Source: the human T2T-CHM13v2.0 reference genome, Homo sapiens. Taken from it: a stretch of 64,000 nucleotides of DNA. How positions within the stretch are numbered: position 1 is the stretch's first letter; each line of letters starts with the position of its first letter. The position numbers and the translations under genes were made by a program. Below, piece by piece: positions 1 through 64,000 of the stretch. The stretch is from NCBI RefSeq assembly GCF_009914755.1, contig NC_060925.1; one strand, given 5' to 3'. The notes under the pieces were generated by a model. It saw only the letters and a list, made by a program, of their open reading frames with translations. It was not told the DNA's origin and made no database searches.

Positions 1-909
1 GAAAACCTTCCCTTCTTCTTTCCACCAGTAGAAACCGATTTTTCACCAATCTATGGCATCCCTTACTTCCTCCAAGATTTTCCTTACTTTGTGTTTTTCA
101 GCATCGTGATTATAATGTACTGCATTGTCAGCTCACGTGGTGTTGTTGCAAACTGCTGTTGTTACTTCTATTTATTTTCTATCTCTCTCACAACAAAGTC
201 TCAGTGTCTACTATAATGCTAGGCATTTTATGTTTAAAAATCTTTTCCTTGCAAAATGAATGACTTTTAAGCCCACCAAGAGCCAGGAGGTGAGAACAAA
301 AGCAAGAAAAAATCAGTTTCATCACTCTGAGATCATCAGAGCAGCTGAAGAGATTCTCACCTTTGTGTGAGTCACACTCCCTGCAATCTGCCAGCTGCAG
401 GGAAGCTCTGATACAGATGGGAGTGGAAAAGAAGATTTAAAAGCAGTTTCTTTTATATATTCTTAGGAAGCATTGATTCATTTTTTCCTCAGTTTTCATA
501 ATTGAGATTTTGGTGTTAGGTAATGTCACCTATTTTAGGGTGGTGCTATACACTAGGACAATGAACTGCCATGGTTTTTCCCTGGAGCAATATTTATATC
601 TGCTCAAAAGTAAAATATTCATATTTCTGCTGCCTGTTTGACAAAGGGGCAGTTATCTTATGCAAGTCAATGTGAATAAAAAGGGGAGAGGGTGCAGGAT
701 GCAAGAGGAGGTCAAAATGCATTCATCTATCAAACTAAGAGATCAAGGAAGAAAGTGTGATGGAAAGCTGTGGTTCTCTGACTTTGGGTACAAAACAATC
801 ATTTGCAGAGCTTATGAAAAAAGAAGATTCCTGAGCCTCCACTCAGACTTCCTATATCAGAATCTGTATGTGTGTGTTTGGGGGAGAGGGAGAGCAGGAA
901 TCTACATTT

Positions 910-910
<1 letters not shown>

Positions 911-946
<36 letters not shown>
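911..946. repeat. (TAA)n microsatellite, about 12 units
   Basis: Read directly; explains the poly-Asn run in ORF 660..986. Confidence 0.95.
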
Positions 947-948
<2 letters not shown>

Positions 949-989
949 GGAATTCTTATTCAGAAGATCTGAAGACCACATTTTAAGAA

Positions 990-1160
990 TTGGAGACAGA
1001 TGAACCTAGCTTAGTTGCATTCTAGCAGCATGGACTTAATTACTCTAAGCCTCAGTTTTCTGTCAAAGGGGGGTAATATCAACATATCCCATGGGGTTAT
1101 TGGGAAGTTTGAAGTGATAAAACCTGCATGGTGCCTGCACAGGGTATATTTGAAAATATT
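990..1160 (+). mobile_element. MIR SINE fragment
   Basis: Degenerate MIR core: ctctaagcctcagttttc...ggttattgggaagtttgaagtgataa...gtgcctgcaca. Confidence 0.65.
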
Positions 1161-2363
1161 TACAGTTTTGACATTTTAGAAAAGGTAGTAGCTTTATCTA
1201 TCTGAAGTAATCCTCCATTTGAAGTGATGTGAATTGGCAGAACCTTTTTCACGAGGACCTGTGTCAAGAGTGAAAGGCTGAAATGCCTGCTTTTTCATTT
1301 CTATATTGCTGGTGATGCAGAAGCATCCCAGGTTACTAAATTTGCTGGGGAAAAGATAATCTGCTTATTGGAAGCATCACCATCTACTGTTTTTTTTCCT
1401 TCCCATTTTCCACGAAAATAATAGAGCTGAGGGTTAGTTCTAAAACTAGGCAGTAAAATTTAAAATTTTTAGAACACCACACTGGCTCAGGGCAATGGTT
1501 TCTTTAATAGTGTAGAACTAAGGGAATATTCTGGGGATGCACAATAATCTTCTATGAAATCCAAATCCAAAAGTTAAAAAAAATCCCAAACCACTCTTTT
1601 TCTTAATCAACTATTAGGAGCTAATTGTTACATGACTTTATATAAGCCTTTAAATAAATCTATAATAATGTCTCATTATGAGACACTGATACACAAAACC
1701 TCACACTTGGAAAACTGGCAATTTTGAAAATGATTGAGATTCTTGAGAAAAGTGAGATGAGTTTAACTTCAAATAGCCAGTGTCTCCTACTACATTTGCA
1801 ATGACAGTATTTACCAAAATTTAATTTTTCAATTTTTGTATGTACATTGCTTTTATAAAACATGGCTTAAGTTTATTTAAATTTTCATACAGACCTTTGA
1901 ATAATAAACTGCATTTTTATTGCCTGTCAGATAAAGTAGTATTTTCTTTTATTTTATGTCTCTTGCCATATTTAAGTTTCAAATATTTGCCATTTTCCTT
2001 ATTCAGTCTTTAGCTTCAGCATTAATCATTTCAGGCTATGAAACAATAATTTTTTCAACCTATCTTCATAAGAAGCCCACTGAATCCCTTGGGTCATTTT
2101 AGTTACTTTCCTGGATTATTTCCATTGTGAGTTTTTTTAAATAAAGAGAAAGAATATGATGCCTTTAATTTGCTTTTCAGTGCATTTTTTGACATCTTCA
2201 CCTGACAGATAGTTTCCTAAATATTAAAAATTCATTACATTGATTTCTCAAGCTAAAGTAAAAATAACAAAAATGAATAACATGATTCAATTGCATATTT
2301 CCAAAATTTGCCTTCTTTAAAGGATATTACAAGATATTTGTTTTGCAGAATATTCAGCTTGCA

Positions 2364-2722
2364 TGATATGCTTTGGCTGGGTCCCCACCCAAATCTCATC
2401 TTGAATTATAACTCCCACAATTCCACATGTTGTGGGAGGCACCTGGTTGGAGGTGACTGAATTATGGGGGCAAGTCTTTCCTGCACTGTTCTCATGATAG
2501 TGAATGAGTGTCATGAGATCTGATGGTTTTAAAAAGGGAGTTCCCCTGCACAAGCTCTCTATTTGCCTGCCACCATCCATGTAAGACTTGACTTGCTCCT
2601 CTTTGCCTTCTGCCATGATTGTGAGGCCTCCTCAGCCATGTGGAACTACAAGTCCATTAAACCTCTTTTTCTTCCCAGTCTCAAGTATGTCTTTATCAGC
2701 AGCATGAAAACAGACTAATACA
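2364..2722 (+). mobile_element. THE1A-like MaLR solo LTR
   Basis: TGATATG..TTTGGCTG..CCCCACCCAAATCTCATCTTGAA start, GACTAATACA end; 5-bp TSD ttgca/ctgca. Confidence 0.9.
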
Positions 2723-3415
2723 CTGCAAATAAAACTATATCTGAATGTAAATTTATAGGCTCAGAATGTTAGAGTTGAAGGTGATCTAAGTCCTTTTTTA
2801 CAGGATAAGTAATTTTAAAATTCTAGTATAATGTGTTTTCTGTTATTCTTAAGCCTCATTATTTACAAATATCTTAGTCAGCCTCGCTATTAATAGTAAA
2901 TTCCCATCAAGACGTCTATGACAGTTTTCGGATGTCCCCAAATTGTCACTTTCTTTGCATTGTTTTGTACTGTTAATATTCAGAAATACATTTTCTCTTT
3001 TTAATAGCTATATCTGGTATTTAGATATTCTAAATATTTAGTATTTAGATAGTAGATGTCATTCACCTTTACCAGTATTTACATAGTTATTGAAATAAGC
3101 AAAATATAATTTAAGTAACAAATATCAAGATAGCTTAGAAGTGACAAGTAAAACATAATTCAAGAATGTTTTAAAAGTAACATTTTCCTGATTATAAAGG
3201 TAAAATTTGTTCATTTTAGAAAATTAGCATACTGTACAAAAGCAAAAAGAAGAAAATACATTTCCAGCATTCCACTATCTTAAAAAAAAAAAAACCTTTA
3301 ATGGCTTGCTATGTATGTAAGTAAATTGAGAGAGACAGAATGCAGGGATATACTTGTACAATTTTTTTTGTGTAATTATTTACACACTACAATTTTTTTA
3401 ACTATAAAAAGTTGA

Positions 3416-3753
<338 letters not shown>

Positions 3754-5534
3754 CTTGATATATGTGTGTCTTTAATTATTGATAGACACTTTTTTGGTTA
3801 CAGCAGAGTTTGGTTTTTAGATAATTGGTACTAACTCTAAATACTAGAGGTTAGATCTAATTTTTTCCTGTTATAATAAGAAATTAAATGATTGACTAAG
3901 GGACAGACGCCTGTTCTGTTATAGAAATCATTACAAGCATCATCTTAAAGCTACAAAAAATGCATCTATAGGTGCATTTTTAGGTTACTCATCATACAAT
4001 CTTCTAGTGCATCTATAACTAATGCAAGAAGACACTGTAGGCTAACTTTGTTTAATAATATATTATCATTAGCTACTATATAAAGTTCTTATTTATGTAA
4101 TTTTTAAAGCCAAAAATGAGCAGGTAAATGAGGACCAGGATTCCTAATAAAGGTGTTATTTATTAGGAATATAGCATTCAAGAAGGATTCTTTAGATTTT
4201 AGAACGATTTAATGGGCATCAGAGATTTAGTGTCATTTGATTTTTTAATAAAAATCTTCACAAAAGTTGATATTACTGGTTTACTTTTCTCATTGCAATT
4301 TCTTCATGCTAACATTAAAAATAAAGTCTCCTGAAATATTTGAGATAGGCTTTTTTTCCCCACATTGCTTGGACAATGCATAGTTGTTTTCATGCTAAGA
4401 TATTGGAAGAGCTTTAGAATTGAGAACTGCCTGTAATGTCTTTACTCCTCTCCTTGACTCTTCACCTTCTTTACAATTTTCTATCATCTTTAGGGAAGGA
4501 TTTTTATTACTTTTATAATAACCCACTATCTATGGCCATTAGACATCTCTGTCAGCTTATCTTTTACCTTCTTCTCAGCGTGAAAAATATTTATCCTTCC
4601 TGTTGTTTTCCTGATCGGTCTCCAGCTTGCTTCTTCATCCTTTTCCCCTGCCGTTTCCCCAGTTTTCTTCTACTTCTTTACTGAAAAGGAACTTAGGAAT
4701 AGTCTGATTTTGGAGGTCCCTGGAGACTTCTAGATTGCCATGGCAAGGTTAGAATGAGAACAGCCTACTGTCATGCCCTCAGAGGGCCCCTTCTCCAACT
4801 TGTATGGTCACTGAATACCCAGTAATGGGTTAAGTCAAAACTGGTGATAATGAATAATGATACCTGACTGCAGGGAGTACTTAAATACTTGGAGATGACA
4901 GAACCATATATACCATATCTTTTTGTTCCAAGGTTGCATTGCTTGAGAGAAAAAGTGGTACCCTTTTGGGAAGGAAGTTACAAATTATCTCTGAAAGCAA
5001 AGTGCATATAAGACAAAATTTCCAGTGTAGTTTGGAGTAGTGATAGTGACTCAGAACATGCTGTTCAGAAGAGAGTTCTAAGAACAAACATGGAAATGAC
5101 GTTATAAGTAAATTTAGGAAATGGAGAATCTAAAGGATATCTGAGAAGAGTCTAATGTAATGTTCGCATACAATGAATTTTAGGTGGCATCTTTTTTGTT
5201 AACAGAATGCTATCATAGTAATTATACTGTTAGCTATAATTTTAAGTTTAGAGGAGAATTGAAGTTTATTTAATGAGTCCCAAGCCTATGAGACCTAAAG
5301 CAATTTCCCCAATTCACAGTAAGTAGAAAGTTTACATGGTACTGTTGAGATTAGAACCTGTGTCTCTTGTCTCTTAGTGTGTTGCTTTCCTCAATATTAT
5401 TTTTTATACATATAGGGAGGTGTGCGCTATTTGTTAGCTTTTGTCTTGTTTCTCCTTAGTACATTTATATAAATTCTCAAGAATTTAGTACTGGTCTGAC
5501 ATAGTCCAAACTGATCTCTTTAATGATCTATATA

Positions 5535-5790
5535 GTAGAGTAGCCAAAAATGATGACCTTCAAGTAAGACAGATCTGGATTTTAATTCTCGCTATGCTAT
5601 TTCTTAGCTATGCAACCCTGAGTGAGTTAATTTACCTCTCTGTACTTCATTGTTCACATCTGTAAAATGCAGCTAGGAAGAGCTACCTTGTGTATATAGG
5701 ATTGTCTCATAGTAGCATCCACTACATGCTTTAATGCATTTAAAGTGCTCAGTGCATTGTCTGGCCCTTACTATGTGACTCAGTATCATT
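5535..5790 (+). mobile_element. MIR SINE, near full length
   Basis: agacagatctggattttaattc...tgagttaatttacctctctgtacttc...catctgtaaaatg...taaagtgctcagtgcattgtctggc. Confidence 0.85.
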
Positions 5791-5903
5791 GTTGTTGTTG
5801 CAGTTATGGTTCATGTCACATTATTGCATGAATTATTTCTTAAGTAGGAATTGAAAGCAAAAATAATAAAGTTTGATTACGATTTAAAAATCTGCTGTCA
5901 AAC

Positions 5904-6173
5904 CTTAAATTGCCAATGGAAATCTGTCCCAATGTGTTTCAGTGTAAGGAGAGCTACTGCCAAGAAGGCAACAGGGATCCAAAACCTCATGAAGTCCCTA
6001 AGCCCATGAAGTCTCCAAAGAGGTGGACTAAGAGAGGACTCCTTATGGTGTCCTAGAGAAGCAGACTCAAATAACAAATCCCTGTGTAACTGCAAAGGTT
6101 TATACAAAGTGGCATTCCATGCAGAGTAGAGAATATGATGTAAAGAGCCATCAAACGTTATGAGATCCCTCCC
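5904..6173 (-). other. Candidate 270-nt phase-0/0 exon (unverified)
   Basis: Minus-strand pyrimidine tract + CAG acceptor; AAG|GTTTGA donor; open frame inside ORF 5898..6290; no homolog recognised. Confidence 0.25.
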
Positions 6174-6624
6174 CTGCAGCACATAAACAAAGTGAGGTGG
6201 AAAACAAAACAGAAAGTCTGCATGATAATCCTCAGCAATACACCGCTTTATGAAAGGGCATTTTAGTTCAAATGTGGGAAGCTGTGCCAAAAAAGCTGAA
6301 GGCAGGCAGGCCGAGCCAAATTAGAACAGAGTAAAAAATTTGTCATACCTTTGTAATTCACACAGCAGCATATTCAGCTCAACTACAAGCTGTCCAGATG
6401 TTGGCCATCTGACTCTTTATAGCTGTGGTCTGTTTTTTCTTTAAAGCCCCCTTTCCTCCCTGAGTTCCCAGACACTTGGCATTTCTCTTGAAGTGGAACC
6501 TAAGTTGAATAAAGAATTAGTCTTCTTTTCAATTTTCAGTCCAATTTATCTTTTTAAGAGAAATATTTTGAAAACAACAAAGTCCTTGATTAAATTTACA
6601 TCATAGCAAGAAAATTTTGCCAAG

Positions 6625-6875
6625 TGATTGCTTAAATTGATAGCCTTGGAGCCAAATAGACCTAGAGTAGAATCTTGGATCAATCATTTACAGGTTGTGT
6701 AAGTTTAGGCAAGTGATTTAATCTGTCTATGCCTTAGTTTTTTCCACAGTAAAATGAAGATAATAGCAATAATACCTACCTCATTGCCTATGATTAAATG
6801 AGACAATGTATTAAAACATGAGCCATAGTGCTTGGCACATAACAAGCTCTCAATGAATGGCAGTTGTTTTTGTTA
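6625..6875 (+). mobile_element. MIR SINE
   Basis: ggcaagtgatttaatctgtctatgccttagttt...gtaaaatgaagataatag...gattaaatgag...gcttggcacataacaagctctcaatgaatg. Confidence 0.9.
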
Positions 6876-7380
6876 CAGTATATTTTAAAATCTGTTTTAT
6901 TCTTAAGGTCATTACTTCCTATGACTTCTGTAGACAAAAGCTTCCAAGACAGTGAGGATAAAGGAAGAATCATTTTGTATCAATTTATTGGTAACTTTGT
7001 AATTTAATAAGTATTGACTTCAAAAGAGGATGTAGCTCTACTTTTGAGGTGTAAAAAATATGCGTGTGTGTACATATGTATCTTAGCACTAGAATTAGGC
7101 ACTGGAGAATTCATCACTGTCATATGGCAAGGTGAATACTTACTGCCATGCAGAAGTCAGTTTTCACCATTTGATCAGAGATTAGCCTTGTCCATCCTCC
7201 TTTAAGAGAATGACTTGGAGGCTGTAAGGAAAGACCTGTAACTAAATTCTTTCTATTGATTAGAGGTGTGAGGTTAGGGCAAAGAGTTGGGCTGATACTT
7301 GGAGGCACAGTCAGAATTTGTTTACGTAGAATAGGTCATTTGATAATTTTGAGCTTGTTTTTATTCTTTTAAAATAATTA

Positions 7381-7683
7381 GGCCAAGTGCAGTGTCTCAC
7401 ACCTGTAATCCCAGCCCTTTGAGAGGCTGAAGCATGTGGATTTCTTGGGTCCAGGAGGTCAAGATAAGCCTGGGCAACATAGTGAGATACCATCTCTACA
7501 AAAGATACCAGATTAGCCAGGCATGGTGGTACATGCGCCTGTAGTCCCAGCTACTCAGGAGGCTGAGGCAGGAGGATCTTTTGAGCCCAGGAGGAGATTG
7601 TAGTGAGCCAAGTTTGTGGGACTGCACTCCAGCCTGGGTGACAGAGCAAGACCTTCTCTCAAAAAATAAAAGTAAAATAAAAC
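7381..7683 (+). mobile_element. AluJ
   Basis: Dimer with J-type features (gggcaacatagtgaga, ggaggatc..ttgagcccagg); TSD aaaataatta/aaaataatga. Confidence 0.92.
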
Positions 7684-8087
7684 AAAATAATGAAAGTAAA
7701 TCATAAAACTCAACTATTTCTTAGAACAAAATTCCTCTTCATCAAAGAAAATGGAGCTCACCCTAAATGCAACGTACCAATGTTAGGTACCTATGTAATT
7801 TACGGAAAGCTAGAGAGAAAACTGGAGATGTCTTTTGTGCAGTAAAATAGAATCTTCCCCTTTGATGATGTTAAATGCCATCACATTTCAATGGATAGCA
7901 TAAGGTCTGACAGCAGGCAAAATGAGCTCATCCAGTGATGTGTGTGGCAAAACAACAGCTGTGATTGTTTTAGGTAATAGAAAAATAATTAACATATAAT
8001 ACACCATGCTGAAAAGCCTTGCATTTGATCACAAACAAAAATATAACATTCCTTCTGAAGTTTTTAAGTATATGAGCAAAGAAAAAC

Positions 8088-8261
8088 AAGTGGTTCCCAA
8101 ATCCAACTGATCTTCAGCATTCCTTAGGGCTCTTCTAAAAAATTCTGGCTCTCAGGCACTGGGTCTGCAAGTGGTTATTCTGAAGGTCTGCAGAGAAGCC
8201 CAGGGTATCTTTTGTGAAACTCTTCAGGGGACGTGATGATCGTATAGTTTGGAAACCACTT
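8088..8261. mobile_element. MER5A/B-like hAT-Charlie MITE
   Basis: Terminal inverted repeats agtggttcccaaa ... tttggaaaccact; about 175 bp. Confidence 0.7.
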
Positions 8262-8833
8262 CCTGAACTATACTGTGCTGTCTGCTTAATAGGTCTTAAA
8301 TCTTTTTCTGACCTGCTTCATGGTGTCTTAAACCAAGAGATTTGTGAGTTAAGATGTATGTGTGTTGTCAAAATGGATAATAATTGAAATTTCAAAGTCA
8401 GAATATGATGATAACCACTGTGGAACACTTGTTCTCCTCAGTTTGTGTGAAATAACTGGTTAATCAAGTTCGTTCAATAAGTAGTTACTGAGCAGTCGTC
8501 TTTCAGATGTCGTCTATGTGTTAGTGATATAAGGTGAATACAAGTGAAAGATACCCCTGTTCTCATAGGCTTAACATTCCAGTAGAGGGAAACAGCAAAG
8601 TAAATAAATACTTAGACTATTTAAGAAATAATAATATGTAAAAAGTTAAGGGAGAAGGTGAGTGCCAGAATGTGTGTATAAGTGCAAGTATATGATATGG
8701 ATTTTAAATAGAGTAGCTAGAAAATGTCTCTCTGAAATTATATTTGTTCAAAGACGTGAATGAAGTAGGGGAGGTAGCAATACTGATATCTGGTGGAAAG
8801 AAATTCTTCACAGAGGGAATAGCAAGAGATGAG

Positions 8834-9329
8834 TGTGTTAGTTTCCTGTTTCTGCTGTAAAATTAGCTAAAAACAACAGAAATTTATTCTCTCACAGTTA
8901 TGGAGGGCAGAATTCCAAAATCAGTATCATTGGGCTGAGATCATTGGCAGTATCACTGTCAGGGCTGTGCTCCTTCTGAAGTCTGTAGGGGAGAAGTCAT
9001 TCCTCTGGTGGCTACTGGGCTTCCTTGGTTTATGGCCACATCACTCTAATCTTCAAGTCTAGCATCTTCAAATCTCTCTCTCCCCCATCTTCATTGTGTG
9101 TGTGTGTGTGTGTGTGCGCGTGTGTGTGTGTAATCTTTCTCTTTCTCCCTCTTAGAAGAATATATGTGATTGCATTTAAGGTCCACCCAGATAATCCAGT
9201 ATAAAATTTTCACCTCAAGATTATTAATTCAATCACATATACAATGGCTTTGCCATAAAAAATGACATTCACAGATTCCAGAGATTAGGACACGGATATC
9301 TTTTGAAGGCCATTTTGCAGCCTACCACA
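8834..9329 (-). mobile_element. MLT1C-like MaLR solo LTR containing a (TG)n tract at about 9095-9131
   Basis: tgtgttagtttcct...cagcctaccaca ends; perfect TSD ATGAG (8829-8833 / 9330-9334). Confidence 0.88.
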
Positions 9330-10029
9330 ATGAGGATATGCTTGATGTATTTGAGGAATAGCAAGAAGGTTAAGTGTGGACAGGGAAGAATAAGAAAGAA
9401 GAGTATAAGGAGATGAGATGGAGAGGGAATGGTGAGGAGATCATTAAGGGTCCTGCAGATAATTTTAAGAACTTGGCCTTTTGCTTCAAATGAGACAGAG
9501 ATACACAAGATGGTTTCAACAAAGAAGCGACATGAGATATGATTTATGTTTTAACAGAATTATTATTTTGGCTGCTGAGTTAAGGCTAGTCTGTAGGGGG
9601 CAAAGACAGGAGCAGGAAGGTTGGTTAGATGGTTTTAAGAATAACCCAGGCAAGAGATGATGGCAGCTGGGATTAGACTGGTGAGAAAGGGTTGGATTCT
9701 GGGTATCTTTTAAAGGTAGAACCCACAGGATTTGCTGATGGATCATATATGGGGTATGAGTCAACAAGAGATCAAGGATGACTTCACAGTTCTTCGCCTG
9801 AGAAAATTTAAGGATGGAATAGCCATTAACCAAGATGAGAAAGGCTGTGGGAGAGCTGGTTTGGGAGATATCAGGAGTTCAGCTTTGCACATGTTAAATT
9901 TGAGAAGCTAATTGATTTCTTAGAAGAAGCTTAAGGGAGAAAATCAGGCTAAAGACAAAAATTTTGGAATCATCAGCATGTGTGTAGTATTATAGACTAG
10001 GAGACTAACTATATTCCCAAGTTGGTGAG

Positions 10030-10437
10030 TGTCAGGCCTCTGAGCCCAAACTAAGCCATCATATCCCCTGTGACCTGCACGTACACATCCAGATGGCCAG
10101 TTCCCGCCTCAACTGATGACATTCCACCACAAAAGAAGTGAAAATGGCCTATTCCTGCCTTAATTGATGATATTGTCTTGTGAAATTCCTTCTCCTGGCT
10201 CATCCTGGCTCAAAAGCTCCCCTACTGAGTACCTTGTGACCCCACTCTGCCCTCCAGAGAACAACCCCCCTTTGACTGTAATATTCCTTTACCTACCCAA
10301 ATCCTATAAAATGGCCCCGCCCCATCTGCCTTCACTGACTCTCTTTTCAGACTCAGCCCGCCTGCACCCAGGTGATTAAATTTTTATTGCTCACACAAAG
10401 CCTATTTGGTGGTCTCTTTACACAGATGCACATGAAA
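10030..10437 (+). promoter_or_regulatory. HERV-H 5' LTR (LTR7, probably LTR7up type)
   Basis: tgtcaggcctctgagccc...catgaaa; ACAAAAGA at 10129-10136; TATAAAA 10305-10311; GC box ggccccgcccc 10313-10323; ATTAAA 10375-10380. Confidence 0.95.
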
Positions 10438-10439
10438 TT

Positions 10440-10457
10440 TGGTGCCGTGACTCGGAT
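10440..10457 (+). other. Primer-binding site complementary to tRNA-His
   Basis: TGGTGCCGTGACTCGGAT just downstream of the 5' LTR. Confidence 0.95.
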
Positions 10458-10580
10458 CGGGGGACCTCCCTTGGGAGATCAATCCCCTGTCCTCCTGCTC
10501 TTTGCTCCGTGAGAAAGATCCACCTATGACCTCAGGTCCTCAGACCAACCAGCCCAAGAAACATCTCATCAATTTCAAAT

Positions 10581-10589
10581 CCGGTAAGC
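10581..10589 (+). promoter_or_regulatory. HERV-H major splice donor
   Basis: CCG|GTAAGC in the leader, at the usual HERV-H donor position. Confidence 0.8.
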
Positions 10590-11047
10590 GGCCTGTTTTT
10601 ACTCTCTTCTCCAACCTCCCTCACTATCCCTCAACTTCTTTCTCCTTTCAATCTTGGCACCACACTTCAATCTCTCCCTTCTCTTAGTTTCAATTCCTTT
10701 CATTTTCTGGTAGAGACAAAGGAGACACGTTTTATCCGTGGACCCAAAACTCCGGCACCAGTCACGGAGTAGGGAAGGCAGCCTTCCCTTGGTGTTTAAT
10801 CATTGCAGGGACACCTCTCTGATTATTCACCCAGGTTTCAGGGGTGTCAGACCACGCAGGGACGCCTGCCTTAGTCCTTCACCCTTAGCGGCAAGTCCCG
10901 CTTTTCTGGGGAAGGGGCAAGTACCCCAACCCCTTCTCTCCGTGTCTCTACCCCTTCTTCGCCTTTCTGGGGGGCAAGAAACCCCCAACGCCTTCTCCTT
11001 CACCCTTAGAGGCAAGTCCCACTTTTCTAGGGGAGGAGCAAGTACCA

Positions 11048-11335
11048 CAACCCCTTATATCTCTGTGCCCCGATCCCTTATTTCCATGCCCCAACCTCAT
11101 ATCTCTGCACCCCGATCCCTTATTTCCACACCTCAACCCCTTATATCTCTGCACCCTATCTCTAATTTCCGTGCCCCAACCTCTTATATCTCTGCACCCC
11201 GATCCCTTATTTCCACGCCACAAACTCTTATATCTCTGTGCCCCAATCCCTTATTTTTGCACCACAACCTCTTATATCTCTGCACCCCAATCCCTTATTT
11301 CTGCGCCCCAACCTCGTATCTCTGTGCCCTGACCC
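11048..11335 (+). repeat. HERV-H leader tandem array, about 6.5 copies of a ~44-bp unit
   Basis: Unit approximately ttatatctctgcaccccgatcccttatttccacgccccaacctc; tatctctg recurs 7 times. Confidence 0.9.
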
Positions 11336-11424
11336 CTTTCCCGCTTTTCTGGAGGGTAAGAACCCCTGAACCCCTTCCCTCCGTGTCTCTACTCTCTCTT
11401 TGCTCTGGGCTTGCCTCCTTCACT

Positions 11425-12626
11425 ATGGGCAACCTTCCACCCTCCATTCCTCCTTCTTCTCCCTTAGCCTGTGTTCTTAAGAACTTAAAACCTCTTCAAC
11501 TCTCACCTGACCTAAAATCTAAGCATCTTATTTTCTTCTGCAATGCCGCTTGACCCCAATACAAAGTCGACAGTAGTTCCAAATAGCCAGAAAACGGCAT
11601 TTTCAATTTTTCCATCCTGCAAGATCTAAATAATTCCTGTCGTAAAATGGGCAAACGGTCTGAGGTGCCTGACGTCCAGGCATTGTTTTACATATCAGTC
11701 CCTCCCTAGTCTCTGTGCCCAGTGCAACTCGTCCCAAATCTTCCTTCTTTCCCTCCCACCTGTCCCCTCAGTCCCAACCCCAAGCATCGCTGAGTCTTTC
11801 TAATCTTCCTTTTCTACAGACCCATCTGACCTCTCCCCTCCTCCCCAGGCTGCTCCTCGCCAGGCTGAGCTAGGTCCCAATTCTTCCTCAGCCTCTGCTC
11901 CTCCACCCTATAATCCTTTTATCACCTCCCCTCCTCACACCTGGTCCGGCTTACAGTTTCGTTCCATGACTAGCCCTCCCCCACCTGCCCAGCAATTTAT
12001 TCTTAAAAAGGTGGCTGGAGCTAAAGGCATAGTCAAGGTTAATGCTCCTTTTTCTTTATCCCAAGTCAGATAGCGTTTAGGCTCTTTTTCATCAAATATA
12101 AAAATGCAGCTCAGTTCATGACTTGTTTGGCAGCAACCCTGAGACACTTTATAGCCCTAGACCCTAAAAGGTCTAAAGGCCGTCTTATTCTCAAAATACA
12201 TTTTATTACCCAATCTGCTCCTGACATTAAATAAAAATCCAAAAATTAAATTCCGGCCCTCAAGCCCCACAACAGCATTTAATTAACCTCGCCTTCAAGG
12301 TGTACAATAACAGAAAAAAGTTGCAATTCCTTTCCTCCACTGTGAGACAAACCCCAGCCACATCTCCAGCACCCAAGAACTTCCAAATGCCTGAACCGCA
12401 GCGGCCAGGCGTTCCTCCAGAACCTCCTCCCCCAGGAGCTTGCTACAAGTGCCAGAAATCTGACCACCAGGCCAAGGAATGCCTGCAGCCCAGGATTCCT
12501 CCTAAGCCATGTCCCATCTGTGCAGGACCCCACTGGAAATCGGACTGTTCAACTCACCTGGCAGCCACTCCCAGAGCCCCTGGAACTCTGGCCCAAGGCT
12601 CTCTGACTGACTCCTTCTCGGCTTAG
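11425..12626 (+). pseudogene. gag: HERV-H gag remnant
   Basis: MGNLPPSIPPSSPLACVL start; early TGA at 11551; NC zinc knuckles CYKCQKSDHQAKEC and CPICAGPHWKSDC in ORF 12300..12626. Confidence 0.9.
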
Positions 12627-15400
12627 TGGCTGAAGACTGACGCTGCCCGATCGCCTCAGAAGCCCCGTAGACCATCACGGACGCTGAGCTTCGGGTAACT
12701 CTCACAGTGGAAGGTAAGTCCGTCCCCTTAGTCAATACGGAGGCTACCCACTCCACATTACCTTCTTTTCAAGGGCCTGTTTCCCTTGCCTCCATAACTG
12801 TTGTGGGTATTGACGGCTAGGTTTCTAAACCCCTGAAAACTCCCCCACTCTGGTGCCAACTTGGACAGCACTCTTTTATGCACTCTTTTTTAGTTATCCC
12901 CACCTGCCCAGTTCCCTTATTAGGCCAAGATATTTTAACCAAATTATCTGCTTCCCTGACTATTCCTGGACTACAGCTGCATCTCATTGCCGCCCTTCTC
13001 CCCAACCCAAAGCCTCCTTCGCGTCTTCCTCTCGTATCCCCCCACCTTAACCCACAAGTATGGGACATATCTACTCCTTCCCTGGCAACCGATCACATGC
13101 CCATTACCATCCCATTAAAACCTAATCACCCTTACCCCGCTCAAAGCCAATATCCCATCCCACAGCATGCTTTAAAAGGATTAAAGTCTGTTATCACTCA
13201 CCTGCTACAGCATGGGCTTCTAAAACCTATAAACTTACAATTCCCCCATTTTACCTGTCCAAAAACTGGACAAGTCTTACAGATTAGTTCAGGATCTGCG
13301 CCTTATCAACCAAATTGTTTTGCCCATCCATCCTGTGGTGCCCAACCTGTACACTCTTTTGTCCTCAATACCTTCCTCCACAACTCACTATTCCATTCTC
13401 GATCTTAAAGATGCTTTTTTCATTATTCCCCTGCACCCCTCGTCCCAGCCTCTCTTTGCTTTCACTTAGACTGACCCTGACACCCATTAAGCTCAGCAAA
13501 TTACCTGGGCTGTACTGCCGCAAGGCTTCACAGACAGCCCCCATTACTTCAGTCAAGCCCAAATTTCATCCTCATCTGTTACCTATCTCAGCATAATTCT
13601 CATAAAAACACACGTGCTTTGCCTGCTGATCGTGTCCACTTAATCTCCCAAACCTCAATCCCTTACAAAACAACAACTCCTTTCCTTCCTAGGCATGGTT
13701 AGTGCGGTCAGAATTCTTACACAAGAGCCAGGACCGCATCCTGTAGCCTTTCTGTCCAAACAACTTGACCTTACTGTTTCAGCCTAGCCATCATGTCACC
13801 GTGCAGCGGCTGCTGCCACCCTAATACTTTTAGAGGCCCTCAAAATCACAAACTATGCTCAACTTACTCTCTACCTTTCTCATAACTTCCAAAATCTATT
13901 TTCTTCCTCATACCTGACACATATACTTTCTGCTCCCCGGCTCCTTCAGCTGTACTCACTCTTTGTTAAGTCCCACATTATTCCGGATACCACACCTGAC
14001 CCTCATGACAGCATCTCTCTGATCCACCTGACGTTCACCCCATTTCCCCACATTTCCTTCTTCTCTCTCACCCTGATCACACTTGGTTTATTGATGGCAG
14101 TTACACCAGGCCTAATTGCCACTCACCAGCAAAGGCAGGCTGTGCTATAGTATCTTCCACATCTATCACTGAGGCTACCGCTCTGCCCCCCTCCACTACC
14201 TCTCAGCAAGCCGAACTAGTTGCCTTAACTCAAGCCCTCACTCTTGCAAAAGGACTATGCGTCAATATCTATACTGATTCTAAATATGCCTTTCATATTC
14301 TCCACCACCATGCGGTCATATGGGCTGAAAGAGCTTTTCTCACTACACAAGGGTCCTCCATCATTAATGCCTCTTTAATAAAAACTCTACTCAAGGCCGC
14401 TTTACTTCCAAAGGAAGCGGGGGTCATTCACTGCAAGGGGAATCAAAAGGCATCAGATCCCATTGCTCTAGGCAACGCTTATGCTGATAAGGTGGCTACA
14501 CAAGCAGCTAGCTCTCCAACTTCTATCCCTCACGGCCAGTTTTTCTCCTTCACATCGGTCACTCCCACCTACTCACCTGCTGAAACTTCCACCTATCAAT
14601 CTCTTCCCACATAAGGCAAATGGTTCTTAGACCAAGGAAAATATCTTCTTCCAGCCCCACAGGCCCATTCTATTCTGTCATCATTTCATAACCTCTTCCA
14701 TGTAGGTTACAAGCCGCTAGCCCATCTCTTAGAACCTCTCATTTCCTTTCCATCATGGAAATCTATCCTCAAGGAGATCACTTCTCAGTGTTCCATCTGC
14801 TATTCTACTACCCCTCAGGGATTGTTCAGGCCTCCTCCCTTTCCTACCCATCAAGCTCAGGGATTTCCCCCTGTCCAGGACTGGCAAATTGACTTTATTC
14901 ACATGCCTCGAGTCAGAAAACTAAAATACCTCTTAGTCTGGGTGGATACTTTCACTGGATGGGTAGAGGTCTATCCCACAGGGTCTGAGTAGGCCACCAC
15001 GGTCATTTCTTCCCTTCTGTCAGACATAATTCCTCGGTTTGGCCTTCCTACCTCTATACAGTCTGATAACAGACCAGCCTTTATTAGTCAAATCAGCCAA
15101 GCAGTTTTTCAGGCTCTTAGTATTCAGTGAAAAGTTTGTATCCCTTACAGTCCTCAGTCTTCAGGAAAAGTAGAACAGACTAATGGTCTTTTAAAAACAC
15201 ACCTCACCAAGCTCAGCCACCAACTTAAAAAGGAATAGACAATACTTTTACCACTTTCCCTTCTCAGAAGTCAGACCTGTCCTCCGAATGCTACAGGGTA
15301 CAGCCCATTTGAGCTCCTGTATAGACGCTCCTTTTTATTAGGCCCCAATCTCATTCCAGACACCAGACTAACTTACACTGTGCCCCCAAAAAACTTGTCA
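12627..15400 (+). pseudogene. pol: HERV-H pro-pol remnant (frameshifts, stops, deletions)
   Basis: Protease site degenerate (NTEATHS) with PVPLLGQDIL; [10 protein letters not shown] and WAVLPQGF; RNase H and integrase-like segments (WQIDF, YLLVWVDTFTGWVE). Confidence 0.9.
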
Positions 15401-15961
15401 TCCCTACTATCTTCTGTCTAGTCATACTCCTATTCACCGTTCTCAACTACTCACACATGCCCTGCTCTTGTTTACACTGCCGGTTTACACTGTTTCTCTA
15501 AGCCATCACAGCTGATATCTCCTGGTGCTATCCACAAACTGCCACTCTTAACTCTTGAAGTAAATAAATAATCTTTGCTGACAGGACTATGCTGAATTTC
15601 CTTAGGCACTCTAATTAGATGTCCTAGGTCCTCCCAATTCTTAGACCTTTAATATCTGTTTTTCTCCTTCTCTTATTCCGTTTAGTTTTTCAATTCATAC
15701 AAAACCGTATCCAGGCCAACACCAATAATTCTAAATGACGAATGTTTCTTCTAACAGTCCTACAATATCACCCCTTACCACAAAACCTTCCTTCAGCTTA
15801 ATCTCTCCCACTCTAGGTTCCCACGCCGCCCCTAATCCCGCTCGAAGCAGCCCTGAGAAACATCGCCCATTATCTCTCCATACCACCCCCAAAATTTTCA
15901 CCATCCCAACACTTTACCACTATTTCGTTTTATTTTTCTTATTAATATAAGAAGACAGGAA

Positions 15962-16371
15962 TGTCAGGCCTCTGAGCCCAAGCTAAGCCATCATATCCCC
16001 CGTGACCTGCACGTACACATCCAGATGGCCAGTTCCTGCCTTAATTGATGATATTCCACCACAAAAGAAGTGAAAATGGCCTGTTTCTGCCTTAACTGAT
16101 GACATTGTCTTGTGAAATTCCTTCTCCTGGCTCATTCTGACTCAAAAGCTCCCCTACTGAGCACCTTGTGACCCCCACTCTGCCCACCAGAGAACAACCC
16201 CCCTTTGACTGTAATTTTCCTTTACCTACTCAAATCCTATAAAATGGCCCCACCCCTATCTGCCTTCGCTGACTCTCTTTTCAGACTCATCCCGCCTGCA
16301 CCCAGGTGATTAAAAGCTTTATTGCTCACACAAACCTGTTTGGTGGTCTCTTCACATGGAGGCGCATGAAA
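15962..16371 (+). mobile_element. HERV-H 3' LTR (LTR7)
   Basis: Preceded by PPT aagaagacaggaa (15949-15961); ATTAAA at 16309-16314; about 30 differences from the 5' LTR by eye. Confidence 0.97.
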
Positions 16372-17465
16372 GTGAGGGTAGACAGTGAAGAAAACTCTTG
16401 CAAAGACTGAGCCCTGGGGACATCCCATGTCTGAAAGGTTGAGGAAAAAAGCAACTAGCAAGTGAGGCTGAAAGAGGGCCACATATGTAATAGAAAGAAC
16501 AAGAAGGAAGTGGTGCCCAGGCAGAGAAGTGTAAAAAAGGTTTGAAAAAGGAAATGATAATTATGACAAATGCTCCTTATAGGTGAAGAAAGATGAGAGC
16601 CTGACTGCAGTCAGTAACTGTAAAAGAGAAATGGAGGACAGGAACTGGAGAGATGGAGAAACCAGACAAGACTTTTGAGAATTTGCTATAAAGAGGAGAG
16701 AAGACACAGTGGGGTCATTGGAGGGGGAAGTGAGGTTCTTTGAAGCTTTTTTTTTAAAAGATATTTATTGCTAAAAGGAATGATGAGTATAGAAGGAAAA
16801 CACATGATGTAGGGAAGATAAAAGAGAACGGAATCTAGTGCAGAAGTGGATGAGTTTGGCCTCCCCAGGAGGAGGGCAGACCATCTCCAGTAGTACAAGG
16901 AGACAGATGGTGAGAGGTGGCAGATGAGGTGTTGGAGTGTGCAAGAGTTCTCTTCTCAGTGCTTACATTGTCTCTCTGAAATACGAAACAGGTTACCAAC
17001 TGAGAGTGAACACAGCAGATCCAGTGTTGCAGGTTTGAGAAGAGAGAAGGTATGACATAATTCTCTGGGAGATATGACAGTAATGTGCTGGGGAAGTGAA
17101 GAGTGAATGTCAGCAGCATTATGGACATACATGAGGTTCCTGGCCTTGAATCTGAAGTCAGAGAAGCCAGTGTGGTTGTGTGGTTGTTCTCCAGCTACTT
17201 TCAGCAACAGCAACACAGGTGTGGAGTTGACAGACAGGTACATTGAACCAGAGCTGTGATTTAGACAAGCCAGTTTTATAACTTAAAAGAATGACATGGA
17301 GTTGAGGATGAATGTGAGGACATGATAATAATGCTTGATCATTGAATTTAAGCTAGGTAGGAGGGAATTGAGGACATGTGAGAGTGTGGTCACATTGGAA
17401 AGGTGAGATTGATAGATTGTAGGCCTGGTGCTGTGAAAGGATGTAAAATCAGGTTTACAGAGGGA

Positions 17466-17950
17466 TGTGATAGACTGATTGCAAAAAAAAAAAAAAAAAA
17501 ATGGCCCCATTATCAATTCCTCCTTAGACCCACACCTTTCCTCCCATCAAGAGGTGAAGTCCATGTTTAATTCTCTTGTATCTAGGCTGGCCTTGTGACT
17601 TTCCTTCACTGATAGAATAGAGCATAAGGCCTTAAGCACTTCTGCGTATTCCCTTGGGCATTTGGCTCTGCTGTGAGAACTGACAACCAAGCCTAGGAGT
17701 AAGGAGATCACATGAAGCAGAACCAAATCATCCTAACTGAAGCCAGCCATGCTAGCCCACAGCATACATACCAGCTGACCACATACGAACAAGACAATGG
17801 GAGATTAGCTAAGCCTAGACCCGCTCAGCAGCCCAGCTCAGGAGAACTGTCCAACCAACTCATAGACTCATGATAAATAATAAAGGACTGTTACCTCAAG
17901 CTGCTAAATTTTGGAGTTATATGATTATAAAACAATAGCTAACTGATAAA
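17466..17950 (+). mobile_element. MLT1H-like MaLR solo LTR
   Basis: tgtgatagactgattgc...atggcccc...ctggccttgtgact...aacaatagctaactgata; TSD-like aggga/aagga. Confidence 0.8.
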
Positions 17951-18682
17951 AAGGAGGAGCTAGAAAGAAAAACTGTAGTAATTAGAAAGTTACAACACTT
18001 TCTAAAATTGAGATGATGAAAGCATTTCAGTCTTTGGTAGAAACAAGGTCTAGGGTATAACTATGGGATGAGTGGTTGAGGTAAAGTAGAACATGAGATC
18101 AGGGGAGGAGAAGAGCTCAAGAAACTGATCTTCTATGTGTACTGAAATCACCAAAAATCAAGGGAAGAGTAGTGTTAGAGAGTGTTATAGCAAATCTGGA
18201 GCTAAAATCTTCAAGAAATGAGACGGCCTGACCAGACTCTAGCGACTGATACAAAGGGTAGGAGTGGATGGCAGTCTGGTGATATGAGATCCAAAGCAGG
18301 AGTATTTTTTTCTGGAAAATGGAGGGAGAAGTTTCTAGAAGTAACAATGAGCAACAAGGAAAACTCTTAACTCGTCTCCTGGCCTAGTGGCATATGGTCT
18401 ATGGAACTAAAAACAGCTACCACTTGAGAAGGCTGCAGGGGAAGCTGTGTCCTTAAAGAAATGTAAGAAAATGAAGAAAACAATCAGAAAAGAGAGACAA
18501 TAGAGGAGATTTTGCTGATGATGGAATGTTCAATTCAAAGGGCACAATGAATGGGTTTTAGGGGTTGGATATGGGTGGGAGATGCTAGCATAATAGAGAA
18601 CGTAGAAAGCTTCATGAAGACTGAAGTTTGGGAGGTGAGGAGTGCCTAAAGTTTGTGTGGTAACTGACATACACCAGGTAAA

Positions 18683-18806
18683 TAGAGAGTCCATACATCC
18701 CATTTTCCCTCGGTAGTCTTGGTTTACATCGATTATCACAGTCATGGCCAATTTAGCACTGACCTGGACAAGTGCTCTGATTACGACAATTTATGTGGGT
18801 ATTTCA
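18683..18806. mobile_element. MER94-like hAT-Blackjack MITE
   Basis: Resembles TAGGGTGACCATACGTCCCGGTTT...GTCCCGGTTTAC...GACGATAAATTATATGG consensus; about 125 bp. Confidence 0.55.
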
Positions 18807-19159
18807 CAGATAAAGGGCATGACATCAGTCCTGGTAGGCATGACTGCGGTGATGGTGATGGTGATGGTGAAAGAGTTAGGCTTGTGGGTAGGGAAGAGTG
18901 AATTTTCAGCTCTACTAGATGGAGCTATGGAGGACAGAGGGGGTCTTACTCCAAGCATGAGGGGGTTCATACTTAACAAAAGCTAGGAGAGGGATCAAAG
19001 GTTAAAAATGAACTGGGATAAGTTTATGCATATAACAGTATGTATTTATATTTTGCATGAGATTGGAGTTCCTTAATTGAAATGAACTAAGAATGAATAA
19101 CTTAAGCTTAATTTTGGAAAAACCTTGACATATGCTGAGTCAAATGTAGAACACAAACT

Positions 19160-19975
19160 CTTCTCTCCCACAGTCAGTAAATGGTACCACCATTCATCCA
19201 GTTATATAATCCTGAAGCTTCAGAGTCACTCTCAGTTCTTCACATTATCTTCCTTCCCTCACCTAGTTCATCAGCAAATTTTATAGGCCCTATCTTCAAA
19301 ATATATCCTGAATCTGGTCACTGTCCACTACCTCTACCACCTCTACCACCACCATCCTAGCCTAAGCCACTGTTATCTCTTGCCTGGGGTTTGGCAAATG
19401 TGTCCTAACAAGACCTCTTATTTTCAGATTATGTTATTCCCTTGTTGAAAATCCCCCTAAAGCTTCTTGTCACTCTTAGAACAGAAATCAAAAGTCATTA
19501 TTATACGCAAGTTAGAGGTCAACAAGCTGTAACCTTCAGGCCAAATCCAGCCCACAGCTTGTTCACATTTAAAATGCAAGCTAACATTTTAAATGATTTT
19601 TTTAAAGTAAAAAAATAATAATTTTATTGACTCTTGAAAATAATAAGCTATTCTCATTTCACTGCCCATGAAAAAAGTTTTATTGGAACAGCCATGCTCA
19701 TTCATTTATGTATTCTCTTTCACACTGCAGCGGCAGAGTGAGCAGCTTCAGCTGAGCCCATATGGAAGGAAAGCCTAAAGTATTTATCAATACTGCCTGG
19801 TGTTTTATAGAAAAGTTTGCCACCCACTGCCCTACGAGATGCCTGTATTATCTGGATCCTGTAACCTCATCTTCTACCACTTTCCCTTGTTTCTTAAACA
19901 TATTTTGCCTTAAGCCCTTTGTATTTGATGTTTCTTTTATGCAGGTGGTGTTTCCCCTGATGGTTGCATGGCTTC
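19160..19975 (+). mobile_element. L2 fragment, interrupted by MER58B
   Basis: gtaaatggtaccaccattcatccag...cttcaaaatatatcctgaatc...cctaagccactgttatctcttgcctgg. Confidence 0.75.
19513..19829. mobile_element. MER58B-like hAT-Charlie DNA transposon
   Basis: ggccaaatccagccc...aaagttttattggaacagccatgctcattcatttatg...tatagaaaagtttgccaccc. Confidence 0.8.
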
Positions 19976-21885
19976 TACGTTCTATCATAGTTAAATCTAT
20001 TACTGTGCTTAGCCTCACCTTGCAAGGAGAAGCCATGGAAAACAAAGTCTGGGGAAACCCATTCTTCATTCAAAACATAGCCTTCAGAGAAAATCAGTTT
20101 TCTGTTATGGTTGTTAATAAACAACCCAATCAAATTAAGTAGAAACTTATAGGGAAAAAATGTGATGCTCCCTATGTTAAATACTTTTTAAAATCCAAGC
20201 TCAGTTTATACAAATTTATGATACAATGTACTACTATCAAAGACACCTAGTGTTTAATGGTGAAGGTCAAGTCCTTAGCCATTGTTTTTCTTAGAATTAT
20301 TTAGAAATTTAAATTTTAAGTTGGATCCTATAACTTAATCCTAGAGATCCTCAGTGTCTGATGTAAGACATGAACAGACTGACCTAAAATGATCTTTAGG
20401 TTTTGCTTCTGACAAAAATTGTGTAAATGTGGGATGTATTGTTTTTAGAGGAAAGAGGTTAGAAAGAAAGTTTGTTTTAACATAATAAAAACTTTTTTAA
20501 TATAAAGAAGAATATATACAATAGTAATTAATGAACAATAAAAGAATCTCTATCCCAATGATTATTATATATCTTTTCAGCTGGGTCCCAACTGCACTTA
20601 AACCTACCCATCAAAAGATTCTTGTTTTCCTTATTTGAGGTTTAGTTGACATACAATAAGCTATTTGTACATTTTAATATGTACAGTTTGATAAGTTTTG
20701 ACCTAGGTATACATCTGTGAAACCATCACCACAATCAAGATAATGAACATATCAATTATCCCTAAAAGGTTCCTCATGCCCCTGGGTATTTTCTCCATCC
20801 TGTCACTCCCGGTATTCCCTTTACCTGTTCCCAGGCAACCACTGATTTGCTTTCTCTAACTATAGATTAATTTGCATTTTAAAGAATTTTATAACAATGA
20901 AATAATATTATATTCTGGCTTCTAAATTATTTGCACAGCATAATTATTTTGAATTGCACTCATGTGTTTATCAGTAGTTCATTCCATTATTATTCAACTG
21001 ACTTTTATAGATTATATGGATACATCACAATTTATCCATTATCTGTTGACATTTGGCTTGTTTCCAATAGTTGGCTATAACAAAGCAAGTTTTTCTGAAT
21101 ATTCATATACAGGTTTTTGTATAAATACATTCTTTTATTTCTTAAAAAAATGTAAATTGATTCATAATATTAGTACATGTTTATGGGGTACATGTGATGT
21201 TTTGTTAGATGCATAAAATGAGTAATTATTGAGTCAGGATATTTGGGGTATCCATTACCTTGAGTATTTATCATTTCTATGTGTTGGGAACATTTCAAGT
21301 CCTCTCTTCTAGCTATTTCAAAATATACAATACATTGTTAACTATAGTCACCCTACTCTGCTATCAAACATTAGAACTTATTCCATCTGACTGTGTGCTC
21401 GTACCCATTAACCAACCTCTTTTATCCCCACTCCCACACACACTCTTGCGAGCCTCTGGTATTTATCATTCTAATCTCTATCTCTATTAGATCAACTTAT
21501 TTATCTCCTACATATGAGTGAGAACATGTAATATTTGTCTTTCTGTTCCTGGCTTATTTCACTTAATGTAATGATCTCCAGTTCCACCCATGTTGCTGCA
21601 AATTACATAATTTCATTCTTTTTTATGGCCAAGTAATGTTCCATTGTGTGTGTGTGTGTGTGCATGGAATACACACACAATGGAATGAAATATTGTGTGT
21701 GTATATACACACACACACTATATATATATATATATATCTATATAGTAGATAAATGGATGAACAAATTTATCCATGGATGGACGAACGGATGAATGGATTT
21801 AAAAATGTGATATCATTTAAATTAAATCACCTTAAATTAAATGATTTTAAAAAATTAAATCATTTTTTTAAACGTGAGATATATT

Positions 21886-22380
21886 ATGCCCTTTATCTGT
21901 AAAATATTCATGTAAATTGTCCTAATCAGAGCACTTGTCCAGGTCTATGTTGAATTGGCCAGGACTCTGCGACAATCGACATAAACCAGGACTACTGAGG
22001 GGAAATGGGGATGTATGGACTCCCTATTTACTTGGTTTATATCAGTAACCACAAAACTTTTGGCACCCCTCACCTCCAAAACTATGGTCCTCATGAAGCT
22101 CTATCTGTTCTCTATTATGCTACCATCTCCCACCCACTTCTACCCACTAAAACCCATCCATTGTGTTCTCTGTATTGAACATCCCATCGTCAACAAAATC
22201 TCCTCTATTGTCTACCTCTTTTCTGATTGTTTTCATCCTTTTCTTGCACTCTTTTGAGGACACAGCCTTCCCTGCAGCTATCTCAAGTGGTGGCTGTTTT
22301 TAGTTCCATAGTCCATATGTCACTGAGCCAGGAGATGAGTTAAGATTTCCCCTTGTTCTTGATTGTTACTTCTGGAGCTT
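21886..22380 (+). repeat. Inverted duplicate of 18329-18820 (L2 + MER94 composite)
   Basis: Reverse complement aligns over about 495 bp at roughly 80-85% identity by eye; ORFs 18530..18751(-) and 22015..22257(+) share MDSLFTW.x.SVTT. Confidence 0.95.
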
Positions 22381-24007
22381 TTGACTTTAAGAAATCTTGG
22401 AGACTTTTTGTGTGTCCTAACACATGGTCTATCCTGAAGAACATTTCATGTCCTGATGAAAATAATGTGTGTTCTATAGCTGTTGGGTGAAATGTTCTAT
22501 AAATGTCTGTTAGGCTCATTTGGTCTAATGCACAGTTTACGTCCAGTGTTTCTTTGTTAACTTTCTTTCTACATGATCTGTCTAATACTGAGAGTGGGAT
22601 GTTGAAGTTCCCAACTATTATTGTATTTAAGTCTACCTCTCTTTTTAGACCTAATAATATTTATGTATCTGGGTGCTCTAGTGTTGGGAGTGTATTTGTT
22701 TAGAATTGTTATATTTCCTTGCTGAATTGATCCCTTTATCATTATATAATGAGCATTTTTATCTCTTTCTACTGTTTTGACCCGAAGTCTGTTTTATATA
22801 ATATGAGTATGGCTACTTCTGCTCACTTTTGGTTTCCAATTGCATGAAATATTATTTTCCATCTCTTTACTTTTGGCCTTTATGTGCCTTTCAGGTGAGA
22901 TGAGTTTCTCGTGGGCAGCATGTAGTTGGGTCATTTTAAAAATTTATTCTTCCAATCCATATCTTCTAAGTGGAAAGTTTATCCATTTGTATTCAAGGTT
23001 ATAATTGATATGTGAGGGCTTATTTCTGTCATCTCTGGTTGTTTTGTATATCCTTTGTTCATTTCTTTCTCTCTTACTGTTTATCAATGTGATTTGTTGG
23101 TTTTCTGTAGTAGCAACATTTGGGTCCCTTCCCTTTCTTATTTGTATGTTTGTTCTACCAGTGAGTTTTATACTTTCATGTTTTTTTAATGGTAGATATC
23201 GTGGTTTCACTTCCAGATTGAGGACTCCCTTGAGCATTTCTTGTAGGACCTGTGTAGTGGTGATAAATTCCCTCATTTTTGCTTGTCTTAGAAAGACTAT
23301 ATGTCTCTTTCCTTTGTAAAGGATAACTTTGCAGGGTACAATATTCTTGGTACTTTAAATATATCATCCCATTCTCTCTTGGCCTATAAAGTTTCTACTG
23401 AGAAATCCATTGTAAGTGTGATGTAGGTTCCCTTATAAGTAAAAGCCACTTATAAGGGAAACTGCTAGAGGAAACTGTGGTGAGGTTTTTCTGGGTACTA
23501 GGGTGCCAAGTGAGCCAGTCCTTTGTTCCCTAGATGCTATCCCCTTGTTGGTTTTAGAATTCTCTCTTCATCTTTGATTTTTGACAGTTTGACTGTAAAG
23601 TGCTGTGGAGAAGACATTTTTGAATTATATCTGTTTCAAGATCTCTGAGCTTTCTGTATCTGGATGCTTAAATCTCTTGCTAGACTTGGGGAAGTTTTCA
23701 GCTAGTATTTTGTTAAATAGGTTCTCCAACACTTTTGTTTTCTTTTTGCATTCTGAGACACTGAAAGTTCAAATATTTAGTCACTTTATTGCGTCTCATT
23801 TCAAAAGACCTGTTATCAAGTTTTAAAATTCTTTATTCTGCTTGATCTAGTATATTATGAAACCTTTCAAATGTATTTTACATTTTATTCAATGGATTCT
23901 TCATTAAAATTTTTTTAATTTTTAATTTTTGTGGATATATATAATAGGTGTATATATTTATGGTATACATAAGATATTTGGTACAGGCATGCAATGTGTA
24001 ATAATAA

Positions 24008-24478
<471 letters not shown>

Positions 24479-26498
24479 TAATATGCTTTTTTTATACCCA
24501 TTATGCATCCCTACCTCCCACCCTGGGATCCCACTACCCTCCCTAGAATCTGGTAACCATCCTTCTATTCTCTATCTCCATGAATTGTAATGTTTTGCTT
24601 TTTGGTTCCCACAAATAAAAGAGAATTTGCAACATTTGTCTTTCTGTGCTGGGCTTATTTCACTTAATATAATGATCTCCAGTTCCATCCATGTTGCTGC
24701 AAATAAAAGACTCTCATTCTTTTTTATGGCTGAATATTACTCCATTGTGTATAAGTATTACATTTTCTTTATCCATTTATCTGTTGATGGAACACAGGTT
24801 GCTTCCAAACCTTGGCTATTATGAACAGTGCTGCAACAAACATGAGAGTACAGCTATCTCTTCAATATACTGATTTCCTTTCTTTTGGTAATATACCCAG
24901 CAATGAGATTGTTAGATCATATGATAGCTCTCTTTTTAGTTTTTGAGGAACGTCTGAACTCTTCTCCATAGTGGTTGTACTAATTTACATACCCACCAAA
25001 AGTGTACAAGGATTCCCTTTTCTCCACAGTCTTTCCAACATTTGTTAGTGACTGACATTTGGATGAAAGCCATTTTAACTGGGGTGGGATGATATCTTAT
25101 TGCAGTTTTGATTTGCATTTCCTTGATGAACAGTGATGTTAACCACCTTTTCATATGCCTGTTTGTCATTTGTATGTCTTCTTTTGATAAATATTTTTTG
25201 AAATCTTTTGACCATTTTTAAATCAAATTATTAGATTTTTTTCCATAGTTGTTTGAATGCCTTATATATTCTGGTTACTCATCCCTTGTCAGACGGGTAG
25301 TCTGAAAATATTTTCTCCAATTCTGTAGGTTGTCTCTTCACTTCATTGATTGTTTGCTTTGTTTTGTAGAAGCTCTTTAACTTGATATGATCTCATTTGT
25401 CCATTTTGCCTTTCATTGCCTGTGCTTGTGGTGTATTACTCAAGAAATTTTTGCCAAGACTAATGTTCTGAGCTCCCCCAATGTTTTCTTACAGTAGTGT
25501 CATAATTTGAGGTCTTCAATTTGAATCTTTAATTCATTTAGGTTTGATTTTTGTATATGGTGATAGATAAGGGTCAAATTTTATTCTTCTGCATATGGAT
25601 ATCCAGTTTTCCCAGCATCATTTATTGAAGAGACTGTCTTTTCCCCAATATATGTTCATGGCATCTTTGTTGAAAACAAGTTCACTGTAGGAGTATGGAT
25701 TTGTTTCTGGGTTCTCTATTCTCTTCCATTGGTCTATGTGTCTATTTTTATGCCAATACCATGTTGTTTTGGTTATTATAGCTCTGTAGTATAATTTGAA
25801 GTCAGGTAATGTGATTCCTCCAGTTTTGTTCCTTTTGCTTAGGATGGCTTTGGCTATTCTGGGTCTTTTGTAATTCCATACAAATTTTAGGATTTTTTTT
25901 TCTATTTCTGTGAAGAATGTCATTGGTATTTTGATAGGGATTGCATTAAATCTGTAGATTGCTTTGGGTAGTATAGACATTTTAACAACATTGATTCTTC
26001 CATTTCATGAACATGGACTTACTTTCCAATTTTTTGTGTCCTCTTAAATTTCTTTCACCAGTATTTTAAAGTTTTCATTATAGACATCTTTCATCTCTTT
26101 GGTCAATTCCTAGGTATTTAATTTTATTTGTGGCTATTGTAAATGGGATTAATTTCTTGATTTCTTTTTCAGATTGTTCACTGTTGGTATATAGAAATGC
26201 TACTGATTTTTGTATACTGATTTTGTATCCTGCAAATTTACTGACTTTGTTTGTAAGTTCTAATAAGTTTTTGGTGAAGCTTTTAGTTTTTTCCAAATAT
26301 AAGATCATAGCATTTGAAAGCAAGGATAATTTGACTTCTTCCTTTTCAATTTGGATACTCTTTATTTCTTTCTCTTATCTGATTGCTGTAGCTAAGACTT
26401 CCAATACTGTGTTAAATAACAGTGTGACAGTGAGCATCCTTGTTGTGTTCCAGATCTAAGAGGAAAGGCTTTCAGTTTTTCCCCATTCAGTATGATGC

Positions 26499-26870
26499 TG
26501 TATTAGTCCATTATCACATTGCCATAAAAATACCTGTGACTGGGTAATTTATAAAGCAAAGAAATTTAATTGGCTCATGGCTCTGCAGGCTGTACAGGAA
26601 GCATAGTTGTGGAGGCCTCAGGTAGCTTTTATTCATGGTGTAAGGCAAAGCTGGAGCAGCATCTTCACATAGCCAGAGCAGAAGGAAGGTGGGGGTAAAT
26701 GCCCCACACTTTTAAACAACCAGATCCTGTGATAACTCTATCACGAGAACAGCACCAAAGTGGGAAACCCATCCCATGATCCAATTGCCTCCCACCAGTC
26801 CTCACTTCTAACATTGGGGATTACAATTTAACATGAGATTTGGGCAGGGACACAGATCCAAAACATATCA
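26499..26870 (-). mobile_element. MST-family MaLR solo LTR
   Basis: tgtattagtcc...ggctgtacaggaagcat...gggacacagatccaaaacatatca; TSD gatgc/gatac. Confidence 0.92.
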
Positions 26871-29800
26871 GATACTACTTGTGGGTCTGTCATACATGGC
26901 TTTTGTTATGTTGTGGTATGTCCCTTCTATATCCAGTTTTTCGAGGTTTTCTTTTATCATGAAAAGATGTTGAATGTTATTAAATGCTTTTTCAGAATCA
27001 ATTGAAATGATCATATGGTTTGGATCCCTCATTCTGTTAATAAGATGTATCACACTGATTGACTTGCATATGTTGAATCATTCTTACATTCTTGGGATAG
27101 ATCTCACTTGGTCATGATGAATGATCTTTTAAATATATTGTTAAATTCTGTTTGCTAGTATTTTGTTGAGGACTTTGCATAAATGTTCATCAGAGATATT
27201 GGTCTGCAGTTCTTGATGTGTCTGTCTGGTTCTGGTATCAGTGTAATACTGGCCTTGTAAAATGAGTTTGAAAGTATTGCCTCCTCCTCTCTTTTTCTGA
27301 ATAGTTTAAATAGGATTGGTATTAGTTCATTAAAAATTTGGTAGAGTTCAGTTTTGCAGCCATTGGGTCCTGGGATTTTCATTACTGGGAGACTTTGTAT
27401 TATTGCTTCAATCTCATTACTTCTTACTGTTCTTTTCAAGTTTTGGATTTCTTCATGATTAAATCTTAGCAGGTTTTATGTGTCTAGGCATTTATTAATT
27501 CCTTCTAGATTTTCCAATTTATTGGCATATGGTTGCTCATAATGGCTCTGATTATCCTTTAAATTTTTGTAGTATCAGTTGGAATGCATCCTTTTGTATC
27601 TCTGATTTTTAAATTTGGATCTTATCTCTTTTTTCTTAGTCTGGCTAAAGGTTTGGCAATTTTGTTTATCTTTTCAAAAAAACAACTTTTTGTTGCATTG
27701 ATCTTTTTTATTGTTTTCTTCATTTGAAATTCATTTATTTCTGCTCTGATATTTATTATTTCTCTATGCTAATTTTGGATTCAGTTTGCTCTTGATTTTC
27801 TGGTTCTTTAAGATGCATCATTAGGTTAGTTATTTGAAACTTTTCTTCTTTTTGGATGTAGGCTTAAGCTATAAATTTCCCTCTGAGTACTACTTTTGCT
27901 GTACCCCTTAAGTTGTGTTATGTTGTGTTTTCATTGTCATTTGTTTCAAGACATTTTTCAATTTCCTTCTTAATTTCTTCACTGACCCACTGGTCATTCA
28001 GAAGCATATTGTTTAATTTCCATGTGTTTGTATAGTTTCCAAATTTTCTTTTGTTATTAATTTGTAGCTTTATTCCATTGTGGTTTAGCATTTTTTTGTA
28101 GGACAGGTTTGATGTTGATGAAATCCCTCAGCTTTTATTTGTTTGGGAAGGTCTTTATTTCTCCTTCAGGCTTAAAAGACATTTTCATCAGACATACTAT
28201 TCTAGAATAAAAGTTATTTATTTATTTATTTATTTATTTTTTCCTTTAGGGCTTTAAATATTTCATAGCACTCTCTCCTGGCCTATAATGTTTCCATGGA
28301 AAAGTCTGCTTCCAGGCTTATTGAGGCTGCATTGCATGTTATTTCTTTCTTTTCTCTTGTGCTTTAGGATCCTTTCTTTATCCTTGACCTTTGGAAGTTA
28401 GTGACTGTTAGTTGCCTTGAGGTAGTCTTCTTTGGGTTAAATCTGCTTGGTGTTCTATAACCTTCTTGGAGTTAACTGTTAACATTTTTCTCTAGGTTTG
28501 GGAAGTTCTTTGATATTATCCCTTCAAATAAACTTTCTACCCCATCTCTTTCTCTACCTCCTCTTTAAGGCCAGTTACTCAGATTTGCCCCTTTGAGGCT
28601 ATTTTCAAGATCCTATAGGTGAGCTTCATTGTTTTTTATTCTTTTTCCTTTTGTTTCCTCTGATTGTATTTTCAAGTAGCCTATCTTTAAGCTCACTAAC
28701 GCATTCTTCTACCTGATCAGTTCTAATGTTAAGAGACTCTGATGCATCCTTCAGCATGTCCATTACATTTTCAACTCTAGAATGTCTGCTTGATTTTTAA
28801 CATTATTTCAATCTCTATTAAATTTATCCGATTGAATTCTGAATTCCTTCTCAGTGTTATCTTGATGGAAGCACCCCTATGACACCCACTACTGGGACTG
28901 CACTGGGTCAGACCTGAAGCCATTACAGCACTGGGCCTTGCCCAAGGCCCTTCTGTTGAGGGTGGCAACTTCCTCTAGTTCCTGGGTGTGTCCAGATGCC
29001 ACACCCTGGGAACCAAGGTTTGGGGTTAAAACCCTTAGCTGTTTACCTGATATTCTATACTACTGCCACTAAGGTGGCACTCAAAACCACAATACAAAAT
29101 CCTTCCCATTCTTCCTGCCCCTGTTGACAGGCAGAGGAGCTTCTCCCTGTGGCCAGCACAACCACCAGTCCACAGGAGGTTCTTCTAGGCCACCACCTAT
29201 GTTCACTTAAAGTCCAAAGTCTCTTCCGTAAGCTTGTGGTGAATGCTGCCAGGCTAGCAACTCACCCGTCAGGGCAGTGGGCTCCCCTCTGGCCCAAGGC
29301 AAGAGCAGAAATACTGTCCAAGAGCCTAGGCCTGGACTTGGGGAACCCAATATCCTGCTTGTTGCTCTACCCAACTGTGACTTCACTGGTACCTAGGATG
29401 CAACACAAAGTCCCCTTTGCTTTTCCCTCTGCTTTTCTCGAACAGAAGGAGTCTTTCACCATAGCCACCACAGCTGTGAACGTGCTGGGTCACCCCTGAA
29501 GTCTGCATGTCTCAGGGCCCAAGGCCCACAGTATACTCCATGGGTATCACTGCTGGTTATTTAGAGCCCGTGGGTTCTTCAGTTGGTAGATGATGAATCT
29601 TACTAGGACTGGGTACTTTCCTTAAAGGTAGCAGATTCCCTTTTGGCCCAGGGTGTGTCTAGAAAAGTTGTCTGGGAGCTAGGGCCTGGAATGCGGGCCT
29701 CACAACTCTACCCCATGCCCTATCCTACTGTGGGTGAGCTGGTATCAAAGATGCAAGACAAAGTCCTCTTTACTCTTTGCTCTCATTTCCTTAAAGAGAA

Positions 29801-30183
29801 GTTTTGGTTGCTCTGAGCTGCGCTGCCTGGGGTTGAGGGAGGGATGGCACAAGCACTCCTTTAGCCTCACCAGCTGGTTTCTCCCTAGGTAATATGTCAC
29901 CTTAGTTCACTTGCTCTAAGCCCAGGCTAGCACTAAGAATTGCCTAGGAATTACAGTCCTTGTGTCCTAGACTGCCTTTCAAGTTTACCTAGGACCCTAG
30001 AGTGCTTTAGCCCTCAGTTGTAAAGCTTGCCAAGAAACTCAAGTTCTGATTGCTGGGTTGGGCAATTTCCCTCTGGCTAGGACTGCTCCAAATGCTTCCT
30101 CTGTGCGCAAGGGTTGTGGCTGAGCCCAACATGGTTTTGCTCTTCACTGTGACAGGGAAGCACTGAGTTCAATGTAAAGTCCC

Positions 30184-30374
30184 TCCAAGTGATCCTCCTG
30201 AGTAGCTGGGACTACAGATGTGCGCCACCATGCTTGGCTAATTTTTTTGTATTTTTTATAGAGACAGGGTTTCGCCATGTTGCCAGGCTGGTCTCAAACT
30301 TCTGGACTCAAGCAATCTTCCTGCCTTGACCTCCCAAAATGCTGAGATTACTGTTGTGAGCCACTGTGCCCGGG
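30184..30374 (-). mobile_element. Partial AluJ (3' part lost)
   Basis: Left arm and part of right arm, antisense, abutting the truncated L1 5' UTR. Confidence 0.85.
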
Positions 30375-30424
30375 CAATATCTATGTCTTTGGTAAATTTC
30401 TCACTCATATCCTGAATTGTATTT

Positions 30425-30856
30425 GTTTATTTATTTATTTATATTTTTTATGACCTGCCACTTCAGGAAGGGCTTCTTTATACCTCAAGAAAATAAGACA
30501 TTAAAACAACAACAATGCTTTTCCGAACAACCACAATAAAATTTTCTTTATTCATTTCATTAAGTCCTATTAAGTTAATTTCTGTTCTGCTGGATCTTGG
30601 ATTAAAAGTCTCATAAATCCTGGGCCTAGTGGTGCACGCCTGTAATCCCACCTACTTGGGAGGCTGAGGTGGGAGGATTTTTTGAATTCAGGAGTTTGAG
30701 ATCAGCCTGGGCAACATAATACGACCCTGTCTTGTTCTGTGGGCTATACAGGCTTCTGCTTCTGGAGAGGCCTCAGGAAACTTACAATTATGGTGGAAGG
30801 CAAAGGGGAAGCAAGCACGTCTTACGTGGGTGGAGCAGGAGAAAGAGAAAGAGACG
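30425..30856 (-). pseudogene. Processed retrocopy of a spliced chimeric transcript (MST LTR exon + antisense Alu-monomer exon + 3' exon + poly(A))
   Basis: TSD gaattgtattt (30414-30424) / gaattgttctt (30857-30867); degenerate A-tail 30425-30450; MST piece stops at its splice donor; Alu piece starts at the usual antisense-Alu acceptor. Confidence 0.75.
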
Positions 30857-33800
30857 GAATTGTTCTTCTAATTTTTTGTATTTTTCTGTATTCTCTTATA
30901 TCTCACCGAGCTTCTTTAACATTATCGTTTTGAATTCTTTTTCCAGAATTTCATAAATGTGTTGTTCACTGGGATCTATTGCTGGAGATTATTATGTTCC
31001 TTTGGAGGTATAATAGTTCCCTGTTTTTTTCATGTTTCTTTGTCCTTATGTTGATATCTATGCATCTGGTGTAGCAGTGGCTTCTTCCAATTTTTTGAAT
31101 CTTCTTTCATAGGGGAGGTCTTTTTCCTCAATATGTATCTATAGTGTTAGTTGGGTAGAGCATTTTGGCTTTGATTCTAAGTGCATGCAGTAGGGTAGTC
31201 TCTGTATGATTTCTTTGGCTGTAAACAGCATCAGTGGTACCTTTGATTTCCTCAGTGACTTAGGTGTGGTTGCTAGTGGCAACTGTGGTGAAGTTTTTCT
31301 GGAGACTGGGATGCCAGATGAGCCAGTCCTTGGGCCCTAGTGGTGACAGTGGTGAGCTGGACATGCCAGTAGCTGGGCCTTAGGGTGGTATATGTTGGCA
31401 GCAGCATTAATGGGTCCAACTGGGTTGATTCTCGGGTTTCCAGGCAACTTGCTTGGGTGTCAGTAGTGACAGTGGTGGGCAGGGCCAGTGGCTGGGTTCT
31501 TGGTCCCCTGGGCAGCCTGCATGATGTGAGCAGTGGTAGTAGCAGTGGTAGAACAAGCCTTTGGTTCTGATGTGGTCTGAACTGGTGTTGGTACTGGTTA
31601 TGATGAGCAAGGTGGGCTAGTTCCCAGGTCTGCAGATAGTATGTGCAGGTGGGTGTCTGCTATGGCAGTGGTGGCAGGGTGGGTGGGCCCAATCTCAGGC
31701 CCTGGAAGGAGTGCTTAGGTACCAATGATGATACACCAGGCTGGACGATCCCCAGACCTCTGAACAGCATGCTTAGGCACTGCAGAGTTGGAGCCAGGTT
31801 GCAAGAGCCTGTCCTCACGACCCCCAGTGGTGTGTGCAGGTACTGGCTATGGTAGGCAGGGGAAGGTTAATCCTCAGGTCCCTGGCAGAATGCTTGGACA
31901 GGGGCAGCAGTGCCTGTGCTGGAGTCCTGCTACTGGACAGATGGGGTTGCTTTCAGTGGCAGCAGTTGTAGGCAGGTGGCTGGAAAGCATGCACTTCCCT
32001 CATGTTTTGAATCTAGCAGTGGAAGCCCATAGCAGCAGTGGCTGCAGGCAGGTGAGTCTGTTCTCAGGGCAAGTGAAAATGCATGGTGACTCCACTGCTG
32101 GGGGAGTCAGGTTAACTGCCAAGGGCTTAAGCTTTGGTACTGGTGGCAGCAGCCAGCCACAGCAGTGGCTGCAGGCAGGAGGTATCAACAGGGCTTCAGG
32201 GATGTGGAGACGTAGGGGCTTTGGAGCTCCAGGGCAGGATGCAGTTAGGCGGGGCCAGGCTCTCAAAATGACACCTTCCTGTAGCTACTTAGAACTCAGT
32301 GGGTATGTGAGGTGCAGCACAATCTCCCTCTCTGGAGCAATGCTTTTCTGTAGTCTCCACACAGCTTCCCATGTTAGTCTCAGGGCCCAGGAGGATTGAA
32401 GGGATCACCTGTGCTAGGATTTCAGGAGTCCATGGTGGGAATGTGGACCACTGGGGATTTCATACCTTTTTCCCACAATGGACAGCCTCTCAAGGCTCAT
32501 AGCCAATCCTGGCCAAGCAGGCTGCCTCCCTTTCCACTTCTTTCTTGCTTTAGGTGTTTCCTCTCAGTTCTTTGTTGAATTTCAGTGTTCTCTGTTAGAT
32601 GATCTATTCAAAGAGTGATTATCTACTCACTATTTTGGTTCTTCTTTGTGGAGAAGACGGGTGCCAGATTCCTCTAGTCAGCCGTCTTGAAGACCTCCTC
32701 AACATATGCTTTTATCTCTTGTGAGTATGTACCTAGGAGAGGAATAGCTGGACTGTGTGACTCATTGGTCATAGATGTTCTCCTTTTAAGAAGCTGCCAA
32801 ACTATCTTCTGAAATGGTTGAACCACTTTACGTTCTCATTTGCAGTTTACAAGATTTCCAGTTCCTCCTCATCCTCAACAACACTTGGAGCAGCAAATCT
32901 TAGTAATTTTTGCTAGCCTAATGTAGTGTGTAATGGTACCTCATTGTGGTTTTCATTTGAATATTTCTAATGACTAACGATGATGAGCAACTTTTCATGT
33001 GCTTATTTGCCATCTTTTTTGTGAACTCTGTTTAAATCATTTGCTCGTTTCTTAATTGGGGTATCTGTTTTCTCACTTTTAAGTATTGAGAGCTCTTTAT
33101 ATATTCTAAATTTAAGTCTTTTGTCAGATACATACTTTGAAAATATTTTTTCATGGTTTGTGGCTTTGAAAGTCTGTGGCTTTAAAAATGTCTTAAAATA
33201 GCAGAAGGTTTCAATTGTGTTAAAGTATAATTTATCAATTTTTTCTTTTATGGATTGTGCTTCTGGTGTTCATAGTTAAGAAATATTTGCCTAACCATAG
33301 GTCACAAAGATTGTCTCATGTATAATCTTCTATAATTTGTATAGTTTTAGGATTTACATTTAGGTATATAATGCATTTTCTTTTAAATTTTATATGCAGT
33401 GCAAGGCATGGATGGAAGTTTATTTTTGCATATATATATATATCTCCAATTGTTCCAGCACCATTGTTAAAAAAAGACTATCCTTTTCCCACTGAATGGA
33501 CTTTGTGCCTTTCTTGAAAATTAGTTGACCATATATGTGTGGATTTATTTCTAGATTCACAGTTTTGTTCCATTGATGTATTTATTTGCCTTTACACCAA
33601 TAGCACACTGTCTTGATTATTTTGGCTTTATAATAAATGTTGAATCAGGTACTGTTACTCTTCTAACTTTGTTTTTATTTTTCTAAATGATTTGACTTTT
33701 CTAGATAATTTGTATTTACATATGAATATTATGATTAGCTTGTTTATTTTTAAAAAAAATAAAGCTTGCTGGGATTTTGAATGGGATTGGTAAATCTATA

Positions 33801-34401
33801 GCTCAATTTGGGAAAAGTTGACATATTAACAATATTGACTCTCCTGACCCGTGAACAAGGGGTTCATTTATTCAGGTCTTTAAATTTCTCCTAGAAACAT
33901 TTTTGTAGTTTTCAGTGTATAGGTCTTAACACCTATTAGGCGAATTTATCCCTGAGTATTTCTTATTCTTTTAAGCTACTGTAAATGGTATTGTTTTTTA
34001 AAATTTTACTTTCTGATATTTCATTACTGGTAGATAGAAGTATAATTGATTTTTGTTTATTGATCTTGTATCCTGCAACCAAGCTAAATTTACTTGGTAA
34101 CAGTTTTGGGAGATCCCACCAAAATTTTCTGAATAAGCATATTGTTTATGAATAAAAACAGTTTCAATGTTCTATTTTCCTTTTCTTGTCTTGTTCCACT
34201 GGCTAGGACTTTTGGTGGTACAAGTTTAACAAAATGTACAGACAGCAGACATTCTTTTATTGTCTGCACCTTAAGGAAAGTGTATTTGTATATTTGGTCT
34301 TTCACCATTAAGTGTGATATTAGCTGTAGGTTTTTTGTAGATATGCCCAGCATCAGATTAAGGAAAGTCTTTAGTATTTTTAGTTTAGTGAGAGTTAAAA
34401 C

Positions 34402-34560
34402 ATTTTCTTTTTTATTTCAATAGTGTTAGGGTAAAGGTGTTTTTTGGTTACATGAATGAATTGTACAGTGGTGAAGTCTGAGATTTTATCGCACTGGTCA
34501 CCAGAGTAATGTACATTGTAACCAACATGTAGTTTTTTATACCTCACCCTCCTCCCACCA
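34402..34560 (-). mobile_element. Short L1PB-like 3' end insertion
   Basis: ggttacatgaatgaattgtacagtggtgaagtctgagatttt; TSD agtgagagtt (34387-34396 / 34561-34570). Confidence 0.8.
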
Positions 34561-36023
34561 AGTGAGAGTTTTTATAAACAATGGATGTTGCCTTTTCTTA
34601 AGTGTTTTTTCTGTGTCTATTGATATAATCATATTAAAAATTTAAAATTCTTTTATTATGCTCAGTTACATTGGTTGATATTTGAACATTAAACCAACTT
34701 TGCATTTCTGGGATAAATCATACTTGGTCATAATGTATTACCTATTTTATAGATCATTGATTTAGATTTGTAAAATTTTGTTTAGACATCTTGCATCTAT
34801 ATACATAAAGAATATTGGTCTATAGTTATTTTTTCTTGTAATGTCTTTGTCAGGTTTTGGTATCAGGGTAATGCTGACCAGAGTAGAATGAATTGAACAG
34901 TATTGATACTGCATATTTTAGAATATAAAATTTAAGCCTTTTTCCATTAAAAGTAATGCAATGGTGTTACAAAAAATGGAACAAGTAAACATAAAGTAAA
35001 TGAGGCATTCCTCTACAATATAAAGACATAAGAGTCACTTTTTTCTGGTAGAATTTTAAAAACTAGAGATACTTATGCTTTTTATATATATCACTTATAT
35101 TTTCTTAAGATATCGTAATCCTTGTTCACATTTCCTTACAGTTTTAAAACCATTTTAAATGTTTGCCTCATATTCTATTGAGTGGATATAATATAATTGT
35201 ACATATTGCCTAATGTCAGAATTTCCCTTATTATATTGATAGTATAAATATTCTGTAAAGAATGTCTTAGAGAATATCAATTTCCCACAATTCGGATTCC
35301 TCTCTTAGAATAAATACCTAGAAGTAGAATTACAGCACAAAATTTGTGAATATTTATATGACTTTTACATGTTTTTGTAGAATGTTTTAAAACAAAAATA
35401 GGTGTCAGAGTCCTTGACTCCAATGAAAATGCATAAAAACATGTAGAATTTAAGGTATGTAGCATTAAATGTTCTGTAAGAGCAAATTGAGGGAAATGTT
35501 AACAAACTTCCAAAATTCTGTGTATATTTACTGAATAATTTAGCTTTGGCTCTATATGTTTTTAAACATACAATAATTCACTTAATATTCATAATTTTGA
35601 AAAACCCAAGAACAGTTTTGGAGGCAAAATTCCCAAACAATAATGGTCCCAGTGGATTGATGAACACAAATAAGTAGATGTACGTTATTAAATGCATTCG
35701 GCAAGTATGGCAAGCTGTCTTTTGCTAGCTATGGAAGACTTGTCGAAAATTCTTTTTATTATTCTCCAAATTATTTTTAAAAAGAAACTCTGAAAATAGG
35801 TTAGTCGTCATTAAAGTGTTGGGTAAGATGTCTGAATAAGGTTATTTCTGATTTCTAGAGGTTATTTTCTAGGAATGTCACAGAATTATATGGCATTTAA
35901 GTACATTTATCTTACTTTTAGATATAACAAGATTCATACGATTTCTGAAAAGCAAATGGAAATAAGGAGATAACTTATTAAAATAAGAGTTTTTTTAAAA
36001 AAAGAATATATTATTTTGATTTC

Positions 36024-36070
36024 TGTATTAGTCAGGCTTCTCCAGAGAGACACAACCAAAATGAGATAGG

Positions 36071-36125
<55 letters not shown>

Positions 36126-36401
36126 AGAGAGGATTTATTAAGAGAATTGGCCTACATGATTATGGAGGCTGCGAAGTCCCACAGTGGACTGTCTGCAAGC
36201 TGGAAATCCAGGGATGTTGGTAGTATGCTTGGTTCAAGTTCAAAAGCCTCAGAACCAGGGAAGCTGATGGTGTAACTCTCAGTTTGGGGCCAAAGGCCTG
36301 TGAACCTGGGGGACCACTGGAGCAAGTCTTGGAGTCAAAAGGCTGAAGATCCTGGAGTTCTTACACCCAAGGGCAGGTGGAGAAGAATGTCTCAGCTCCA
36401 G

Positions 36402-36444
<43 letters not shown>

Positions 36445-36652
36445 TGCCTTTTTACTGCCTTTTTTTTTTTTTGCCCCAGGTGATTGGATTGGTCTATCTA
36501 TAATGAGGGCAGATCTTCTCCACTCAGTCCACTGACTCAAATGTTAGTCTCTTCTGGAAACATTCTCACAGATATACCCAGAAATGATGCTTTGCCAGCT
36601 CTCTAGGTATTCCTTAGTGCAGTCAAGTTGACACCTAAAATTAAAGATCACA
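36024..36652 (-). mobile_element. MLT2B-type LTR (3' LTR of an ERV-L remnant)
   Basis: tgtattagtcagg.ttctccagaga...agtcaagttgacacctaaaattaaagatcaca. Confidence 0.92.
36071..36124. repeat. (GATA)n STR, about 13 units; also (GA)n at about 36409-36440
   Basis: Read directly. Confidence 0.95.
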
Positions 36653-37910
36653 ATTCTACCCCATGTCAACCAGGCACCCATATGCATCTCCTTAAACCAT
36701 ACCTAATCTCAAATAATAATAACAAGGTGATAGTTCCACCTAACATGCAACTATCCTGCATACAACCAGAAATGTACAAGTCTTTTCCCCAGAAAACAAG
36801 ATGAAGTCCTTGGGCAATGTTTTACTTTTCTCCTGATCTCCCGTAACTTAAATACTATGATCTAAAATTAGCAATATTTAAATGCTGATATAAAGTCAAT
36901 AAATTTTATGTTACATGATGAAGGAATAAGAGGAGAATAAAAACAAAGAAATTTGCATAACATATGCATATATTCAAACATATTTCTAACAAAATAAGGA
37001 AGAAATGCTTATGATGATTATAGTCCTCATTTCTGTAACTGGTCACGCTGTTGTAGTTGGTATTTATAACTACTTTATTCCACTCAATCTGTATCTTCCT
37101 TGCCTTTAGGCAAGCACCTTAGCTGCTTGTGGTTCTTTACCTGGAATAGTAACCCAACCCTTCATTCCTGGAGGGTCTGGGCCATTCAAAGTCTTGCCTG
37201 GATTGGGTTGTTATAATTTCCCATTGATCTTAGTCACAGGACATGATAACACTAAGGGATGCCCTAAGGAAAATCCTGTATTCCAGACATACTCTTCCTT
37301 ACCTCCATTGCAGAATAGTAGTCCAATTTCCACTTGGTAGTCTGGATCAATCACCCAGTCCAATGTTGTAACTCCCTGCTTAGCCTATTGATCCAGAGGC
37401 ATGAGGAACCCAAAGTGGCCAGGTGGCAAAATAATTTCCAGTTCAGGGGAATCATTGTATCTTCTGGTGGAAGCATTCCTCCCTCTGGAACTAACAGCTC
37501 TAGACCAGCAGAGCATAAAGTTGAGGGAACAGGAAGCAAAAATTTTGCTAGTGGGTCACTAGGGGTAATTGTGAGTGGTGCCATTCCCGTTTCAACCCCA
37601 TTGATTCTTGGACCTGTGGATCTTTGCTATTGGAGAAATAATACTGTATTATTGGATACTGACCCAGGGCATATACAGCCTTCTGGAGAACCTTGCCCCA
37701 ACCCTGGAAAGTACAGTCATCTAGTTGGTGTCATAACTGTGACTTCAAAAGGCCATTCTACTATTCTATCAAGCCAGCTGCCTCAGGATAATGGGGAACA
37801 TAGTAAGACCAGTGAATTCCATGAGCATGAGCCCACTGTCACTTTTCTTTGACTGTAAAGAGAGTTTCTTGGTCAGATGCAATGCCCTGTGGAACCCCAT
37901 GATGATGGAT
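36653..37910 (-). mobile_element. ERV-L (HERVL/ERVL-B4-like) internal remnant: integrase C-terminus, dUTPase and 3' UTR; 5'-truncated
   Basis: ORF 37351..37584 APLTITPSDPLAKFLLPVPSTLCSAGLELLVPEGGMLPPEDTMIPLNWKL matches the ERV-L dUTPase region; contiguous with MLT2B. Confidence 0.9.
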
Positions 37911-38164
37911 ATTTATTGTCTTATCTGTTTTTACAAAACCATTTTCAATACTTAATATTTGAAATTTATATATCATTACCATTTTGTTTTAAATCAAGAC
38001 ACATTTTCTTTAAAGTCAATACAAAAACATTTTAAGTAAAATGTTATTATAGCATTTAATATCATAATTGATTCAATATAATAACACTAATGTTTTAACA
38101 ATGACCTTTATTAGAATCTTTATGAGATTTTTTAAAAAAATCTGACACTACAAGTTTTTCCCTA

Positions 38165-38320
<156 letters not shown>

Positions 38321-38412
38321 TCACACTGAAAGATTGTTGTAATGATCGTCTTGTCAAAATCATGTATTTCATAATTGTGGAAAAACATTTTTCCCCTTAA
38401 TGGTATGCATTT

Positions 38413-38879
38413 ATGACAGCCAAGAAAATACACCTTGCTGACCTCCAGCTATGGGGATTATAATTGACCAAGATTATAATTGACCCCAGCTGCCACCCTC
38501 TGAAATCCATTACCGTGTTTGCACTGAGGCCACTCTTATCATAGGCTGCTCTAGTTAATGGCTGAGCTTGACAGAGATGTTAAGGCAGACCTGTTATTGA
38601 GAGATACTGGGCTCCTCTGATGGCCTGCTTTGGCTCATGCTCCCTAATGTTTTTCATGGAACTTCAGTAGATTACATGGCAGTCTAAGAAGCTGCCTTCC
38701 CTTCACCCTTTCCTCTTCCTCTGTTCTCCCCTTTCCTTCATCTGTGGGTACACTTGCATCTTGGTTTGACAACTTTTGACTCCTCCCATTTTTTCTCACA
38801 TGGGCATTTTCCTTAATAAAATTTTTGCATTATTAATCTCATACTAATCACTGCTTCTCATTGGAACCAGGCTAACACA
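38413..38879 (+). mobile_element. LTR16-like ERVL solo LTR
   Basis: cccagctgcc...ctgaaatcca...cactgaggccac...ccttaataaaattttt...ctgcttctc...ctaacaca. Confidence 0.65.
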
Positions 38880-39002
38880 TCAATATAGAAAAATCTGAAT
38901 TAAAACCATAAACAACCATAATTGCTATTTGTTTACTTGAAAAATTATACATAGGGTTAAATTTATATTGAACACACACACACACACATATATATATATA
39001 AA

Positions 39003-39293
<291 letters not shown>

Positions 39294-41149
39294 TGAACAC
39301 ATACATTTTTAGATATAGTGCATGTTCCTAAGTCTTGCCTATAGTTTCAGTATGACAGATACATTCGTCAAGCATCATCTACCAATTAGATGTCTTGTGC
39401 TTCTGAATGAAGGTGCATGCTCAATGTCAAGTTCAGCAGGGGGACCTAAACAAAACTTTTTGAAGGGCAAACACATTAACAAAGCCAATGAATATTTTTA
39501 AAAACTTTTTTTGTGTCCCAACATCAAAGAGCCTAGGACTCAGACAGATATGTTCAAATTTTAAACATAGAATAACTTTATGGTGACATACTGCCACTTA
39601 AATATAAAGGGATTGTATACAAAGGGCTACAACAAGTTACTTGGGAAATAATACTGATTACAAAAAGGGAGCTTTTCTTTCTAATGTAGCAATGCTGTGA
39701 ACTCAGTCAGTAGGATTGCTACTCCGAGTTGTTTTTCTGATGATGACTACATTTTGCCCTGGAGCCATTTATCTGGTTTCCTTTAAAACCAGCAATATTG
39801 GCTTCCAAGATGGCTGAATAGCATGTGGGTGCAGTCCGTGGTCATGGATCTTTTCTCTTTACACCCCTGTCTTATTCAGTAAATGCTCAAACTATGACTT
39901 CACTGTCATTAATAGTGGGCTCTAAGCAGCTAATTAAAAGGCTCACACAAAAGAACTACAAATAGCAAGACCCATAACATTTGTCTGGAAAGTGGGGTGT
40001 TTAATGGGCCCACTGTTCCTTCCCTCCAGCCTTTGGCTGGAAAGATTCCTCTTGCACTACCCATCAGAATTTTCTTGGATTTGCCTATAGGCTGTGCAGG
40101 GCTTTCAGAGAGAGTAGTAGGTTCAAGGTGATTGTAAAATTAAATTTTAAAAGATTTTTTAAAAGGAACAAAGAATGATTTTGAGTCGATGGGTCATTTA
40201 AATTTTAGAGTTAGTTTCACCATAAAAATTAATCAAACCATCTGGTTTTCACTGAAAGGTATAACATAATACAATTTTAGTTCTGAATTTTAAGTAGCTT
40301 GTGTAAATAAACTTTAAAAGCAATGTTACAACTTTACGTCAGGAACTAATTTACTGTTACAATTTTATTGTGGAATTAATATTAATTAACATACCTTAAA
40401 GAAATGTCTGGCATTTTCTTAATATATCAAATGTATTAAAAGGTAAAATGGGAGGTTCATTAACCTAGCAGCACCACAAAGATAGTATAAAAAAATCTTT
40501 TGTACTAAAAATAATGGAATATGATTTATAATTCTAGGGAGAATTCTGAAAATAAGCAAATTAAGCATTAAAATCATCATTTTTCAGCACTTTGGTTGAA
40601 GGTCCTCTCACTGTTCCAGTTATACCTGCCTCGCCTTTGTCTCTTTTAATCATCATGTATCTTCCTTCCTCTGGTTCCCGGCATTCAGAGCTGAGAGTGG
40701 CATGAGAGGTGTCTCTGAAGCCTCAGGGTGATGTGATGGGAGCCCTGGTGCCCTCACTGCCAGCACTGCCAGGGGCTTAATTGGCTCAGCTAGTATAACT
40801 TAAGACAAACTCTTCTAAAGCTGAGACTCATGTTACATTAGCCTTAGTGACACCTTTTAATGCATATGGGATTTTTCTCCCTGTATTTCAAAAGTGCTCG
40901 GGGATTTGCAGGATTGTGCATAGAACTCAGTTTCAACTACATTCATGTATATACAGACACACACACCACACAAATATGTTTATATACCTTTCAGAGGAAA
41001 ATGTAAATTTGGAAATAAATTAAAGAATGAAATCAACAGTATTTTTTAAATGTTTTACATTGTCTTTTTTTCTTAAAAAACATTACGAATATAGTTCTAT
41101 TATTCATTATTGAATTGCTTACTCTCAGTGTCCCCAAAGTGCATGCACG

Positions 41150-41380
41150 TTGGCTCCAAGAGGCTTGAGAATTCTTTTCTCTTTTTATTACTGTATCTTG
41201 AGATTCTGGAATGATGCGTGATGCATTTGTTGAATGAATAAATAAATGAATGAAAGAATGAATGAAGTCTTAAAATGACAGTTATGTAATATCTCAGTTT
41301 TCTAATCTTCTAAATGAGGAAAATGATAACTCCCTCACAAAGTTGTGAAGAAGATTAGATGATACAGGACAGGTATGCTC
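41150..41380 (+). mobile_element. L2 3' tail with (GAAT)n, followed by a MIR fragment
   Basis: tttgttgaatgaataaataaatgaatgaa; ctcagttttctaatc..taaatgaggaaaatgataac. Confidence 0.65.
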
Positions 41381-41431
41381 TTAACCTAACTATTGGAAAA
41401 AAAATATTGGTTGCCTTTTCTTTCTTCTAGG

Positions 41432-41765
41432 GAGTGGTCCTGCAAGTGTTTGACGTCAACCCTGTGGGAGGCATTTTGGAAATTAGTTGGGGAATCCTTG
41501 GTTATGGAAGGGAGAAGTCACTGTTAGTGTCAGGGATTCTAGATGTCCTGTACTGCATGGGAGAACTACACACAATAAAAACTGCCCCATGTCATAAATG
41601 ACTTTTGATTGTCTCACTGGACATTCATGTAGCTGAAAAACTTGTTTATACTTATTGAAACTAGGACCTCACTCCATATTACATATAAAAACAAAATATT
41701 TGTACTGAATGTAAATTGTCAGAAATGCAACTACCATGCAAGTCAAGCAAAGATTGAACTTTAAA
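41432..41765. mobile_element. MER20B-like hAT-Charlie fragment
   Basis: gcattttggaaat...agatgtcctg...cactggacattcatgtagctgaaaaacttgtttata...aaatgcaactacc. Confidence 0.6.
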
Positions 41766-42277
41766 AAATATTTTCAATGGAGAGCTTAGTATTTGGGGTA
41801 TTTCAAAATAGTTTTAAAACATTTGAATCATATGAAAGGATCGAAAATGAAAAACAAAAATATCCCTTCTCTCACTTCTATTCCTAGCTCCAGTCCTAAA
41901 GATAATTCTTTTTGAACAGTTTCTGGTTTTTTTTTTAGGTCCTTTTGCAATTATAATTGTCATTTCACATAAATGAAACAACTGAAATTTCAGTATGAGC
42001 TGAAATTTATACTGACATTTCTTAGTACATCAACCTCAAACAATGTCAGTGTATTTAACACTACTTTCCCTTCCTCTCTTTCTATCTGCTGGTTATCTTA
42101 TTATTTTTACATTAAAAATTTATAATATACACTCTGTATTGTATGGGTCTTCTGTGCTTTTTTTCTGTAGCCCAGTTCTTTAAAATTAAATGAAACTGTT
42201 TGAAGTGTAATTTGGATGTAAGTATTCTATACTGCAGAAAAACTGATATGAATGGGCCCATTAAAAAAAGGAATGTT

Positions 42278-42355
42278 GCATAGTATTCCATGTATACATA
42301 TGTAACTAACCTGCACAATGTGCACATGTACCCTAAAACTTAAAGTATAATAATA
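42278..42355 (+). mobile_element. 78-bp L1PA2-type insertion with 5' inversion
   Basis: Perfect 15-bp TSD aaaaaaaggaatgtt (42263-42277 / 42356-42370) at a TT/AAAA site; L1 3' end plus 13-15 nt of antisense L1. Confidence 0.93.
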
Positions 42356-43009
42356 AAAAAAAGGAATGTTATTTTATGTTACAATTCTCTGTTTAACAAT
42401 AATACAGTCTCACAGTCCAATAGAATCCCTTATTTTCCTGTCAGCTTTTCTTGTTCCCACTCATTCTTGTTATCTCATTCATGTTTTTGTGGGTATTCCT
42501 CATGTTTTTCTGGAGTATTTATTCAAGCACTTTTTTCATATGAGTACATGAAAGGTAATTTTCTTTAACTTGGCTTTGCATATCCCCAAATATCTTTATA
42601 TCTTTCTCTCTTAATGTCTTCTCTTACATTTGATAGTTTTAATTTTGTCTCAAAATGTGGAGAGGAAGTTGCTTCAGAGTGTTCTAGCACTCATTGATGC
42701 TAAACAGAAGACTGGTATCTATGAGTTTGTAAGGTGTCAGATTTTCCACTATGAAAGCTTTCTTGATTTTTCTCTTTATTTTTAGAATCTAGATTATTTA
42801 CAGGTATAGACATTTTCTTCATTTATTATTGGTAGGCTCTTGTAATGAGAATATGTATCTGTTTTTTAACTCAGAAACTTTTGAGTTAAAAATAAGAATT
42901 TCTATTTTATTATTTTTTGCTTCTATTATTTCTGTTTTCTTACATCTGGAGCTGTTATTACTAGATATTTAAACTTTGGAATCTCTATATTTCTGAAATT
43001 TTCTTTTGT

Positions 43010-43150
43010 CCTTTGGGCAAATGAATCATTCTATGCCTCAGTTTTCTTATATATAAAATGGAAATGATAACAATAGTGTCTTCTTAGATTGTTCAGTAAT
43101 GCCAAGTGCTTACAGCAGTGTCTGGCATATATTAGGAGCTAGATAGGTAC
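43010..43150 (+). mobile_element. MIR fragment
   Basis: ttgggcaaatga...tgcctcagttttctt.tatataaaatgg...agtgcttacagcagtgtctggcata. Confidence 0.8.
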
Positions 43151-43873
43151 TCTGTGGCATATAGTAGGCCTATACGTAACTCTGTATTATGGGAGGTTTC
43201 CTTGATTTTATCTCCCTGATTAGCTTTACTTGAGAACTGTCCTTTCTACTATTCAGATATTCACTATTATAATAGCAATCACATTAACAAATTCCCAAGT
43301 CTGTTATTTTCTTATTGCTATTTTTTGTAGCACTTCTTTTTAAAAAAATTGTTTTGTGATCCCTGTGGACCATATACCTGCACACAGACATATTTAATTA
43401 ATTAATGTTTACTGTGATTACTGGTATAGATGACTTTAATATAACTTAATAATAATTATTATAATAATTTCAAAATTAATAACAATGTTATTCAATTCCC
43501 AAATGCTTCAACTTAGCTTCTTTGTTTTCTTTTCCTGTCTTCTATTAGATTGAGTTACCTTATTCTCTCTTCCTCACACTATTGGTTTGAAGTGACAGAT
43601 TCCATCCTAGTCTTTTAATTATTAGCATGGAATTTTATTATACATACTTGACATAAAAGTTTAAATTTTATACATTTTGGCCAAGTAGAGCAAGGACCTT
43701 ACAATGATTAAACTCTAAACTTAAATGCTATTTTTGTCTAATTTATTTTTCCTTTTATTTTAAAATTACTCACATGTTTATAAATTTCTTTGCTGACTGT
43801 TGCTTCTTGCAAACACTTCCCTCTTCTGGGTCCAATTTCCTTCTACTCAAACCACACTGTTTAGAAGTTCTGC

Positions 43874-44738
43874 TGCTGCCAGAAAAAGAGGACACCCCAA
43901 GAGCGCATTCTTCAATCTTGCACAGGAAGGAATTCAAGGCGAGTTGTGGGGTGCAGTGAGAAGAGGTAGTTTATTGAAAGCTACTCAGTTACAGACAAAG
44001 GCATCCTCGTCTTTGTCTTAAGTTTTTCTTAGATAGGGGTCTTATCTATGTAAAAGCTAAACTAAGCTGTATCTACATGCAAGTGGGCTGACGGCATGAC
44101 AAAATTTATTATTCTTTTGATTTAAAGAAAGCTATCATTGTTTTCTTTTAGTGCATAAATACTTCAAAGCATAACTATAATTATCTTGAAAGCACATACT
44201 GTTACGGGTATTAGGACATCTGGGCTTTCTGTTGTTGTAGGAATGCATCCTTGCAGGTATCTTTAGGCTGTGTCCTCAACTGTAAACATCTTATGACCAT
44301 AGGTCATGACAGGCAAGGAATGTGCCTTGCTAGTCTCAAGATGGAGCTGAACTTAAAATGGCATTACTCGTCCAGGCGCAGTGGCTCACACCTGTAATCC
44401 CAGCACTTTGGGAGGCCGAGGCGGGTGGATCACGAGGTCAGGAGTTCAAGACCAGCCTGGCCAAGATGATGAAACCTCATCTCTGCTAAAAATACAAAAA
44501 AAAAAAAAAAATTACCGGGCATGGTGGCAGGTGCCAGTAATCCCAGCTACTTGGGAGGCTGAGGTAGAGAATTGCTTCAACCTAGGAGACAGAGGTTGCA
44601 GTAAGCTGAGATTGCGCCACTGCACTCCAGCCTGGGTGACAGAGTGAAATTCCATCTCAAAAAAAAAAAAAAAAGAAAGAAAGAAAGAAAAGAAAAACGG
44701 CATTACTCTGACTCTCCTGGGCGCCTGCTTCCCTAACA
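43874..44738 (-). mobile_element. ERV solo LTR (LTR47A-like; subfamily uncertain), interrupted by an Alu
   Basis: Minus strand begins TGTTAGGGAAGCAGG; U5-like cccaagag...ttctt..atcttgcacaggaaggaattca. Confidence 0.75.
44370..44693 (+). mobile_element. AluSg
   Basis: ggatcacgaggtcaggagttc...ccaagatg; TSD aaaatggcattactc/aaaacggcattactc. Confidence 0.95.
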
Positions 44739-44970
44739 CTTTCACTGAGAATCTTTCGGCACTAAACTCACTCTTTGAAAGCCTAAAAATGTCTTTATTT
44801 TGCTCTTTTTCTTGAAAATGCCCTTGGAGGGTATCAATTTATTGTTTTGGGACCTCTTCTTATTGTCTGTTTTTATAGGTAATTTGTCCTTTCTTCTCAA
44901 CTGAGTTTAAGATTTTGTCTTTGATACTCTGCAGTTCATCTACAATGAGTCAAGATAGGTACTTCTTTTA

Positions 44971-46025
44971 CAATTGACTTTTGAACAACGTGGGGATTAA
45001 GGATGCTGACCTCTTTGTGTGGTTGAAAATCCACATATCCAAGTATAACTTTCTCTTTTTTTTGCTTCAAACTTCTTCTTCTTCCCTTTTTTTTTTTTTT
45101 TTTTTGGATTGACAGGGTATATGTCCAGGTTTGTTATATGGGTATATTGCGTGATGCTGAGGTTTGAGCTTCTAATGATCCTATTGCTCAAGTAGGGAAC
45201 ATAATACCTGATGGGTAGTTTTTCAATCCTTGCCACCCTCCCTCTCTCCCCCATTTTGGACACATATAACTTTTTACTTCCCAATAGTCTACTGTTGACC
45301 AAAAGCCTTACTGATAACATAAACATTCAATTGACACATATTTTGGATGTGTATTATATACTTTACTCTTGCAATAAAGTAAGCTATATGAAAAAACTGT
45401 TATTAAGAAAGCCATAAGAAGGAGAAAATACATTATAATACTGTACTGTATTTATCAATACCATAAGTTTACATCATCAGCTTTTTGCGGTGATAATGCA
45501 ATTTACTGGAGAGACACACTGCTCATGTGGAGATGATGAGTATGTCACTGTGTTTTAAACAGATACTTGCAACACCTGAGCTCACTGCAATAGCAGAAAG
45601 TGGTGGCTACAAAATTACTACAATAGTAAAGTACGTAGTTCAGTTAATTTTATGCAGCTATGATTTAATACTGCATTTTACATTTGTTCACATTTATGTG
45701 AACTGTGAATGGCACCATGTATGGTCTATAAGTGTGTGTGTTAATTTTGATAAATTTTAACTTTTTATAATAGATTTGTGTGTATTTTATGATAGTAAAT
45801 AATAAAGGCGACTGGTACCTACATGTATTTTATTCATCCATGACATACTTAACTTAAAAATTCTTTTTTCAGTATTTCGAGGCAATGGGGTTTGTCTGTG
45901 AGGTTTTTCTTTTTTTCAAATTATCACAAATCTCCAAAAAAAATTTTCAATATATTTTTTTGAAAAAAATCCATGTGTAAAATGGACCCATGCAGTTCAA
46001 ACCTGTGTTGCACAAGGGTCAACTG
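44971..46025. mobile_element. Tigger2b-like Tc1/mariner-type DNA transposon
   Basis: TIRs caattgacttttgaacaac ... gttgcacaagggtcaactg, flanked by TA on both sides. Confidence 0.88.
45053..45261 (-). mobile_element. L1PA15/16-like 3' end inserted in the Tigger2
   Basis: caggtttgttatatgggtatattgcgtgatgctgaggtttg with poly(T); TSD tataacttt. Confidence 0.8.
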
Positions 46026-47367
46026 TATTTATTTTTCCTTAAGTTTTTGTCTGATTTTATGATTCAAATCATTACAAATTTTGAAAAACAATTCAGCAAT
46101 AATCTTTGAACATTGCCTCTCTTCTTTTTTTTCCTCTTTCTGAAACCCCTCTTAGATACTCATTGGATCTTCACATTTTACTTCCATGCCTTATAACCTC
46201 ACTATACTATTTTCTATCCTTTCATGTCTCTGTCTATTTGAGTATTTTCTAGGTCTGTCTTCTAGTTTACTAATTATATTTCCAACTGTCTAGCATGTTA
46301 TTTAGCCCATCCATTTGGTTTTAAGTCTCAATCACTATGTTGTTCATTTCCAGCTATTACATTCAGTTTATTTTCTATTCTGTTTTTTTTAAATACTATC
46401 ATATGTTTCTTGTAGTTTCTACCTCCTTTTGCCATTTAAATTATTTTAAATAAAACTATGTTATGGTCAATTTATGAGCAGTATATTAAGTTCCTGAAAT
46501 GCTAATCCTTTTGTTTGTTGTACCTTCTGACTCTTACTCATGCTCAATCATTTTTGCATGTGTTTTGTAATTTTTGTTCATGAGCTAATCTTCAGTGGAT
46601 TTTGGGTTTTTTATGACAGTTCTCATGTCCTGTTTGTTGAAGGGTTGAGACAAAACAGTTTTAGATGTGCTTCTGCCAGGCAAATGGATACGGTAGGACC
46701 ATACTGGGGACAACATTTATATATATATTTTTTTGCATTGAGAGAGTCTCTCACTAAATAGATTAAATTCTAACTCCAAATTGTCACAGGACTGTGACAT
46801 GCTTTTTTTCTATATCCCTAAACTCTGGACAAAGATAAATTTTCTTGCTACACACAGAGACTATTGAGGAGTATTTTTCTAGTCTTTCATTGAGAAGATA
46901 GCCTTTTGAGAAGCCTGGTTTTATATAGGGGACTGAGTTCCAATTACTACATACCTATGCACCAAAGATTTTTTTTTTCTATTCCTGAATGGTGTTAGAA
47001 TCCAACTACCTTGCTAAGATCCATTTCTTGATGTGACAACATTACTGTATTTCTTTATGGTCCTGTTTTTCCATTCCCTCTTTTGCTTCTGTCACTTGGA
47101 AATTTCCCTTTCTTTTCTTTCAAGCCCAATTTTATATTAATTTTTATTGTTACTGTTTTATTTCATGTATCATTGATAGTATTTTAGCTCCTTTTTATCA
47201 CTGCCTACCAATTTGCCCCCACAGAAATTCTAATCATTTATACATTTTGAAGTTCATTTCTTTTTTTCTTGAAATTATCCCTGTTTTCTCTGATGGCATT
47301 TTCCCCACTTTCTGTGCTGAGGTATCTGAAATTCCTATTTTTTTGTTTATATTTTTGAATAAAAAAT

Positions 47368-47599
47368 TGGCTCACTGCAGCTACAAACATCCAAGCTTAG
47401 TCAATCCTCCCATTTCAGCCTCCTGAGTAGCTGGGACTGCAGATGTGTGACACCACACCCAGCTAATTTTCTTATTTTTTGTAGAGATGGAGTCTCACTA
47501 TGTTGCCCAGGCAGGTCTCAAACTCCTGGCCTGAAGTGATCCTCCCACCTCAGCCTCCCTAAGTGCTGGGATTACAGGTGTCAGCCACCATGCCCAGCT
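47368..47599 (-). mobile_element. Partial AluJb
   Basis: gtagagatggagtctcactatgttgcccagg; 3' end missing. Confidence 0.88.
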
Positions 47600-50500
47600 T
47601 GGTGTGGGGTTCTTCTGAAGTTTCATAGTTCTGTTTTATGACATGCCACTCCCTTAAATAGGAAGGCTAATTCTAGACTCCATAATTTTCCCAGACCTGT
47701 TGGAACCTTTGTTATTACTACAGCTTTACCATAGGATGGAGTGCTTTAGTGTGTTTTACCACTGGATGGAGCTGCCTTCTCTTTGAATTAATTTCCTCAG
47801 TGACTGATGTGATGGTTTATCGTTACCTTTGACTCTATTCTGCTCCTCTTGCAGGCTTTGAAAAATATATTAAATTCTTCTCCAGGTAAAAAAGCAAGTT
47901 TGAGTTTTATCCTTGAGGGCTAAAACATATACTTCATATACTTTGTGTATGAGGAGGCTATGAGCAAAGGAAAGCTGCCTAAATGATTGGGCTATGCCAA
48001 CAGCAATTATATATTTAATTGTCACCATAGTCCACTCCTTCTCTTGGTGGTAGCTGCTTCTGAACTAATAGCTCTCCAGGACCCTTTTGACAAGAGCCAT
48101 TCTTACTTCTGATGTTTTGGAATAAAACTTTTCCTGACTTGTTTTCTTCATCAACTTGAAATTTTCTGGCCCTTCTAACTTTCCAGCCATCTTATGGTTC
48201 CATTCCTCTAAAAACACTGTTGTCTTTTCAGTGGGACCTCCTTAATGAGGAGAAGTAGATGCATGTATTCAGTCTGCCATCGTAAATCCGGAGCCCTTAT
48301 CAATATTTTAGAAGCAAAGCATTTAAATAAAGGAGCAAATGTATTTTAAAGTTTTTATAGTAATTTGAGTAAAGCATACAAATATAAAAGTGAACAAATA
48401 TAAATGTACAGCTCAATGAATTTTTATGAAGTGAATACCCATGTGTCTAGATCATGAAACAAAATACTGCCAGGGTCCTGTTTTGGCAAGGGAGATACAT
48501 AAGATTTGTTCTCAAAAAAGATCAGACTTCTACAAGTGGATAAGTGACTCTCTCAGCTATCTCTTGGCCAATTTTTGCTCCTTCTCCAGTGGGTAAATGA
48601 ACATTTTGAATGTTATTCCATTTTCTGGTTTTATTGAAAACTATCTTTGGACACTTGCAGGTTGTCACAAGCCATTTCTTCCCTTTAGCCACTGAACCAC
48701 ACTTGCCTGAAAGATTTTGGACTATTTCCTAAGGAGACTATTTTGGTCTTTATAACATATTGTCCTTTTACTGGTCACTGCCATCAGAATGAGTCTAAGT
48801 GTCTCTTTCAGATAGTTCAGAGGTTATAGTAGTTTCATCTTTCTAGTATAGAAATTTGAAAAATTTAGAGATGTATCAGGATTTTATATAAATAAATATG
48901 CTGAGTAGTAATACAATAAAATTTTAAATTTCCCCATAATTAGAAAGTTGCAAACATCATAATGCTCTACACATAGTTGCTAATAACTGTGGAATTCTTT
49001 CAGGTTTCATTTCCAAATGTTTAGTCAATCCTATCAGCTAGAGATTTCTTCAGGCCGCTTTTCCGCCTAACTCAGTCCATCTTCGGTAACTTAACTATTA
49101 CATGCATATAAAATCTTTTTTATTGCTCACTGATCAATAACTTGTCATGGCTTTCAAGTTCATTCGGATTATTTCTCATCTTTTTTGAAATAAAAAAGTT
49201 TTTGGATTATTTTTCATCTTTTAAAGCAAATGGCTTATGTATAGATTATGATTGAACTTTTCGTTTTCTTCTGAAATAATTGTCTGCTCTGGGGTTTTCC
49301 TTCTTCTCTGCTGCCCATCTTTCTTTTATCCTGGAGGCAAGATTTGTTCACGGATCCAGAAACAATTCCACATAGCAGATGAGAAGGGCATGGAACACAG
49401 GGGAAGGGGCAGCAGGAGTTAGCAGTAGGAAAGAGTAGAAAGGCAGGTATTCCAGACCATTATTTAGCTGAAAGCTATAGGACACTACTGAAGGATATTA
49501 AGCAGGGGAGCAGCATGGCATCCCAATTCTTACCCATTCTGTATAGAGAAGAGAGAGTCCAAAAACCACAGTTTCCTTCATGCTACACTCTAGTTCAAAA
49601 ACTTTGAATGCCCTTCTATGGCCTTCTGAATCCACATCAGATTTCCTTCAGATATCTAGGTGGGTGAGGTCACAAATCACTGCAATTAATATTAAAATGT
49701 TTTAACAATGCTAAATTATGATTATAAATAAGATGAACAAGTACTATGACAAGTTAGTGATATAGATTAAATCGGAATTAGGTCATTATGGGCATGAGCA
49801 TTCATTAAAGAGATGAAAATTGAGAGTTATATCTTAGCAAATATATGTGTATATATTTATGTGTTTCATTATATTTTGAATAAAGACTGATGTGACTGAG
49901 CAGGGAGATATTTCAGGAGAGGAGAATTACATAGACACAAGAGTGGTGTGAACACCAGATGTGAAGGACAATGAAAACCCTCCCATGATTAGATAGAATT
50001 GAACAGACCAGAAGCTGGAAATAGACTGAATGAGACAAAAGAAGGTCAGTTGATGAAGCCCTTGATCTGAGTGAGTGTATGTTCTTGAAAATAAAATAAA
50101 AAATTTTAGAAATTCTTAGAATATATTTTTATTTTGAAATGTAGTGAGGTTCAAGGGAAACTCAAAGGAGAAATCTTGAAGAAAAAGAGATTTAGCCCCT
50201 ATCAAAAGGCTATATTTTGGCAAATGGATACTAAGCTAAAATAATAAATTTGTTCATCAGAGTGTAGGGTACTGAGGTGAAGAGAGGTAGGAAGGGATTG
50301 AGAGGAGCTGGGGGCAGCTGTAGAGAAGGAGTGCTGATGGAAAAGTTGACTCCACCGTGAGTGAGCTCTGAGCAGTGGAGACTACTGGAAAACTAGCGAG
50401 GCAGGAATAAAAAAGTGTGCAGAACCCAAACAACCCAAACACTGTTTTGGCTAGAACCTTCTCTAAGAGAATTTAACAATGTAACTCATGATACCTTTAG

Positions 50501-50915
50501 ATTTTCTCAGCTTATTATTCTGAATCAGTGTCTTTTTTAAAGTCTTTGTTAAATTCATAAAATAAGAAAGTTCAATATTGTCAAAACCAAACAAAAAATA
50601 AATCATTCTACTATAGTTACCCGTACCCTCAAACGTGTTTATAATTCACACAGACCCGTGAGAGCCTTATTGTTTATTATATACGAAAGTTCGCCATTGC
50701 TCTAGTATTATTTCTCTCTGTTGCTAGTAGAAAAAGACCCATACATACAATTGTTAATAGAAATAAAGGGAACAATATGTAATGACAAAAAAATACAGCT
50801 TATGAAGAAAAAAACCCAAAGTACCCAAATAGAAATGAGGCATTATCTATACTCTATGGAATGTAATAAACATTTTTAATGGATTTTGTTCAACATCTAG
50901 TTTTGCCTTTTCTTT

Positions 50916-51010
50916 TTCCCCCCACTGTCCCCTCCTTTCCTCCCTTCCTCCCTTTCCTTCCTCCCTCCCTCCCTCCGTCCCTCCCTCCCTCCCTCCCTCC
51001 CTTCCTTCTT
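50916..51010. repeat. Polypyrimidine (CCTT)/(CCCT)n tract
   Basis: Read directly. Confidence 0.9.
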
Positions 51011-51842
51011 ATCAAGATAAAAATATTTGACAGTCTTCATCAATGCGAGCTGTTATATCTCCACTCTGAAGAATTAAAAAGAAACCCTAAAGTAGCCTTA
51101 AAATTATGCATAGGACACAACTGGGTTGAATAGAATCCTTTGGAGGACATTATTCATCTGCAAGTCTTGAGAATTTGATGTTTTTGTGTGTGTATGATTT
51201 GTGTGTTAGTTGTGCTAATTATACATCATGTTTAGAAAAATACTATTTTGTTGAACAGTGTAAATGTCAGTCTCATTAGCCATCATTATTACCCATCAGG
51301 ATGAAGGCACTTTCAATGAATGATAATTTCCCCTCATATTTCTGTGGATGCATACAAATGTAAACTTTGTTTTTTATGTTCGTTCATCTTATTTTCAGCA
51401 TCAGTAACCCTTCTTTCTTTCAAAGTGTTTTCAAACCAACTTCTAAACTTGAAAAATGAAAATTGGCCTTATAAACTACTAGCTTAAACTAGTTCAAATT
51501 AATTCATGGGGAAAAGAGAGAGCAAACTCATGGAAGACCCATTCTTGGGCAACTAAATTCTGATAATGTTAGCAATGTAGTTTGAAAGGTGAATGTTGGG
51601 GAGGTACAATTTGATACTGATTATTTAAACTGTCCAATTTTAGCCTGACCAATGCAAATGACTCTATCTTTACCCCATTTCCAACTGGATTCTCTCTATT
51701 TAGACATAGTTGTCAGTGCGCTTTTGCTAAAATACGCTTTCTAAAAGAAACTACCTGGCAGTTAAAAATGATGATATATAAGTTCCTCCAGTCCTCTGGC
51801 ATTATTATTGAAGCAGGGCTATAAAAATTCTTATGCTTTTCA

Positions 51843-52120
51843 GGCCAGGAGTGGTGGCTCATGCCTGTAATCCCAGCAGTTTGGGAGGTTGAGCAGGTGA
51901 ATCACTTGAGGCCAGGAGTTTGAGACCAGCCTGGCCAACATAATGAAATTCCATTTCTACTAAAAGTAGAAAAAATTAGCCAGGTGCGGTGGAGGATGCC
52001 TGTAATCCCAGCTGCTGGGGAGACTGAGGCATGAGAATTGCTTTACCCTAGGAGACAGAGGCTACAGTGAGCCGAGGTCATGCCACTGCACTCCAGCCTG
52101 GGTGACAGAGTGAGACTCTA

Positions 52121-52156
<36 letters not shown>
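51843..52156 (+). mobile_element. Old AluS/J with tail converted to about (CA)18
   Basis: TSD attcttatgcttttca / aatcttatgcttttca. Confidence 0.95.
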
Positions 52157-52160
<4 letters not shown>

Positions 52161-52529
52161 TTATGCTTTTCAAATAATTTTTGTGTCTGTTTATTTTGAC
52201 CCCTATAATAACATGCTGAGGTATGATAAGAAATTCCTAGAGAATGCCTCCTAAAATCCTTACCTGTGGTTACACTAAGACCCAAAGAAGGAAAATTATT
52301 TGCCCAAGGTTATATTAATAACATCGGCATTACTAGATACAGTGCATTTATTATGTTGTACATTTGATACCAGGCACATAGGAGATAATAAATATTTGCT
52401 AAAGTATGCTGTTCTAATTTAAATATGTGCAAAACTGAAAGACATAAAAAAGTGGTGACTTAAGTGAGGTTTCACAAGTTAATGATAAAACTGGAACTGG
52501 AAATTTGAGTCACAGTTCATTTTCTTTTT

Positions 52530-54117
<1,588 letters not shown>

Positions 54118-54632
54118 TTATTGAACAACACAAACAGGGAGACAGGGATCAAACAGCAACAAAATATTGAAAATCAGTTTTCACTGAGGAATATGGCACA
54201 ACCAGACAAGAGTAGATATTACCTAGGAACTGTTCTGTAAGAGCACTGATTCCTGGTCTGGATACCATAATCCAACTGTAATTGTTGGTGGGAATCTACT
54301 GAGTTCGGGTTTATCTTCTTAAAAGGTAAAAAAGTCCTTAGGACTTCATCAATGTGACAGAAAGTATTTATCAAGAATGGATGATAAAATGTTCACTAAA
54401 CAATGAAATGAAATTATATGCTACAAATGTTAAATAATATACAGAAATGAAGATGATGAAACTTTAGAGTTAACTTTCAGTCTCTTTTTTCACTGACATA
54501 CAGTAAAGCATTTAGCCTGATATATTTAAGAACATTTTTCTTCTCCTAGTTTATTTTGTAAATTTTTCTATATTTATCATCTCATTCTGCATTCTTGACT
54601 GACCTGCCTCATATTGATCTGCAGTATACTGT

Positions 54633-55342
54633 TGAAACAACCTCATTGTCTGGGGTGCCACCCAAAGTTCTTTGTCTCACGGCTGAGGAAATCAAGGGCA
54701 TGGACACTCCAAGGGTGAGGTTAGAGCAAAAGTTTAATAAGTGGGAGAAAGAAAGAAAGCCCTTTGCTGCAGAGAGGGGTCCTGAAAAAGGGTTACCACT
54801 TCACAGTGAAATACAAAGATTTTTGTAAATGAGCTATTGGGGAGGGGTATCTCATCTACATAAGGCACAAGAAAACAGTTAAGACTAGGTGTGTCATTTG
54901 CATAGGGCACTAATCTCCAGCAGCACCCCTGCCAACCTTTTATTGCACAGATGGGCCCTTAGCCTAAGTTACTCCATGTTGTTTATCTTTATTACTGCAC
55001 ATGTGCTAAGTGGGCAGAACCATCCATGGTGGACATGCCCAGCCCAAGGTAGTTCCTCTTATTGGTGCAGCTGCAGACACCCCCATTCTGTGCAAGCTTC
55101 CTTATCTGAGTATGTCCAAAAAATGAAACGAATGTGCTCACTAGGGCCCACTGTGTTTACTGGGGGCCACCATATGTATGTGAAGCTTGCTGATTACATA
55201 GGAGGCTGCCTCTCTGTGCTGGAACTTGCTTCCTTATCTATATTTGCAGTCTGATCTTCCAGGCTGTTCTTTGTTAGAGAGGGAATTCTGCCAAGGACTC
55301 TGCCCTCAGTATCTGACTAGCTAGTTTCTTCCTTCTCTCTCA
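54633..55342 (-). mobile_element. ERV1 solo LTR (LTR27/LTR28/MER61 group)
   Basis: TG...CA ends with perfect 4-bp TSD CTGT; tgaaacaacctcattgtctgggg...gcagagaggggtcc. Confidence 0.85.
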
Positions 55343-55667
55343 CTGTCATTTCCTTGTATAAGGATTTATAAAGTCTTAATTTTTCAAAGTCCATACTACA
55401 AATACAAAATATTCAGCAACAGCAGCCAATGAGCATGATTGTGGTTTAGTCTGATGAGTGTTTTTCCTTTTTCTTTTGGCATCAAACACCCTCAATTCTT
55501 CCTTTTGGGTATTTCTTCCCTCTCTCAGCTCTATATGGCCCTACCGGGGCTGTTGAGCATCTTCCCTTAACCTCAGCCTTCAAATATTGGCCACAGACTA
55601 GACATATGAGTTAGACTTCAGCAAGAAGAGATCTCATCTTATTTATCAATGGTTTATAAATGAGCAT

Positions 55668-56364
55668 TGATATCGTTTGGCTCTGTGTCCCTGTCCAAAT
55701 CTCATCTTGTAGCTCCCATAATTCCCACATGTGGGAGAGACCTGGTGGGAGATGACTGAATCTGGGGTCAGGTCTTCCCCATGCTGTTCTTGTAATAGTG
55801 AGTGGGTCTCATGAGATCTGATGGTTTTAAAAATGGGAGTTTCCATCCAGGCGTGGTGGCTCACTCCTGTAATCCCAGCACTTTGGGAGGCCGAGACGGG
55901 CAGATCACGAGGTCAGGAGATCGAGACCATCCTCACTAACACAGTGAAACTCCGTCTCTACTAAAAATACAAAAACAAATTAGCCAGGCCTGGTGGCGGT
56001 CCCCTGTAGTCACAGCTACTCAGGAGGCTGAGGCAGGAGAATGGCGTGACCCTGGGAGGCAGAGCTTGCAGTGAGCCAAGATCGCGCCATTGCACTCCAG
56101 CCTGGGCTACAGAGTGAGACTCCGTCTCATAAAAAAAAAAAAAAAAAAGAAAGAAAGAAAATGGAAAAGGGAATTTCCTAGCCGGAGCTCTCCCTTTGCC
56201 TGCTGCCATCCATGTAAGATGCGACTTGCTCCTCCTTGCCTTCCGTCATGATTGTGAGGTCTCCCCAGCCATGTGGAACTGTAAGTCCAATTAAACCTCT
56301 TTCTTTCGTACATTGCCCAGTCTCGGGTGTGTCTTTATCAGCAGCGTGAAAACGGACTAATACA
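55668..56364 (+). mobile_element. THE1A solo LTR, interrupted by AluY
   Basis: tgatat..tttggctctgtgtcc ... cggactaataca; perfect TSD AGCAT. Confidence 0.93.
55845..56164 (+). mobile_element. AluY
   Basis: gagatcgagaccatcct, gaatggcgtga, gagcttgcagtgag diagnostics; TSD aaaatgggagtttcc / aaaagggaatttcc. Confidence 0.93.
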
Positions 56365-59300
56365 AGCATACAAGCCAAGTTGGAACCAGGAGTGCTCTTC
56401 CTGGGACTTTTCAGGCAGAGTACCCAGGAAAACTGTCCTGCTCACATTTGGGGTCATGTAACAAGAAAGTTGTAAACTTGAACATAAGAGAAAATTAGAA
56501 TATTTAATCACAATAAATAGGAATTCAAAGTTACTATGATATAATAAATTAAAAAGTTACACTTTTCATGTTTTGGGGAATAAAATTCCCTTTGATGTTT
56601 ACTTGCTCCAATATTGTGTTTTTCTTGTGATATTGTAGGCATTGTATAGTTTTTAATATATTTTAAATTTAAAAAGATATATTCTCCACTAGTGTCTGAT
56701 TTGAGAAAACAATATAAGGTTCTCCTTTTAAATGTCCCAGTAGATACTGGGTCATTAATGGATTTCATAGGAAACTGTTTACATAGTTGCAATAGTTCAT
56801 GCCATGACTGTTTTCAGTATAGTAAACCTTTCTTTTAAAGGTGATAATTTTATATCCAATGTAAAAAATTAATTTTGGAATATAGACTCACTGAGTAGAG
56901 GATTTGCAAAATTAGTCTCTTTACTGTTTTCACTATTATTAGTCACATTGGATAAGTTGGTATCAGGGTCAAGAGTTTGCAATTTCTTTTCAAAAATTAT
57001 TTATAAACATCATTGCTTTGTCTTTAAAAATGTATTAATCTCTTTGATACTTTCAGGAAAAATGATGTGCAATGAATTTAGTGCTGGCATAACAACTTCA
57101 ATATCATGCCCAATGAGCAAATAAATTTTGAAAAAATTTCAAAAGTGAAACTTTTGTTTGTTTTCTAGACTAGATATGTTTATTAATATCATCAATTGTT
57201 TCTAAAAGTAGTGTCCTACCTCCAGTTGATTTTTGGGTGGCATGATATCATCAACTTGACTATCTTGTAGCAGAATCAAAAAAGATTTCAGGATATGTTT
57301 GCCATACACATTTCTGTTTCATGGAAGCTGCAAAGTAGTTGTATAGATCTGGGAAAAGATAAAATGTGGTGGTATCAAAAGGGAACTTATCTGAATTTTC
57401 GTTGTCAAATTTACATAACAGACAGAATAGGAAATGGAGAATGTCTACATCTTTTTTTTTTTTTGAGGATCTTCTTTGTAATCTGTTTCTACACATATTT
57501 GTGACACTGTTGAATGCTTGGTTTCTCAAGTTAGTTTTATCTAGAAAAAAATCTTTAAAAATAGTCCACTAACAATGGCTTCTTTTGGAGCCATGTGTTC
57601 TACTGGATCAAATATTTGCACTTTGAAAATCTGCAAATCTAGCAGTAATTTTTTTTCCAAAAATCCTATATGACCAGTCAGTTTATTAAAAATATTAGGT
57701 TACTTTTCTAGATTTTTCGATATTTATGGTATGTTCACTTTTAAAAATCTGTAATTTGTTATGATTAGTTTCTTATTCTAAATAATCGATTTTATATCTC
57801 AAAAAAATAAAAAACTCCAAGAATTCAGCAAAAAAAAAAAAATTCTACATGGTTTTATATAAGACTGGATCTATAATAATTAAGGTCTATTTAATTACTT
57901 TGTATCACTCAAAATAATTTCATTCATTGCATCTGCTATAATTTTAATAATTTAGTTTTGTATTTAATTCTCTAAGAGTCATAGTATTATTTGGTAATAA
58001 TATCTGCATTCTTTATAAATGTTCTGCTGTATCATTATCAGACACTGCTATGGTTTCTGCCAAATGAAGAAAATTTCCATTACCAGGCTCATAAAGTGTC
58101 TTGGGTGATTCTCTGAACATCATGGATTGTCTTGCCAAAAATGGAATCACATGTGTTATAAATTTGACATTATGCAAATCGTTTCTCTCATTTTTCATGT
58201 CGCCTCTTTCTGCAGCATTGTTAGCACACATTTTTCAAATCTGACACTTTTGAACACTTAGCACATTAGTACTGACATGCTAAAATCTGTATTAAATGAT
58301 GCCTACCACTGCACCCATTCTCGTTCTTCAAACTATTACTTTTCATATCCAAACAAGTTTTTTAATGTAAATGAAATGCAGAGTCTTTCTAGATGGAATA
58401 AAGTAACTAGGACATAGGATTATGTGTAATCATCTAGATGGTGCTCGTGTGTGATAAATTCTCTAAAACATCCTCCTTTAAATGTAGTGTCATTTTATAA
58501 TGTTTAAAGTTTTTACTTGAGGTAGATCATTGCCAATAAAATTTTAGTGTTATATAACAGTCAAACTCTATGGTCATATGCCTGTAAACTAAAATACGTT
58601 TAGTTTTTAAAAATCTGTGGCTTTTAAAATTTGTGATTTTTTAAAAGAAACCATATATTTAGTTGACATGGCAGAAGAAGTGAAACTTACCCTTTACTTT
58701 TTGGTAGGCAGCATATGTTTATGCTACATTTTGCTCAAAGTGGCAATTATAATGACTTCTCCTTTTATTGTGGATTTACATCTATATTCACCATATATGT
58801 ACATATATTCAGTATTCCAAATATTTAGAAATTTTCCTTCTGTAATGCTTTCCATGTTCTGTTTTATAATCTGAACACTTTAAAATGTATTTTTTTTTCT
58901 GATACCTGGAGAAAAACAATGTAATGATTCGTATTTTGTTAAGGAATTTTTAACATTTTGAAATAATTATGTGTGTGATAAGTTGTTACATTTTAATAGC
59001 AGTTTAGTTTCGTATAGATGAATTTTTCCATAACAACAAATAATAGCTGCTGTAATATAATTATTAGATTATCATATAATACTGCCAAATTTATATTCAA
59101 ATAATACTTTGTGAATTATTATTGCTGATTAATGGTTATTACATAGAGATTTGGAACACAATGACTCTTATAAATGTCTATTTAAATTGGGAATTCAGAA
59201 ATACTATTCTAGAATAGTAAACAACTGACAGATGATACAAACTGCAATTTGAAACATCTAATTTACCCAGTGCACTCATACACCAACAAGACATTTTTTA

Positions 59301-59796
59301 AATGAGATATTTACTAATCAATACATTAGTCCAAAAAACAATAACATCACTATGTTTAGAAACACAGGTTATTTTAGATGTTGTTAGATCAACTTGGTTT
59401 TTAAATTATTTAATTTCCTTTTGCAAGTTAAAGTAGAATGACATACATTGATCATTTTACAAGATATTTTACTGCCATCTGCCAAAAAATTGTGATAATA
59501 AATAAATAGCTCATATATGGAGTCAAACTGTAATCATAGAAATAAAAGATTCTAATGTAGCTGATGTCCCATTAGATACAGTGCCCTTGTGCAGTACAGA
59601 ACCTGAGCAATCATACATGGCAGACTTGTCCCAGCCTCATGAAGAAAATCTGTCAGTGCCTGAGATTTTCCAGCACTGCATGGCAGGTGAGCTAAATTTG
59701 ACCTCTTTGTCAAGTCCTTCTTCATTGTGGCATAATTTTGCATGACTGAAAAAGACACAGTATTGCCAATATTATGCACTGCCAACTGTGTATATG

Positions 59797-59846
59797 CAGG
59801 ACTTTGGGAACACAATGGCCACAGGACTTTGGGAACACAATGGCCA
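59797..59846. repeat. Perfect 25-bp tandem duplication
   Basis: caggactttgggaacacaatggcca x2. Confidence 0.97.
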
Positions 59847-59878
59847 TTGTCTGGCAAATTTTAACTTCAGTCATTCTA

Positions 59879-59917
59879 GTCTACGGCCATACCACCCTGA
59901 ACACGCCCGATCTTGTC
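59879..59917 (+). pseudogene. 5S rRNA 5' fragment (nt 1-39), tailless retropseudogene
   Basis: GTCTACGGCCATACCACCCTGAACACGCCCGATCTTGTC matches 5S nt 1-39 with two CpG transitions; flanked by gtcattctag / gtcattttag. Confidence 0.92.
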
Positions 59918-60428
59918 ATTTTAGCCTGAAAAGTTGAAAGGTGTTTTTGCCTGTTTTGAGGGAATCTCTTCCCATTCTTTGGCCATTTGTGAGAAAGTTA
60001 ACTAGAGGGCGTTTGGAGCAGAAGAAAAGTCTGCTCTTTGCTTTGGTGTTTCATGGAGACCAAGGTTCAAACACTGACCCTCTGCACATAATTATGGTCT
60101 CAGCGGATGGCTTTCTCTTTTCCTCATTAGAGGTCAGTGGTATGGGCAGACAGAATGATATGCAAGAGGACCTGTGCTGGGTGAGGGCCCTGCTTAGGAG
60201 GAAATGAATTGACTGTGAAGGGAGCTGCCCAGGTCAATTTTCTACCAATGTAACAGTTTGTTGGACACATACTTGTTGCATATAATTTGTTGATCATATA
60301 TTGCTCAAATTAGATATTACATATATTTATATAAAATATATGTACACTTTGAGAAATATAAAGCAAGAAGGTGTTATTACATTAATTTATGACATACCAG
60401 GCCAGGAAAAAAAAATTAGGTATCAGAC

Positions 60429-60592
60429 CAATGGTTCTCATTCCCAGCTGTGCATTAAAATCACCTACACATTAAAGGTAGAGATTCCTAGGTCTTATTC
60501 CAGAGATGTTGAATCAAACGTCTGATATTGTGCCAAGGAGTCTGTATATTTTTAAAACTATAGGGGTGATGCTGACAGACATCCAGGTTACT
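60429..60592. mobile_element. MER5A-like MITE
   Basis: caatggttctca...gctgtgcattaaaatcacct...ccagagat..tga...tctgtatattttaaa...ggtgatgctga. Confidence 0.7.
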
Positions 60593-60693
60593 GGATTTTT
60601 CTATTTTTCCCCCAGTATGATTCATCCAACTCTCTTTTATCCTGAAGCACAGAATAGGCCTACCTCTAAAAGCAAGCATTAAAAAAAATTGTC

Positions 60694-60984
60694 GGCCGGG
60701 CTCGGTGGCTCACGTCTGTAATCCCAGTACTTTCGGAGGCTTAGGTAGGTGGATCACGAGGTCAGGAGTTCAAGACCAGACTGGACAAGACGGTGAAACC
60801 CCGTCTCTACTAAAAATACAAAAATTAGCCGGCTGTGGTGGTGGGCACCTGTAATCCCAGCTACTCAGGAGGCTGAGGCAGAGAATTGCTTGAACCTGGG
60901 AGGTGGAGGTTGCAGTGATCCAAGATTGCGCCACTGCACTCCAGCCTGGGCAACAGAGAGAGACTCCACCTCAAAAAGAAAAAG
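60694..60984 (+). mobile_element. AluSg
   Basis: Dimer with ggatcacgaggtcaggagttc; TSD aaaattgtc/aaaattgcc. Confidence 0.95.
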
Positions 60985-61918
60985 AAAAATTGCCAAAGGT
61001 CTACCATGTACATGGCATTGTCAGCAGTATTATAGAAAATAAAAATATGAATAAGATCCAGTTTTTAAGGAGCTTAGAATCTAGCAGGGAAGAGAAAAGA
61101 TAACCTGAAAATGGTAAGGCTATGGGTGAAATCATCACATTACATGTTCCATTCACAAGAAGTCTGAGGTGTTTCTCCAGCTCTTGGTTGTTTTACTCAG
61201 TATAGTGTTATTGGGCTTTCTAGCTGACATTCCGAGATAAAGAAGCAAGTGAATTATTACATGCTAGTTAAGGAAATTCAGCACAATGATCCTTTGTCTT
61301 ACAGAAAATGTAGGAATACTTTTTGCCTTATATTAATATAAATAGAGAGCTGTACTTCAGAATTTAAGATTCCATTGGGGCTTAATATGCACCCTTTTAT
61401 TATTGTTGTGGATATATTGTCTACGTTTATTTAAAAAATAAACATGCTGCTTTCTGAATTGATCTGTAATTTATAAGGACATCATTATAATTACAAATAT
61501 GGTATTATTATTCTGCATTCATTGTGTTAGAAGGGTAGCTTAATGCTTATAATTCCTTCCCTATTTTTCCACAACTGATTTATCACTTGTCTGACCCAAC
61601 TTCCCTCCACTCCATTGTTCTGCTCTCTCCGTACATCCCACTTCACAGAGGAATGTTAATAATGGAATATGTTATTTACCTTTTCATTTACATGCTTCCA
61701 AGCTGCCATTCTCTGTAATTAATCACTGCCATAAATATTCCCATGTATGTGCTTTATATATATACTCTTACTGGGTCACTGAACTAATAAAACAGCTTAT
61801 TCTAAGCATTGTTGCAAATCACAGCCTATAGTTAGTAAAATGCATAAGGTAAGGATAGATTTGCAAGATATTTTGAGTCAGGTGAAAATGATGAAATCTT
61901 TTGTTTCTCAAATAATAC

Positions 61919-61995
61919 ATGTATTATTAGTATTATTAGGGTTATTATTAGTAGCAGTGGTACTATTAGTACTATTAGGATTATTAGTACTATTA
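61919..61995. repeat. Degenerate 9-mer (gtaytatta)n
   Basis: Read directly; gives the Leu/Val-rich ORF 61840..62022. Confidence 0.8.
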
Positions 61996-62654
61996 AAAGT
62001 AGCCACTATATGTTATGTTTAATACCTACTATTGTTTTCACAGCTTTTAAATATTTATAAAATAAAATAGTTCTAAAAGAAAATTGAAGATTTTGTGGCT
62101 TCTTCTCCATATAAGGAAGTGGGTATGATATTACCTCCAAGTAAAAAATTTTACCTGGCCTTGGATCTTTTACTAATGTCAAATAACCTATCAGATATTA
62201 ATCCATTAAGAGAGCTGTACTTTGAACATTTTATGTGAGTTATCTTCCCTCTAACTGCTTTTCTTTTCATCTGCAGAGCAGATCAATTTCTCAAAACGTG
62301 TTGGGCTATAAAGTAAATATATTTTTATTGTCTCTTTGGGGAGAGTTGAATTTAGGGAGCAACCATATAGATGGGGACCCTCTAATCCTTTTTTCTCTCA
62401 TGAGTTTAATGGCACTTACCGTGATATGTGCAAGAGTTTATTTTCTTCCATTTAGGATGAAAGAACTACCTGTATGATATTCAGGATACAATCCAGGTCC
62501 CAAAATGCCAACATTAGAGCAAGGGTGTAGTAAAAAATCTGTATCAGAGTAAAGTCATCAGATCAGTATAAGAAATATGGGTATCAGAATTTGAGGCTAA
62601 GCAAAAGTGACAGAAAAAGTGGTACCAGAAACACAACTTGCTTGAGCGACATTA

Positions 62655-63410
62655 GCTCATCCATTCATTCATTCACTTATTCATTCATTTAACACATATT
62701 TATGGATCACCTACACTGTGCAAGGTGCTTCCCTTCATGAAACTTTAATTGGGGGTATGTAGGACATGGTGGTAGAGGTAGACAACACTCAATCATTGTA
62801 TTAGTCTGTTCTCACACTGCTATAAAGATACTACCCAAGACAGTAATTTATGAAAGAAAGAAGTTTAATTGACTCACAGTTTTGCATGGCTGGAGAGAAC
62901 TCAGGAAACTTACAATCATGGCAGAAGGCAAACAAGAAGCAAGTACCTTCTTCATAAGGTGGCTGGAAAGAGAAAGAGTGAAAAAGAAACTGCCAAACAC
63001 TTATAAAACCATTAGATCTCGTGAGAACTCACTCACTACCAAGAGGACAGCATGTGAGAAACCACCTCCATGATCCAATCACTTCCCACCAGATCCCTCC
63101 CTCAACACATGAGGATTATGGGGATTACAATTCAAGATGAGATTTGGGTGGGGACACAGAGCCAAACCCTATCAATCATATATCTTTTTATTTGATTAGA
63201 AATGTGATAGGAATAGTAGATAGTACATGGTGCTATATAAAATAGGAACGTAGGAGTTAAGAGAAGGCTGCCTTGAGGAAGCAACAACTAAGATAAACTT
63301 GAAGGGTAAACAGGAATTATTAGAACAAAATGCCCAAAAGCATGTGGTCTGGGTCACTTTCCAGCTGGAATCAGTACAACAGGAGGCCAGAGAGTAGGGA
63401 GGCATGGAAG
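62655..63410 (-). mobile_element. L2 3' fragment, interrupted by THE1D
   Basis: cattcattcattca...aacacatatttatggatcacctacactgtgcaagg. Confidence 0.7.
62797..63174 (-). mobile_element. THE1D-like MaLR solo LTR
   Basis: tgtattagtctgttctcacactgc...gggacacagagccaaaccctatca; perfect TSD ATCAT. Confidence 0.93.
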
Positions 63411-63429
63411 GTTAGGTTAACACAGGACA

Positions 63430-63600
63430 GTGCAGAGTTCAAAGTCTTGGAAATCCAATAGGCAAAATTCAAATCCCTGGCTCACCTTTGTACTAGCCTC
63501 TCTGAGCCTTTGTTTCTTTAACTCTCATAAATAAATAATACATAGTAAAATACATACTGAATAATATCTACCTATCAATGGTGTTGGGAGAATTAATTTC
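63430..63600 (+). mobile_element. MIR fragment
   Basis: ttcaaatccctggctc...cctctctgagcctttgtttc...atatctacct...gttgggagaattaa. Confidence 0.65.
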
Positions 63601-64000
63601 ACAATTTTTCTACTACTAAGTTATGATTTCATCCACATACCAAGCCACTAATAATCCAGAACTCCTTAGGGCTATTTTTGGAGTTTTTAATGACTTATGC
63701 CTTAGTGCTGAAATTGTGGTATTAATTTCCTGTGTAATCGGGACTTTCATTAATAATGTCCATATGAATTCCATAGCACTTTTGATTTTAATCTAAGCTT
63801 CATAATCTGGAAAATATTTATCTCCTGCATTTTAGGAAATAATCAAATATGAAAACAGAAGTGTTTTGGAAGAAATGAATTGACTTTGTCACTAGGGGGA
63901 GACCTACCCAGGTTTTGAAACTTGCCCCAACTTTCAGAGTGGAGAGAATTTTTTTCTGAGAAGTGATGGTGTAGGAAAAGGCACTGAAAAACTTAGCAGT

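What the first reader, a model, noticed from the sequence alone, without database searches (positions are those of the whole stretch)
30414..30867. Fossil cDNA of a spliced, LTR-initiated chimeric transcript (MST exon > exonised antisense Alu > 3' exon > poly(A))
Seen: L1 ORF1 breaks at gaattgtattt (30414-30424) and resumes at gaattgttctt (30857-30867), forming a TSD. On the minus strand the ~430-bp insert has four parts: (i) 30855-30733, only the R-region part of an MST LTR, ending ...CAGAACA where the consensus has CAGAACC|GTGAG; (ii) 30732-30620, an antisense Alu monomer starting at AGACAGGGTC, just after the TTTGTAG acceptor, which is absent, and ending CCCAG; (iii) about 170 nt of unrelated sequence with a TATAAA variant signal (30482-30477); (iv) a decayed A-tail (30450-30425). 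Established: MaLR LTRs act as promoters and first exons in mammalian oocytes and early embryos via this internal donor, antisense Alus exonise at this acceptor, and L1 proteins retrotranspose spliced mRNA with TSDs. Inference: this is a retrocopy of a three-exon, largely TE-built germline transcript, which repeat annotation would show only as unrelated fragments. The minus-strand G at 30855 may be cap-derived. Such copies would be a searchable record of ancestral LTR-driven germline transcripts.
Basis: partly seen in the sequence, partly recalled or inferred. Interest (0 to 1): 0.8.

Follow-up and report, generated by a model that had tools for sequence, protein, structure and literature searches.

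The report
Retrocopy of a spliced LTR-Alu transcript
A 430-base insert inside an old L1 element looks like the reverse-transcribed copy of an ancient spliced RNA that started in a retroviral-type LTR and spliced into a backwards Alu; it is a neat fossil, but of a known kind.

Summary
An old L1 on the minus strand is interrupted in its ORF1 region. Eight other copies of this L1 run straight across the site, and GAATTGT is duplicated on both sides (7 exact bases, or 10 of 13).

Read on the minus strand, the insert has four parts:
- An MST-like MaLR LTR piece, 30856-30733. It lacks about 180 nt of U3 and the last about 70 nt of the LTR. It stops where 18 genomic copies continue with a CpG-decayed C|GTGAG.
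- An antisense Alu left arm, 30732-30620. It starts exactly behind the T-rich ...TAG that 38 of 45 other Alu left arms carry.
- About 170 nt ending in TATAAA.
- A decayed A-tail 27 nt further on.

Best reading (about 0.72): an L1-made retrocopy of a spliced, LTR-initiated, all-repeat transcript.

- Part iii is not unique sequence. It is a fragment of an old repeat of about 1 kb, with at least 176 candidate copies.
- The Alu/part iii junction is the Alu's natural 5' end, not a splice. The RNA therefore had two exons, not three.

No parent locus was found, and neither age nor expression could be tested here. This is a new member of a known kind, of modest interest.

The parts
30857..30869 (-). 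5' target-site duplication (in insert orientation). 30857-30863 is exact. The 13-nt version matches its partner at 10 of 13.
   Evidence: both flanks align to the same positions of 8 uninterrupted L1 copies. One search shows overlapping alignment of L028 to both flanks.
30733..30856 (-). Exon 1: MST-like MaLR LTR fragment running from near the presumed start site to the LTR's internal GTGAG donor. U3 (about 180 nt) and the last about 70 nt of the LTR are absent. 30733 (A) mismatches the C/T of the copies.
   Evidence: 85-90% identity to many copies; alignment with 18 copies, hexamers after the break; GTRAG positions.
30620..30732 (-). Start of exon 2: antisense Alu left arm. It begins directly behind the position of the T-rich ...TAG acceptor and runs to the Alu's natural 5' end.
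   Evidence: Rfam RF00017, E 2.2e-10, model ends 1-299; 38 of 45 left arms have AG just before the aligned first base, with a mean of 11.3 of 15 pyrimidines before it.
30451..30619 (-). Rest of exon 2: fragment of an old interspersed repeat of about 1 kb. It contains an unused AATAAA (30552-30547) and the TATAAA signal that was used (30482-30477).
   Evidence: copies at 67-76% identity that extend beyond part iii on both sides; at least 176 candidates, unit of about 1.03 kb in L024.
30427..30450 (-). Decayed poly(A) tail, now an (AATA)n-like tract. It starts 27 nt after TATAAA.
   Evidence: (TRF period 4, 30420-30451).
30414..30426 (-). 3' target-site duplication.
30376..32692 (-). Host: old L1 (5' UTR and ORF1 region) on the minus strand, same orientation as the insert. 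The insertion site is in the ORF1 coiled-coil part.
   Evidence: 75-80% identity to 39 other copies; PF02994 in the homologous frame of L028; L028 aligns to 32692-30863, then to 30432-30377.

Best explanation
The insert is an L1-mediated retrocopy (a processed, non-coding 'pseudogene') of a two-exon RNA built entirely from repeats.

Proposed steps:
1. Transcription began in a sense-oriented MST-like MaLR LTR, a little downstream of its TTTAAAAG-like motif.
2. The LTR's internal C|GTGAG donor was spliced to the T-rich ...TAG acceptor in the left arm of a downstream antisense Alu.
4. L1 ORF2p nicked the ORF1 region of an old L1, probably at TTCT|AA on the + strand. It primed on the poly(A) tail, copied the RNA to or near its 5' end, and left a 7-13-bp target-site duplication.

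Because the copy is inherited, the source RNA must have been present in germline or early-embryo cells.

Shown: single-event insertion, TSD, tail, signal, and breakpoints at the family-wide donor and acceptor positions.
Inferred: splicing itself, the start site, the Alu-in-old-repeat source structure, the cell type, and an old (tens of Myr) age.
For: - Host continuity and TSD: 8 L1 copies are continuous across the site, with GAATTGT duplicated.
- One-sided A-rich tail 27 nt after TATAAA.
- LTR fragment: only the segment between a point 23-24 nt after the TTTAAAAG-like motif and ...AGAAC is present. In 18 copies the next hexamer is CATGAG in 6, TGTGAG in 2, CGTGAG in 2, TATGAG in 2, and six other forms once each. 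This is the CA/TG/CG pattern of a decayed CpG in front of GTGAG.
- Alu: 38 of 45 left-arm copies have AG directly before the insert's first Alu base, preceded by a mean of 11.3 of 15 pyrimidines.
- Chance estimate (my arithmetic): about 3 GTRAG sites in about 190 nt of LTR, times 9 pyrimidine-preceded AG sites in 320 nt of Alu, gives roughly 4e-4, or about 1e-3 allowing 1 nt of slack.
- Only one full-length copy exists in the genome, so this is not a repeat family of its own.
- Papers, passages read: MaLR LTRs carry splice donors near their 3' end (PMC5538554). MSTA-initiated spliced transcripts occur in human and macaque oocytes (PMC6908575). 77 left-arm versus 313 right-arm antisense Alu exons are known, and more than 95% of the left-arm acceptors lie in a narrow window (PMC2639721).
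Against: - No parent locus was found. The whole insert matches only itself at full length. Part iii finds only family members at 76% identity or less. The 18 best LTR loci hold no part iii within 1.5 kb. The best Alu match (88%) has an unrelated flank.
- The base at the junction (A, 30733) matches neither the C/T of the LTR copies nor the Alu.
- Two other GTAAG motifs inside the LTR fragment, one of them GTAAGT, were read through.
- The 5' end lies 23-24 nt behind the TTTAAAAG-like motif in a gapped alignment. This is shorter than the usual spacing of about 30 nt, and the CT-rich region is indel-prone, so 'starts at the TSS' is only approximate.
No repeat library was available.
Confidence: 0.72

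Rival explanations
1. One reading: a three-exon RNA in which the Alu is an internal exon ending ...CCCAG, spliced to a separate third exon (part iii).
For: The junction reads CAG|G, which resembles a typical exon-exon join. The parent is unknown, so its structure is open.
Against: - The junction coincides within about 2 nt with the Alu's natural 5' end.
- Two Alus shown in full continue with CC or GC, not GT, after the matching ...GCCC(A/G)G: the dimeric Alu in L014 and the window's own neighbour, which ends near 30375. How many of the 45 left arms do so was not counted.
- The old-repeat family has AGAT, not AG, before the first base of part iii in 5 of 5 copies (4 of 4 informative rows).
- The flank TT|AAAAGTCTCATAAATC on the Alu's sense strand looks like an ordinary Alu target site (inference).
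Confidence: 0.13
2. A reverse-transcriptase template-switch (or RNA-ligation) chimera. L1 ORF2p copied a polyadenylated Alu-containing RNA and then jumped to a separate LTR-derived RNA. No splicing was involved.
For: One unexplained base (A, 30733) sits at the junction, and such chimeras often carry extra bases (recalled). Chimeric L1-mediated insertions with TSDs are well documented (PMC13174262, passages).
Against: - A switch would be expected to land on the 3' end of the second RNA. Here the LTR piece ends at the GTGAG donor position, about 70 nt before the LTR end and before its ATTAAA-type signal.
- The other side ends at the Alu acceptor. A coincidence on both sides is about 1e-3.
Confidence: 0.06
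3. No splicing: either a retrocopy of an unspliced RNA from a locus where an earlier DNA deletion or rearrangement had already joined the pieces, or purely DNA-level nested insertions and deletions inside the L1.
For: No parent was found, so a contiguous source cannot be excluded.
Against: - A single TSD and a single tail bracket the whole composite, and the L1 is otherwise continuous. This rules out piecemeal insertion at this site.
- A deletion in a source locus would have had to end exactly at a GT and an AG.
- U3 is missing, as expected for RNA starting in the LTR.
Confidence: 0.07

Closest known systems
L1-mediated processed pseudogenes / retrocopies of spliced Pol II transcripts
   Same: TSD, 3' A-tail behind a polyadenylation signal, loss of an intron at GT/AG positions, absence of the promoter (U3), and insertion at an A/T-rich nick site.
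   Different: The source is non-coding and made only of repeats (LTR, Alu, old repeat). Repeat annotation would show it as three unrelated fragments. No parent gene was identified.
LTR-initiated transcripts (LITs) from MaLR LTRs in oocytes and early embryos (PMC5538554, PMC6908575, PMC6102241)
   Same: Starts inside a MaLR LTR and uses the LTR's own 3'-proximal splice donor to reach a downstream acceptor.
   Different: Here only a DNA fossil exists. No RNA evidence, tissue or parent LTR is known. PMC6102241 was seen only in a search listing.
Antisense Alu exonisation, left-arm class (PMC2639721, PMC2330237)
   Same: Uses the AG behind the T-rich tract at the 5' end of the antisense left arm.
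   Different: No Alu-internal donor is used. The exon reads through the Alu end and becomes a terminal exon with a polyadenylation site in flanking repeat DNA.
HERV-W-type processed pseudogenes made by L1 (PMC5016936 and PMC5537654, abstracts in listing only)
   Same: An LTR-element RNA starting at R is copied by L1, with TSD and A-tail.
   Different: There is no internal retroviral sequence and no 3' U3-R. The LTR supplies only a first exon of a chimeric RNA.
Spliced gene/L1 chimeric insertions and template-switch chimeras (PMC13174262)
   Same: A composite insertion formed in one TPRT event, with cis-splicing before retrotransposition as one documented route.
   Different: No L1 sequence is part of the insert. 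The poly(A) end comes from an ordinary Pol II 3' end.
SVA-like composite retrotransposons (recalled)
   Same: A composite of an LTR-derived piece and an antisense Alu piece, possibly assembled by splicing and mobilised by L1.
   Different: Single copy. No VNTR and no evidence of amplification.

Membership tests
L1-mediated processed retrocopy | Target-site duplication flanking the whole insert, with the host sequence continuous when the insert is removed | tested here: met
   8 L1 copies are continuous. GAATTGT is duplicated (7 of 7 exact; 10 of 13 for the longer version).
L1-mediated processed retrocopy | Poly(A) tail at the 3' end, preceded by a polyadenylation signal | tested here: met
   the A-rich (AATA)n-like tract at 30449-30425 starts 27 nt after TATAAA (30482-30477). 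The signal is a variant, and a canonical AATAAA 100 nt upstream was not used.
L1-mediated processed retrocopy | Intron loss: junctions at GT...AG positions of the source | tested here: met
   Judged against family copies, not the parent. The LTR copies continue with decayed C|GTGAG (18 copies). 38 of 45 Alu left arms have a pyrimidine-rich ...AG before the first base. There is one mismatched base at the join.
L1-mediated processed retrocopy | An identifiable intron-containing parent locus | tested here: not met
   no candidate found. Search sensitivity is limited (word-based first look, and expected parent identity of only about 75-85%).
L1-mediated processed retrocopy | L1 endonuclease-type nick site (TTTT|AA-like) | tested here: inconclusive
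   with a 13-nt TSD the + strand nick is TTCT|AA (5 of 6 matches). With a 7-nt TSD it is TTGT|TC.
LTR-initiated transcript (MaLR LIT) | 5' end at the LTR's transcription start, with U3 absent | tested here: inconclusive
   about 180 nt of U3 are absent. The start lies 23-24 nt after the TTTAAAAG-like motif in a gapped alignment of an indel-prone CT-rich stretch. No start-site data for this family were available.
LTR-initiated transcript (MaLR LIT) | Use of the LTR's 3'-proximal splice donor | tested here: met
   plus the PMC5538554 passage that MaLR LTRs carry donors near their 3' end.
LTR-initiated transcript (MaLR LIT) | Expression in oocyte, embryo or germline | not testable with these tools
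   No RNA data. Only the logical point that a heritable retrocopy needs germline or early-embryo RNA.
Alu exonisation (internal Alu exon) | Acceptor AG behind the poly-T of an antisense arm | tested here: met
   The position window given in PMC2639721 fits by my own approximate coordinate conversion.
Alu exonisation (internal Alu exon) | Donor inside the same Alu arm | tested here: not met
   the sequence reads through ...ACAGGCGTG... to the Alu's end and continues into flanking repeat DNA.
Template-switch chimera | The 5' partner is joined at the 3' end of its RNA, in sense orientation | tested here: not met
   the LTR piece stops at the donor position, about 70 nt before the LTR end.
Composite retrotransposon family (SVA-like) | Multiple full-length copies in the genome | tested here: not met
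   of the 40 of 5048 candidates that were scored, these gave 45 matches, and only the locus itself matches all 405 nt. All other matches cover only the LTR part or only the Alu part.

The most novel reading that the evidence does not exclude
This insert may be one visible example of a hidden class: TSD-flanked retrocopies of LTR-initiated, repeat-only germline transcripts that repeat annotation breaks into unrelated fragments. Mined across primate genomes, LTR fragments that start at R and stop exactly at the internal donor would give a dated fossil record of which MaLR LTRs drove spliced transcription in ancestral oocytes and embryos. They might also show how composite elements such as SVA were first assembled.
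Probability: 0.25. Interest if true: 0.6.

Novelty: new member of a known kind. Interest (0 to 1): 0.3.

Why it matters
This single locus has no evident function. No gene is annotated in the window, and the insert is a decayed fossil inside a dead L1.

Its value is as an example. It shows that an LTR-driven, Alu-terminated non-coding RNA was spliced and present in germline or early-embryo cells of an ancestral primate, and that L1 archived it.

All the mechanisms involved are established: L1 trans-mobilisation of spliced RNA, MaLR donors, and Alu acceptors. The idea that retrocopies record past germline expression is also established. A specialist would find this tidy rather than surprising. 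A genome-wide catalogue of such fragments could be a modestly useful resource.

Tried and rejected
- Parent-locus searches in the window's own genome all failed. The whole insert matched only itself at full length. Part iii alone gave 6 candidates, 5 of them family copies at 69-76%. Local BLAST of part iii against 34 family loci gave nothing above 76% over more than 100 nt. BLAST against 18 LTR loci with 1.5-kb flanks gave only chance hits.
- The best Alu match, L014 (88%, sharing some unusual bases with the insert's Alu), is a dimeric Alu inside an L1 3' end. Its flank is unrelated to part iii, so it was rejected as the parent.
- A sequence-only covariance model of the part iii family could not be run on this genome. 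A family member was used as a DNA query instead.
- Idea: part iii is MaLR internal sequence, so the source was one full-length element. Rejected: only 4 distinct loci of 34 have an MST-like LTR nearby, at inconsistent positions and orientations.
- Pfam on window ORFs around the site gave nothing. ORF1 identity came only from a better-preserved copy.
- Homology between 27500-30190 and 30868-33000 was tested and none was found.
Full report
**What is there.** On the minus strand, the stretch 30869-30414 reads as follows:
- a short direct repeat;
- an LTR-like piece;
- an antisense Alu arm;
- about 170 nt ending in TATAAA (30482-30477);
- 27 nt further on, an A-rich tract now decayed to an (AATA)n-like array. 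TRF reports it as period 4 at 30420-30451;
- the direct repeat again.

**The host and the duplication.** The right flank (30868-31400) matches 39 other places in the window's own genome at 75-80% identity, so the host is an old L1 family.
- The left flank (30376-30420) aligns to those same copies immediately next to the right flank.
- In a multiple alignment, 8 copies run uninterrupted through ...CCTGAATTGTTTTTCTGATTTC..., while the window carries GAATTGT on both sides of the insert.
- Copy L028 aligns to window 32692-30863, then to 30432-30377, with about 15 overlapping bases, and further on to 28166-28092. The host is therefore a long L1 on the minus strand, in the same orientation as the insert.
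- In L028 the homologous site lies about 60 codons into a 209-codon open frame that hits the L1 ORF1 RBD-like domain (PF02994, E 1.3e-7) and, weakly, the trimerisation domain.
- The duplication is 7 bases exact. If it is 13 bases (10 of 13 identical), the + strand nick would be TTCT|AA, close to the L1 endonuclease preference. This last point is inference.

**The LTR piece.** The whole insert matched only itself at full length. Of the 44 other matches, 39 covered only the LTR part (within query positions 1-128, 84-90% identity) and 5 only the Alu part (40 of 5048 candidates were scored).
- I aligned 18 of these copies with their flanks. They are elements of about 375 nt with TG...CA ends.
- The insert contains only the segment from 23-24 nt behind a TTTAAAAG-like motif to ...AGAAC. 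About 180 nt of upstream LTR and about 70 nt of downstream LTR are missing, including the family's ATTAAA-type signal.
- Directly after the break the 18 copies read CATGAG (6), TGTGAG (2), CGTGAG (2), TATGAG (2), and six other forms once each. The CA/TG/CG mixture is the signature of a decayed CpG in front of GTGAG, so the break is at a donor-type site.
- The base at the join (A, 30733) matches neither the C/T of the copies nor the Alu.
- Two further GTAAG motifs inside the fragment were not used.
No repeat library was available to test it.

**The Alu piece.** Rfam's SRP model matches 30619-30735 on the + strand (E 2.2e-10, below the gathering score, as expected for an Alu monomer).
- I collected 45 other Alu left arms from the window and the fetched loci. 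In 38 of them the two bases before the insert's first Alu base are AG, preceded on average by 11.3 pyrimidines in 15. These are the ...TTTTAGTAG / ...TTTTGTAG ends of the linker.
- The Alu therefore starts exactly at an acceptor position.
- Taking single real copies, there are about 3 GTRAG sites in about 190 nt of LTR and 9 pyrimidine-preceded AG sites in 320 nt of Alu. By my arithmetic, both breaks falling at such sites by chance is about 4e-4, or about 1e-3 allowing one base of slack.

**The third part is a repeat, and its junction is not a splice.** Part iii (30619-30451) found five diverged relatives (69-76%).
- A family member used as a query found at least 176 candidates.
- In L024 the unit is about 1.03 kb, interrupted by an Alu, and copies extend beyond part iii in both directions.
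- It is not MaLR internal sequence. Only 4 of 34 distinct loci have an MST-like LTR nearby, at inconsistent positions.
- At the ii/iii boundary the Alu has reached its natural 5' end to within about 2 nt.
- The family reads ...AGAT, not ...AG, before the first base of part iii (5 of 5 copies; the 4 copies that reach it).
- On the Alu's sense strand the flank reads TT|AAAAGTCTCATAAATC, an ordinary-looking Alu target (inference).
- The simplest reading is that an Alu had inserted into this old repeat in the source locus, and that parts ii and iii are one terminal exon. That gives two exons, not three.

**Mechanism.** An RNA started in the LTR, used the LTR's 3'-proximal donor, and spliced to the antisense Alu left-arm acceptor. 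It ended at a TATAAA-directed poly(A) site in the old repeat, and was then copied by L1 into another L1. Each step has precedent in passages I read:
- MaLR LTRs carry donors near their 3' end (PMC5538554).
- MSTA-initiated spliced transcripts exist in human and macaque oocytes (PMC6908575).
- Antisense Alu left arms supply acceptors in a narrow window: 77 left-arm versus 313 right-arm exons (PMC2639721).
- L1 inserts spliced and chimeric RNAs with TSDs (PMC13174262).

**What speaks against it, and what stays open.**
- No parent locus was found. The search is word-based, and a parent of this apparent age may be only 75-85% identical, so absence is weak evidence. It does leave a contiguous source unexcluded.
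- The junction base is unexplained.
- The 5' end is only approximately at a presumed start site.
- The proposed cap-derived G is the second base after the TSD, not the first, and cannot be judged.
- Age (probably tens of Myr, judging from the decayed tail and TSD), orthologous empty sites and RNA evidence could not be tested with the tools at hand.

**Rivals.**
- A three-exon version (0.13).
- A template-switch chimera (0.06). This is disfavoured because the LTR piece ends at the donor rather than at an RNA 3' end.
- An unspliced copy of a pre-joined locus, or DNA-level nesting (0.07). This is disfavoured by the single TSD and tail and by the GT/AG coincidence.

**Novelty.** This is a new member of a known kind: a processed retrocopy whose source happens to be an LTR-initiated, repeat-only non-coding RNA.
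- My two searches on this point found no catalogue of such repeat-only, LTR-initiated retrocopies. The searches were made; I read listings and abstracts, and passages of one paper. This does not show that none exists.
- The idea that processed pseudogenes record past germline expression is already in print. One search lists papers citing 'fossilized footprints'; I saw the listings only.

Interest is modest (0.3).

Noticed in passing
window 31300-32700: This G+C-rich stretch (53-57%) is the 5' UTR region of the host L1: copy L028 aligns to window 32692-30863. The RefSeq 'enhancer' at 32072-32696 therefore lies inside an old L1 5' UTR.
   Followed up: partly
window 30190-30375: A second Alu, on the minus strand, ends at its 5' terminus at about 30375, only about 40 nt from the insert. 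It lacks its 3' part and tail. The host L1 does not resume at 29900-30190 (no hits) but only near 28166. So about 2 kb of other material (28200-30376, partly G+C-rich) interrupts ORF1 there.
   Followed up: partly
L014:1501-1613 (G000 C7:130236740-130236852): This dimeric Alu left arm is 88% identical to the insert's Alu. It shares several unusual bases with it (for example ...CTGATCTCAAACTCCTGAATT...). That suggests a common minor Alu lineage, but the flank is an L1 3' end, not part iii.
   Followed up: partly
L024:897-2270 and about 30 other loci (L022-L026, L043-L071): An old interspersed repeat of about 1.03 kb with at least 176 candidate copies at 67-80% identity. There are no obvious TG...CA ends or tail at the unit borders. 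The family was not identified.
   Followed up: partly
window 30552-30547 (minus strand): A canonical AATAAA lies 100 nt upstream of the A-tail and was evidently not used. The tail follows the weaker TATAAA instead.
   Followed up: no
window 30809-30820 and 30770-30780 (minus strand): Two GTAAG motifs inside the LTR fragment, one of them GTAAGT, were read through rather than used as donors. The same motifs are present in several genomic LTR copies.
   Followed up: no
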